DNA of 62,919 bases, counting the filler, from Perkinsus chesapeaki ATCC PRA-425 (taxonomy: Eukaryota; Protista; Perkinsozoa): NCBI GenBank assembly GCA_013115145.1. It is 6 parts of 6 records of this genome, joined end to end, with 100 filler letters (N's around TTAATTAATTAA, not from the genome) between each part and the next. Parts side by side here need not be neighbours in the genome. Positions count along the whole stretch, not along the records: positions 1 to 24,385 come from JAAPAO010000543.1; 5 more parts are not named here. One strand, 5' to 3'. Position numbers and translations under genes: made by a program. Position 1 is the first letter of the stretch, and the number at the start of each line of letters is the position of its first letter. Below are positions 1-62,919 of the stretch, piece after piece. The notes below the pieces were generated by a model that was given only the letters and a program-made list of their open reading frames with translations, ran no database searches and was not told the DNA's origin.

Positions 1-899
1 AAGTCTGATAAGACCTCAGCGTAAACGATTTGCTCAATCGTTTGTGGCTGAGCGTCGTCTCATCATATCGTGAAGAGTTATGTTTCAACATTCAGCTGTG
101 AGTTTTCAATACACTTTCATTATCTATGTTACTGATCTCGAGTTTAACAGCCCCGATTGTCCCACCGTATGAGCCACGATCCACAGCGAGGCCAGCTCGG
201 GCGGTGTGCATCTTAGTTTTTTGGTTCTGCACCAGCAGTATACCAGTAAGGAGCCAGACATCTCACTAAGGCATTGTAAAGGAGCGCTAATATGGGCTGC
301 CAAATGATTTATTACGCCCTATACTTGGCGCTTAAGCGAGCCCAGTAAAGCTAGTGTGATTACACTCGGCGTATCACACGAAGGAATGGTAATCTTTTTA
401 TGTGTGATTGTCACTACCGGGGAAAAAGACCAATAGCCAAGGAGAATGGCTACCAGAGGCAATCGATAGTGAAGGCATTATTCCCGCCGGGGAAAAGGAC
501 CGTACAGTCACAGGGAGGCTGTCGGAGGCAAACGGAGGGATTCGAGTTACACTCAGAACAAGGCGAAGAATGATTGGAGCGCGCTTGCTGAGTTCGGTGT
601 GCATGCGTGCAGATTAATCGATCATCCCATAGCTTCTCGTTGGCCGCAGACAAATTGCACAATCGGCGCAGGGTTTGGCCAGGGAGCATTCACCACGAAC
701 CTACGCACTTTTGGTGCTCAACACCTCCGCAAAGGAAACGCTTATGGTGAATGACACACACTGGACGTTTATTAAGATTTAGGATATAATCATAGCCCTC
801 ATGGAGGCGCCTCAATCCGTACAGAAGCATCAGGGCACGGTATGACTTCAGCCAAGTACACTGAGCCTCGTTTCCCTTGTGGATCTGAAACCAACAGAA

Positions 900-2090
900 T
901 CACACAGGAATCAGCCGCCTTTCCCCCTTACCGCTCGTGGAACTGGATTCTGTAGTGTTACCAATTTCACCGATTTCCAAGTCATCGGCCCCAATAGTAG
1001 CCGGCTCAGTGGCGAGATCCTTTTCCTTAACTCGTGCTATCATCTTTATCTACCACCACACCATAGCTACCCTACCAGTAGCCCCATCTTACTCGCTCAC
1101 GGCAAACAGGGCACTTTCCATCATGCTTACACACTATATCTTCGCAACAAGCCTCACAGAGACCCGAATGGCCGCACGGCAGAAGAACAATATCGCAGGG
1201 AGTCTACAGGGGAACTTCTTCCACGACCGGGGAATCTCCTTACCTCGCCATCGAGGCAAATAAGACATTCCTCAGGCGCCGACGGTTTCACCTGTGCCAC
1301 TTGCCCCTCGACAACCGGCTCCCCTCGGCCTTGAGGAACCACGGAGTTCCTCAGTCTGTAGAAGTGCGTATTAATCTGACCACCGCATTGCCATCCAGTA
1401 AGGTTCCCGACCTTACCCGAGTCAGTCTAACTTGCTTTCCTTCAACTTCTCGGAGCTCCTCTAGTCGCTTCGCAATTACCTCCTAAATGCCACAGTCCCC
1501 CGTCCGGGCTAGTTCACAATATACCTCCCTTTCGCGTGCACGGTGGGCTCTGTTGGCAGAGCGGGCATACAAGCAGCTCCTACATACCCAGTTGGAGAGA
1601 TTGCCCGCCTGAGCGGTGTCGACGGATAGGCGCTGAGCAAGGTCGAAGGGAAGGTACACCGAGGAAAACACGGATCATTGAGAACTGCTAAACACAGCAA
1701 GCGTGTTGCTGTATAGCGTTTATAATAAACGACAGTAGAGCATATAATAGTTCATTTTCACTAACCCCCGCCTATGCTGATATACCGACTGACGGGCGGC
1801 GTCCGTCACCCTATGGAGTCGACGGTTTTCTAACCCACGCACTGGAGCCGCCAAATCGCTGGGGTTGGTCGAAATCATGCCATTCCACGCTGTCACATTA
1901 ACTTACAAAGTTCCTGTTACAAACTGCGCACACGTACACCTGCCTTGCCGCATTTCTCCTCTTGCGGCTGGACAGCAGGCCTAAGTCGGCAACATCACAA
2001 CAGTGTAGCCTGGGAGGGGTGAATCCCTTACCAACAAGTACGCAAATAGCAGGCAGCACCAGAAGAAGCATAAGAAGCCAGAGCATACTG
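900..2090 (-). CDS. RING-HC (C3HC4) zinc-finger protein, probable E3 ubiquitin ligase; multi-exon, boundaries uncertain (may extend to ~3100)
   Basis: Removing a GTAAGG...CCTGTAG intron near 1205-1245 joins EECLICLDGE to TPCDIVLLPCGHSGLCEACCEDIVCKHDGKCPVCR, a complete C3HC4 pattern not shown in the ORF track. An upstream hydrophobic segment (MLWLLMLLLVLPAICVLVG, ~2030-2086) suggests a membrane anchor if it belongs to the same gene. Confidence 0.65.
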
Positions 2091-3625
2091 GAGCTGTCAC
2101 TCCCGGTGCCTCGACTGCCCTCAGCACTCGACCCTGCTGCTTCTGTTGCCCCTAATAGACTGTCATTGTGTCACTGTCCCCTTTCCCACCTCGTAGCATT
2201 CTCGTTAACACCGAAGAGACAATGCCATTTCGATCAGGCATCGATTGCCAAGTAACTACTCAACTGCGAGACAAACACCTTAAGCCTTTCGCACGGCAGC
2301 GGGTCACGTTACCGTTGAACCACCTTCTGGAAGTTCTGGTAGCTCTAGCTTGGTTCAACGTTACTGTTTGCTTACAGTAGTACAAACTACATTAATACTA
2401 ACTTAGTATTAATGTTATTGGTACAATTATTCTCAGTATCATGTAGCATCAATTTGTTACCCAAGAGAAGGTTACCAAAGGTAACCCATAAATGTTTAAT
2501 GTCACTTCATTCCCCATTCGTCTTGCGGTTCATCAATTAACTCTCTTCAACGCAAGCCTTCTCTATATAGAAACGTACAGTGCAAAACGTACAAGCACAG
2601 TGTTATCGCATTGGTGAAGGCGTAGAGTAAGACGGAGCAGGCGATGCCAGAGGGCTCGGTTGCGCTCCGTTCGGTCGCTGTGGGCTCGCCGGCGGGGGAG
2701 TAGCTGTTGGCCGGGGCCTCGATGCCACAACAGAAAAACCAAAGTCCTTTATAAACTCGCAATCGCTCTGAAAGAATACCGATAATCGAATTTCCATGGC
2801 ATTTCTTACCGCTCTTGGGAGGGGAGGTGTGACAAGGTGTACTGGCTTCAATTCCGCATCACTAACCGGCTTCAACGCCGCAGTTGGCTGCGCATTTCTT
2901 CCCGCCGCCGAGGCCGCTTCCTGAAAATATGCTCAGCACGCTTGAGGCGGGCGAACATGTCACCTGCTCCCTGAGGAGGACCGATGCCGAGCCGGGCAGG
3001 ATCAATGGGCCTGCTTCCTTGGCAAGCTCAATGAAGCTGTAGATGTAGAGAGCGAGCAGACGCTGCCGCGCAGAGGGAGTGTCCGAACCTCGCTCGTGGA
3101 CTGCTCGAAGGCAGGAGTGAGCCTGAGGTGGTGAAAATGATAATATGTGGTTAAGTGGGGTGACAGCAGCGAAGTGATTTGGGCAGCCGAAGATAACTGA
3201 GAGCTCTTAATTCATATAATGAAAAGGGAGCTCCAACCCAGGATGCCCTGTGTACGCCATAAAGCATATTTCTGATGTCGTAGACTTATTGTTGGTGCTG
3301 TTGCTGTGGAAGGCTATGGTAAGGTATATAATTATTAGTCCTATACTGGTGATTATTATCAAGAGTCTTGACTCACGGAAATACGCTGCTCCGGATATTA
3401 TTACAATGAACGGTGTGTTGTGCCCAACTCTGGAACAGAGGCAAAGAACTACTGGTAAAACAGGCTACTGAGCCTGGCAATATAACCTGCCCTTTTCAAT
3501 CTCACTATCTGTATTACCTACTGTACTCGGTGTGGGTGGTAGATTTTATGGGAAGAATTTCTAGAGTGGTTTGAGCGCGCTGCGTAAGTTCTCGAGGTTG
3601 GGATCGAATCGATATTGAATACTAA

Positions 3626-4409
3626 TCAGAAATAAGGACTTTTTTGCCTCTGTCTCATAGCTCTGCGCCAGTCACCGCTCATGGTAAGAATATGTGGTGC
3701 AGTGTATAGTGGTAACCCTTTGAGGACATCACAGGGGTCCCACTCGGGGTTGGGACCGGCGAGACACAGAGTTCGCCAACGCGAGAAAAGCAGCCCGGGT
3801 CCACGACCCTTCTGAGAGGTCTCATGTCCCACCTGAATTTCCAAATCCATTTGCCCAGCAGGTCCAGCTTCCTGCAGCATCTCCGAGACGAACTCCTGAA
3901 GGCTTTCCACTTCCCCACGGGAGCCCTCCGATCGTCGCTCTACGAGCAACAGCCACATCGGGGCCATTTTCCGCCGAATGCCAAGAGCCAGCTGACAACA
4001 GAAATACTGCAGGTGAGACAGGAGAGCCTATTACATCGCTAGCCAGCACCACCTTGAACGTTCCATCGTCTACCGAGTACTCCTTTCCCCGCAAAATGGT
4101 GGGATGCCTCCCTCGCTGCTGCCACAATCTTGTGTGCTCCAGCGTGGTAAGTAGGAGCTCTGGCCCGTCGAATACAAAAGATTCTTCCCGAACTGTCCAC
4201 GGAAGCTCTTGTAGCTGTTGTGGGCGGCAACCTGGGAATGTTATCCGCCAAGGAGTGGCTTGCTCTCGCATGAGGAATACTCGACCGGGAGCCTCGGCTG
4301 GAAGGCGGATGGCACTGAACTCGGGGGTCAGTGAGCCTTCGAGGAGCTCATCTGAAAGTACACCACCGTTCGTACGCAAGGATACCACAACAAAATTCAT
4401 TGTCGTCAA
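3626..4409 (-). CDS. Hypothetical protein, weak resemblance to Mediator head subunit Med20
   Basis: 195-aa ORF plus downstream overlapping ORFs that suggest introns. The segments LWQQRGRHPTILRGKEYSVDDGTFKVVL and LLLVERRSEG...LQEFVSEML loosely resemble the Med20 C-terminal pattern. Eyeball resemblance only. Confidence 0.25.
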
Positions 4410-5977
4410 GGTTCCAATGTCTTAGTTCCCGTTTCGATGAAGTTACAACGCTTTCCGTTCCGCACTACTGAAGATTCCCTCAGCAAGTCGGGTGAATCAT
4501 AATAAGATTCCAACTAGGTTAGTTCAGATACCTTCAGGTGCCTAGCGAACTCTTCCCACTCATTTGTGGGGCAATCTTGTTGACTTTCTTTGTAAAATTA
4601 AGTCCACATTGGTTGTTATTTGGAAATAAGCCTTCAGAAGACTCCGTGAAACCATCACGTCCGACAACAGCCTCTCATTAACGTACAATTTTCCCACTAT
4701 AATCCGCCCTATCATTCATCACCTACAGTCCTCCATAATTTGCCCTTATCGACCCGAGCCACTGTTAATTAACTTCGTGAGCTTCAAATGCACTGTATGA
4801 AGTACCCGCCTTGGTGGGGCGAATCCCCGACTGAACGTGGAAGAGCTGGGCGGAATTTTATCAAACTATCCCATGATCTACTATGGCCCAGACGACCTGC
4901 TCTGTCCCAATCACTACTGATATCAGTTCCATGCCGCTCAGCCTCCACCTGAGTGTTCTGTATGGTGCTCCTCTCGGGCAGGACCGGCTGGTGGTAGTCC
5001 CTGGCCGTTGCTCGCCATTCCCCTAGGAGCTTGCAGTTCCCTTGCTGACGCAACCAGAGCTCGACGTCGAGACCGCACTCGCGAGAGAGACATAACCCGA
5101 CAAATCGCTCATCCATGAAAAAGGCAAACTGCATAGGTCACCAAGTTGCAAGGCGAAATATCTTGGGAAGCTTATCTCGCTGAAAATTTGGATTTAGAAA
5201 GAGTATGTCTGCTTAAGGCCACTAACCTTCATTGGCTCTCAAGGCGGTTGCCTGTCATTTCATACTTCACAGAAGGCACTGTTCTCGAACAAGGTGGTCG
5301 ACAGCAATGGTGGGGGTGCTCATAACTGATTACTACGTGCTCTTGAAGAGGCATGTTCGGCTAGTTATGTGACCGTCCAGGTGATGCTATTAGCGTGGAA
5401 CTGGGAATATCTACTGGGTTGTCAAACGCTTATGAGGTCCAGGTCAACACTCGCAGGTTTAAGAGGTAATTAGACTCGGCTTATTATGGTCAAAAAGCTC
5501 TTTGGTTCCACTATATATCGGAGCGATCTCGCGATGGGGGGTTCTTAGTCGACCTCTAAAAATATCTTAGATGGTCTAACTTGCTCTTCACTATGCGGAA
5601 ACATAAAAAAGCAGGCATTGGAGCCTTGCGTGAAGGAGACAGTTCTTGTGTTACAGTAGCTGTTACCGTGCTGCTTCTTAACGCCACTAGCACTGCGCAA
5701 AAATTCGTGCTTCGCTCCGCCTCAGAAAAATTTCACGAATAGCGATTTTCATAAAATGATTTCCCAACTCCCACTAGCTTCTTATCAGTCTCGTTCAGCT
5801 AGTGTTGCTCAGTCCCGCGAAAACATGGCTCATCAAATTGAGCTCAGGGAATCTTTAAGGTCTCTAATGCACGCTTCGAGGTGAGGAGACGTATCTTTAA
5901 TTCAGTACTAAGCTTTTTCCAGCCGCTGTGGAGTTAAGTTGCTCATTAGTGTTGGTGTTAGTATAAGTAACATTTTC

Positions 5978-6653
<676 letters not shown>

Positions 6654-6931
6654 TAATGTTTGCCCCGCTGTCCCTGTTGGTGCTCTTCGCTTTGTAGCAT
6701 CAACTTAAAACACACTGTAGACTTACCTACTGTTCCCATTGCCCTTTCGGCCGCCGATCCTCACCAGAAGGTCATACCGCTCTTTGGCGGTATCTTGGAT
6801 GATCGGCGCTGAAAGGGTGTGTCAGAGATAACAGTTTCCTATATATTGTTCCTTTTATTTTGGACAGCATTGAGCATATTAATTCGGTGATCTGTGGGGT
6901 TCAGGGGAGAGCTCGGCCTTCTGTTTGCTCG

Positions 6932-7639
<708 letters not shown>

Positions 7640-9613
7640 TAAGATACAGTTTCCTAATCACCGCACTCTTGCCTATTATTTCACACGCTACTGTTGCGTC
7701 TGCTGGGCTAGGGCATCGACCGGATGCTCCGGTGGTCCCTCTCTCGCAAAGAAAGGCAGTAGGTGTATATTGGTATGTCATATGTCATTTGGAAGCTGTT
7801 GAGGGCGGTTTCATGGAGGGAGGTGAACAGCGTGAGGATCTCCGATGTTCGTGAGAGTTTGGGCATCAAATTAAATAGTGGTGAAGTGAGGGGCGCAAAG
7901 GCGAGCATGCTGGGAAAGATGCAGAGCTCGATGATGAGAATCACCGAGTAGTAGAATGAATTTTTTCAAGTTAGAGAAGTATGAAGCATATCTAGGCTGA
8001 TAAATCCGATTTATTAAATCGTATATAGCATGGAAAATTACACCTTGATGGAAAATTTTCGCGGAATTTTCCTTAGTTTTCACTTTCTCATTATTATAAG
8101 CAAGTGAGCAGATGTGTGCATTTGAGCACTACTGTGGTAGATGTAAGTCCTGATGGCCATTTCAGTCTAGATTTTCTGGTTTCAAATTTTCCTGGGTAAC
8201 AACTTAGTCCTCTATCCCCTCCTTCTCAGAGGCTTATTGCCTTTTCTCATCAATGGTAACCGACTGCAGCAGTACAGTATTAGGGTCCCCCTACCGCCTT
8301 AGCAAGACAAGCAACGAGAGCCCGTCGACTACTTGCCCGACGGGTGGCTCATCTCAGACAGTAGAGTCGTCACCGCAGGCAGGAATACAGACGGCTTTGA
8401 GTTTTGCAGCCACGCAACTGCTCAGGGCTGGATGTTTCGTGGGTGAGAGATGGGGTGAATCACATTTTGGAAGGTGTAGAAGCATTCGTATAACGCCGGG
8501 GAGAGACAGTGTCGCCGTGGCTGTGCTGATGTGTGGAATTGAGAAGATACTTGATTTTTAAAACTTTTAAGCAATTGTGAATGGTGATTGTTATACCAAT
8601 ATATTCCCCTTGGCTCGCGGGGATCGAAAGATTGAGTTTTGAGAATTTCCTCTGACAAAAGCGGGCCCACTGTACATTTCGTCCTATAATGTGGTTAATA
8701 GGCGGATCCTAGGTAGACTGCTTACCGACACCTACGATCGGCTACTAAGAGCAGAATCGTCGGCTCCCGCGAAAATTCTGAAGCCTTCTCGTATCTGGTT
8801 TGCATGTTATCTACACATATCCGTTCAAATTCATCAGTTGGGGTTCAGCCATGAACATCTAATCATCTTAGTTCTTTTCTAGGTGATAAGATAGATGAAC
8901 TTCTGGACACGTTGATTCCCGGTGACCCACCCAGTAGCAGCAGGACCGCCGCTGAGATTGAGAATGACGAATGGATCCTAGTGGAGCGACCTTCAGCGAA
9001 CGGCCTGTCTCCACATAGTGCAGCCGGTATAGGAACAAAATGACTTGGCAAACGTTTAATATATATCACTTTTATACCCGTTATGCTGGTCTGGATCAAT
9101 GCCAGCTGGCTGCTGCACCATATAGTAGTCGTTAAAGGTGTTGTCTAGGCAAATCACTGTAATAGGAAATTGTCCGCTTAACTGTTGATGTCGAGTTGGG
9201 GTTAATCGGGGCAGGTTGGTATTGGGGTTTTAAGCCTTGGGAAGAGACTGGCTGGGCGAGGATGTCGTAGACTGGTCTTATGTTAATTCGTAGCGAATGA
9301 TGTATTGGCTCAATAAAGAGTGTTGCTGATAGCCGTTGTTAGTGGTCACTGCTAGTGATAGTGGTAGTAGTCATTTTCCGACCTCAGATGGAGGGACGTT
9401 AAAGTTACAGGTGAAGTCACGTGCGAGTTAGATCTTAACCATGTTGGTATGAGGGTTCCTGTGGACAAATCTTATATGGGCGGCACTAAGTTGGACCGTA
9501 TAGATCACTCGTAACGTAACAAATTGCACCGATTTCATGTAAAAAGGTCTGTGGAATATCTATTAACCGTTTCATTACAGAGAATGAAGTCCGTCAGTGT
9601 TTTTTTGTTTTGA

Positions 9614-12600
9614 ATGAGTTCAGCGCGGCGTAGAATATCTGAGGTATGGCTGCCAGAGCTTTGCTGGAGCGAACGGACTGGCCGATTCGAAACCAACATG
9701 GGGGTCCGCTGCCCTTTGGTGATCGCTTGGTAGTGGATGGCTAATTGATTCAGGTTGCTGTGACCAAGTCGGGTGACATTGCTGAGGTTTTTGAGGACGT
9801 ACGAGAGATACCGAAGGACTGTAGCAGAAGGGAGCTGAGGAGAGTGGCTATGATGCCGGGCTTTGTCAACTGCCATAGCCACGCCTTTCAGAGGAATCTG
9901 AGAGGAAAAGGAGAGTCGGAATATCAAACAGGTGCCGATTTAGAAGAGGGATTCATCGATTCTAGTAGCGTTTCATTTATGAAAACGAATCGCAGAATCG
10001 ACCTCAAATGTGTCGATTGGATGGTCTCTCAGGCCGGGTGGGAGCGGAGGCTAACTTTTGGTCCTGGCGAGAGGAGATGTATGGTCTTGTGGATAAGGTG
10101 GCTGATGACCCTAATAAGATGAAGGACGTCTGCCGGTGAGAAAGTCTTCATAAGCTCACTGTTCTTCATTATTTTCATGTCATCTTCATAACCAACGGGG
10201 GATTTCATCACCATGCATATTGGCAACTCACAGTGCACGAACCGTTGGTGAAATACGTCGGCCTGCGTGTCAACTACTATTAACGCGTCTCGTCCCTTAT
10301 CCGATGCCCCCTTGAAGTTTTCAAGGTGTACCTTGATAACCACACTCTTTACCGTCGTGTTAGTATGCTTTCACGATAAAAAATTTTGGAGTTTTGCTGG
10401 GTTTTTTCTGACCGATCGGTAGCGGAAAAGGATTGTTTTTATACGTTTCATAAGTCGGAGTTCTGACCGCGTTTTCTTCCAACTTGGAAATTGTGTCAGC
10501 CGCTGCTTCGAAGAGATGCGAGACGCCGGTATCACTAGTGTGGGAGAGTTTCACTACCTCCATCATACCGACTCGGCCGCTGCGAACGACTTTTTGCTGG
10601 ATAAGGCTGTGCTGGAGGCGGCCGATGAGGCCGGGATACGGATGAGGCTTATTGAAACGTAGGTGGCTCCTCCTCCAGTTTGTCGCACTAGTTAATATCA
10701 GTCATCTTTCGTGAAGGGGGGAAATTGATTCGCTTCGAAATGACCGATGTGTTACTGGGAGAGGAGCGACGAGGAATCGGGTTTATCGAGGGGCTCGACT
10801 AATTCGGTCGAGCTATGATCAAATTCCACTACGATTGCGAGGTTTGTGGAACTTCCTCGGTTTTCCTCCTTTCTGACGGCTCCGTTGGATGGGGCGATGA
10901 GTCGATCTCCAAATAGTACCAAAAGTACCAAATAACACCCCACGGCATATCCCCTCCAATCTGCATAGTGATGAGGTCCTTAGTTTGCCTTCGATTGTGT
11001 AGATATTACCATTCGTCATCGGTGGATGGTAAGCCTCTAGAAGGCAGCCAGAGACACTTCGAGTCCGGCGAGCCCGACGTACTGCCGAGATCCTTGAGCC
11101 ATTTTGTGGAGGCTTCCTTCAGTCTTTGTCGATCTTCAAGGAGCAGTTCGGTCATCTGGAGGCCACGGTGGCAGATAATCCTCTTCTAAGTCTTGGAGTT
11201 GCTGCACATTCAATCAGAGGATGTGACGCTGTGACGGCCAAGAAGCTTTTGGACTTCGCAAGGGAGAAGGGCGTTCCTTTTCACATGCACGTTGAAGAGC
11301 AGACTAAAGAGATAGAGGCGGCCAAAGCAGTGTAGGTGCTCGGGGATATCTCGCACTTGTCGCCAAATCATATCAACTAAGTTGCAAGGATTTATCAACA
11401 GTCGTTGGCATCGCGTGGTTATGCGGTCGTAGGTGGGAAAGGTTTTGCTAGGGGGAAATATTTGTGAGATTGTCCCATTCCGAGAGCATCATATCTCCCC
11501 CCCCCTAAGCTTCCCGGCTTTATCCCTCGCCCATCCATGATATCGTTCGATGACAGATACAATGGTCGAACTGTGTCGAGGGTCCTCCTGGACCACGGTG
11601 TGTCTGGTCCTGATGTCACCTTAATACATTGCACACATACCTCAGTAGCGGACATGGAAGGGCTAGCCGCGGCCGGCGCGAATATATGTATTTGTCCGAC
11701 CACTGAGGGTTGCCTGGCCGATGGGCTGCCGGATCTCTCCCAGCTCCGACCGAGTCATGGGCAGGTCCTCAGCGCCGCGATGTCTGCTTCTTGATCGGGC
11801 TTATCAGGTCTGCATCGGTTCCGATTGCAACGCTCGTATTGATAGTTTAGAGGAGCTCAGATGGCTCGAGTACGCCCACCGAGTTCGGACTCATCGCAGA
11901 GGTGTTATCATTACGGACACCTATAAAAGTGGAGAGGCGGAGGAGTCCAAGTTGGCGGTACGGAGGGACCTTTGATCTTTTGAGCCATGGGGAATATTCC
12001 GATTACCGAATCGAAGTTTCCCCCAGCATTTGAAGAGCATCGCGGGGCTCTCTCAGACGTTCCTGCTGGGCATTGCAACCTGGGCCGGAGCACGTTCGCT
12101 AGGCCTATTGAACACGGGAAGGATTGCCGCTGGATACTCAGCTGACATTAACCTTATTAACTTGGAGCACCCTGCTCTGTCGGCCCTGGAAGGTGATATC
12201 CGGGACGTCCTGGCGCCGGCGTTGGTGTTTGGTCTGAGCGCCAATGAGGCTGTTTGTGCGAGCGCTGTCGGTGGAAAGTAAGGTGCGCGTGGACGGATGG
12301 GGAGATCGAATCGATTAGATGGCGAATCACGCCGTCTGGCTTGGCGGTCAGCGCGGTGGAGTTCCTCAATAGACCGTTGAAGATCGAGCACCATGTGATT
12401 CTGCAGAAGGGAGCGCTGCCTGATGACCCCGAAGATGCCCTGGCTCTCGCTCGAGCGTTGATTGATTCGGCCAGCCCTAGTGGGTATGAAGAGAGCATGG
12501 CTGAGGTTATCGTCGAGAGGCTTAAGATGACAGGCTGGCAGGTGAGGAGGCTGTGTGATAGATACATAAGAGGAGGGCCGCTGTTGTGAGGTAACTTGGT

Positions 12601-14110
12601 GTTCCGAAGACTACGGGGCTTTGCGGCGCGAATTCTAGAAGGATGAAAATTGGGGTCGATCTGAAGTCTTCGTCAATGGCTGATTCGCTACCCAATTTCA
12701 TACAATATTTAAGACTGTGTCTTGTGAAGAATTATTTAATTTTAAGGAGACGCTCCTTATTACTATTTTAAGAAAGACGGTACCGATGATGAGTGGTCAG
12801 GTAGAGACCTTCGAGGTTGCCCCTCAGCAGAACAACCCGGATGGCCCCATTCGCCATAACGTATTGGCTTATCGTCCAGGAAGTAGAGAGAGCATTGAAG
12901 TGCTCTTTAATACACATTTGGACACTGTCCCGCCGCACTTTGATTCCTTCATCGATAAAGATCCAACCACCGGCCGCGAGAGATTGCGCGGGCGAGGGGC
13001 ATGCGACACCAAGTCGTTGTCGGCGTCGATGATCATAGCAGGCGACAGGCTTGTCCAGGTGAGCAGCAGGGCCGGCTCGATGACGCATGTAGTCTTTGGG
13101 CAGGCCGGTTTGGGCAGTAAAGTGGGGTTCCTGTTTGTGGTGAGTGAGGAGACTGATCACAGCGGCATGACAGCGGCGAACGAACAGGTCGGAAGGCTAT
13201 TGCCGAATCTGAGGTCAGTGGACATTTTTGATGGAGCTGGTAGAGTGTTGAATTAGATATGTTATTGTCGGAGAGCCAACAGCTGGAAAGGTTGTCGTGA
13301 ACCAGAAGGGTGTCGTGAAGATACGCCTTACAGCTCGAGGCATCGCTGCTCACAGTGGCTACCCTCACCTTGGCAAGAGTGCTATCCACACCCTGACTCA
13401 GTTGCTACAGGAAGTTCTTGGGCATCCTTGGCCGAAGGATGATGTATTGGGAAGTAAGAGATTCCCAGTGAAGTTACTCTCCTTTACTTTTCCTGAGCTC
13501 GTAGGCGGGAGCCGTCCTTGCGGATGGTTATGCGGTATCAGATACAGACGTCAACATTGGCCGTATCGAAGGTGGGCAAGCCGACAATGCCTTGGCGGAG
13601 AAATGCAAGGCAACTCTAATGTTTAGAGTTACCGAATCGTAGGCCAACCGTGGTGAAGTAATCCTCATTATTTTTGCCGTAGAGCTGCCCATATCATCGC
13701 AGATGTCAACAAGCTCTGTGCAAAGGCAACCGGTGCCACAGTTGAGGCTGAAGTCATCACTAGAAATGAGCCTGTGGATATGAGATACGTCAGAGAGTAG
13801 GAGCAAGGTGCGCTCTCGGTGGTCTATATGTCTCGCACAGGCTTATCAAAGGGTACCCCTTCGGAGTCGCTGCTTTCAATACCGACATCTCCTTTTTCTC
13901 TCCAACTCTCGACAAGCTCGGGGCAAAAGCCGTTCTGTAAGGCGTGCGAATTGCTTTTATTCCACTTAGACATTCCGTTGGTAATTCCTCAGGTTCGGCT
14001 TGGGTGACATCTGTGATGCTCACTGCGAGCGAGAGTACATATTCGTTGAAGATCTGCCTAAGTGCGTCATTGCTTACGAAGACATAGCTAAACAGCTTTT
14101 GAACATGTGA
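9614..14110 (+). CDS. hutF: Fusion protein: N-terminal formimidoylglutamate deiminase (HutF-like amidohydrolase) plus C-terminal M20 family (ArgE/acetylornithine deacetylase-like) metallo-deacylase
   Basis: HutF motifs across exons: PGFVNCHSHAFQR, NFWSWREEMY, EMRDAGITSVGEFHYLHH, GVAAHSIR, HMHVEEQ, LIHCTH, CPTTEGCLADG, IGSDCNARIDSLEELRWLEYAHR. M20 motifs: LIDSASPSGYE, FNTHLDTVPP, GRGACDTK, VSEETD, VGEPT, GIAAHSGYPHLGKSAI, NIGRIEGGQADN, FGLGDICDAHCEREYI. A 41-nt intron (12278-12318) joins the two in frame. Confidence 0.85.
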
Positions 14111-14262
14111 TCGGCACAGACCTGTTTTTAATTTGTTTCGTATCAGCAAAGGATTGAGTGACGCTAAGCGGTCTGTATGTGACTATGTCTTTTCAGCAGT
14201 TTTCGAAAGCTCTCAGATGTCTTTTGGCAGAGTCCTGGCTTAACCATATTGTCTTCTTCCGA

Positions 14263-14335
14263 GCGGCTTTGGCGCAGTAGGTAGCGCGTAGGTCTCATAA
14301 TCCTAAGGTCGCGAGTTCGATCCTCGCAGGCCGCA
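14263..14335 (+). tRNA. tRNA-Met (CAT), elongator type
   Basis: 73 nt cloverleaf: acceptor GCGGCTT/AGGCCGC, D arm TGGCGCAGTAGGTAGCGCG, anticodon arm TAGGT-CTCATAA-TCCTA with a U-U pair at 31:39, T arm GCGAG-TTCGATC-CTCGC. It lacks the initiator A1:U72 pair and ATCG T-loop. Confidence 0.95.
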
Positions 14336-14443
14336 CTTTCTGTGCATGTTAATTGAACACAACAATGGGATTGAGTTGAAAAAGTATACGCAAAATACAC
14401 AAGCTGCATGGTATAAAGGCTGCATCGTACTGGAATGGTGAAT

Positions 14444-15943
14444 CTAACAGGAAAATAAATCAGAACCTTTCCAGGCTGTCGACCAAAGTTTGCACAGAAT
14501 AATATACCTATGTTTTAACGGCTCTGACAATTCCAACCAATTCTCTTTAATCTCATTCTCATATAAAACACTTGGGCTGGGATCGGGTCCAATAAACCGA
14601 TAAGATGTCAAAGCCGATTGAAGCATCTGGTCGGTCGTCGAAGAGGCTATTGCCAAAGGAGACTCCACAACACCTTGCCGTACAGAAGGATGGGAAATGA
14701 CCAGTCCCGGAGACTGCCATTCAGATAGGGTTCGACGGAGTAGGAATAAAGAGCGTGGGTGACTTAAGCGAAGCTCTACAATGCTTTGAGAATCCAACGG
14801 GCAGAACGGAATGCGCACAGCAAAGAATATCAACTTGGGCATGCACTTTGGGATCTCCCACAAAGCTCGAACCTTCTCCTTCGATAGAGAGTTCGAACCA
14901 GCGATCCTAACACCGCTCAAATCGAAACGGGTGATCTTGCTGATGTCGGCTTTGCGGAGGAATCGTATCATAGGTTTTACGTCCATACTTAACCCACAGC
15001 TCCTAGAGGTAACCGTCAAAGAAACCAACGAAGGCGGGAAGATAAGTTTATCTGGCAGGGAGCTTCGCTCCGCTAACCACAAAGACTGCAGATCAGGAGC
15101 GCTACTGATGAGCTCGATAGCAGCGTCCTTGGAGTTTGGCCCACAGCACACGTTGACCAGAGTAAGGCTGTGCAACTTGGCGGTCGATGCCAAAGAGAGC
15201 TGATCCATAACAACGGCCACTTTGACGTCGCTGATTTGGGAGTTGTAGCATTCGAGCGTAAGATGCCTCAAGTCAGGGAAGAACTTATGCTTGTCGAGGA
15301 GGGCCGACAGAGCGCGCCGATGACCATCGGTATCTATGGCAACTCTCAACACCTTCACGACCTTCGTATCAATTTGGGGAACCACTCGCAGAAAGGATTC
15401 GTGCACCTTGCCAGACAAGTCCAGAACTGGCAGTCGAATCGCTCCGCAGACAGGATAGAATATCTCACGGAAGAGCCTGCAAGTGGCAGCCAGCCGACAA
15501 ATGCTGCGCATGTCGAGGAACTCCGCTGGGCCCGTCACCTGCACCGAACTTTCGATGACCAATCTAGGAGCCTTCATGACCCGCTTTGGGGTCGGCATGG
15601 TCTCGGCCAGCGTGCTGCTGTCGGAGCCTCTACCTCGCTTTTTGCTGCCCAAGGGGGAGTCGTCAGAACTGTCGTAGTCGATGTTGTTGAGCGATATGTC
15701 TGTCTCGAGGGTCTCCAAGATCACGGCCGGCTTATCTTTCCTCGGCGCACGCTTGCCGGTTCGCGGCTTAGCCTTGCTCTTCGCCTTGGCTTTCCCCTTC
15801 GGCTTGGCGGCCGCCGTCTTACATACAGACGGCGGAGTTACGGCCAAGACGTCAGCGGCATCAACACCCTTGAGAATGCTTCTATGCAATCGAGGAGACT
15901 TTACGAAGTCGCCAGGGTTGAGGCGACGACTGCGGCGCATCAC
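14444..15943 (-). CDS. Intronless F-box-like protein with LRR-like repeats and basic N-terminus
   Basis: 499-aa uninterrupted ORF; F-box-like EFLDMRSICRLAATCRLFREIF followed by LxxLxL repeats (LRHLTLEC, LHSLTLVN, LQSLWLAE, LVSLTVTS). Confidence 0.6.
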   Translation of the reverse strand: MMRRSRRLNPGDFVKSPRLHRSILKGVDAADVLAVTPPSVCKTAAAKPKGKAKAKSKAKPRTGKRAPRKDKPAVILETLETDISLNNIDYDSSDDSPLGSKKRGRGSDSSTLAETMPTPKRVMKAPRLVIESSVQVTGPAEFLDMRSICRLAATCRLFREIFYPVCGAIRLPVLDLSGKVHESFLRVVPQIDTKVVKVLRVAIDTDGHRRALSALLDKHKFFPDLRHLTLECYNSQISDVKVAVVMDQLSLASTAKLHSLTLVNVCCGPNSKDAAIELISSAPDLQSLWLAERSSLPDKLIFPPSLVSLTVTSRSCGLSMDVKPMIRFLRKADISKITRFDLSGVRIAGSNSLSKEKVRALWEIPKCMPKLIFFAVRIPFCPLDSQSIVELRLSHPRSLFLLRRTLSEWQSPGLVISHPSVRQGVVESPLAIASSTTDQMLQSALTSYRFIGPDPSPSVLYENEIKENWLELSEPLKHRYIILCKLWSTAWKGSDLFSC

Positions 15944-16017
15944 AAAGTTATTCTAAAAACCTGCGGAAGGATCTCCGCACCGAAGGCCAACGCAACGGCA
16001 AGGTAGCTGAAAGGTGT

Positions 16018-17642
16018 TCAGAGTTCGTCAGAGGAAGCGTCTTCTATCCACGTCACTGCCAGAGCGTCGGCGTACGGCACGGACACTTTCTGAATCACCG
16101 TATTGAACTTCACCAGCCCCTTCGGTGATGCTGTTACCGTATCGCTCTGAAGATCGGCTTGTTAAGAGACTTCCCGGACCGGCTCACCTGGACCATACTG
16201 AGGTAGTCTTTCATTAGGCGCGCCTTGGTTCCAGCGTTATCAACCAAGATGACTGTGCCTGGACCAGCAAAGCCTCGCTCTAGCATCACCGTAAGGTCCT
16301 GAAACCATAAAGAAAACTCGAATTTCTTTGAAAATCCCGAAAATTCCGGGAATTTTCCTCATCGATTGGAAATGTACCTGTTTGAAGGTCGACGGATTAT
16401 GATCCATGAAAATGATGTCGGCAGTTTTCATTCCCGACTCCTGGAGTGCTTCAATCAAATCATCCATCCCTTCTGGCATCAACATCGCCGTATATTCAAT
16501 GGTATGCCGAGCTCGCCCGGTCGATGGATCTCGAACGGCATGGCCAATCAACTGAGGGAAATATTGCGGAAGCTCCTCGGGAGTAATTCCCACCTGTTTG
16601 CCGAGTTGAAGCCAATGAGGATTCTCCTCCACAGACACAATCTTGACCTTTCGTCGCCCAGCGCCACTTAGAAACCGCAGAGTACCGTCGCCGCTATGAG
16701 AGCCGAGCTCTAAGATTTGCAAACGATCGCGACCTTCGGGTATCTTTGTGGTCGCCACGGTGAAGGACAGTATCTCGCCTGAAACCGTCGAGCGTGAGAA
16801 TGCAGAGGAGCGGGGGGACTACGGATTAAAGTGCAAGTAAGAATTCAACCATTGCAAGATGAATATATTGTACGCTCCAATGTGCCGAGGGAGACGTCCT
16901 TGAGTTAAGCTGCTTCCGCATCCTATGAAAACTCCACAGTGCTTTACGAGCCGCGTCACATCCCCCCCTCGAGGAGTGATGGAGTGCTGAATAATACAGC
17001 GGTAGAAGATAACGGGAGCAATACGAAGGACGGTATAATGGTATAGTGGCACTAAGTTTTCATAGGAGTAGCTGCTCCCAGTGATGGGCGATCTTTCAGT
17101 AGGGTACTCAATACCCGGTACTGGAAGGAACTACCGCAGCAGACCAGCACCTGTATTGTTCACCAATACCAGTGGAAGGTGAACCCAAAACTCACATAAG
17201 AAGGACCTTCATGTTTCGCTACTTCAATAAAGGGTAACCACGGACCGGTTAAGCCAATTCCCCGGACTCGCACGGGCACCACTCAAGCGCACTTTCGATC
17301 TGCCTGATTGAACCACCCACCTTTTTCGTCTCCCAGAGTTAGCCCCCCTCCATAGCGCGCGGAAAAGCCCTCCGCTTCGGTGATGCAGTCCTTTATCGAG
17401 CCGCCCTCGGCAGTGCCCACCACATGCTCCACCAGTCCTGACAATGAATTCTTCACAGTGCGATACAGGCGTATCTTTCTACTGTCGTCCAAGCTGCCAG
17501 CTTCAGGACGGTGATCGTCTGGTTTCGGATGATAACCTCCACCAGGCTTCAACTCCCCAACGACTTGAGGCTTCCCGGACTTTGGCACCGCACCACGAAC
17601 TATCAGCAGACAGAGCACCGAGATGAGGGTGAAGAATCTCAT
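16018..17642 (-). CDS. Catechol O-methyltransferase-like SAM-dependent methyltransferase with signal peptide and C-terminal SDEL
   Basis: N-terminal MRFFTLISVLCLLIVRGA; COMT-like motifs GLTLGDEKG, ILELGSHSGDGT, VSVEENP, IIFMDH, GTVILVDNAG; last exon ends DASSDEL*. Confidence 0.75.
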
Positions 17643-18131
17643 GAAAAAACTTTAACTGTTCATGGGCCGACGGAGCGAAGCAGATTTTGAGACACCTTGC
17701 ATATTTGGTGCTAGAAAACTTCCGACTTCGTGGGTGCGTCGAAGTAGAATTGGAACCAAGAGCTGGAGAGCTGCAGAAGGCCGCGCCAGCTGTAATCGAG
17801 TCGAAGCACTTTTGCGCAGGAGATGACCCCAAATGACGGCTCCATCCTTCGTTCATCGGCCACCTTCAAGAGCTTTGTAATATAGCGATTGAGTAAATGG
17901 CCGAGACTCTCAGACCGAGACCCCCGCTGGCCCGCTTATTGACCCGATCGCCCCTTGGACAATACACAATATGAAGGTGCTCCTAATGAAAAGCTTGAGG
18001 TTGCAGCAGCAGCAGCAGAAGCAGCCACCACGCTGACTAGCCCCCATTGGTTATCCCAGTGATTGACAGAACTCTACCAACAGAACACCAGGCTGCTGTA
18101 TGAAACCACACGTAAGGTGTACTCGACAACT

Positions 18132-21100
18132 CTACTGTCCAGTCAATCTTCTCTTGGCCTCCAACAACGCCTTCGCCGCCGCTGCGTTCTGATCCATACC
18201 TAACATCCTCATTATCCGAGGAGTGGCGAAGGAGGAAAATTTTAGGAAATTTCGCCGAAAAATTCCACCTGATTTTTTAATGCTACTACTCAACGCTATA
18301 TGACCTGCGGCCACTCAGTTAACAAAATGCAGCAAACTCCAACTGAGAGCATCACATTACCATTCCCTCATCTCGACCTGCTTACCCTCTTTAACATACT
18401 GCGAAAACAGCTCCTGCATGAGCTCCTTGGCTCCCACAGCTCTGCCCTCACCCGGCTTCTTGTCCACCGGGGCAGTGTAAACGCCAATGTTATGCAGGTG
18501 GCCTCCGCATCCAACCTTGAAGCCAGTCACTCGTTTCCCATCGCCTCTCTTGACCAAAGAAAACTCCGCTCCGCCATTTCCACCAGCGCTGACTTCTCGA
18601 CCGTTGAAGGTTCGAATCGAGAGATAGTCGATCCAGCTGCCCGATCGGCCAGTGACTTCAGTGATGTAATCACCATCATCGATCGTCATGGCGTGAGCTT
18701 TTGCCTCTCCATGCGGGGATGAGGAGATGGCCGTATCACGACGGCAGGAGTCACCGGAGCACCACATAACCTAAAGCAAAGCGTTGATCCCAGCTGGGGC
18801 CTGAAGTTTTCGCGTAACATATTCTGTTTTTAGTGCCTTCTTTGGCTCTCCGAGGCCCACTCCGGGGTTGACTCGCCAACATTCGATTAAGTCGATTTCA
18901 CGCATATACTTCGACACGTGAATTCTATACAAGCGGATATAAAAATCCACTAAGTAACTTAGATTGTATCGCTTTTCCTCCTTCATGCAGCAGACAACTT
19001 TATTCCTCCCGAAAATGCTGAGAGCACCAAGATTGGAAGATCAGCCTTCCCGTGAACACTGACGACAAATTCCCGAAATGGGCGACAGAGGCTCAAATAG
19101 ATCCGAAATCGTTACAGCAACACTGTAATAGTGTAACATATGCTAGTTCCACATATCACTGGTGACCTAGATATAATTAAATTCATCATTACATTACTTA
19201 CATACCTATATTGATATAAGTTCCTCCAATCCCCAATCCCCTCACCTCCATTCCGTATACAGCAATATCATCTCCAAGTATCCTAACCTCGCTCATATGC
19301 TCTCCTGCCTTCGGTCGCAGGCTTATAACCTCTGTATCATCATGAGTTGGACCATGGCACTCTAGATCGCCTGGATTCTCATGGCCCAGCTCCCCTCGCT
19401 CTCTCCGCCATTCCACGGACCCAGTCTGGCGGCCGCTGCTGACAGCCGTCTTGGAGTCCTTGAAGGGGTTCACTCCAGTCGCCGAGGATTCATCTTCATC
19501 CGAGCCGATTGTCGCATCTTCCCGGGCCGATCGATCGTGATAAAACTTCCTACTCGCTGCCACGGCAGATGGCGCTACTTGTTGAAGGCGAGCGAAGTAG
19601 GTGTTCTGTAGGGCATCATTGACAGCCAAGATGGCCTAAAGGGAAGGCAAGTCATCATAGACCACCGAAACTGAGCGGACACTGCTACTGAGGATTTGCG
19701 AAACTGAGAGGACTTTGCTATTATCTAGGTTCTTAGACTGTGCTAGATCGACCAATTTCTTCAGATGATTTGAATACAGAATAAACTTGAGATGCAGCTA
19801 AGAAGGAATTCGAACCAAGCTGCCTCCCAGCTTTCTTCCGACTCCATTTTTTTACCTTTCCCATGCCTTCACTATCACCTGCGTACTCTCTCCGACGCTT
19901 CTGGAATGCCTCCGTGGCCAACTGTCGAGTGTACCGCGACGTCACGTCACGACAGCCATCCTTGGAGGTTGCCCAAACCCACGAAAGATTCTTCTTCCAC
20001 CCCTGCTCGTACCTTAATCACGAGCGTCACTGCGCCACGAAATTCGACAGCTACATAAGAGGTGCGTCGATGACAGCTTCACACGGGTCCACATGAACCC
20101 ACCGCTTTTGGCGATCAACCCAAATCTCCGACCAGACATGATCTGTCGCGTCGATGACGTGCCGAACCTGCTGATAGTGTGAATCCTAACCCAAGCTTCA
20201 CCGAGCCTGACCTCGAAGCCCAGACTCCTGGCTACTAGACAGAAACAATTGGCCCATTCACCACATCGACCACTTCTGGTGTGAAGAAGAGCCACGGGAT
20301 GGTTAAAGCGGGGGTATCTCGTCAACGATCCGCATACTGTACAGCGGTAAATTTCAACCTGTCCCGAAATCTGATGACAAGCCAGCCAGGAAAGGCCCAC
20401 CTGGCCGGCCATGCCCTTCTGTTCCTCAGCAGTGGGCGTGGTGACGCCTTGGCTCTCGGTGTTCTTGCAGCCACAGGCCGCGCACTCTGGCTTATCCATC
20501 CATTTAAAGAAGGACTTCTTGAACCAAATAACGACCTCCTTCAGCAGACACTCAGGGTAGTAAGGGGAACCTGATAATCTTATGTGTCAACCCATCCACA
20601 GCGCTACGACTGGCAAGGGAATATCTCCCGTGCCGAAGGACGGGGGTGGTTTCTAGAGGCGCCTTGGAGCTCTACGGAGGATAAATCAGTGTGTGTGATA
20701 GTGTGCGGAAAGGACTAGTTCCAGTGTTAATACCGACAAAGTGTAACCCTTAAAGCACTCCTAAGACTTGGCCAATTCAATGCCATACACTACACTGCGT
20801 TTCTATCAACACTTTCTACACCACTAAGGCACCCCAAGTAGTACTACTACCAAAACTTGACCGGTAAATGGTATAGCCTTCATGGCCTCCAGTAACGTAG
20901 ATTGAATAGGTCTATTATATCATACGATAGGAACTTCCCCTACTCCGACCCTATGTAGCGAACATCACCACCTGACTCCCCTCCCCCTATCACCATCTTC
21001 CCCTTCTCCCACTAATCTCTTGCACCGTTCCACCGCCTTCCTGTGCAGCTCCACTACCGGTATTACCGACAGAGCCTGCTCCTGGTTAGACGGAACTTCG

Positions 21101-23243
21101 TAGAGCTGGAAAGGGAAAAAATTTAAGCGCTTCATGGGAGCTTATTTGGTGAAACGAATTTCATCAAAAGACGTTCTCGACCGTCTTACACTATACACGT
21201 TTTCGTTACGCATTCAGCGCTGAAAAGTTTGAGTAGTGATTTAACACGCTTGAGAGTTCTCTCGCTTGCAAGCGGAGAGTTCATTATGGAGCTGCCCACC
21301 TATGGATTGAACTAAGCGGCGCTGGCAAAGCGAGATGCCGATCCCTTCAGAGAGCCAGAGCAGCGGCGAAACCTACTCCGTGGTGGTGAGCCGATAGTTT
21401 ATAATATTGTGTACCGTCCTCACAAACACTAGGACGTCCTATTGTATAGGATGATTAATAACACTAAAGCGACTATTAGAGCTAACAATCGCAATCGAGC
21501 TCTCCAGGTCCGCCGCCTCTCCTGCCTCAATTCTTTTCCCCCTACCTGAACATGCATTCCATTATTAACCATCTGCTGTCGGACAGTATTCTTGAATGCC
21601 TCCCCACCGACTTTAGACTGTACCAGAGCTGTCAAGGCCGTCCTGACTCCCTGAGCCCAGGCATCCGCCTCGGCATCGTTAGCAGCTAATTTAGTTGGTG
21701 ATGGGTTAGATGGACTCAGCGAGGTGAGCACCTGATGGGCACCATAGGAGTTGGCATGAGCCCCTGGGCTGGCTAAATCAAGCCCAAAGGACCCGTATAG
21801 TCTAATGACGTAGAGTAACAGCAGTCAACTACAATAGTAAATGTATATAATGATATAATCGCTATGTGAAATTCGTTACCGATAAGACAACACACATATA
21901 TGTATAGCCATGGCCAACGCGAGGGACGAGCTTTTTCGGATTCAGCAAACCCTGTCGGCCAATATGCCATGGTTGAGGAGGACGAGTTAAGGCTCCCTCT
22001 GCGCCAGCTCCAGCGACTACTATCGAATGACCGGTTTGAACCCCCAATTTCGTCCGTTATATTTGCACTGCTAAAGTAAAGCAGCCATCCCGTCCATAGT
22101 ACCACAATCTCAACTTCCTTGCCACCAGCTAAGGCCAGACCAGTCATGTCCGCCTGTTGCAGCTCCCCTCCTTCCTTCCGGAGATCGCTGCTGAACATTC
22201 TGATAGAATTTTCGTCTCTGATGTCGAACAGGGATGATATCACAGCCCGCAAAGTAGTGATGTCTGTGGTCTCAATCTCTATCTGCTGCGTTTGCATCTC
22301 GTAAAGTATCTTAGCTCGAACCTCGACTTTCGCATTCGGTACCGAGTTAACAGACACCATAGGTGCCGCGGTATCTTTCGAGCTCTCAGCCTTGCTTTTT
22401 GCGATAGCTCTTCCCAGCGCACCACGGCTTGCCCTCAGCCATCCATCGTTGACAGCGGGCACCGTGTAGCCCGGATCAGCGCCGACGATTTTCTGCCAGC
22501 CGCACGCGGTCATTACGGCTTCACCTTCGGGAGTGCCCAACCCTGCCTGAGTAATAGCCTTGTTATGCAGCTTGACTGTCCTGAATTTGGTCTCGGACGG
22601 TCGGTTCAATACATTATTAACAAGTTTAAGGATCAACTCTTGGCCTTCCAGGCTCAACTTGGATGTAGCCAGCGCCACAGAGGCCGATGCTCCCGATAGG
22701 GCTTTCCAGGACTGCAGGCAGTTGACCATACCGCTCGGCCCCCCTTGCAAGGCTCGCATGACCTCCATACGACCGTCAGGGACACAGGACTAACAATAAT
22801 AAGCCTCGAGGAGCTAGCCACTGAGGCCTTACCTCTCCGTCGTAGTTGAGGACCTTCAGCGAGGGTATGCCACGAACGCCAAAGGTCTGGCTGAGCCATT
22901 GGGCTTGGGCACGATCGGAGTAGGCCAAGGCCAGCCAGTCACCATGCTCATTACGAAAGTAATCAAGCATATCCGACTCACTTCTATCGGAGCTCACAAA
23001 AACGATCTAAAGATACGCCCAGGAATCTTCATAGTGCGATACCTCCGCTCCTACCTCGAGCTTTATGCCCACCGACTTGGCCAGCTGATAGAACTGTTTC
23101 AGCATTGGTGTGAACTGACGGCACGGAGGGCACCAGTGGGCCGAGAAGTAGAGACAGACTACCGTCTGGTCATCGGGGACCGGCGCTGGCTGACCTGACT
23201 TGGTGATCAGAGGAAGGTTCGCTCTTGCTAAAAAACCGGACAT
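18132..23243 (-). CDS. PNG1: Peptide:N-glycanase (PNG1/NGLY1 family), probably with N-terminal nucleoredoxin-like thioredoxin and PUB domains and a C-terminal jacalin-like lectin domain
   Basis: Trx: LYFSAHWCPPCRQFTP...FGVRGIPSL. PUB: LILKLVNNVLNRPSETKFRTVKLHN. Core: WFKKSFFKWMDKPECAACG, TRYPRFNHPVALLHTRSGRCGEWANCF, DHVWSEIW, WVHVDPCE, YEQGWKKNLSW, GRQTGSVEWRRERGELG. Jacalin: DGDYITEVTGRSGSWIDYLSIRTFNGR...GGHLHNIG. The splice path between ~22100 and ~21800 could not be resolved unambiguously. Confidence 0.8.
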
Positions 23244-23504
23244 TTTGAAAAATACTTCGGGGGAAGTGTGAAGACTGGAAACGCAACACAGTGAAGGAAA
23301 TCCACGAGCAAAGATAATAGAGGAGGTGGCTGGCATCCTCAGAGGGGCAATAATCGCTACCGAAGGAATCTTACAGTTAACCGCGAAAGATACGAATGAG
23401 GTCAGATACACCACATCTGCTCCTCGGCGATTTTGACAACCATACCATGGCACGCTTTCATGTACAAACGGCGTCTGCATACCTTCTTGAGCACACAAAA
23501 AATT

Positions 23505-24073
23505 CTAGTTTCTAGCTGACTCCAAACGGTCGGCTCTCTCCTGTTGGATGGCCCTATCGGCCTCCCTAGCCTTGCGGAGGGTATTGGCATCGGCCATGTC
23601 GGCAACCTTCTTAGTAGGATCTCGCTCAACCGAGATACGGTCATGTTCCCAGCTGGAGGACTCCCCTTGGCAGGACTCTTTGTCCTCGGCCATCTCAGAG
23701 TAGGCGGCAGCGTGTAGGCGAGCATCATACCTGATAACGGCTAGGTCGGCTCTACTAGAGGCCCTTCGAGGCCCTACATGTGTTTCCAATGGCTCACAAT
23801 AGCAGCGGCGTCCTTCTCCTTGAGAGCTGCTTTGGGATCGTCAATAAAGTCCTCTAGCTCGAGCGCTAGGGTTTTAATACGGTAACTGTTTACGGTTCTG
23901 GGGTCCTCGGCAGGGAACTCGCGGTCAAGACGCTCTGAGACGGCAATGAGAAGGCCGAAGACCAGATGCTTACTAGCGACGTCTTCATAGTCCTTCCAGG
24001 AAGCGAAGCTCCTTTGAGCCAAGGCCCTTAAGGGCGCAGCCCTGGTGATGGCAACTGTCGTCCTAGTTAGCAT
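23505..24073 (-). CDS. Hypothetical protein with mitochondrial presequence-like N-terminus
   Basis: MLTRTTVAITRAAPLRALAQRSFASW: Arg/Thr/Ala-rich and acid-free N-terminus; adjacent ORF 23505-23789 looks like the next exon. Confidence 0.45.
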
Positions 24074-25218
24074 TTGTAAAGAGCAACGGGACGGATCTTG
24101 AAGAACTGCGCCAGAGAGCGCGTTGGGGAAATGCTAGGCGATGCAAGATAAGCAAGTCGAGTCATGTTATCTAAATTTATATTTGTTGCTTAGGATTGAA
24201 CTATACCTTGCTGTATGTGGCGTGTGACCGATTGAGATAATTCCCAAATCGCGTTTTTCATCGGCGCCAACTTGAAGCTCTAAGTATCTTATCCAGCAAA
24301 AGATACACCATGTGTTGCGTATTAGGCAAATCAGTAGTAGAATCAAGGACTACCAAAGACTCCGTATTACTTAAGACATCAGACANNNNNNNNNNNNNNN
24401 NNNNNNNNNNNNNNNNNNNNNNNNNNNNNTTAATTAATTAANNNNNNNNNNNNNNNNNNNNNNNNNNNNNNNNNNNNNNNNNNNNTGCGTTACTCAGTTT
24501 GGAACGGTAAACCTGATTATAGGGTGGACTTATTGCGAACTACAGCATTTCCGGAAATGTCCGGAAATTGCCAACGGAAATTTCCGAAATGGAAATATTT
24601 TGCTGTTTCCGAAAAATGAAACACCCTGTCATGGACTGTTTTGGTGGTTTGTACTATACCATCGTTTTTTTCTTGTCTAAGCTCTGTTCCAGCCTATCTA
24701 ATCATCACTCCTCGTGCTTCCTGCTGGCTGAACCTCCATGTGGGTTGTTCTTCCCTATCGGCTCGGTGGTAACGAGTCGAATTGACTGAATCTTTCTAGT
24801 GTACTTGCTGTATATACTCAACACGTAAGCATCAGTTTTCCTCCTTCATTTGAGAATACAACACTCACATCGGTAGGCATATGAAACCTTCCTTCTGCGG
24901 AATTGATAAGGACTATGTAGTGATGAGTTTGAGACAAGAGGTGTCTAGTAGCCCAAACGGCTGTTAGCAGTTACATGTTAATGTGGATAGAGATGGCGTG
25001 CTACAGAATACTCGCCAGTCTCGCAGAGTGTGCGACGCACACTGAGGTCGAGGATAGACAACACTCCTACCGCGATACCGTCCTGTTGTATAATGTGTAT
25101 GTGCCCGTGACGCTTCTAAAGCGGCCGAAGTTACCGACTTCCAGTTTTGCCAGCATGTTTCATTTGACACGATCAGGCGAATGAGTCTCTAGTGATAGCA
25201 GTACATCGGTAAATGATG

Positions 25219-25818
25219 CTATAGAACGGTCTTTATCAGTGCCGACGTACCCGCCAACTTGGATTGAGCTTGAACAGAAACATTGTCCTCTTCGAAGCGA
25301 ACACTGCACATTCCAGTAGAGGTAGCGGGAAAGGTTACGGCCTCCTTACCACACTGTTTTACTGTGATATAGGCGTCGTTATCAAAGTCTATCTGTCTTC
25401 CGGCCGCTGCCGCATATCCAGTGTCACTTTTTATAGAAAGTAGAGCCAAACGAATGGTTATCTCCATGTTCCTCTTTTCCAAAGTCTGCTTGAGAGCGGT
25501 ACGCCCTTGTCCTTCAACTCAAACCGTCGGAAAGCCTGTAGCATTGCTGGGGGGTCCGACCCCGCAGGCAAATTCCAGGGGCTTGAACAACTTGATATAA
25601 CGGTTGGCAGATCCGAGACGGTAACCACCAAGTAGAACTTCAGCGTTTCCTTTCACGTAGAAGCAATTTTGACTGCGGAACATTCCACCTTCGCCGCAGT
25701 TGTTAGTGCTGTCAACCAGATCCTTTGTGATCGGTTGGGCAAGTGAGATAACCACACACCGCATACCAACGCCGAAGTTCCCATAGTCGGGTAGATCATT
25801 TGGTATGAAACAGCCCAA
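25219..25818 (-). CDS. Hypothetical multi-exon protein, no recognised family
   Basis: Two consecutive protein-like ORFs (25519-25818, 25219-25482) on the same strand. Confidence 0.3.
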
Positions 25819-26282
25819 GTGGTGCCTATCGCCGAATATGCGAGGAAGCGAGGAATTTGACTAGTAAAATCTACAAGAGGAGCAGATTTCCAGTAGTAAC
25901 AACTAATCGACTTGAAGAGGAAGCGAGACATGAAGTTTAGATGATGCGGATATGAGCTTTCAGGCTGGGGAGGCATGCATGTAGCACGCCAGCCATACAG
26001 CAGATCGATATTCTGCAAGTTCGAAGCGTCATGAGGGAGCACTAACTGCCTGAATGATGGACACTGCAAGAGCACATCACATTGCCTGGAGAATCGCCAA
26101 GCTCATCCTCAGGAGAAGGTTGGGCAAAGCATATGCTCAGCTTCACGTTCCGCGTCGCCCGACGCATCATCTTTTCGTGAGCCCTATCCGCCAATGGCGT
26201 GTTAGTATCTTCCATACCAAACTGTATAACTCGACGCGATAGGGGGGAGTTGAAGAGCAAATACTATAAAAAGAACTGAGAC

Positions 26283-26304
26283 CTTGAGCCAAGATGGCTA
26301 CGAT
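26283..26304 (-). ncRNA. Spliced-leader (SL) exon sequence: SL RNA gene candidate or genomic SL relic
   Basis: Minus strand reads ATCGTAGCCATCTTGGCTCAAG immediately followed by GT. This is 21/22 identical to the Perkinsus long SL as I recall it. Confidence 0.7.
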
Positions 26305-27377
26305 TCAACCTTCACACAGAGTTCATGCGTGCACAAAGAGTCACTAAACGCTAAATGAATTGACAATATACATGAGCTAATGGATCGTACGTTCATCCTC
26401 ATAACCAAAGGTGAAGGTTGGCATCCACAAGATCTCCGAGCCGTTTGGCGCTGTCCTGGGCGATCGAGATTTCCAGATCCTTTATAGTGCGGGATCTGGA
26501 CAGCGGACCGCCAATATCACACATTTCAAACAAAACTGTCGAGAAGTATTCCGACATATATCACTCGATTCCGCGGCACTATCGAATTCTTTGAGGTATT
26601 CCTGGTTTGATGAGCAACTACTGGGAGTGAAATGCGAGGGCGTGTTACTCAGAACGCATTCTCAAACTAACCCTCCCCCATCCCCACACCCAGGGGGGCA
26701 GAGCACCCCTTCCCTGTCAACCCCGGGGGGGAGGCACGTGCCGCCTTTGCCCCCTAATGTTGGGCGCCTACGGTCGAGCAAGACCCTGCCCCCTCGGTGG
26801 AATCCGGTGCTGCACCGGGTGGCTCCGAACAAACGAAGTTTCGGGCTCCATTGGAGCACCATATATCTCGCAGTATAACATCGAATTGCGCTTCAGCGAG
26901 CAACTGTTACATGCCAACCAGAGCACATACTCTGGTGGCTACTCTGGTGACAATCCTGCATAACCCCATGAGCAGACTGAGGAGGTTAATGTCAGCTGGA
27001 ATCAGCCTTAATAGTACTGGTGGTCCTAGTGATTTTGTCCGGCGCTGGAGCAGCAACGCTAGTCCGGGTATGGATGCTAGCCTCACTCGAAATTCAAGTG
27101 TTGTCCATTCATCACGACTGACTCTATGATTGTATCAGCAGCTCACCAGACTGATGACACCGGTCCTGTAGCTCGGGATGAAGAGTAGCTTACCATGTTC
27201 GGGGCTCGCGAAGTGCCGTCGAATTAAAAAAATCGGACGGTAAAACCATCGCGCCACAATGCGTCCTTCACAATGACGTCGGTTGCTTCTGCGCCACAGC
27301 AAGCTTATTTTGCGTCCTAGGGTAAAATCGATATTTTTTCGGACACCTGAGTCCTTATTTCTCCCATCTTGGAGCCT

Positions 27378-28990
27378 ATGAGAGTTATCAGATATCTCTA
27401 CACGTCCTGCTCTGTCCTGGCTTTGGTCCAATGCGAAGAACTGGATTTCCAAAGCTTTATGAAAAAGTGAGTGCTTAAGCGCGGCAACCGGCTCTTGCAT
27501 ATGTTGTGCGAAGGTATAATAAAGCCTACAAATCCCTACAGGAGTATCAAGTTGCCAAGGAAGCCTTCCTTCAAAGTGTAAAAGAAATAGAAGAGATTCG
27601 AGCGAGCAGTAAGTTTGTAACCATATCTCAAGTAAACTATTTGTTGTCTAACCTTTAGGTGCCGTGGAGCATGAGGTTGGTATTAACGAACACTCTGACA
27701 TCCCACAAGAGCAGTTCGATAATGTTATGACTTGCACGAGTCAAACTGTCAACAGGAGACCGGAGTTCAGCACCAAAGAGAGTGGGGACTACAACTCATG
27801 CATGAGGCACATCATCGTCGTACATGCGTCAGTCCACAATGCTTCATATATGGCTGACTTACCGCCCGCCGTAGATTGGCAAGCAGCGGGCGCTCTCGCA
27901 CCGGTGAGGGACCAATATACACTGTTTCGGTACTGTGCTTGCTGCTATGCCATGGCAACTACCGGTAGGTCATTCTGTAGGACTCGTTCTGTAATGCTTG
28001 GGTCATTCATTCTTGTTAGCTGTGATAGAAAGCCGATTCAAGATTCAAAGCGGAATACCTAAAGTCATACCATTCTCGGTTCAACAGATAATCGATTGCA
28101 GCACACCTTATGGGAACAAGTAAGCCTTGAAAGCTCTCACATATGCAGCTTTTCTCTTTCAGCGGTTGCAGTGGTGGGTATAGTTCGCAAGTGTATGACT
28201 ATGTTCGGAAGTCGGGTATGGTAAAAGCGTCCAGCTACCCTTTTGTAGCTAAGGAAGGGACGTGCAAGACGAGCTTGGTTAGCAATCCACAAAGACAGTG
28301 CTTGAAGGTCGCATATTCGATGTGTTGTCGACGGTGTCGGTGGCCAGATCTCCATCGCTCTCGCTCAGATCACAGACATAACGAAGTTAGAGTACACTAT
28401 TCCGGGATCTGAAACAAGTATGATGGAAGCTGTTGCACAAGGTCCAGTAACTTCAAGCATGCAGGAAATATAAATCGGGAATCATAACAGGTTAGCCTAT
28501 GCATGCGTAAAAGGTGTTCAATATATTTCAGCCAAGTCCTGTGGTGAGGGTGATCTCGATCACCTAGTCACAATTGTTGGATATGGTACTTCAATAACTG
28601 GAATGCCGTAACTTGCTTATGCTTCTCTTCAATATTCTACAAGTTTATCTCAGTTATTGGAAGATTATGAACTCTTGGGGTAAATCTTGGGGTATGAAAG
28701 GATTCGCATATATCGAGAGGACTGGAACTGCAATTCCTCGAGGTAACAATCATGCTTGGTATTTTGCTAGGTATTGCTTCGTGGGAGGCATGACTGGCTC
28801 AGGTGCGTGTGGAATTCTAACTGAATGGCAAGAATATCCTGTTTTCGGGAGCAGCATAAATCAAACGCATAATCATAAGCATAATCGCCATGTATCAAAC
28901 CATAGCACAGAATGCCCTCCCGATATGACAAGCTCTTTAGAGCAAAATCGCTATTTCTGGTATGAGATATTGAAGTATAACTCAAGATGA
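27378..28990 (+). CDS. Papain-family (C1A) cathepsin L-like cysteine protease with signal peptide and I29 prodomain; possibly frameshifted
   Basis: MRVIRYLYTSCSVLALVQC signal; prodomain YNKAYKSLQEY...VGINEHSD; LPPAVDWQAAGALAPVRDQ...CACCYAM; SVQQIIDCS...GCSGGY; DHLVTIVGYG; YWKIMNSWGKSWGMKG. Confidence 0.85.
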
Positions 28991-31900
28991 ATAGAGTGAC
29001 CTTCTATGTAGCTTTGTTGCTCTTTCTCAAATACATCCTCGCTTGTATAGCATCGTGCTAACTGTGATGCGATGCAGCAGCGTCTTAGATATTATCCATC
29101 GTGCTGGTTGTTAGGTGCTGAATTCGAGTTTTATACTTGCTTTCAGCTGCGACTCACTCCAGCCCACCTCTCCTTATTTTCGGTTGAGTTGAAACAATCA
29201 CATTTAAATTGAGAACACAGCACTTCCCACCACTGGTGTACTTCCGCGGGGTTTCCGTTGGTAGCCAGTAGCTGGCAGCCAGTTAGATAAGACAAACTCA
29301 TCCCGGTAGTACTGAAGTGCAAAGTGTTATAGGCGCTGATAATTACGCCGCTTCATTTTGAGGGTTCAAGGTTGCCAATTCCAGGCGATCAGTTTAGACT
29401 GTTTGAATTGATTGCCTGGAATTGGCAACCTTAGCTTGGCGTTTAAAAGAATGCTTTGAGCCTTTACAGTTCAAAGACTTTGAATCAAAGTGTACGGTAT
29501 ATGAGATGTCATATATTTTATGTTGCATATATGTCGGAGAGAGTGTAAGTCAAAGTAGATGTGATAACGCAATACANNNNNNNNNNNNNNNNNNNNNNNN
29601 NNNNNNNNNNNNNNNNNNNNTTAATTAATTAANNNNNNNNNNNNNNNNNNNNNNNNNNNNNNNNNNNNNNNNNNNNGGAGTTCTATGATTCCTTCATCGA
29701 AAGAATTAGTTCCCGAAGGATGGAGCATCTGTACTCGTTCATTTGCACTGTGATAGTGTCTTGAGGAGGGTTCGCATGTAGTTGCAGAACCTGTTGGGCT
29801 GGCTGTGCTGGCGGCGAGGGAGGCCCTCATTCGGGATGGGGTTCGGAGAAAGGGGAGCGTTAAGGAGTAGCCATCTTGGCCCATGGGCATTCTCCACCTG
29901 TGATCACATGCAGATCGTTCTGCGACAGGTCTGAGGGGGGAAGACAGATCCATGAGAATGCTCCAACTTACCTTTCAGTAATGCATGAGTCCCCAAAGTT
30001 GCTCTTGAATCTTGAACCTCCGTTACATTCTTGCCGGAAAACTGACCATGGCGTTTTCACGCCAACACGACATGCCTTTGGTATTTCCTGTTTTTAAGTC
30101 AACCTTGTCGAGTTTAGAAGTGTGTCGAAATTGGGGTTCTTTTACTCGAAAGTGTTTCCGCTGAAGTTCCAAAATTGTAATTCCTAGACGATTGTGGCAA
30201 AATAGGAGTTACTAGAGCACATACCGGGGGGAATTAAAGTTCCTCAACGAGAATCTTAACGTAAATTCCATTCGCCCTTCGAAATAGAAGTTACTATTGT
30301 CGAAATAGGCGCTGAAGAGGTGCAGAGCGGTCTTGGAATTGAACTACAAGGAGATCGCTATTTTCATAATGGTCAATGACCCCCTCTGCATTTGATAACC
30401 AGGGCTAACCATCGAGATTCAATTGGGTTCTCGTGCTAGGAATGCCGCTTCTTTTCGACGAACACATTGATCAAGGCTTCACCATGGAGAGCCTTCAAAC
30501 AGGATAAAATCCTCTCATCAATACGCGATCGCCTGGCCGGCACGTTGAGTGTAGAAACACGTAACACCGGAAAACTAGTAGAGGAATAGCCCGATTGAGA
30601 GACGAGGGCCGGAGCACTCTGAGGATTCGGTAAAGGTTTGATGGCTCCACGAGGATGCTGTTGGGGAAGCACCGCTACCAGCTCGCACAGCAAGTGTACG
30701 CGAGCACAAAAGGCGAGGGCGTCACGAATACATCACTGGCTTCTATAACGTAATGGATCGTCGTCGTACCACCTTAGCTGCTTTACCTATCATTCGTCAA
30801 TAGCCACAAGTTGGTATGTTCAGCTGTGTGTTTCGCCGTTAAGTACTAGAAGATCGCAGAGTGGTCTACTCACACTTGTTTGTACCGTGAACTGTGAAAC
30901 GATGCCACATATCGTAAGAAAAGCTACCGTATGGCCTACAGCGGTGAATTGAAACGTTTACCGACGGAACATGAACATATTCGTCCGCTTGTGAGATTCC
31001 GAAAATTAATGAGCTTTACCAAGTGACGTAACTTCGACTCGGATGATGATCCCATTTATGTAGACAATGGCAGCGTATGGAACCGCCAGGAAAAGATGGA
31101 GCAGCAGAGATGTCTGAGATCCATGCACGAAATGCATTTGCGCCAGGGTTTATGTATGAACAGCTGGTCGAACCTGGATTTCGAATTCATAGCTGTTGTG
31201 GACGGAGAAAAACGGCGAGTAGGAGCAACTCGGCAACCTTAGCTCACGGATTTTGGTGATGAAAAATAAACCGTGTTGGGAATTTGGGAGTATTGGGAGT
31301 AACTCAAGTCAACTGTCAATGGCTAGTAGCAACAGTAGTGTAGCTGTTGAATTAAGCTGCATTGACTACATTATCGACATAATCGGCCCGAATTCTCCCT
31401 TTTATTCGAAGGCAAGACTTAAGAACGGTATTGTAATGATGCATAACTGATTGATGATTTACCGCGGTGCTTGATACGTGTTGTTGCCGTAAATATGTTA
31501 CTCGTCTGTTCTCCTGGCCCATTCTAATTAGAAAACTTTAATTGTCCTGATAGGTCTAATACCAAACGTTCAACAAGTGCCACACATCCCGCTGAAAAAA
31601 ACACGCGATCAAGTGAATACTTGGTTGTGCCTCATCCGAGTCCGTTCCAAGATGACCAAGATTTGGCCACGAAACGGAGTTGAGGAAATCGGTATAATTG
31701 GTCTAATCTATGCAACTTCAGATAATCCAAGCTAAAGCTACTAATCTCAGCAAATCATCCTAAGNNNNNNNNNNNNNNNNNNNNNNNNNNNNNNNNNNNN
31801 NNNNNNNNTTAATTAATTAANNNNNNNNNNNNNNNNNNNNNNNNNNNNNNNNNNNNNNNNNNNNGTTCAATATCGGCGGAGCGAAGCGAGTGTAGAACTG

Positions 31901-32543
31901 AACAAAAATGCAAGATGGTTGAAGCATCTTCGGAAATCGCAGGACCTCATTACATCGTACTGGATGTAAAAACGATTCACTACGACGGAAGCCGTCGACG
32001 TATCCTTTCGATTCTGCCGTTTTGAGTAGCTATGATTGCAATAAGGTTTATACTATAAGTAACTTAAGATTTACTTCCCTGACTCAACAATAGGAGCCAG
32101 AGGGTTGAGATTTTGTGTTATCCTCATTTGCGCGACGTAGTATGTGTGTAATTGTTGCCCCACGCATTCCATACTTTGCAACACAATAGATCCACTTGGC
32201 ATTTGAAACGCGGATAGCTACAAGGGACTCAACTATGTAAATTATATAATGGGACGTTAATGACGATCAGCATGTGGTAAAAAGACTACCGACAGACAGC
32301 GAAATGTACAACAAATGGACTGACCAACAGATACAGCATCCACTTACTATTGGGCGTCTGCACCTTTTAGGCTTAGTCAGCATGATTCAAATGAAACCAT
32401 TCAATAGAGAATACTCGAACAAGCAACAAGATAGTAGTAGGTGTATACTACTGGAGGATGTTTGAGTGAATCGGTCGTGATAGGGAACCAAAAAATGTAG
32501 CATCGTCAATGCCGTATCGACACCTCGCTCACTGACATACCGC

Positions 32544-33630
32544 TCAATAGTTTATAAGTTCACCTCTGCGCTTAATCAGCTCTTCAATTCGCTTCGGCAT
32601 CGTATCGATTAGCTTGTCTGTGTTAATGGTGCGGAAAACCCTTTGGATGCGAGCTAGGAAATCACCTTGTGTGTGGCAAGGCCCGCTCGTCATGACCTCA
32701 TGGCGAAGTTGATTCTTCAGAAGTGAAAAAGCATTTTCGATGGGGTTCAGGTCGGGAGACCTGGGGGGGAAAGCGATATAAGCAGCGCCAGCTGCTCTTA
32801 ATATACTTCTGCAGGTTGGAGTTCGCTGACTCGCCAAATTATCGGCAAGAACAAATTTCTTATTATCGTGATTCGCCTTGCACCTTCGCCGGAGCCTCGG
32901 AATGACATACTTTCGCAGAACCTCAATGTACGCCAGTTCTGTACTGTTTGGGACTTCAACAATCTCAGACGGCTGCCTATAGCCTATTAGGCCGACCAGT
33001 TTAACCTTCCCCCCGCAAGGAAAGCAGCTCCTAGTGGTCTCCCGAGAGAGCATCGGGTGTGACCATGCACGTTCCCTCGCCGCCGCACGGCTTCCATGCC
33101 TAGCATACCCGATGGATAAACCATCCAAGTATAAGCCGATATGGTGTCTGAAGTACGATGCTACAGATAAACGGTTAGCCGCACATTGTTGTAGAACACT
33201 ATGGCCCCAGCTTAGCCGAGTAGTGCTATCGCCGTGTCTGAGGAGCACACGGCGCACGGTCTTTCGGCATTTCCAGTGGTTGGTTCTCAAGAGCCGCAAA
33301 AATGAATCATAGGAAATAGGCACACCCCTCGCTGTATGGAACTCTCTAGCAGTGATATAAGGATTGTGCTTCTTCGCTGCACTGAAAGACCTCAGCAGTA
33401 GTCTGCGTTCCCTGTCGGAGAGCAGTGGTGGCCGTCCCACATTACTCTTCACTGATTTTTGACCGAGATTTCGAGTAGCCGGGGCGCGTGTCCCAGAGCA
33501 CACTCTACTAACACTGCTCTGACTCCGACCGATCCGTTTGGATATTTCCCGTGTAGAGTGACCTTGACGCCGTAATGTTATGATACTTCGGACTTCAGAG
33601 CTTTCCAGGAAGTAGGGGCTTGCGGCGCAT
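32544..33630 (-). mobile_element. Tc1-like (IS630-Tc1-mariner) transposase, DD34E
   Basis: The open frame extends 5' of the listed ORF into an HTH (IITLRRQGHSTREISKRIGRSQSSVSRV), then GRPPLLSDRERR, LYLDG, LADNLASQR and PPRSPDLNPIEN, with 34 residues between D2 and E. TIRs not identified; a gap begins at 33769. Confidence 0.88.
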
Positions 33631-33890
33631 GAACACGCCCGATCTGAGAAAGAAAAAACGCGCGCTCGGAGTTTGGTCGGTAGAAGCCCTCAATGCAGTT
33701 AAAATTATAATAGATGACTCACCGGATTCTCCCCCCTTACCCCCTGACCAATGTTGCAAAACATGTGANNNNNNNNNNNNNNNNNNNNNNNNNNNNNNNN
33801 NNNNNNNNNNNNTTAATTAATTAANNNNNNNNNNNNNNNNNNNNNNNNNNNNNNNNNNNNNNNNNNNNTCAACGGTTCTAGCTACAGCTG

Positions 33891-34295
33891 TCACCAGGTG
33901 ATTGCAGCGCCTCTCCCAACCCCAGCGTCTATGGGATTTCCTCTATATTTGTCGAAGTAAATGGAACGGAAGCCGTCCGCTCTCACTGAACTGAAAATTC
34001 CATGTTCTCTGACAGCATTAACATAGGCCTCAAGCACGACTGAATCCCACTCGAGATAAAACTCGATGACCCCAGATTCCTCATGGCTGCGGCTTCGGAC
34101 TTTGATCTTTTGAAATCGCTTCCTGAGACCGGGCAAGTTGAATAGGCATGTGGTGCCGAACAAGATGTTCGGGCAGAGAATCGTCAGCTTGAATGGATCG
34201 ACACCCTTCTGAATACCAAATATCCTCACATCGGCTGCACATAACACACTAAGTGTCAGTGATAGGAAGTATAGAGTAATCGGAGAGGAGGTCAT
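33891..34295 (-). CDS. Hypothetical secreted protein (3' end near assembly gap)
   Basis: 134-aa ORF starting with a signal-peptide-like MTSSPITLYFLSLTLSVLCAA. Confidence 0.4.
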   Translation of the reverse strand: MTSSPITLYFLSLTLSVLCAADVRIFGIQKGVDPFKLTILCPNILFGTTCLFNLPGLRKRFQKIKVRSRSHEESGVIEFYLEWDSVVLEAYVNAVREHGIFSSVRADGFRSIYFDKYRGNPIDAGVGRGAAITW

Positions 34296-37200
34296 TTATA
34301 CTATAGCTGAGTAAAGTCACTATAAATACGAAGTATCACGTGCTCATCTGATGAGGCTCGTTGTCCGCGATTCACATGAGTCACACTCATCTGGCGTCCC
34401 CCTGCTTGTCAACTCGGCACTTATGCCCGAGTGGGGAAAAACTGCTCACAATTTCTTAGTTGGTCTGAAGCTTTTATAAGCAATAATCGATCATGTAGAT
34501 TATTGATCAATTAGTCGCCTATCGCCTGCGTGCGGACCAACTCCCACGCATGCACATGCTACCTTTCTGTCGACAATTGAGAGACAGAGTAGCCCAATCT
34601 ACAAGGGATCTAATCGAGAAAAATTGATGAATACCACAGCTAGTATAACAGTAGCCCTACTGGCCGCCAGTAACTGGCGTCACTGCGTCATCATAGAAAA
34701 GAAATAATAACGGAAAATGACCACATAATCATCACTGAGTGGCCTTTGTGCGGAGGGAGCATTTTGGCGCCACGACGGCAGATTGGTGGCGCGTACTGTG
34801 CGCCAGCTGAGCTGGCCCAGCTCAATCCTCATCCGCGAGCCCATATCAAGGATCGCGGATCACCCCCAGAACCTATCATCCAACCTCTACCTTTACAGGC
34901 GTTGATGACAGTTGTTCGTCAACTCAATATCTGTACCTGAGTGTGAAAAACTAATTGCAATTCTTTCGTTTCTCTAAGGCGTCTTTAAGCCATCATTCAT
35001 CATGGCGCCTATCATAGCTTGCACGCGTTCGCGTGCCTTGAAGATGGAGAAGCAAACGGCAAGATTAACCAGGGTTCTCAAAAATTACATACCGGAATGA
35101 AAACTTCATTATTTCTCATGTCGTCTCTGTAGTATGACTTTGAGGAAGTAATGTTCAAGGGCACACAACGACCTCTAATCGACCTTTTACCGGAGGGAGT
35201 CTTTTGGCGCCTCCAGAGGCTACTGATGGCGCAAGCTGCGGATCCACCCCCGCCTCGTCCGCTATTCGTTCGGGGCTCCCCCCTCCCAGGGAACTTCTTG
35301 AGACCCCGGAATATACATGGACCCGTTGCAGGTTTCTTGTCGTCACCAACCCCAGCAGAGTAGATGGAGTCCTTACCTTTTTGACATCTCCCAACACTTC
35401 GATCGAGAAAGGGACAACAAATACAATTTGATTGTTAGAAGTTAAATATCCACGTTCCCAGCGCTTGGATCCGACCAGCGAGAGGAAAACCCCGTTGGTG
35501 AAAGGTGTTGTGTTCACCCAGTGTTTTCATACCTCGATATATCTGTTGGACATGATTCGGAGGAACACTCGGAAGAACACAACACCTCGTGCCATTGAGT
35601 GGATGGGATGGGCGTGAAAAACTACACGGGTAGACCCTTATAATAGAATCATATAACTGCAACGTAATAGCGTGACATAGCCCGGAAGTGAGAAGGCGCA
35701 TCTTTGCGTACGTGCACGCAATGTGCACGCGCAGTGTGCTGTGTTCGCACCCGCCACCGCACTCGCTATGAGTGGAAACACAAATGCTCACAGCCACTTG
35801 AATAGCAAGCCCTGGTCACTCCAGGTATATTTAACATCCGATAACGAATTATCTTCGAAATATTTTCGCCGTTAAATGAGCATGCCCTCCGAGGCTAGCC
35901 CTCGGTAGGCTCAACAGCAGTCTGAGGATGCTCCCGTGCATCCGTGGTCAGAACTAGTAGGTCTTATGAGCGTCCGTATTTGTCTAGAGAAGGCAGCACA
36001 ATACCCTCTCTGTTGCCGTTGCGACTCTACCCACGTGCTGGGTAATTCCTTTACTGTAGGGAGTACAGTACTCCAAACTAAACAAATATAATGCATAACA
36101 TCTCATGTTTAGTTACAAGAACATCATCAGTTAATCATGATAGTTGACGCTCATGCAACACATCGAATACCGATGTGGGCGCCGCGAGCTACCAACGGTC
36201 TGCCTCTGCAAGGAATGGGACCAGTTCGCCATGCCCAATTCCTGAACGAACCAATAAAACATCCCTCCCGTAAGGATGGCCTACTTCTTTTCTTCATGAG
36301 CCGTCCACAAATGTAATGTCCTCGAAAGCTTCGAGTTGAAGGACCATTCCACCGGAACTCTCGGTTCTCTCCCAGCGAATCTTCGTTGCTGCCGAGAGCG
36401 CTTAACGGAAGTAGCTGGTCGCGAAACCTGACAGGGTCGCGTCTCCGGTCAGCGCCTCCAGGGAGATACCTCGCGTGGGGGTGTTGGTAGCGATGTTGAA
36501 GCACTCAACCCCGGTGAAGTTCGAGCTCGACGAGGCAGTGAGCCCATGCTAGTATCACTACGGACGTTCCTCGACCTAGTTGTTGAAACGTCGACAGAGC
36601 GTTTGCCTATAACGTATCTACAGCAAGCCTGCAGTTGCTCGGGCTTTCGGATGACCTACGGTTTAACTTCTCCGCCGTAGAGTCCAAGGAGACCTTCAGA
36701 ATCGTACCGAGCAAAAGGTGGCCAACTGTCTGCAGCAACCGGGAGTTCCCCGTTATCAGGAGCATGGTCGAACGGGCCGATTCGGAATGGTTTCTGAAGT
36801 GAACAACTAGGATCGGAGACTGCTAGGGAATCACCCAACCGAGCGCTGAATACGTGATTCGAAGAGAATGACAGCGGCCAGTCGAAGATGAGCCTTACGT
36901 GGTTCCTCCAGCCATTCGGCCGAGCCTTACTCTTAGCCACGGTCCGAAGGCCATCGAATAAGTTCTCCTTCCGTGTAAGTCTGGCCGCTAGTTTCTCAAG
37001 ACGCTTCACACGCAATTCCTGAGGAAGAGAAATCATCCCTTTATTCAACCCACAAAGCGCTCTTACGCAATCTTGAATTGCCGAGGGCGGGAATCGGGTC
37101 ATATGGGCCGGGTCGTGCCTGAGGATTCTAGTCTCTACAATATTATAATCCCGGTCTTACGGGAAAGGGAAAAAGAAAGGCTCCGGCATTTGCTGAGATG

Positions 37201-39142
37201 GCGGTGGCAGTTGGGGGACTGAAAAATAGCATATAATGTGTTGAAAAGGTAATCGAAAATGGCACGCCACGAGGACAATACAGAGATCTCTTTAGAGAGA
37301 GCGCTACAGCCCACAAGACGGTACGAGATACCACTAACTCACCGAACTCATTCAAGTCAACTCCAGGGACCTCGTCCAGCTTTTTGACGGCACCGTCAGA
37401 TGAACTCTCCAAACCTAAGAAAGCTGGGCTAAGATGCAGCGACGCTGAAAAGTAGCCCACTTTTTCGATTGGGTATCGTCTGAGGCATTTTGACCTCAGT
37501 GAGTCGAGCTGGCAAGGAGCTGATGGCGGAGCGTAACAAAGTCCCTGGTAATGGTAACTCATTGGAGATGGAGGAGGGGCACGTACCGTCCTCATCGATG
37601 AAATGTCTCTCGTCAACTTGGGAGGAATTCGGAAGTAAACTTGAGTGACGCCCTGACATGCGAGATTGGATTAGACGTTCCTCAAGGAATAAGGAGATTC
37701 CGAATCCGTTGAAGCAACTGTAGGGCCCTTTCACCCAAAGGTGGTTTATTCTTTTTAATTCTGACACATAGGAAGCTATTGATAATCTATCGTAAGGTCG
37801 TCCAGATTCTATTGGTTAGACTTCAACCTTATTGACGATACCTCATCTACCTCGTCGATAAGAGTTTATGCATGTTGTCTTATCGCTGTTTCCTCAGACA
37901 ACTTACCCGGTTTGAGGTGATGCTGATGCACATGGGCTGGCAGCGGCGTTATCGAGGGAACCATCGGAAACTCGTTCGCAGGGACCTGGCAAAAGTGCAC
38001 CTCGCCAAGTCGGCGCACGGGAGGAGCCCCACCGCTTTCACGTCTACAGTGGTCACGAGACCGCTGTTGCCAGCTGAAGTTATCGGGCCAATGACCGCCT
38101 TGTTGCTCGGCGATTCCGAAATATTCGGTAGCCCGTTCTGAAGAAATTTCGTTGATGATGCTAGCCGCTGTCGAATTTACGACTCTACCCGTCCGAAGGG
38201 GGAAGCTGACCATCGGCTAAGGCCAGGAGTTGTCCTCGTCGGAGAAGCATCTCGTCGATCGTCCTCTTGCGCGAGGATATCAGTAACAATAGTGAGACCG
38301 GAAGGCATCTAAAGAAACGGCTTTCGGAGCGAACCACCAAGTTGATTGACAACACAACTGGATGACCGCAGTAACACCATACACGACAGACGGCGCAAGT
38401 ATGGTACGAAGGCCTTCTTGCCTCGTCTTCATCCATTCTCGAAATTAACTCTGTCATCATCAACCGCGGCCACACTAGGAGACTGCTCGGGCAAGAGGCT
38501 CTCAGTAGCAGATACTTCCTCTTTGACGGCTCCAAGAGTCATCGACGCTCCACCGCTCGGGGACATAGCGTCTCCTAGCAACCGACTCGAAGCTCTACCC
38601 TCACCGGTCAGCTCGGCGGCAGCTTCTTCCATTTCCGCATCTAACCCGCTGGAGCTCGACTCTCCACTGGCGCTTACGGAACGCTTTCGACTTTGGTGAT
38701 GTGACTGACCATGAGATAGGCCTCTTCGATGGTCACCAATATGGCTCGCCACGGCTGCTGCGGTGACTTTACTCTGTCCTACTAAATGAAGATGCTGGCG
38801 ACTCTTCTCGACAAGCAAACGGAAGTGCCTAAAAGAGATCGAGTATTTTTAATTCTGCAAATAGAGTTCGACATAATACAGTAAATAACAGTTCCTAACT
38901 TTCACCAGTTGATATCTTGAGACAGACAGATGTAGATCGAGCTAGTCGGAAAAGTGCTCAACTCTACATGTCGTGGACGCGACACTGTTCAGTAATATAA
39001 TACTGCATGCCGCACCTTCCACAAAGATTGCTAAAGTGTACATTCGTAAATGACATAAACTAGTAATAGATAACAATAAGGAAACTGTACTTTATGTTGG
39101 CTACACTGATAGTAACAAGTGATACATTTCACTCGTTGATGC

Positions 39143-39619
39143 TCACCTAGCAATGTTCCTCGGGTCTCGAGGTCTCGGCAAACGGTGGACCTCCACAGGC
39201 GTATGCCGGTGGCCCGGAGCAGGGCGATCTTCTCGTTGATATGGTCGAAGAGGAAGATGCATGCTAGGCGACCGTGGTGGTGAGCTCGTACATGACGGCA
39301 CTTCGTAGCGTATCGGCGACTCGGCGATGTCGGATTGACCCATAGATTCTTGAACCCATCGAGGACCGGTGCAATCTGCGCCAACGGTAGAGTGTATATC
39401 ATACGTGCCAGGGCCGAGGCCCGAATCACGATGGCCAGGAAGGGCGATCCGAGGGCCGAGGCTCCACTCGGGAGAGCGAGGCAGGACGGACTGGTGATTG
39501 GGCGAATTGAGGAGGCTGGGCACAGAGGCAGTCCTCGGGCGGCGTTTTCGATTTCTTTTCGACTCGGCGAAGGAACGCTGGAACTTCTGCCGGTCGTACT
39601 CTGCCTTTTGCCTCTTCAT
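39143..39619 (-). CDS. Hypothetical protein containing one PGPGxY-like (SHIPPO/ODF3-type) motif
   Basis: ORF contains GLGPGTYDIHSTVG; weak support. Confidence 0.25.
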   Translation of the reverse strand: MKRQKAEYDRQKFQRSFAESKRNRKRRPRTASVPSLLNSPNHQSVLPRSPEWSLGPRIALPGHRDSGLGPGTYDIHSTVGADCTGPRWVQESMGQSDIAESPIRYEVPSCTSSPPRSPSMHLPLRPYQREDRPAPGHRHTPVEVHRLPRPRDPRNIAR

Positions 39620-39927
39620 AGCCTGACATGAATCATCCTTTGGGCAGCGGTCTGTCCAGCTATATTGTGGAAATGAATGCCAATGGAGGATATAAATTCT
39701 TGTAGCAATTATCAGTGCTAAATGGAGCTGCTATCTGCGATACCCCATCCGCAACCTCGGCCAAACCGTCCATTTTTATGGCCAAATCACAAGATATTAT
39801 TCTTGGCACTTTACGGCCGCACAGATGAGTTGAAGGTTCCTCAACTTGAGCAACTTTCAGCTTGCCTGTAAGACACTCTTGAGGACCTCAAGGGTGCCAC
39901 TTTGTAGCAACGTATACAGATGAGTCG

Positions 39928-40906
39928 TCACGATATAATTAGTTCACATTCACTTGCCGTCGGCAGCATTACTCTCAAAGAACCTACCAATGTCATCCTT
40001 TTCATTTCAACATCACAGGCCGTTTCAAAAGTCTGTCTGTCTGCTTCAGCATTTTGGAAGTACTTCTCTTTACGTCGCCGTCGCTCCACCAGATGTTCGC
40101 TTATCTGACCATAAGTGCGACCATCCTTTAGGGCCTCCTCAAGCAGACTCGCCACATCCGACAAACGAGTGATAAAAATCCACCGGACAGAATTTGCCTC
40201 GCAGCTGAGGCGATTTGACACATCTGAGCACTTACGGCTCGCTTCCTATGAGCCTCCTTGACGAAGACCTCGAACTCAGCCCTATTGCGGAATAGCTGTT
40301 CTTTACTCCGAGTGTCCTTGCTAGCCAGCTCTTCAGTTAGCACCAACTGACAAGGTCGACTATCGCCTCTTTTCGGAGGTATAAAGTCACCTTTCGATGC
40401 TGATCCTCTCTTCGCTGCGCGTCCCTCCGAGCCTTCCTCATCTTCTCAGCGCCGACCAATGCGGCCTTCTTCGCCCGACGAGCCTCAGCCTGCCACTCAC
40501 CTCCGCGTTGATCACCCACGACGGCCCGCTTACCCTTGCAGCCAGAGCTTCGGCCAATTTTCTGTCTCGTTTCCTCTGGGCTCGCAAAAGCTCCTCCCTG
40601 AAATGAAGCACTGAAAAGGCCGGCATCGCACCGCCGCACCTATTCTGTTCCTGCAGTCGTTTGTTCCGCTTGAACCGATCGCCCCGCTGGTTGTTCCGCA
40701 TTTGCTTCGTCGCCTCGGCTTGCTGCTCCAAGCGTTGTCGAAGCCTGGCAGTGGAGGAGTGAATTCTGCGTTCGCCAAATAATGAGACACAATTGCTGTC
40801 GACGGTCCTTCTCAACCATCGTCATAGCTCTGTGGTAAATCATATCATCTCTTTCCCTCATCCTCTGCGCGCTTCTCGATCTCGCTCGTTCTCCTGAAGA
40901 AGACAC
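39928..40906 (-). CDS. Hypothetical coiled-coil protein, multi-exon
   Basis: Successive R/E/K/Q-rich ORF segments (40640-40906, 40438-40815, 40337-40639, 40128-40346, 39928-40221) separated by short intron-like stretches. Confidence 0.45.
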
Positions 40907-42117
40907 ACTCCACCTCTACAGAGGGTTTCCTCTGGTATCACTTCTGGCCTCGTTGTCCATAAAGGCCGCTTGCTGCCGCTCCAACTTCGCGACATGCGAC
41001 TGCATCCGTGTCAGCGCTAACGCAGCGAACTCTTCTGGGGACATGGCCAGCCGCAAGTTGTCTGAAGTTGCCAAACCTCGCCTGTGCCCGTCAGAACGCC
41101 TCGCTTACCGCACGAAACCGAACGTCTTTTCTGCGCATTCCCTCCAGCTGTCGCTGGACGCCCCTGCAACCACTCGTTGAAGGACTGTGTTGTGTAGCTG
41201 TCCCTCCGAATAATAGTGTCATACTCTTCCCTGATAAAGTAAGCTTGAAAGTAATGGTACGTATTTCCATGTAAAACTGGGAATCGGTTGCTCGGAGCTC
41301 AGAAACTGTTCGCAATAGGGTGACAAGGCGGGAGTTCTGATGATAAAAAATAGGTTTCCTGAATCAGAATGATAAGGGAAAACGGAATGATATATGTAAT
41401 AAGCTTAAGGTTGCACTTGGCGCGTTTCATGATTCATTTCGGTGAGAATTCTTAACGAGAACAGGACTGCTCCAACTGTTGCTGCTGGACACTTGGACTT
41501 CCTCCATGACTGCAACATCAGCCAAGTCGGCGCCTTACAGAGCTTCAGCGAGACATGAAATCTTCCATTCCAGTGGGAGGTCCTTCTCTCCCATGGTTGA
41601 GTATGCCGGGAACCGCGGCCTGGGATGTCTCGAATAATCTTTACTATGATACAGATTAACCTCGGACGGTCGCAAGCCCAATCTGTAGCATGCCTCGATG
41701 AAGCGTGGAGATCTGACAAGTGCCCTCGGCGGCGTTCGGCGGAGCTTTCAAGGCATACTTGAGTATCTCGATGGAGTTCAGACCGCGGTCAACGACTCGC
41801 TGTCGACCGCGAGGCGTTAAAAGGGCGAATGCCTCCTCAGGAAAGACATGTTCATCACCATCATAACCGTTATGGTGATAGCCTTCGTTGGTAGGAATCT
41901 AACCATACAAGGACTTGTGCTCGGGCAGTAGAAATCGCTTCTACCTTCACTTTAGTAGACTTAGGAGTTCTCACGCGAGCAGTGTCGGCTGTGACAGGTC
42001 TAGTGGAAGGAGTTGCTGTTTGGGAATAGCAACTGTCAAAGCCTCGATTTTTGGTAGGCATGATGAATCATACGATCAATTTGGCAAAAGCCTTTAAACT
42101 ATACAAGGGGTGGATCA

Positions 42118-42250
42118 TGTAATGTGGCAAGTGTATTATATAAATGTAATGTGACAAGTGTATTATATAAATGTAATGTGACAAGTGTATTATATAAATG
42201 TAATGTGACAAGTGTATTATATAAATGTAATGTGACAAGTGAATTATATG
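42118..42250. repeat. 27-bp minisatellite (AATGTGACAAGTGTATTATATAAATGT) x ~4.8
   Basis: Directly visible tandem array. Confidence 0.95.
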
Positions 42251-42540
42251 AACTTAATATTACTGCAAACAGTTCAAGATGAATTACTTCGATTGCTTCT
42301 TGATTGCCGTAACGAGCGGATCCTTATGACTAAGCGACAAGAGGACATTCATTAACAACTCGACAGGTGCCCCTTGCAGTGAAAAAACTATCAAGCTGAC
42401 CTCCTCACTAAGAATTAGAGACGCCTAAGTCGCAAGCAATTGTCTCTGACTATGAGCAGTATCAAACCATAGTGCTCATAGTAACCACAACAGGAGCCAA
42501 ACGTGGGAATGATACAGGCGGTCAAATGGTCGTCAGAAGT

Positions 42541-45500
42541 TCAGTTAATAATATAAATAAAAGACAACCAAACAAATAGGCTACATTTTAGATCTGATCG
42601 AGGCGGAGTTGGAGTAAAAGCTTCTGAAGGTCGAAAAAAATGTCTTCTCAGTGCCAACCGAAGGGACTCCTCCTCCACGCCCTCGACGACGTCTTGAAGG
42701 GACAGCTCCGTAGACGGCGTGCTTTGCGCAATACCTGAAGAGCCAAAGCTAGTAGAATACGACTCCACTATGACACCGTGATATCGAGAGGCTTTCTCAA
42801 GGTAACATATCGATGACGAGGAGCGTGGAGGCGTATTCGAAGAAGAGGCACTCACCGATGGCCTCGCAGGACACCAATCGTCGCTCTGGCTTTCTCGTCA
42901 GTGACCATCATTTGTAGGACCAGTTCGGCCAAGTCCGGGTCTATTTCAGCTAGCCTTTTGCCGACACTAACCTTTGGGTGGAAATATCGGATAACCGAAT
43001 GATAGAAATCAGCTTCTCCTGATGAGCCGCTCTCGGCGACTGACATGCAGTTCGTCCAAAGCTCCGCAGTTGGTTCTTTTCCTGAGTTAGATTACAATTA
43101 CCGAGGCTTCTATCATTCATCCAAAAACAGCAAGGTGCATTTACTTAGGTCACGGCCCTGCTTTGCAGCGCCATGCGGAGTTCTCTATAGTCCATAGAGA
43201 AAGTGTATCATTTCATCATTCATCAGAAAATGTGTAATTTCTGGCGTGCCTTCTTTACAAAAAACATAAGCAATGACACGGCACTTTTGGAGTGATCTAT
43301 CCTACTCCGTTCATCAGGGAAGACACTTAACGGGAGGGCTTTGTACCAACATCAACGTTTGTAGTTAGTTTTATTGGTAGTGAAGATGTGGCGTAAGTGT
43401 GTGGCGTAAGTTGTACCGAGGACAATCTTAGAGATAAGTATCCCCAATGCCCACACATCCATGGACTTGGCAATTTTAATTATTTGCTTTTCATCATCGG
43501 GCCCACTGATGCCAGAAAGGTATGCAGCCATAGGCCGGCCCAGCTCCGGAGAGGCGTATCTTCCATAGTGCGTAAGTTTAGCATCAAGGTCAGATCGCTC
43601 ACACTGGAGTGAATGTTATAGAGCCACCGCTAGCTGGTGAGATGACAGTCCCATCCAACATGAGACCACCCAAGTCGATGAGCTTCCATTGACCGTCGCG
43701 CATCCTCATAACATTCTCGGCTTTGAGATCGAGGTGCACCTGAAAGTATAAGAACAAATTTACAATTGACACGAAGATGATATATAGAAGAGATCCAGTT
43801 ATTAAGTGAATATATTAGGCTGCGTTATGACGAAAGGGAAAAATAGGCTTATCGTAAGCTGCTTACAGACTCAGAGATAAATAAAAAGGGATAACGGTGG
43901 CTTTAATTTACTGTAGACTGTCCTACCATGTCGAGGGAATGCAATGCCTCCATTATGTCTATAAGCCTGACAACTATCTCTCCTAGTTCATCGGTGGCGA
44001 AGTGATAGCTTCCAGGCAGCTCTGTACGCCTAAGCAGTATAACCTTCAGATTGAGAGCCATGTCGCTAGCAAGTGACGATATAGTCGTAGCAGTTTATAT
44101 TGGTGTATCATTAGTTCACAAAATAAAGATATCCTTACGATAATTTCAAGCCCGGCTAGAGCGAAAGAGATTCAAGTTGAATCTATTATGATTCCGCTAC
44201 ATGAGTGGTTGAGTAATTCAGGGTGGATATTAGGTTAGCATAATGTATGTGGGGTAAAGAATCGGAGAACCCATATCTTGCAAAATACGATGTGAAGCTC
44301 GTACCGCTGTGAAGGCTAAGCAGCCCACTTACTTTTTCCTAACATAGCTTTCAAGCGTCTCTACTCCCATCTCCATCACAATGATGAGATTACCGTGGCT
44401 GTCAGGTCCGGGGGCACCAGTCCTGGCCGAAACTATCATTTCCGATATGCCAACGACCAGGATTACTCCGTCGTCGTGAATGAAAGCAAACGAATGAACA
44501 TGCCACCATCCCTATCGTCATCGATCCATTCCGGTATCGCTATGTGACCTTGGACAGGGCCTTTCTGAGAACGAAGCCTATCATTGACGACTATGATTGG
44601 AAGAGCCTCTGGAGTGCTGAAATAAGGTGGGCCAAGAGACCATATCTCACCGTCGATAAGTTACTGATGTACGAGATTCGTAGCCAGGTTTATTCGATTC
44701 CATATAGGCGAGAAGTTCAAAACATCTAGCTTGTATACCACAAGCACAAGCTGTACTGATGTCAAGATTTATGAAGGCGCCCGCCTAAATGCGCTCGAGT
44801 GTATACTACATTTACCTTCATTTAGCAAGCCCTCCCAGACTTACCTTCAACATGTCCAACACTCGAACTTCTCTGGTGAAATAATCAATCGCTTTCTGGC
44901 TTGTCGCCTGAAACCAGCCAATGGTCTAGTTTTACTTCCTCCGGTCAGTGGAAATACATTGTAACATGACGAGGAGCCCTTGTCGAAGCAGTGTCCGACT
45001 ACTGTTAAGACGGACTGGATGAACACATGACCACGTTAACTAACTAGCCGCCGTTTCGAAAAATTATGGCATAATGCTGCAATGCATATTGATACATTGC
45101 AGCTGTAAATTTGCTGGCATCGGCTGCCAGCCAAATATGCTATAGTGATGAGCACACTTCCAAACCGAATAACTCGAGTCATACACGACTAGGTAGAAAC
45201 TAGGTCGAGAAAATACTATTCTCAAACAGAAATGGTCCCAATTTATATGCCAGCGTGCCGTTATAGCCTCTTAGAGAGAATTATCTCTGGTTCATCAGAT
45301 GAGCTTGATCTGCTAACTTTCGATATAGTCAATCATCTAAGGTGTCTTCCACCTGACTTTACTAAAGTCACTTTAGCTACATAGGCAAGCCCGCTCTTGT
45401 CGGGAATAAATTTTCTATCTTCCTTTCTTCAGAAAATACTTATACGTGCCAGGAGCCTCTTGCAAACCAGCCACTGGTTAGCAAGTAGTGATCAAAGGCT

Positions 45501-46984
45501 ATGCCACGAAGCAACGTGTAGTCACAACAGAAGTACACCTTGACCATATCGCACCGTCCAATCATTTACACAAGCAGTAGACTACAGGCTCAAATTACGT
45601 AATTCAAATGCTCCCAATGTGAGAACCATACCCGAGGCCGGTAATTATTTATAGCTCAGCCCTGGGCGATCGATAACTCAATTGCGTGACCTTGTCCTGT
45701 GACAGTCGCCGTTAGGAAGGCCGCTACTCAGATGATCTAACTTAGATCAAAGATGGAATACATCCCTAAAGGATGTATTTCGGAGTCAGACATATATGCA
45801 GGGGCGGCTCTAGGCCTATGACCACAGGGGGGCGGGAGAGGGGCGAGAGAATTCTCGTGGGGGTCCGGTTTGAAATTTTCAAATTGTAAACGCAACTTGA
45901 ATCGCTTTAGAGAAGTTGTCTGCCGACTCGGTAGACTACCGAGTTAACAACGCTCGGCACTAAGTGCCGAGCGTTGTTAACTCGCTGAAGGCTCGCAGAG
46001 AAGCTCGATCGAGAAGCTTTGATAGAGAGGCTTTCAACTGCAGTAACAGCGACAACAGTGTGACCTAATTCAAAAGCGTTCTCCTGTTGCACTCCGCGAA
46101 AAGATCAATAACATCATCGAGATTCAAGCTTTCAAGCCTCTCACGAGCGATATTGAGGACCCCAAGGTTCGAAAGCCTAGCATCCCCGGGAGAGTTACGC
46201 AAGTAATCCTTCGCAGCTTATTGATCCTTCGCATAGTAAAAAAACTCCTCTCGCTTGAGGCTGATGAAATCGGCCTCATCAAGAATCAAGGCAATGTTCA
46301 ACATGGGCCAAACACACCACGGTGGTGCCACCACCTATATCTACAATGCCTTGCCCCCCTCACTAAGGGAGTCCACTGCTATATGACCCCCCCCCCTAAA
46401 GCCGCCCCTGCATATATGACGATGTAGCTTCGCGGCAGAGCCTCCGACTTTAGAGGAGGCTTCATCGATCAATCAATGATCGATGAAAAAGACAGTAACA
46501 ACAATTTGCGATCAGAGTTGCTGCCTGATACGCGCGGGACCGCGATAGGCCATTGCTGGTCATGCTAGGTTCGCACCCCTCTGCTTGACAGTACTGAGTT
46601 ACTTTCTGTCTCGCTGCGAGTGCTCGCGCACATTACGCAAGAGACCAATCTATGGCGGCTATACGGGAGCGTCCAAGTTCGAGCCTCCCCAAAATAGCAT
46701 GCTCGAAAAACCTGAGTCTGAGAGGAACGTGCGATAACTCCAGCAGTTCAATGCGGTGGAATATATTCAGCAGGATGGCTCCAATTACCGTATAAGTTTT
46801 GATTGCTACAGCCTCTCCAGTGAGCAAGTCCAACCCCTTCCGAACCTCACTAAAGGCTCCTCGGCCAATCGCTGCATCTGTCAAGTCAACGCAAAACCTA
46901 CAGGACTCGCATACTCACTCACAAAAGTGACGCGACACAACACGAACTCACGAGACCGTACCGATCGTTGACGAATAGCCTCAT
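42541..46984 (-). CDS. Serine/threonine protein kinase, multi-exon with long introns; 3' end approximate
   Basis: Exons encode IGRGAFSEVRKGLDLLTGEAVAIKTY (~46800-46880), GNLIIVMEMGVETLESYVRK (~44340-44400), VHLDLKAENVMRMRDGQWKLIDLGG (~43670-43740), YASPELG (~43550) and LAELVLQMMVTDEKARATI (~42880-42950). Confidence 0.8.
45799..46410. mobile_element. Non-autonomous hAT-family DNA transposon (612 bp) inside a kinase intron
   Basis: TIRs CAGGGGCGGCTCTAGG / CAGGGGCGGCTTTAGG (reverse complement of right end); identical 8-bp TSD CATATATG at 45791-45798 and 46411-46418; no transposase ORF. Confidence 0.9.
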
Positions 46985-47135
46985 CCACTTCAGCCTGCGC
47001 CAGAATGGAAAATTGCTGAAGACACCCGAAGGGCAATGCACAGGTTGACAAAACCAACAGCTTTTGTCTCTGAAACATCTTAACTTATATCAGTAATAAG
47101 AATAAAAATACCGGAAATCAGCATGCCACCGTACT

Positions 47136-48438
47136 CTACTTTTTGGCCAAGGCTAATACTAAAGAGACGGCAATGAGGCCGCCAAGTACGGCCGAGGTAA
47201 AAGCGAGACCCATGAGCTGATACGACGACACCGGAGCGAGAGCCTGTGTAGGGGCTGCGGCCGCGTATTTTGCCATACAATCGACCTCGAGGTTCACTCT
47301 AGCTCCTATAGGCTTATGTGGTAAAGTGATGACTGACTGAGTGTGAGGCACCAACATGATAGTGAAAGTGCAAGTCTTGGGGCAGACCTCGCATACCGTT
47401 AGGGAAACACCTACAACAATGAGAGCATTCCAATTTCATAAGTCAAGGCAGAAGCCTGAGAAAGCGGGAACTGAGTTTTACCCGGTAATATTATCCACTC
47501 ACCAAGAACGCTCAAGAGTATTTATAAACCGTACACATCTGAGATATCTCAATAGCACGAAAACCACCGAAACGATACGATAAAAACTACTGGTTTTGCA
47601 GTCTGTATCGGACAACACTCCCCCAGCTTACCGTCCATAGCAATGAAGCCTTTGGGGACAATGTATGCCGGCAGCACTTCTGGAAATGCCCTAATCCTAA
47701 CCTACATCACCAATTAGCACCAAGACTTTTCTTGGTGTCCACACTTACCCGAATACTTTCGCCATCTTTCCACTTCTCTTCAACCACACCGGTTCCATCT
47801 ACATGCCCTTGCACCACATGCCCCGAATTCCTCGCGTCAGCAGCCAAGGCTCTCTCGACATTGACCTATTGCAAATCTTGCAATCTTGCATTTTCTCAAC
47901 TCTATGATACCTTAGATCCTTCAGACAGGTCACCCAGATTGGTCTTCATCAACGTTTCCGGGGTGATCCCAAGTGTGAAGACATCACCTTCCAATTCAGT
48001 TACCGTCAAGCACACTCCTTCCACTGCAATTGAACAACCAATATATGCGTCTTCGCAGGCTTTCGCGCTTCGTATCTGAAGTCCACATAGCACATGAATC
48101 TAGCCGCAATGCATAGAGCGCTTGTAGACGACGCCCCTCACCAATTGTGAGCTTATAATGCTTGAAATAATGCCATTCACTACATTCTTGCACTACACGT
48201 ATTGAGCCTTTAATGAAAAGGCACAAGAACGCAAGGTAGTACCTTGTTTACCTTGCACGTATTATACTTAGCAATATAGGGCATTATACAGCAGCGGGCA
48301 GGGGAGCTCGAAGTTTGTGAATAAAGGGAACTAGGGGATGCATACCTTGATAATAATTCCATCTCTCGGCTTTCCTTCAACCATCGGTTTAATACCCACC
48401 ACTTCCCCTTGGCCTTCGACAATGCCGCTGAACACCAT
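47136..48438 (-). CDS. ribE: Riboflavin synthase (alpha-type) with C-terminal hydrophobic extension
   Basis: MVFSGIVEGQGEV, IGCSIAVEGVCLTV, ETLMKTNLGDL, VNVERAL...SGHVVQGHVDGTG, LVPHTQSVITL...GARVNLEVDCMAKY. Confidence 0.9.
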
Positions 48439-50254
48439 TGGAAGTGGTTAACGAGGAAAACTGCAAACATGTTAATAGAAACAAGTAATAAGGACCAATC
48501 CCGCCTTATGTGAATGTGTTCCTCAAAAAGCGTCCCCACGGCGGAGGAGTTGCGATAGAGAGTTAGATAGTATGACCCTATCTGATGACCCCTTCGTATG
48601 ACCCTACTTCACAGTCTCTCTGGATCCGACATATTACAAGCAAGGCCTTCGCCTTCCACCATCCCAACAGCCGACCAAGCCCACGCTACAGCTGATGCCT
48701 GAGCCTGGCCGCAGCAGTGCTCACCGATGATCTCCTCGGCAATACCGAATCGGCATAGCTTTTGCGTTACTGTCACAGAGCAAGTGTCACCGGTGCTCGC
48801 GTCACGTCACCATTAGAAGAATCAGCCCTCGCAGGCCTTCGAGAGCTTATGTGAGAAATTTACGGTTGCTGCCGAGTCCTTATAATACAACCCTCGCTTT
48901 TTTCAGCTCACCCTACTAACTAGTAGACTGAGGTTGTGACGGACTTCGCCCAGGACCCCCCCCCAGGTCCTCCCTACGCTGGGACACCAAAAAGGCCATC
49001 GCTCCCACTTATTACCGATCCTAGATTATCTTTAAACAAATGCTACAGCAGCAGCCCGCACCTGAATACGAGGTCACTGCTAAGGGAAAAGGAATCCTTC
49101 TGAACAAGTGCAGTGGACGATCCTTCCTCTCTTGGGAAAACATTTTCCTGCAATGCTTCATACCATACCACTGAACTAGGATCACTTTTGGACATCACAC
49201 CCAACCACACTGGTCGGGAAAACCGCCTCATTCCTAAGACTAATCATACCCCTGATTGCTGAAGCTTCCATAAGTTGAGATGATGACGATGATGATGATG
49301 ATGCGTCTTGATGTTCAAGATGAGGGTAGTTATCAAGAATTGAGAACAAGTTCAAGGGAGCGGTCATCGTCGCGAGGGAGTGTGGCGTGCGCGTTTTCTC
49401 ACGAAACCGTCGCCTTGTGGTAGCATCGTAGGCCCGAATTGCCTCGGGGTGTTCGTTCTACCACGGCCTCGCGTGTTTGTTTTTTTTGTTGTTGTTGATG
49501 GGGAGACATTACCTCCTGAGCTCAACTGTCAGGGAGGATAATGTGATTATCCATTCATAGCCTTCACTGAGAGTGCGTTGCACTGCTGGCGTGCGGGCGG
49601 GTGGATAGTCCTCACCCAACACTCCCGATCAACATCGTGTTATTGTTGTACGACTATGGTAGAGACTCTTGAACGCATGTTTTTACTTGCTTAAAACCCA
49701 TGCGTTCCACAATAGTCGACAATTACTATCCGCCGCCACCAAGGATCTATTGTACTAGTAACTGACATTCCACCGGGGCGATCCTGAGACCACCACTCCC
49801 CGAAGGAAAGATATAACCCTCCTTGCCCACCGCACTACATTGACCAGAGAACACAACATATATAGTAGTTTGAATCCCATAACGGTAGTAATAGTTGTTA
49901 TAACTAATCATTCCCTAATGCTAGACACACTGTTGGTAGGATATAGAAGAATAGTGATGATGATGATGACGAGGGTGAGGAGGAAACGGTAACGCCATCT
50001 CTAATGATGGTAGCAGGCACCGTCGTTCCTGGCCACCACCATCACCACCATCACCAGGATCAGCAGGAGTTCAGTAGAAATACGTAGATCAACTCGAAGA
50101 ATGAGCCAAGCCAAGTCATGATTACGTCATCAATTACTTCATTCTGAAACAGGATAACTCATCATCACAACTCGGGGCGCGTGACTTTTCTCAACATCTC
50201 TTTGATTCTTCCATAAATATTTCCAACACGTAAGCATGTGCGTTCCGCTTGCAC

Positions 50255-50379
50255 GTTTTCCCCGAAAATCCAGAATTTTCCCAATTTTCCCCGAAAATCC
50301 GGAATTTTCCCAATTTTCCCCGAAAATCCAGAATTTTCCCAATTTTCCCCGAAAATCCAGAATTTTCCCAATTTTTCCC
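50255..50379. repeat. 29-bp minisatellite (AATTTTCCCCGAAAATCCAGAATTTTCCC) x ~4.3
   Basis: Directly visible tandem array just downstream of the GPI stop codon. Confidence 0.93.
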
Positions 50380-50394
50380 TGGTGCCGATGAAAC

Positions 50395-52460
50395 TTACTG
50401 GTGATATTGCTTGAGAAGCCTCTGGGTGGAACCGCAGAACTGTGACACACCAGAGGAGGGGTTGGCGAAGTGAGCTCTCACAGACTTGGCCAAAACCTTG
50501 CCCTGAACAAAAGCGCGTGAAACTCCCTCCACCGTCGACCATGAGCCTACCAATTCTACTCCCCATTGATCGAAGCAGTTGATACCCCAGACAGAGGCCT
50601 GGACCATGGTGCGATGCTCGTACAAAGCGAGTAGAGCGCCGACAGACTTGGCGTTGCAGGCACCGGGGAAGAGAAGGGAGAGAGAGGGACGGTTGCCGGG
50701 GAAGAACTTGTGCTCCATCAACTCGGCAGGGACCTGAAAAAACGGCCTGAACAATCGATAAACCCTCCAAACTTACGCCCTCCTTCTCGAGCTGGTCGTA
50801 GCCCTTGCCGAAAGCAAGAGCATCGGGCTGGGCGAAGAAGTTGGACATAAGCTCGTCGTGGTTGCTGACGGGCTCGCCGGCAAGCTTGATAGGGTTCTGG
50901 GACTTGGCAAAGCCGATGAACTCACTGGGCACTATAGTAGTGCCCTGATGAAGCTCCTGGTAGAAGGAATGCTGTCCATTGGTGCCAGGCTCACCGAAAT
51001 GAACCATTCCTGAAAACAACAACGACTTTCAATTCACTCAACGATCGTGCGATTCTTACCGGTGTTATAGTCGACGGTCTGCCCGGAGAGGGTGACACGC
51101 TTACCGTTACTCTCCATATCGAGCTGCTGGATGTGGGCAACAAACCTCACCAGGGCTTGGCAGTAGGGGAGGATGGCGGTGGAAGAGGCACCGAGGAAGG
51201 TCCTGTTCCAGACGGAGATGAGGCCCATAAGGGCAGGGATGTTCTGGCTCAAATCCTTCGTGTTGCGGAAATGTACATCCATCAAATGAGCACCTAAAAT
51301 GAAAGATACGGTATGAAACTTCAAACTGCCATCTCTTCACCTTCAAGGAACTGCTGAACTTGCTCGAAGCCGTACTGCAGAGCGAGAGGGACGCAGCCGA
51401 CAGCAGAGCAAACGGAGTAACGACCTCCAACCCAGTCCCAAAAGGCAAATACATTCTCGTCCTCAATACCGAACTCCTTGGTCAACTTCAAGGCAGTCGA
51501 GCACGCACAGACGTGCTTGCTGACGACCTCGGGAGAGTTTCCGAGGTTATCAAAGAGCCATTGGCGAACAGTCTTCGCATTAAGCATGGTCTCGGCAGTG
51601 GTGAAGGTCTTGGAGATGACGACCAGAAGAGTCTCCTCGGCGTTGAGGTCACTGAGGGCTCTCTCGACATCGATAGGATCCACGTTGGCAAGGAACTTAG
51701 TGGTCCTGCCCTCGGCGCTCTTCTTCGCATCGGGGCCGGTACGGAGGGCCTCGAAGACAAACTCGGGTCCTATAGGGAAGGAGAATCACACAAACCATAG
51801 TACGGCGGCGGAGCCTACCCAAGTAAGAGCCGCCGATACCGACACAGACGACGTTCTTAAGAGCCTTGCCGGTGACACCACGGTGCTGGCCGGAGCGGAC
51901 CTTGTCGGTGTAAGTCTTGATTTGGTCCAAAACTCTCTAAAAACGGAAAATATGCCTCGACGGGAAATAGAACCCAGGACCAAATGATTGAGAGTCTGCC
52001 GCTACCCCTACTACCCAAACATCCTCGACAACGTTCTTGCCGTCGAGCATGACCTTGGCGTCGCGAGGATCCCTAAGGGCGGTGTGAAGAACGGCTCTCT
52101 TCTCAGTGCTGTTAATCTTAACACCTGCAAAGCAGCGGGTTCCAATCCGACCTATAAAATATCTTCACTACCATTGAACATGTCCTCTATCTTCTCATCA
52201 AGATGAGCTTCCTTGGCCAAGTCGAACAAAGCCTTACGAGAAGCATCATTAAGGCGCTCTCTGGAGTAATCGAGAGTCAAACCTTTCAAGTCAGCAGGGG
52301 CGACAAACATAGATTTGTTACGCTCTAAAAAGGAACATTTAATAGAGGCCTGTTCCGGGGCTGACTTACCCTCGTCGGCCAAGAGATCCTTAAGATGGAC
52401 GTTCTTGATTCTGTCAGCAGCGGCAGCTGCGTTGGAAAATGCCTGGGTGCTGGAAATCAT
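50395..52460 (-). CDS. GPI: Glucose-6-phosphate isomerase
   Basis: [90 protein letters not shown]. Confidence 0.97.
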
Positions 52461-53263
52461 CCTAGTCTAAGAAATTCGACTGAAAAAGCCACTTGACATA
52501 GTTTGGATCCTGCGCGCTTCAACCTAAGATAACCCATGACTGCCATCTCGCTATTAAGCTCAGCCAAGGTCCTCTCCAATGTTCACACGCCACAAAATTA
52601 TCCGCTTCTTTCCAACGCACATTTTCATTTAAAATTCTTCACAGTGCGTAACTTCCCCTATATACCAACCTCCTCAAAGATACTCTAATAATATCCCTCC
52701 CTATCTTCCCATAATAACATCACATCTCATTAACCTTACCCTCCTAAGCTACGCTAAACCCCTCCTCACCATCCACCTAATGACATTCGCGCGCGCCCAG
52801 GTGATCGATTTGGTACTACTACGCAATGTGAAGGGCTGTGAAGAGGCTCTTTAAGGTTTATTTTATAGAAGGGCCTCATTACCTATAAAAACAGAAATTA
52901 AGCTGGGAAGAGATTAAGAGATTAAGATAAGATATTGAAGACTTTGCCGAATATAATGTTCTCAAGAGTTGAGCAGTTTATTTTCCGGCTCTGTGGGGAG
53001 GTTGTCATCGCGTCAACCTAAGATACCATCATTAACCCTACCAGTAACACTTCAGAATGACAGCGACTTCACTCTATTATTGTTTGGCCGCTCATGCCGG
53101 TGCTCCGCCGGACAACGCCGCGCTTCTCTCGGAAGATTTCCCGAAAACCCTTTCTTGAGCTAATCTATTCGCTCAAGAACGCCCGCGTGTATTTGGTTGA
53201 AGAAATCTCACCAAATTCTGGTTCATCTGTCAATTTGCCAGCATTTTAGAGTGTGCTAGTCAT

Positions 53264-53280
53264 ACCGTATCTGACTCAAG
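53264..53280 (+). other. Possible degenerate spliced-leader relic upstream of the SET gene
   Basis: ACCGTATCTGACTCAAG aligns to the recalled short SL ACCGTAGCCATCTGGCTCAAG with a 4-nt deletion and 1 substitution; it ends 37 nt before the ATG. Confidence 0.4.
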
Positions 53281-53317
53281 GCGGGCAAATAACATACATT
53301 ATCCCCTCAGTTGCCAA

Positions 53318-54517
53318 ATGTCCTCGGACGCCCTAAAGGCCCTATTCGATCTCATCAATGCTACTCGGGGTGCTCAGCTCACCGATGTCTCCATAGAAGA
53401 ATTTCCTGGCGCAGGTCGAGGAGTGCGCGTTGGTCGGCCCATCTCTAGTGGGCAGGTCGCCATCGGCATCCCCGGCAATTTCGTCATAACCGCCACATCG
53501 ACCAGTCCGTGCTTGAGCGACGATTCCGAAGCCTACCGAAAATGGATACGAAAAATTGCGAATAGTCTTAGCGGAGCGGAGCTCTTGGCTGTTGTACTGT
53601 TGAGGCTGCTTGAGAGAGCTCGGACGGATTTGGAACCATGTGACTGGCGGGCATTGTATTTGCGAACGTTACCTGTGGGGTACTCGACGATTTCGTATTG
53701 GCCGGAAAAAGACAGGAAAATTTTCTGCGCGGCATCGAGTTTACTGGCGGAGAAATTCGGCGAGGCTGAGCGCACTCGGAAGAATTTCTGCGAAAAGATA
53801 CGCGATGTTACGGGGGAAAGATACTCCATGGAGGAGATAGTATGGGCTTATTGGACTATTGAAACTCGAGGCTGCTATCACCGAGTTGGTGGGGTGTGTC
53901 TGGTCCCTATAGGAGATATGGTCAACCACAGTGCCTTGGCTTATTCTAAAGCTGATTGTGGAGGATACGGTATGAACTGTGGGAACTACAACGTTAGAGA
54001 GCATCGATATGAGTTTACAGCAATGCGAGGATACACTGAAGGAGAGCAGCTGTATGTTGTCTACAGCAGATGCTCGAGCACGGACTTGCTCTTGAGGTAT
54101 GGCTTTTCCACACTAAGTGACTCGGGGGAAATATCTCCTTTCGAAAGTGTGGAGATCCGCGCGAAAGAATTGAGAAGTCCGAGGAAATCGGTGGAAGAGT
54201 TGATAAGGAGCGGTATCTTTGTGGGGGCCGATGGCTGCTTGTCGCATAGTTTTGCAACCACCGCGCGCCTCAAAATTGCCAGAAATCACGGTATTACGGC
54301 GTCGTTAGAAAACGTGGTTCACGGAGATGAGCTTGGGAATGCTGAGCACGAACGAGAGGCTCGGGAATTATGTGGCGCAGTGATGGAACAAGAGATTCGT
54401 AGGAGATTACAGGCTTTGGCCGAAGGTGGAGCCAGTGATATGATCGAAAGATTCCTTTTAGGTCAAGTTGCGATCCTCCGCAAAGCTCTAGTGAATCTTT
54501 CTAGTGCGGTTTCGTGA
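53318..54517 (+). CDS. Intronless SET-domain lysine methyltransferase, Rubisco-LSMT/SETD3/SETD4-like
   Basis: 399-aa ORF; GAGRGVRV, LVPIGDMVNHS, GEQLYVVYSRCSSTDLLLRYGF. Confidence 0.88.
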   Translation: MSSDALKALFDLINATRGAQLTDVSIEEFPGAGRGVRVGRPISSGQVAIGIPGNFVITATSTSPCLSDDSEAYRKWIRKIANSLSGAELLAVVLLRLLERARTDLEPCDWRALYLRTLPVGYSTISYWPEKDRKIFCAASSLLAEKFGEAERTRKNFCEKIRDVTGERYSMEEIVWAYWTIETRGCYHRVGGVCLVPIGDMVNHSALAYSKADCGGYGMNCGNYNVREHRYEFTAMRGYTEGEQLYVVYSRCSSTDLLLRYGFSTLSDSGEISPFESVEIRAKELRSPRKSVEELIRSGIFVGADGCLSHSFATTARLKIARNHGITASLENVVHGDELGNAEHEREARELCGAVMEQEIRRRLQALAEGGASDMIERFLLGQVAILRKALVNLSSAVS

Positions 54518-54593
54518 CATTTCGAGAGTGTTTGGTTTAGTAAAGCACACTGCGGAAATTCAGTTGTGTTTTTTTGAGTTGGGCGGTGGCAAG

Positions 54594-57500
54594 ATGAGCT
54601 CGTTGAATCTTAAGAGTTTACATCATTTACAGAGCAAAGTGTCAGCAGCTGTGCCAAAGGTAGGAGAGGGGATGGGCGGATGAGGGAGTGGAGGCATAAA
54701 AATAATATATAAATGCAATGAGGAAGTGTTATAGAAACAATATATAAATGTAATGAGGAAGTGGAGGCATAAAAATAATATATAAATGTAATGAGGAAGT
54801 GGAGGCATAAAAATAATATATAAATGTAATGAGGAAGTGGAGGTATAAAAATAATATATAAATGTAATGAGGAAGTGGAGGTATAAAAATAATATATAAA
54901 TGTAATGAGGAAGTGGAGGTATAAAAATAATATGGATGTTGTAAAAGCATTTGTTATTGATAGGCACTGAAGAAGAAGGAAGGGCGATATTTTCATGCTA
55001 ATAAGAGAAGTGAAGTACATGAGATGAAGGAAGAACTGCACAGCCATGACAAACATAAGCAGAAGGATGCGATCAAACGAGTAGGTTAATTGGTATGTCA
55101 CTTGGGCTGTCATTCCAACCGCCCAAGTTCGTTTCCCTGCATTGTCACTTTGGCAACCCTATCAAAATGAGTTTGCAGTTTTCAATGTACTCACCTTACC
55201 ACAAACGAGCTCGAAGATGGCTACGAGGAAAGTATGATGCATATAGGGTTCCTATGTAGAATCTCGACTTTATTTCTTTATAGCTTTCTTCAGTATACAT
55301 AAAAACGAACATCCCCTACAAAAGCAAATTCGGGTGTTCTCCGCGCGAGGAAAGAAATATGCTTACTCGGGAATTGTGGAGTACTGTGGATGACTCGACC
55401 CTTTTGTTTCATCATCTGGCAGGTGATAGCTAATATGACTCTTGGTAAAGATGTTTCGAGCCTATTCCCCGACATGGTTCAATGTATGCAGTCTAATCAG
55501 ATGGAGATTAAAAAACTGGTATATTTATATGTACTAAGGGATGGTTCGCCTTTCTCTTGGCGAAATAGTGTTGTTATAGCAGTTGCCGAATTGGGGAAAT
55601 CTTCAGCCTGCGGAACTTGCCAGCAGTGTGATGTGTATCCCTCGGGCCGACTAAACTCTCTTTGTTCTGCGTTATTGAGTATAAGGCATTCGTCTGAACA
55701 AGTAATCTTTCATACCGCTCCTTTCTCGTAAATCTGATTGGTGATTGAGCTTGAGGTTTTCACACTTTTGAATGTTCTCTCTGAATTTTCGGGGACACGA
55801 GCTGCCGTCCCCTTAGGTGCTGAACTACGCGAAGTCCCAGCCGGAATTGGCAGTGTTAGCAGTTAATACCTTCATGAAGGACGCCGGTAATAATAAAAGG
55901 GCGCGCGGTCAGCAGGCGAGATGGTGGCCGGATCACTCTAACAGTGGCGCAATCATGTTTTGAGAGTGGATAAATTCCAAAGGAACGTTGTCCGGTAGGA
56001 ATTTGAATTTTAATATTTTACGTTCCTGACTTCTAATGAAAATTGATTTCTAGTATAATGGCATAATAATGGTTTCTCGGACGAGAATTCGTTAAAAACG
56101 AAATGTTCTATTGCATTGTGGAGGGCTGTATTGATAAACATATATCAACAATGTTACCGTGTAAGGGTCAGTAGAGGACCACCTGTATCACCGCGGGTGT
56201 GATGGGTTCACTAGCAGACATGCGAAAAATGGTAGTATGCTATCTGAGATACTCACTGGCAATTGGTCCCATCTCCCTTAATGGGTACCGATAGCGGTAT
56301 CCCCTCCAATGCGTTTACCTATCAATCGTATGTATTGTAACTGTTATATTCCCATATATAATATTCTCATACCGCTCTCTCCTCAAACTTCATCTTCAGG
56401 TGACCCGAATCCTCTCATCAGAGCTCTAGCATTACGAACGATGGGCTGCATCCGCCTCGATCAGATTTGCGAGTAGGTCTCTAATTTCGTGGCGCGTGAC
56501 GTTATTTTATACTAGGTATCTTTTGGAACCTCTACGGAGATGCTGCCGCGATCAAGATCCTTATGTCAGGAAAACCGCTGCCATTTGCGTGTCCAAAGTG
56601 TGGGAGGTAAGGCGGGAAAATTTAGGGAAATTTTCGGAAAAATCTGTAATTTGATGTTTTTCCGAAAAAAAATATACCGCAGATTCTTAACCGTGAATTT
56701 TCTGGAAACATCTTGCAGTCACAAGTGAGATGATAAATTTTCCAGCAAGCTTTGGAACATTTCTGGAAAAGCTTGAAATTTTCGGAAATTTTCTGTAAAA
56801 TTTCATGAGAGATCGTCTTAAAAGTTGTCTTCAGATTAATCCCGAAGTAGTCGAGGATCAAGGATTTATAGAGATACTCAGAGATATGACCGGAGATAGG
56901 TAAGTGACCATAATTTCGTGGCGCGGTGACCATTCAATAGTACGGGGGATTTGAATTCGGTTTTGAGTGGTACACTTGTTGTGCGGGGTGAATTTATAGA
57001 GCAGCTCTATACATTATCCAACAGTGACTACCCAACTGTTATAAATTATAATTATCTACATTTATATCTATTTCCATAGATTTATATTCCTATCCGACTA
57101 TAGAGTAGCTATATTTAGCTATAGGTAATATATAATATTGTACCATATAAAGTATACTCAAATTAGTAATTGTATATATTATATAGTTATGATTATCCAA
57201 CATCCATTTATATATGTCATAAAATAATAAGTATATTTTCATATAAGTTTGTATAACAGTCGGTACAGTTATGTGGTTTGGCGGCTATAGACCATCATAC
57301 AGTCATCAATTAAGGCATACGGTGCCCACCTAGAGTCACTTTCTTCACGCGAGGGGCTGCACGGTGCATAAATGTAGAATGAAACATTTCACTTATTTAT
57401 ATACATTATACGCGATAGTAGTCGGATTCTAATTTATTCCAATGTTCGTTCGATGAGATTTCTTATTTTCCTTCCTCCTGAAAGTTTTGTGTGAGACGGC

Positions 57501-60500
57501 CGGTCTGAAGTCAACCACGTTCGTGGCGACTTACTGTTAAATAGTAGGATGGTATTCATTTCTATCGTAATCGCTACAGAAATAGCACAAGTGCAGAGAA
57601 GCACACTTGACACCTTCTTCTTCTTCTTTAGGAACCCTGTAGTGGTTGCTAATGCTGTAGCGAGTCTATTGGAGTTGGGGGAGAGTAAAGAGGATCCATC
57701 GGTTTTGGGGATGAATTCGGGTATGGTAGAGAAGCTGCTCGGAGGTAGGTTGATTGAAGATTGCACCTTTTCCTGGCCTACCGTTTGCTCGGAATTTACT
57801 TTGTATGCTATTGAGCAGTAATATCTCTTGAGCTCCGAATTGTACTAGTTGTGTAATGGTAGTAAGTGTTTAGCGATGTTTCGAGGATGATAGATGCTCT
57901 AAATTAAAGCGGGTAAATCTGGGAGCCAACTATGTTGGTGAGTTGATTAATCTCCACCAACTTGGAAGGGTTTCGCTGGTCCTGTGTGATTGTTCATTTT
58001 CAGCGCTCAACGACTGCACAGAATGGGGCCAAGTGATGTTATTGGATGGCATTGCTCATTATACACCATCGAGTAAGGGGGGGGTGGTCAAGTCGACCTA
58101 ATTTGAATCTTTAGGCTCACAGGATGCCGAAGGTGTTATTGAGAGGGTTACAGCGAGATTGTCGCATGCTAATCCAGCAGTGGTGATGGCTGCTGTTAGA
58201 GGTATGTGCATGCGTGCAAACTAGGCTCTAGTTTGATGATCAGTTCTTATGTGTGATCTGGACAAGGTTACGGACAGCGCGTTCGTGCAGCAAATAGTGA
58301 AGAAGCTACATCCGCCGCTTGTCTCTCTGCTGTCGAACCCACCCGAGATACAGTAAGCATATCTTTAGGTTGAGCGTGCATTTCATAGTAGAGGTTGATG
58401 GTATCTTTAGATATGTCGCCATTCGTAACTTGAATTTAATTGTACAGAAGTGGCCGCAGGTCATCAACAGCGATGTTAAGATATTTTTTTGCCGGTAAGT
58501 TCAGGGAAGTTTGGTATGACGAATAAAGGCGCAATTTATATGACCTGAGAAATGGAAAGATATCTTTCTATTGTGGGCTGAAAGATTCCAAAATAACAGC
58601 CAGCGAAAGTGTTCAGACTTCCATTTTCTTATCTGGTGATAATTATTTCCTTCGACAACCGATATGTATCGAAGTCAGCCGGCTAGGCGTTATTGTTCAA
58701 CTATGCCAGTCTAGGTTACATATGAGCGCAAAACGCACCGTTGTTAAATCAAAGTGTTATTCGTTAATTATTGCATTTCCATGCTACCTAACGCATGGTA
58801 ATGCAGACAAATTCCCCTGAGACAGTTTTTTTTCTAACCGGATTGTATCGTGGCATCGTCCACCCACACAGAACGCGTAGCTCGGCAGCGGTCCTCGTAG
58901 CGGAGGCACGGTGGAAATTCTGGCGGAAACGTGAGAATCAATTCCTGCCGGGAATACTTTTTCGCCATTTTTTACCAATAAAGATTGTCGGAGCAATATT
59001 GCCTTCTCAGATACACGGATCCCATCTACCTCAAGATAGAGAAGGTTGATATGATGGTGCGATTGTGTAATAGTAAGAATGCGGACCAGGTGGGAAGACT
59101 GTGATGCCGTCTCGAGCGAGATGGCTATCGCAATTAGGTGCTGTCTGAGTTTAAAGAATATGCGGCCGATGTTGATGTGGATTTCTCGAGGAAGGCGGTG
59201 AGAACAGTTGGCTTACGTTGGTGGCATTGCTGGAAAATTGCGTCACCCTGCTCAGTTGAGATTTGAAATTTGCTGAGTCCCGAGTCGGTAGTCTTCTAAT
59301 GTTAGGCGTGCAAAGGCAACTCAACATCGAAGCCAATCAGGAAAGAGACCAGTTTCAAATTTGAGTTTTAGTTCCCTTATTTATTCGTGTTGTCCTTTTG
59401 AAGGCGAATGTTTGAGAAGCCTCTCTCAGCAATCTCACTACAAATCTCTACAAAGTCAAAAATCTCTTTATATCTCTGGAATTCCAAATAGGGCTTACCA
59501 TTCAAATTTTCGCAGTGTCCACAAACGGTGGCCCACAGTAGAGCTTTAAACAGGTGTCCACCAACTACCTTATTATCTTCTATTACGAGCATTTTAAATT
59601 TGCCTCAGGTGCGCGCTATTGGTCGAGTTGCAGTAGAAGTGAATGGCGTTGCCAGAAAGGCCATGCCGGTGCTGCTTGAACTTATCAATATGAAGGTTAA
59701 TCATATAGTAGGTTCATGGAGGTCCGGTAATGTGATGGAATATGAATACTCTCAGGTTCAAGAGGCTGTGGTTGTTGTTGCGGATATCTTGAGGAAGTAT
59801 CATATAGAGTGCGCACTGGGAATCTTGGGGAACTTTTTTCGCTTGAAAAATTCGCGAAGAAACTTCGGAGAGCTTTCCCATCGCTAAGCTTGAAGTAAAA
59901 AAGTTTAGGATTGTGTTACAGTAGTCAAAAATTTTCGGAAAACTCCGCAAACTCCGCGTACTTTTTCCACGAGAAAATTTTGTGTGTGTACGTCTATAAG
60001 TTTGAGGTTGCCCATTAGCATCAGATCTGCTGGAAATGAGCGCAGGTGATAATGATAAAATGGCTGCGAATTGATATTTTACATTGACGTAGAACTTCCC
60101 TCCGCCGCCAGATTATGTAGGACTGTGCGCCACCACATCGCGTACGGGTATCGGATATATAAGGGTAAATTATCCTTATATATGTACATATTAACTATTA
60201 TCCTGGATAATAGTTAATATGTACAGGGTGTTCCCATTTGTTATGCGCCTGACTGAAACAACAGCACTGGGTTGGCGAATACTCAGTGGTTCGGTTTGAA
60301 ACTTCCGCAAATTATACAGTACGTTATGACGGCTATAATTTATAAGTTTCAAATCGAAAGGCTGAGTATTGGGACCGGAACTACTGTTTTACTGATTTGC
60401 ATAACAATAAATTGGACAACACCCTGTATGTAGTATGTCGATCATCTAAGGTTTGAGGATTATGAAATAATATTGGGTTTTTGGCACGGTCAATGGGAAC

Positions 60501-61268
60501 CAGCGGATACTTGTGAGTGTTGATTAAATAGGTACGAGCAAGCAATCACCGCTCTGTGCGATAATTTGGAGTCCTTGGACCAGCCCGAGGCCAAGGCCAG
60601 CATGATATGGATCCTGGGGGAGTATGCGGAACATATTGAAAATGTGGATACGGTAGGCAGACTGCATCGCTCCGCTGAGGAAACGAGATTTGTTTACCAT
60701 TTTTAGGTTCTGGGAACTTTCCTCGAATATTTCGCTGATGAGCCGGTCAGTGTACAATTGCAGTTGCTAACAGCAATTGTGAAGTTGTTCCTCAAATGCC
60801 CGGACATTGGGGAGCCTATGGTCACCCAGGTGAGCCGTGATGGGGATAGTTGAAAGCTGCAACTTCTTGAACATGACAATGATGATTTTCATAGACTTAT
60901 TTGGTGAAGTGTTGGTGTGAGATCCGGGTTTCCGGGTTTCCGGGTTTCCGGGTTTCGGGTTTCTAGACTATTGAGGAACCTGTGTTTCAGCAGTGAGATA
61001 AAATAGGTAAATAACGAGGTAGTTGTTAAGCTGTAAATATTTTAAACGTGGTGCCATTTTGCGAATGGAAGCTTTTGCAATCGTGAAAGCTGCTTTGTCT
61101 GGTGGAATCGTCCCGGTTTTGTATGGTTATGTTGTTTTTTAGGTTCTTCAGTTGTGTACGGAGTACAGCAGTAATCCTGATCTGAGGGATAGAGGGTATC
61201 TTTATTGGAGATTATTGAGCACCGATCCCGAGTTGGCAAAGCAAGTTGTTTTATGTGACAAGCCAGAG
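54594..61268 (+). CDS. AP1B1/AP2B1: AP-1/AP-2 adaptor complex beta subunit (beta-adaptin); 3' part interrupted by an assembly gap
   Basis: Exons: [43 protein letters not shown]...[112 protein letters not shown]. Confidence 0.95.
54680..54933. repeat. 38-bp minisatellite (AATGAGGAAGTGGAGGCATAAAAATAATATATAAATGT) x ~6.5 in beta-adaptin intron 1
   Basis: Directly visible tandem array between the GTAGG donor (~54660) and the GATAG acceptor (~54962). Confidence 0.95.
60183..60225. repeat. Perfect inverted repeat, 21-bp arms, 1-nt spacer
   Basis: TGTACATATTAACTATTATCC-T-GGATAATAGTTAATATGTACA. Confidence 0.95.
60224..60426. mobile_element. Tc1/mariner-type MITE (203 bp) in a beta-adaptin intron
   Basis: TA-flanked on both sides; ends CAGGGTGTTCCCATTTGTTATGC / CAGGGTGTTGTCCAATTTATTGTTATGC (reverse complement of right end). 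Confidence 0.8.
60924..60963 (+). repeat. (CCGGGTTT)n microsatellite, five GGG tracts
   Basis: CCGGGTTT x4 plus CGGGTTT inside an intron. Confidence 0.9.
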
Positions 61269-61292
61269 GTAAGTCTTCTCTATGTCACTACT

Positions 61293-61364
61293 ACATTTAT
61301 ATATTATTTTTATGCCTCCACTTCCTCATTACATTTATATATTATTTTTATGCCTCCACTTCCT
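61293..61364. repeat. Inverted copy of the 38-bp minisatellite (~2 units) running into an assembly gap
   Basis: ACATTTATATATTATTTTTATGCCTCCACTTCCTCATT is the exact reverse complement of the unit at 54680-54933. Confidence 0.93.
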
Positions 61365-62317
61365 NNNNNNNNNNNNNNNNNNNNNNNNNNNNNNNNNNNN
61401 NNNNNNNNTTAATTAATTAANNNNNNNNNNNNNNNNNNNNNNNNNNNNNNNNNNNNNNNNNNNNTTGTCTCCTTTCCAAGTTGTTCCCCACTAGCTATGT
61501 TTTCTATTCTCTATCTTCCTTAGAGTTTTACTCTACTCGTGTTAATAGTGCACACTCGCATTCTATGTGCATGCGTGTAGTCGGATCGTATGAGCATCCT
61601 TTCTCGCTTGGAGCGTTGACTGCGAGTCGCAGTCTGCGACGTCCTGAACAGCTTTTCAATATATGCTTTGGTACCGAGTCCTAGCTCATATAATCGAGTT
61701 GTGTTTATAACGGTGGATATTAGACGCTGTGCGACGTTGCTCTACTCGCACTGTGTGTCAGTATTTTGCGATCATAACGGAATCGTCATCGGGGCCCTTA
61801 TATTTGAGCATCAGTTTTATCCACAAAATCCCGCGGTTAGACCTTCATTTGTAAAGATCGTGAGTCACGATCTTGATTCAAAAGATAAAAGAAGACAAAA
61901 GAAGCATATATTTGAGATCAGAGCAAGCTAGGATTTTTTGGTGGAAATTGGGCTAGCGCTGAGCTGAGGGCATTATTTGGGGAAGACGACAGGACGCTTC
62001 TCCACAAATACGATGCCTCAGGACGATAGGAAATGTGACTGAGTTAGATCTGAATCGAGCAAGGTGACATCATTGCAGATTTAAAGACTGCAGATTCGCC
62101 GCCGTGCCCAATCAAATCGAGAAAGAATTCAGGGCCAGATATGCGCGGTGCACAATACCGAACAGTCGCACACCGTTTTCGTACTTTCGGGGCCGCGGTC
62201 CCTGCTGTTTGATGATCACCCGTCAACATACATGGTCGCGGAATGTCCCCGGTGTTGTTCGAGTACTGATGCCCGGGAAAACCTCCTCTGACCTGGAAAA
62301 GTCCTTCTACTCTGTGA

Positions 62318-62366
62318 CGGAGGTCATCAAGGGTGACAGAGTCTCTGTCACCCTTGATGACCTCCG
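62318..62366. repeat. Perfect inverted repeat, 24-bp arms, 1-nt spacer
   Basis: CGGAGGTCATCAAGGGTGACAGAG-T-CTCTGTCACCCTTGATGACCTCCG. Confidence 0.95.
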
Positions 62367-62919
62367 AAATCCTTATCACCTCCGAGTTGAGTGACTTCAG
62401 CAACTAATTGGAGCGGATTGGAGAGCTTGACTATATTCCAGTTAAGTCGCAGGCACGAGGCTCAATAGTGTTCGACTGTGGCAGCAGGTGCTTGTAAATG
62501 AGGGAAGGGTTCACCTCACCACGGTGTGAGTTACACCTGAGAGCCGACCTAGACATCTTTCGCCTGGTCCATGGACTAACACTTAAGCGGCCGCTTGTAG
62601 AACGGAGTGACTTTGGTTGGGCGGAATCCGGTCACCGGATGGCCCAATATGATATTACAGATGTTGTCGGATAGTTACATGGTCGAGTTCTCGCCATGGT
62701 GTTCACTGGTCTGTAAAAGCTTTTGCGCCCATGATGGGTAGCCATCCTTTCATATTCGGCGTAAAAACCGTGCTCACGGACGCTCGTAGGGATGAGAGGA
62801 CTGTCAGTTGTCGAGTTATTGAGAACACTACTCGGTTCAGGGTCAATCATAAACCTTATATCAAAGTGGATATCTTATACAATTCACAAACGAGACTTAT
62901 CAATCTATGTAATCCTTAC

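Follow-up and report, generated by a model that had tools for sequence, protein, structure and literature searches.

Perkinsus chesapeaki carries a gene in which a HutF-like domain is followed, through a linker of ~25 residues, by an ArgE/DapE-family M20 domain, and the catalytic residues of both halves are intact. The gene lies at positions 9614-14110 of the window, i.e., the whole stretch of 62,919 nucleotides that was analyzed. On balance, we favor the interpretation that this single nuclear gene specifies a two-domain enzyme combining HutF with an M20-type N-formylglutamate deformylase. The N-terminal (beta/alpha)8 amidohydrolase domain would act as HutF, converting N-formimino-L-glutamate, the product of imidazolonepropionase, to N-formyl-L-glutamate and ammonia. 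Beyond a disordered linker, a di-zinc M20 deacylase domain with a dimerization lobe would most likely hydrolyze N-formyl-L-glutamate to glutamate and formate, a reaction that in Pseudomonas is performed by FGase, an enzyme unrelated to M20. Since the dimerization lobe is complete, the protein is probably a homodimer, and channeling between the two active sites may be possible. The fusion would probably finish histidine breakdown without folate, provided that the M20 step is as we infer.

Exon-by-exon reconstruction yielded one gene with exclusively GT-AG introns and a coding sequence of 2637 nt, laid out as follows:

9614..14110, + strand: HutF-M20 fusion gene, entire coding span; 17 exons, 868-878 aa, stop TGA at 14108-14110; junction matches the deposited P. 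chesapeaki protein and the P. marinus orthologue
9614..9703, + strand: exon 1 (aa 1-30; start ATG at 9614; HutF N-terminal strand EVWLPELCW); same in the deposited model and kept in P. marinus
9754..9931, + strand: exon 2 (HxH metal motif, FVNCHSHAFQR); HutF profile positions 22-74; donor of the deposited model lies 33 nt downstream
10033..10135, + strand: exon 3 (FWSWREEMY); HutF profile positions 75-100
10500..10658, + strand: exon 4 (VGEFHYLHH); HutF profile positions 104-156
11003..11078, + strand: exon 5 (QRHFESGEPD); the 44-nt intron 11079-11122 that follows restores the reading frame, with an identical join in the deposited model
11123..11331, + strand: exon 6 (AAHSIRG, FHMHVEEQ); HutF profile positions 182-247; aligned to 3MDU
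11557..11764, + strand: exon 7 (IHCTH, CPTTEG); HutF profile positions 250-310
11808..11957, + strand: exon 8 (IGSDCN, EELRWLEY); HutF profile positions 318-356
12027..12277, + strand: exon 9 (last purely HutF exon; ends ...SAVGG + AA); acceptor more probably at 12057
12278..12318, + strand: junction intron (41 nt, GTAAGG...GATTAG, phase 2; the apparent stop TAA, 12279-12281, falls inside it); position shared with an intron of P. marinus
12319..12541, + strand: exon 10 (last HutF strand KWRI; disordered linker of ~25 residues; M20 N-terminus SASPSGYEE); first in-frame ATG at 12497
12801..13058, + strand: exon 11 (M20 motifs NTHLD, GRGACD); profile matches
13104..13213, + strand: exon 12 (VSEETDH, general base and metal ligand); from the model and the alignment of fusions
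13257..13453, + strand: exon 13 (GEPT; start of the M20 dimerization domain, AAHSGYPHLG); M20_dimer match
13542..13638, + strand: exon 14 (NIGRIEGG...DNALAE...MFR); from the model and the alignment of fusions
13683..13796, + strand: exon 15; from the model and comparison with the deposited and P. marinus proteins
13841..13936, + strand: exon 16 (FNTDIS); from the model and the alignment of fusions
13993..14110, + strand: exon 17 (GDICDAHCEREY, last metal-binding His; stop codon); same end point in P. marinus

With nine of the 16 introns in the range of 41-56 nt, a junction intron of 41 nt has a typical length for this gene. The acceptor of exon 9 is more likely at 12057 than at 12027, because the latter adds 10 residues that are absent from all homologues. 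The protein deposited for this contig (FOL47_008453, 910 aa) has the same HutF/M20 junction as our reconstruction; its additional C-terminal exon and 11-residue insertion after exon 2, which have pLDDT values <50 in the structure model, look like annotation artefacts.

The first-pass annotation had proposed that the TAA at 12279 lies inside an intron and that splicing completes the terminal HutF strand and runs on into M20 within one protein. Each of these proposals held. Exon 9 ends with ...GGT GGA AA, and joining it to exon 10 produces ...SAVGGK|WRITPSG.... Before the apparent stop, the HutF profile is covered to position 427 of ~455, and ~25 profile positions remain beyond it; the sequence ...VGGxWR... 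continues across the splice in the consensus of bacterial HutFs and fusions. In the AlphaFold model, KWRI is part of a confident strand (strands at residues 468-473 and 476-479), followed by the linker at 482-504 (pLDDT ~30). At exactly this point, the P. marinus gene is interrupted by a GT..AG intron of 44 nt in which an in-frame stop likewise occurs, and differences between the two species in the exons flanking the junction are concentrated at third codon positions (15/7/45 and 10/10/41 by codon position). The claim that no in-frame ATG precedes the M20 N-terminal motif was likewise confirmed, the first one occurring 59 codons past the splice and downstream of SPSGYEE. Judging from these features, HutF and M20 almost certainly form a single fused gene.

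The same fusion occurs in P. marinus, oomycetes, Amoebophrya, Sphaeroforma and environmental eukaryotes, and both domains were found in the same order in 32 proteins. All 69 members of an ESM Atlas cluster (100%) are eukaryotic, and the cluster carries both Pfam domains. The architecture is common to several protist lineages and already present in public databases under automatic names, including "formiminoglutamate deiminase," "carboxypeptidase," "metallopeptidase M20," "acetylornithine deacetylase" and "allantoate amidohydrolase." The first-pass annotation had counted it as damaging to its proposal if the architecture were both widespread and characterized; widespread it is (Perkinsus, Amoebophrya, oomycetes, Sphaeroforma), but no sign of characterization was found, and our literature search returned no paper on the HutF-M20 family.

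Could the fusion nevertheless be a product of gene modeling, with HutF ending at the TAA at 12279 and M20 expressed as a separate gene, e.g., from a spliced-leader trans-spliced mRNA? Perkinsus mRNAs are trans-spliced, and database entries for P. olseni are in some cases split or incomplete (an amidohydrolase of 346 aa alone and a 613-aa partial protein), which would fit such an arrangement. However, termination at 12279 would remove the conserved last HutF strand, a separate M20 gene would have no in-frame ATG upstream of its N-terminal motif, P. marinus shares the intron position, and the linker shows coding constraint. Moreover, two environmental copies (L003 and L010) are single uninterrupted ORFs of 846 and 765 aa, and an Amoebophrya MMETSP transcript contains both domains. 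We therefore consider an artefact very unlikely. Even less probable is a decaying or silent relic, or a contig derived from bacterial contamination: the frame of 868-878 codons is intact, as are the splice sites and catalytic residues, changes relative to P. marinus fall preferentially on third codon positions, and the gene contains 16 spliceosomal introns. Its neighbors are also eukaryotic (ubiquitin-conjugating enzyme, F-box-like and PNGase-like genes), in the gene order seen in P. marinus.

For each scanned exon of the N-terminal half (exons 2-4 and 6-9), the top NCBIfam match was the HutF equivalog, and the matches were colinear from profile position 22 onward. This equivalog was also the best match to the half as a whole (P0151, residues 1-480), with scores of 352.5 bits (NF006681) and 311.9 bits (TIGR02022), compared to 354.3 and 323.3 bits for P. 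marinus. These values fall below the curated cut-offs of 362 and 413 bits, respectively, the NF006681 threshold being missed narrowly in both species. Since the next non-HutF family scored merely 100-111 bits, the half is assigned by its profiles to the HutF clade, albeit as a divergent member. The best PDB match was HutF of P. aeruginosa (PA5106, 3MDU; E = 1.5e-45), which has the same fold. The motifs CHSHAFQR, FWSWRE, EFHY, HSIR, HMHVEEQ, IHCTH and GSD align with their counterparts in 3MDU (HxH, FHY, HSxR, HxHxxEQ, HxTH and GSD among them) in columns that are invariant in the family alignment (A1), bearing out the earlier observation that CHSH, HMHVEEQ, IHCTH and GSD are kept, and the C-terminal ...GG.WR strand is shared as well. 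All metal and catalytic residues (HxH, His232, Glu235, His269 and Asp320) and substrate-binding residues (Gln61, Arg82, Tyr121 and Arg209) are present (3MDU numbering). Formiminoglutamate deiminase activity is thus predicted for this half with good confidence. In contrast to bacterial HutFs, the Perkinsus gene is eukaryotic and intron-bearing, scores just below the equivalog cut-offs, and encodes a C-terminal M20 domain that is absent from every bacterial HutF examined. Since the closest standalone relatives of the HutF half are bacterial (41-46% identity), a bacterial origin with later intron gain is plausible for it.

Protein P0001 exceeded the Pfam gathering scores for both Peptidase_M20 (PF01546, 55.7 bits) and M20_dimer (PF07687, 67.9 bits), and the exons in the window match both families. 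The motifs HLD, GACD, SEE, GEPT, AAHSG and DAH are invariant or nearly so among 25 fusion proteins, and the di-metal ligands (His, Asp, Glu, Glu, His) and general-base Glu are all present, in agreement with the intact ligands first reported. Scores remained below every NCBIfam equivalog or subfamily cut-off tried (ArgE TIGR01892, DapE TIGR01246 and TIGR01900, DapE-ArgE TIGR01910), the best being 128 bits for TIGR01910 (cut-off 217.6) and 126 bits for TIGR01892 (cut-off 297.7); therefore, a specific substrate is not assignable by profile. PF05013 (FGase) had no match anywhere in the gene, which places the M20 half outside the classical deformylase family. The fused domain shares both Pfam domains, the five metal ligands, the general-base Glu and the dimer-domain His with the ArgE/DapE deacylases (DapE 7LGP, 5VO3 and 3IC1; acetylcitrulline deacetylase 2F7V; ArgE 3CT9), but it falls in a separate clade of short M20s, reaches no subfamily cut-off and is located behind HutF. 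With merely 25-31% identity to the ArgE-type M20s that adjoin bacterial hutF, it is, by sequence, not orthologous to the bacterial hut-linked enzymes.

Orthologous fusions are associated with the hut genes hutU and hutI. In Phytophthora sojae, hutI is encoded on the opposite strand, 346 bp away from the fusion (400.7 bits, cut-off 298), and in the environmental eukaryote L010, hutU lies 30 bp upstream (444 bits, cut-off 375). No other hut genes were seen in the 24-kb part of the window around the P. chesapeaki gene. Among 80 bacterial hutF loci, an M20 gene adjoined hutF in ~40, about equally divided between ArgE-type (~20) and AllC-type (~20). Tunturiibacter (L067) has a complete hutU-hutI-hutF-M20 operon, and the order hutU-M20-hutF-hutI occurs in ~20 of the 80 loci, all actinobacterial, so the M20 genes that the first-pass annotation placed beside hutF in some actinobacterial hut clusters do exist. 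FGase, the HutG-type N-formylglutamate amidohydrolase (PF05013), is the second enzyme of the five-step Hut pathway and catalyzes the reaction proposed here for M20, although its fold is unrelated. It likewise adjoins bacterial hutF, but was found in only four of the loci (beside hutF in L047 and L066, nearby in L046 and L080), and in none of the 80 did it occur together with a hutF-adjacent M20. If M20 performs the task of FGase, this would be a non-orthologous displacement.

Whether the M20 half is the N-formylglutamate deformylase is, in our estimation, about evenly balanced. The main competing explanation accepts the fusion and the HutF assignment, and holds that the M20 half acts on another N-acyl or N-carbamoyl amino acid (by DapE-like or ArgE-like chemistry, or on N-carbamoylglutamate), or serves mainly as a dimerization scaffold, N-formylglutamate being processed elsewhere. 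By sequence, the nearest solved structures are indeed DapE enzymes (7LGP and 5VO3, E ~1e-18), and of the closest bacterial relatives (38-40% identity), one is encoded in an aspartokinase-dapB-dapA-dapD (lysine/DAP) operon (L008) and others have no hut context (L006, L091-L093). A further close relative (L004) is beside an amidohydrolase that lacks two of the substrate-binding arginines of HutF, and nematodes and ochrophyte (brown) algae have standalone copies of the fused type. The M20 of actinobacterial hut clusters, which is of the allantoate amidohydrolase/carbamoylase type (NF006770, 637 bits), also resembles the N-carbamyl-L-glutamate amidohydrolase ErtE (259 bits). Published work has put a hut-cluster M20 to the test as a substitute deformylase once: for the AllC-type enzyme of Streptomyces avermitilis, "No deformylase activity detected" was reported (PMC3223725, Table 3). 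The M20 lineage of that enzyme differs from the fused type. Against this explanation, the fusion has been kept in Perkinsozoa, Syndiniales, oomycetes and Ichthyosporea with all catalytic residues invariant, which argues for an active M20 enzyme coupled to HutF. In addition, hutF has ties to three M20 lineages that are unrelated to each other and, in the 80 loci examined, mutually exclusive with FGase, and the HutF product requires a deformylase, yet no other candidate was seen adjoining the eukaryotic fusion genes (P. sojae, L010). We consequently regard another function for M20 as a substantial alternative, though one with the lesser share of the probability.

If the deformylase reading is correct, a pathway hole would be closed and N-formylglutamate disposal explained in organisms that have HutF but not FGase, which include many Acidobacteriota, Gemmatimonadota, Planctomycetota and Actinomycetota, oomycete plant pathogens, and the oyster parasite Perkinsus. 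The idea of an M20 enzyme replacing FGase downstream of HutF resembles that advanced in 2011 for the actinobacterial hut M20 (PMC3223725), which is of a different lineage and a separate gene rather than a fusion; that prediction, set aside after one negative assay, would be reopened. HutF-M20 does not amount to a novel kind of system, but as a Rosetta-stone fusion it is open to testing and would become a clean example of convergent M20 recruitment. Confirmation would be the first proof at the biochemical level that M20 deacylases fill the place of the missing N-formylglutamate deformylase in the many organisms with HutF but no FGase, and would allow the database names of the fusion proteins to be corrected. 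Practical value would be modest, as neither the chemistry nor the two folds are new.

It is quite possible, if a little doubtful, that the protein is a truly bifunctional enzyme, a single polypeptide that turns formiminoglutamate into glutamate, ammonia and formate as a third eukaryotic ending of histidine catabolism beside FTCD and formiminoglutamase, and that HutF acquired M20 partners in three or more independent events (ArgE-type, AllC-type and the eukaryotic fused type). FTCD, the animal formiminotransferase-cyclodeaminase, likewise combines two domains in a fusion and removes formiminoglutamate in the last stage of histidine catabolism. However, it is folate-dependent, its folds and chemistry are unrelated, and it passes the one-carbon unit on to tetrahydrofolate, so that no formate is released. 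Folate-independent disposal of formiminoglutamate in eukaryotes is not unique to the HutF-M20 fusion, since a report on Trypanosoma cruzi describes a complete four-step pathway from histidine to glutamate (PMC12203737).

The fusion gene was rebuilt from the raw sequence as 17 exons on the plus strand of the window (9614-14110), separated by 16 introns that all follow the GT..AG rule. Its coding sequence of 2637 nt encodes 878 aa, or 868 aa when the exon 9 acceptor is placed at 12057. The first-pass annotation had proposed that the stop codon apparently ending the HutF-like (formiminoglutamate deiminase) half is intronic, and that the frame continues into an M20 deacylase domain. The rebuilt model bears this out, and the deposited P. 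chesapeaki protein (FOL47_008453, 910 aa) and its P. marinus orthologue (861 aa) use exactly the same junction. The junction intron and the neighbouring features are as follows.

7256-7639, plus strand, ubiquitin-conjugating enzyme fragment (UQ_con)
12278-12318, plus strand, junction intron, GTAAGG...GATTAG, 41 nt, holding the apparent stop TAA at 12279-12281
14263-14336, plus strand, tRNA-Met (CAT), ~150 nt downstream of the fusion stop codon
14444-15943, minus strand, single-ORF protein of 499 aa with a weak F-box-like match
16243-16758, minus strand, Methyltransf_24-like ORF
23010-23498, minus strand, thioredoxin-like ORF

Since nine of the 16 introns measure 41-56 nt, the length of the junction intron is ordinary for the gene. 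After splicing, the junction reads ...SAVGGK/WRITPSG..., followed by a short linker and the M20 domain, which ends at TGA 14108-14110. The M20 frame was also said to have no ATG ahead of its N-terminal motif; indeed, its first ATG is at 12497, 59 codons past the splice and beyond SPSGYEE. The reading of 11033-11186 as a frameshift or pseudogene was rejected, since a 44-nt GT-AG intron (11079-11122) restores the frame, and the deposited model agrees. That model differs from ours in three respects: 11 additional residues after exon 2, an exon 9 start that is 10 residues shorter, and an extra C-terminal exon. The shorter exon 9 matches all homologues; the acceptor at 12057 thus fits them better, and the one at 12027 is probably wrong. 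The extra exon, which is probably an annotation artefact, extends up to the tRNA-Met gene, and the tail it encodes is missing from the P. marinus orthologue; both this tail and the insertion after exon 2 are disordered in the structure model. Elsewhere in the window (19201-22768, minus strand), ORF pieces with PUB, transglutaminase-core and PAW matches resemble a single multi-exon peptide:N-glycanase (PNGase) gene.

The HutF and M20 halves very probably belong to a single fused gene, a case for splicing that was built on comparison: profiles, the P. marinus locus, the ORFs of relatives, a structure model and gene order. Two small sequencing runs carrying the same species label contained none of the sampled words from the stretch, and no reads aligned to it. 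All N-half exons scanned (2-4 and 6-9) had a HutF equivalog as their best match. These matches are colinear, and where exon 9 ends they have reached position ~427 of the 455 in the profile. A consensus drawn from fusions and bacterial HutFs runs on as ...VGGxWR..., and the K-W-R residues flank the intron. In P. marinus, a GT..AG intron of 44 nt occurs at the identical position and phase, with an in-frame stop at its start. Comparison of the two species showed differences at codon positions 1/2/3 of 10/10/41 in the 60 codons before the junction and of 15/7/45 in the next 74 codons, which include the linker. This third-position bias on both sides of the intron is characteristic of sequence that codes in the spliced frame. 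In two environmental eukaryotic relatives the fusion is one uninterrupted ORF (846 and 765 aa), and an Amoebophrya transcriptome peptide holds both domains. An AlphaFold2 model built on an alignment of 25 fusions (mean pLDDT 83) has strands at residues 468-473 and 476-479, the latter being the post-intron KWRI, followed by disordered residues 482-504 and a confident M20 fold. Gene order is shared with the P. marinus locus (L094), in which UQ_con lies upstream of the fusion and the methyltransferase downstream.

When exon 11 was searched against the whole library, it matched long proteins at positions about 470-650, and the Pfam domain order of these proteins was Amidohydro_1, Peptidase_M20, M20_dimer. 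Both domains were present in 32 of the proteins collected, always with HutF preceding M20. The hosts are Perkinsus (3 species), Amoebophrya, many Phytophthora species, Pythium, Hyaloperonospora, the ichthyosporean Sphaeroforma and environmental eukaryotes. An ESM Atlas cluster holds 69 such proteins, 100% of them eukaryotic, under the automatic name 'Formiminoglutamate deiminase'. Among the sequences examined, no bacterial HutF-M20 fusion was seen; one candidate locus (L022) turned out to be merely an ORF called too long, as its genome is GC-rich. A literature search on formiminoglutamate (formimidoylglutamate) deiminase in conjunction with M20, oomycetes (Phytophthora included) or Perkinsus turned up no paper about the fusion. 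Therefore, of the possibility raised earlier that the architecture is widespread and already characterised, the first part holds, with precedents in the databases and no rarity, but a published description was not found.

As judged from sequence comparison, this is a genuine fusion of HutF and M20, conserved and linked to histidine utilisation. In Phytophthora sojae, a divergent gene passing the hutI equivalog (400.7 bits; cut-off 298) lies 346 bp from the fusion. On an environmental eukaryotic contig, whose other neighbouring genes are Arf GTPases, CDC48 and RIB43A, a gene passing the hutU equivalog (444 bits; cut-off 375) ends 30 bp before it. These neighbours connect the fusion with the Hut pathway on grounds separate from HutF homology. 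The N-half scored 352.5 bits against the HutF equivalog NF006681, narrowly missing the cut-off of 362, while the best non-HutF family reached only 100 bits. Its closest solved structure is the P. aeruginosa N-formimino-L-glutamate iminohydrolase (3MDU, E = 1.5e-45), and every motif for metal binding, catalysis and substrate binding lines up with it, so that the active-site residues reported at first reading are retained. The C-half likewise keeps every M20 metal ligand, as had been claimed, along with the general-base glutamate and the dimer-lobe histidine, and these are invariant across fusions. It reached no NCBIfam functional cut-off; among solved structures, DapE enzymes are the closest to it (about 1e-18).

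The nearest standalone HutFs are bacterial, with 41-46% identity to the fusion HutF half. In an unrooted HutF tree, the fusion halves fell with the clade of Planctomycetota, Gemmatimonadota and Thermoanaerobaculia whose HutFs are paired with an ArgE-type M20, and a well-supported branch parted this whole group from other HutFs. In the M20 tree, the oomycete fusions and those of Perkinsus, Amoebophrya and Sphaeroforma formed one supported clade that included ochrophyte standalone proteins; three environmental fusions fell elsewhere, on long branches.

Whether the M20 half is an N-formylglutamate deformylase we consider an even question, and this role is a sensible inference that can be tested, not a result. 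We annotated the flanks of the 80 bacterial loci with the best-scoring HutF against P0172, the bacterial HutF that, among standalone proteins, is closest to the fusions. In about 20 of them (Thermoanaerobaculia, Gemmatimonadota, Planctomycetota, Pyrinomonadaceae, Myxococcota), hutF had an ArgE-type M20 as its immediate neighbour, and the stop codon of one gene often overlapped the start codon of the other. About 20 others, actinobacterial, had the order hutU-M20-hutF-hutI with an M20 of the allantoate-amidohydrolase type, which confirms the first-pass remark that M20 genes adjoin hutF in some actinobacterial hut clusters. The classical N-formylglutamate deformylase (FGase, PF05013) was found in four of the 80 loci, and in none together with an M20. 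That HutF is associated with three unrelated lineages of M20, in alternation with FGase, is the pattern expected of non-orthologous displacement. Against a deformylase role, the fused M20 shares only 25-31% identity with the ArgE-type M20s beside bacterial hutF, and its clade includes nematode and ochrophyte standalone proteins as well as short bacterial M20s (38-40% identity). Among the latter, one sits in an aspartokinase-dapB-dapA-dapD operon, a DapE-like context, several have no hut context, and one (locus L004) adjoins an amidohydrolase without two of the HutF substrate arginines. L004 was considered as a split bacterial counterpart of the fusion and rejected: its amidohydrolase carries His where HSxR has arginine, lacks the WRE arginine and is thus probably no true HutF. 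Nor is the deformylase idea new: it has precedent in one paper, by Gerdes et al. (PMC3223725), whose single assay, on a Streptomyces avermitilis enzyme of a different M20 lineage, was negative, which is a real caution.

Standalone M20 proteins of the fused domain's clade were seen in nematodes (C. elegans, Steinernema, Strongyloides, Haemonchus; P0284, P0368 and others) at 38-42% identity, and brown and yellow-green algae also have them. One of the bacterial loci with an ArgE-type M20, in Tunturiibacter lichenicola (L067:4974-10456, plus strand), is a complete hutU-hutI-hutF-M20 operon, compact and with gene ends that overlap. Its M20 scores 309.5 bits on the acetylornithine deacetylase equivalog, above the cut-off of 297.7, a name that is probably wrong; among bacterial enzymes it would be a good choice for an N-formylglutamate deformylase test. 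Between hutU and hutF, the M20 at L088:6676-7914 and at about 20 further actinobacterial loci passes NCBI's 'allantoate amidohydrolase' equivalog (637 bits) despite its place in a hut operon; this type also resembles the N-carbamyl-L-glutamate amidohydrolase ErtE (259 bits), and the automatic name is doubtful for it. In two Acidobacteriaceae loci (L090:7138-7932 and L079:7144-7929), where hutF adjoins neither M20 nor FGase, a gene with a CREG/PNPOx-like beta-barrel and DUF2470 overlaps the hutF start. In an uncultured Actinomycetota (L065:7905-10460, plus strand), one 851-aa ORF encodes HutF (residues 7-435) and then HutI (residues 498-850), either a HutF-HutI fusion or the product of a stop codon lost in assembly.
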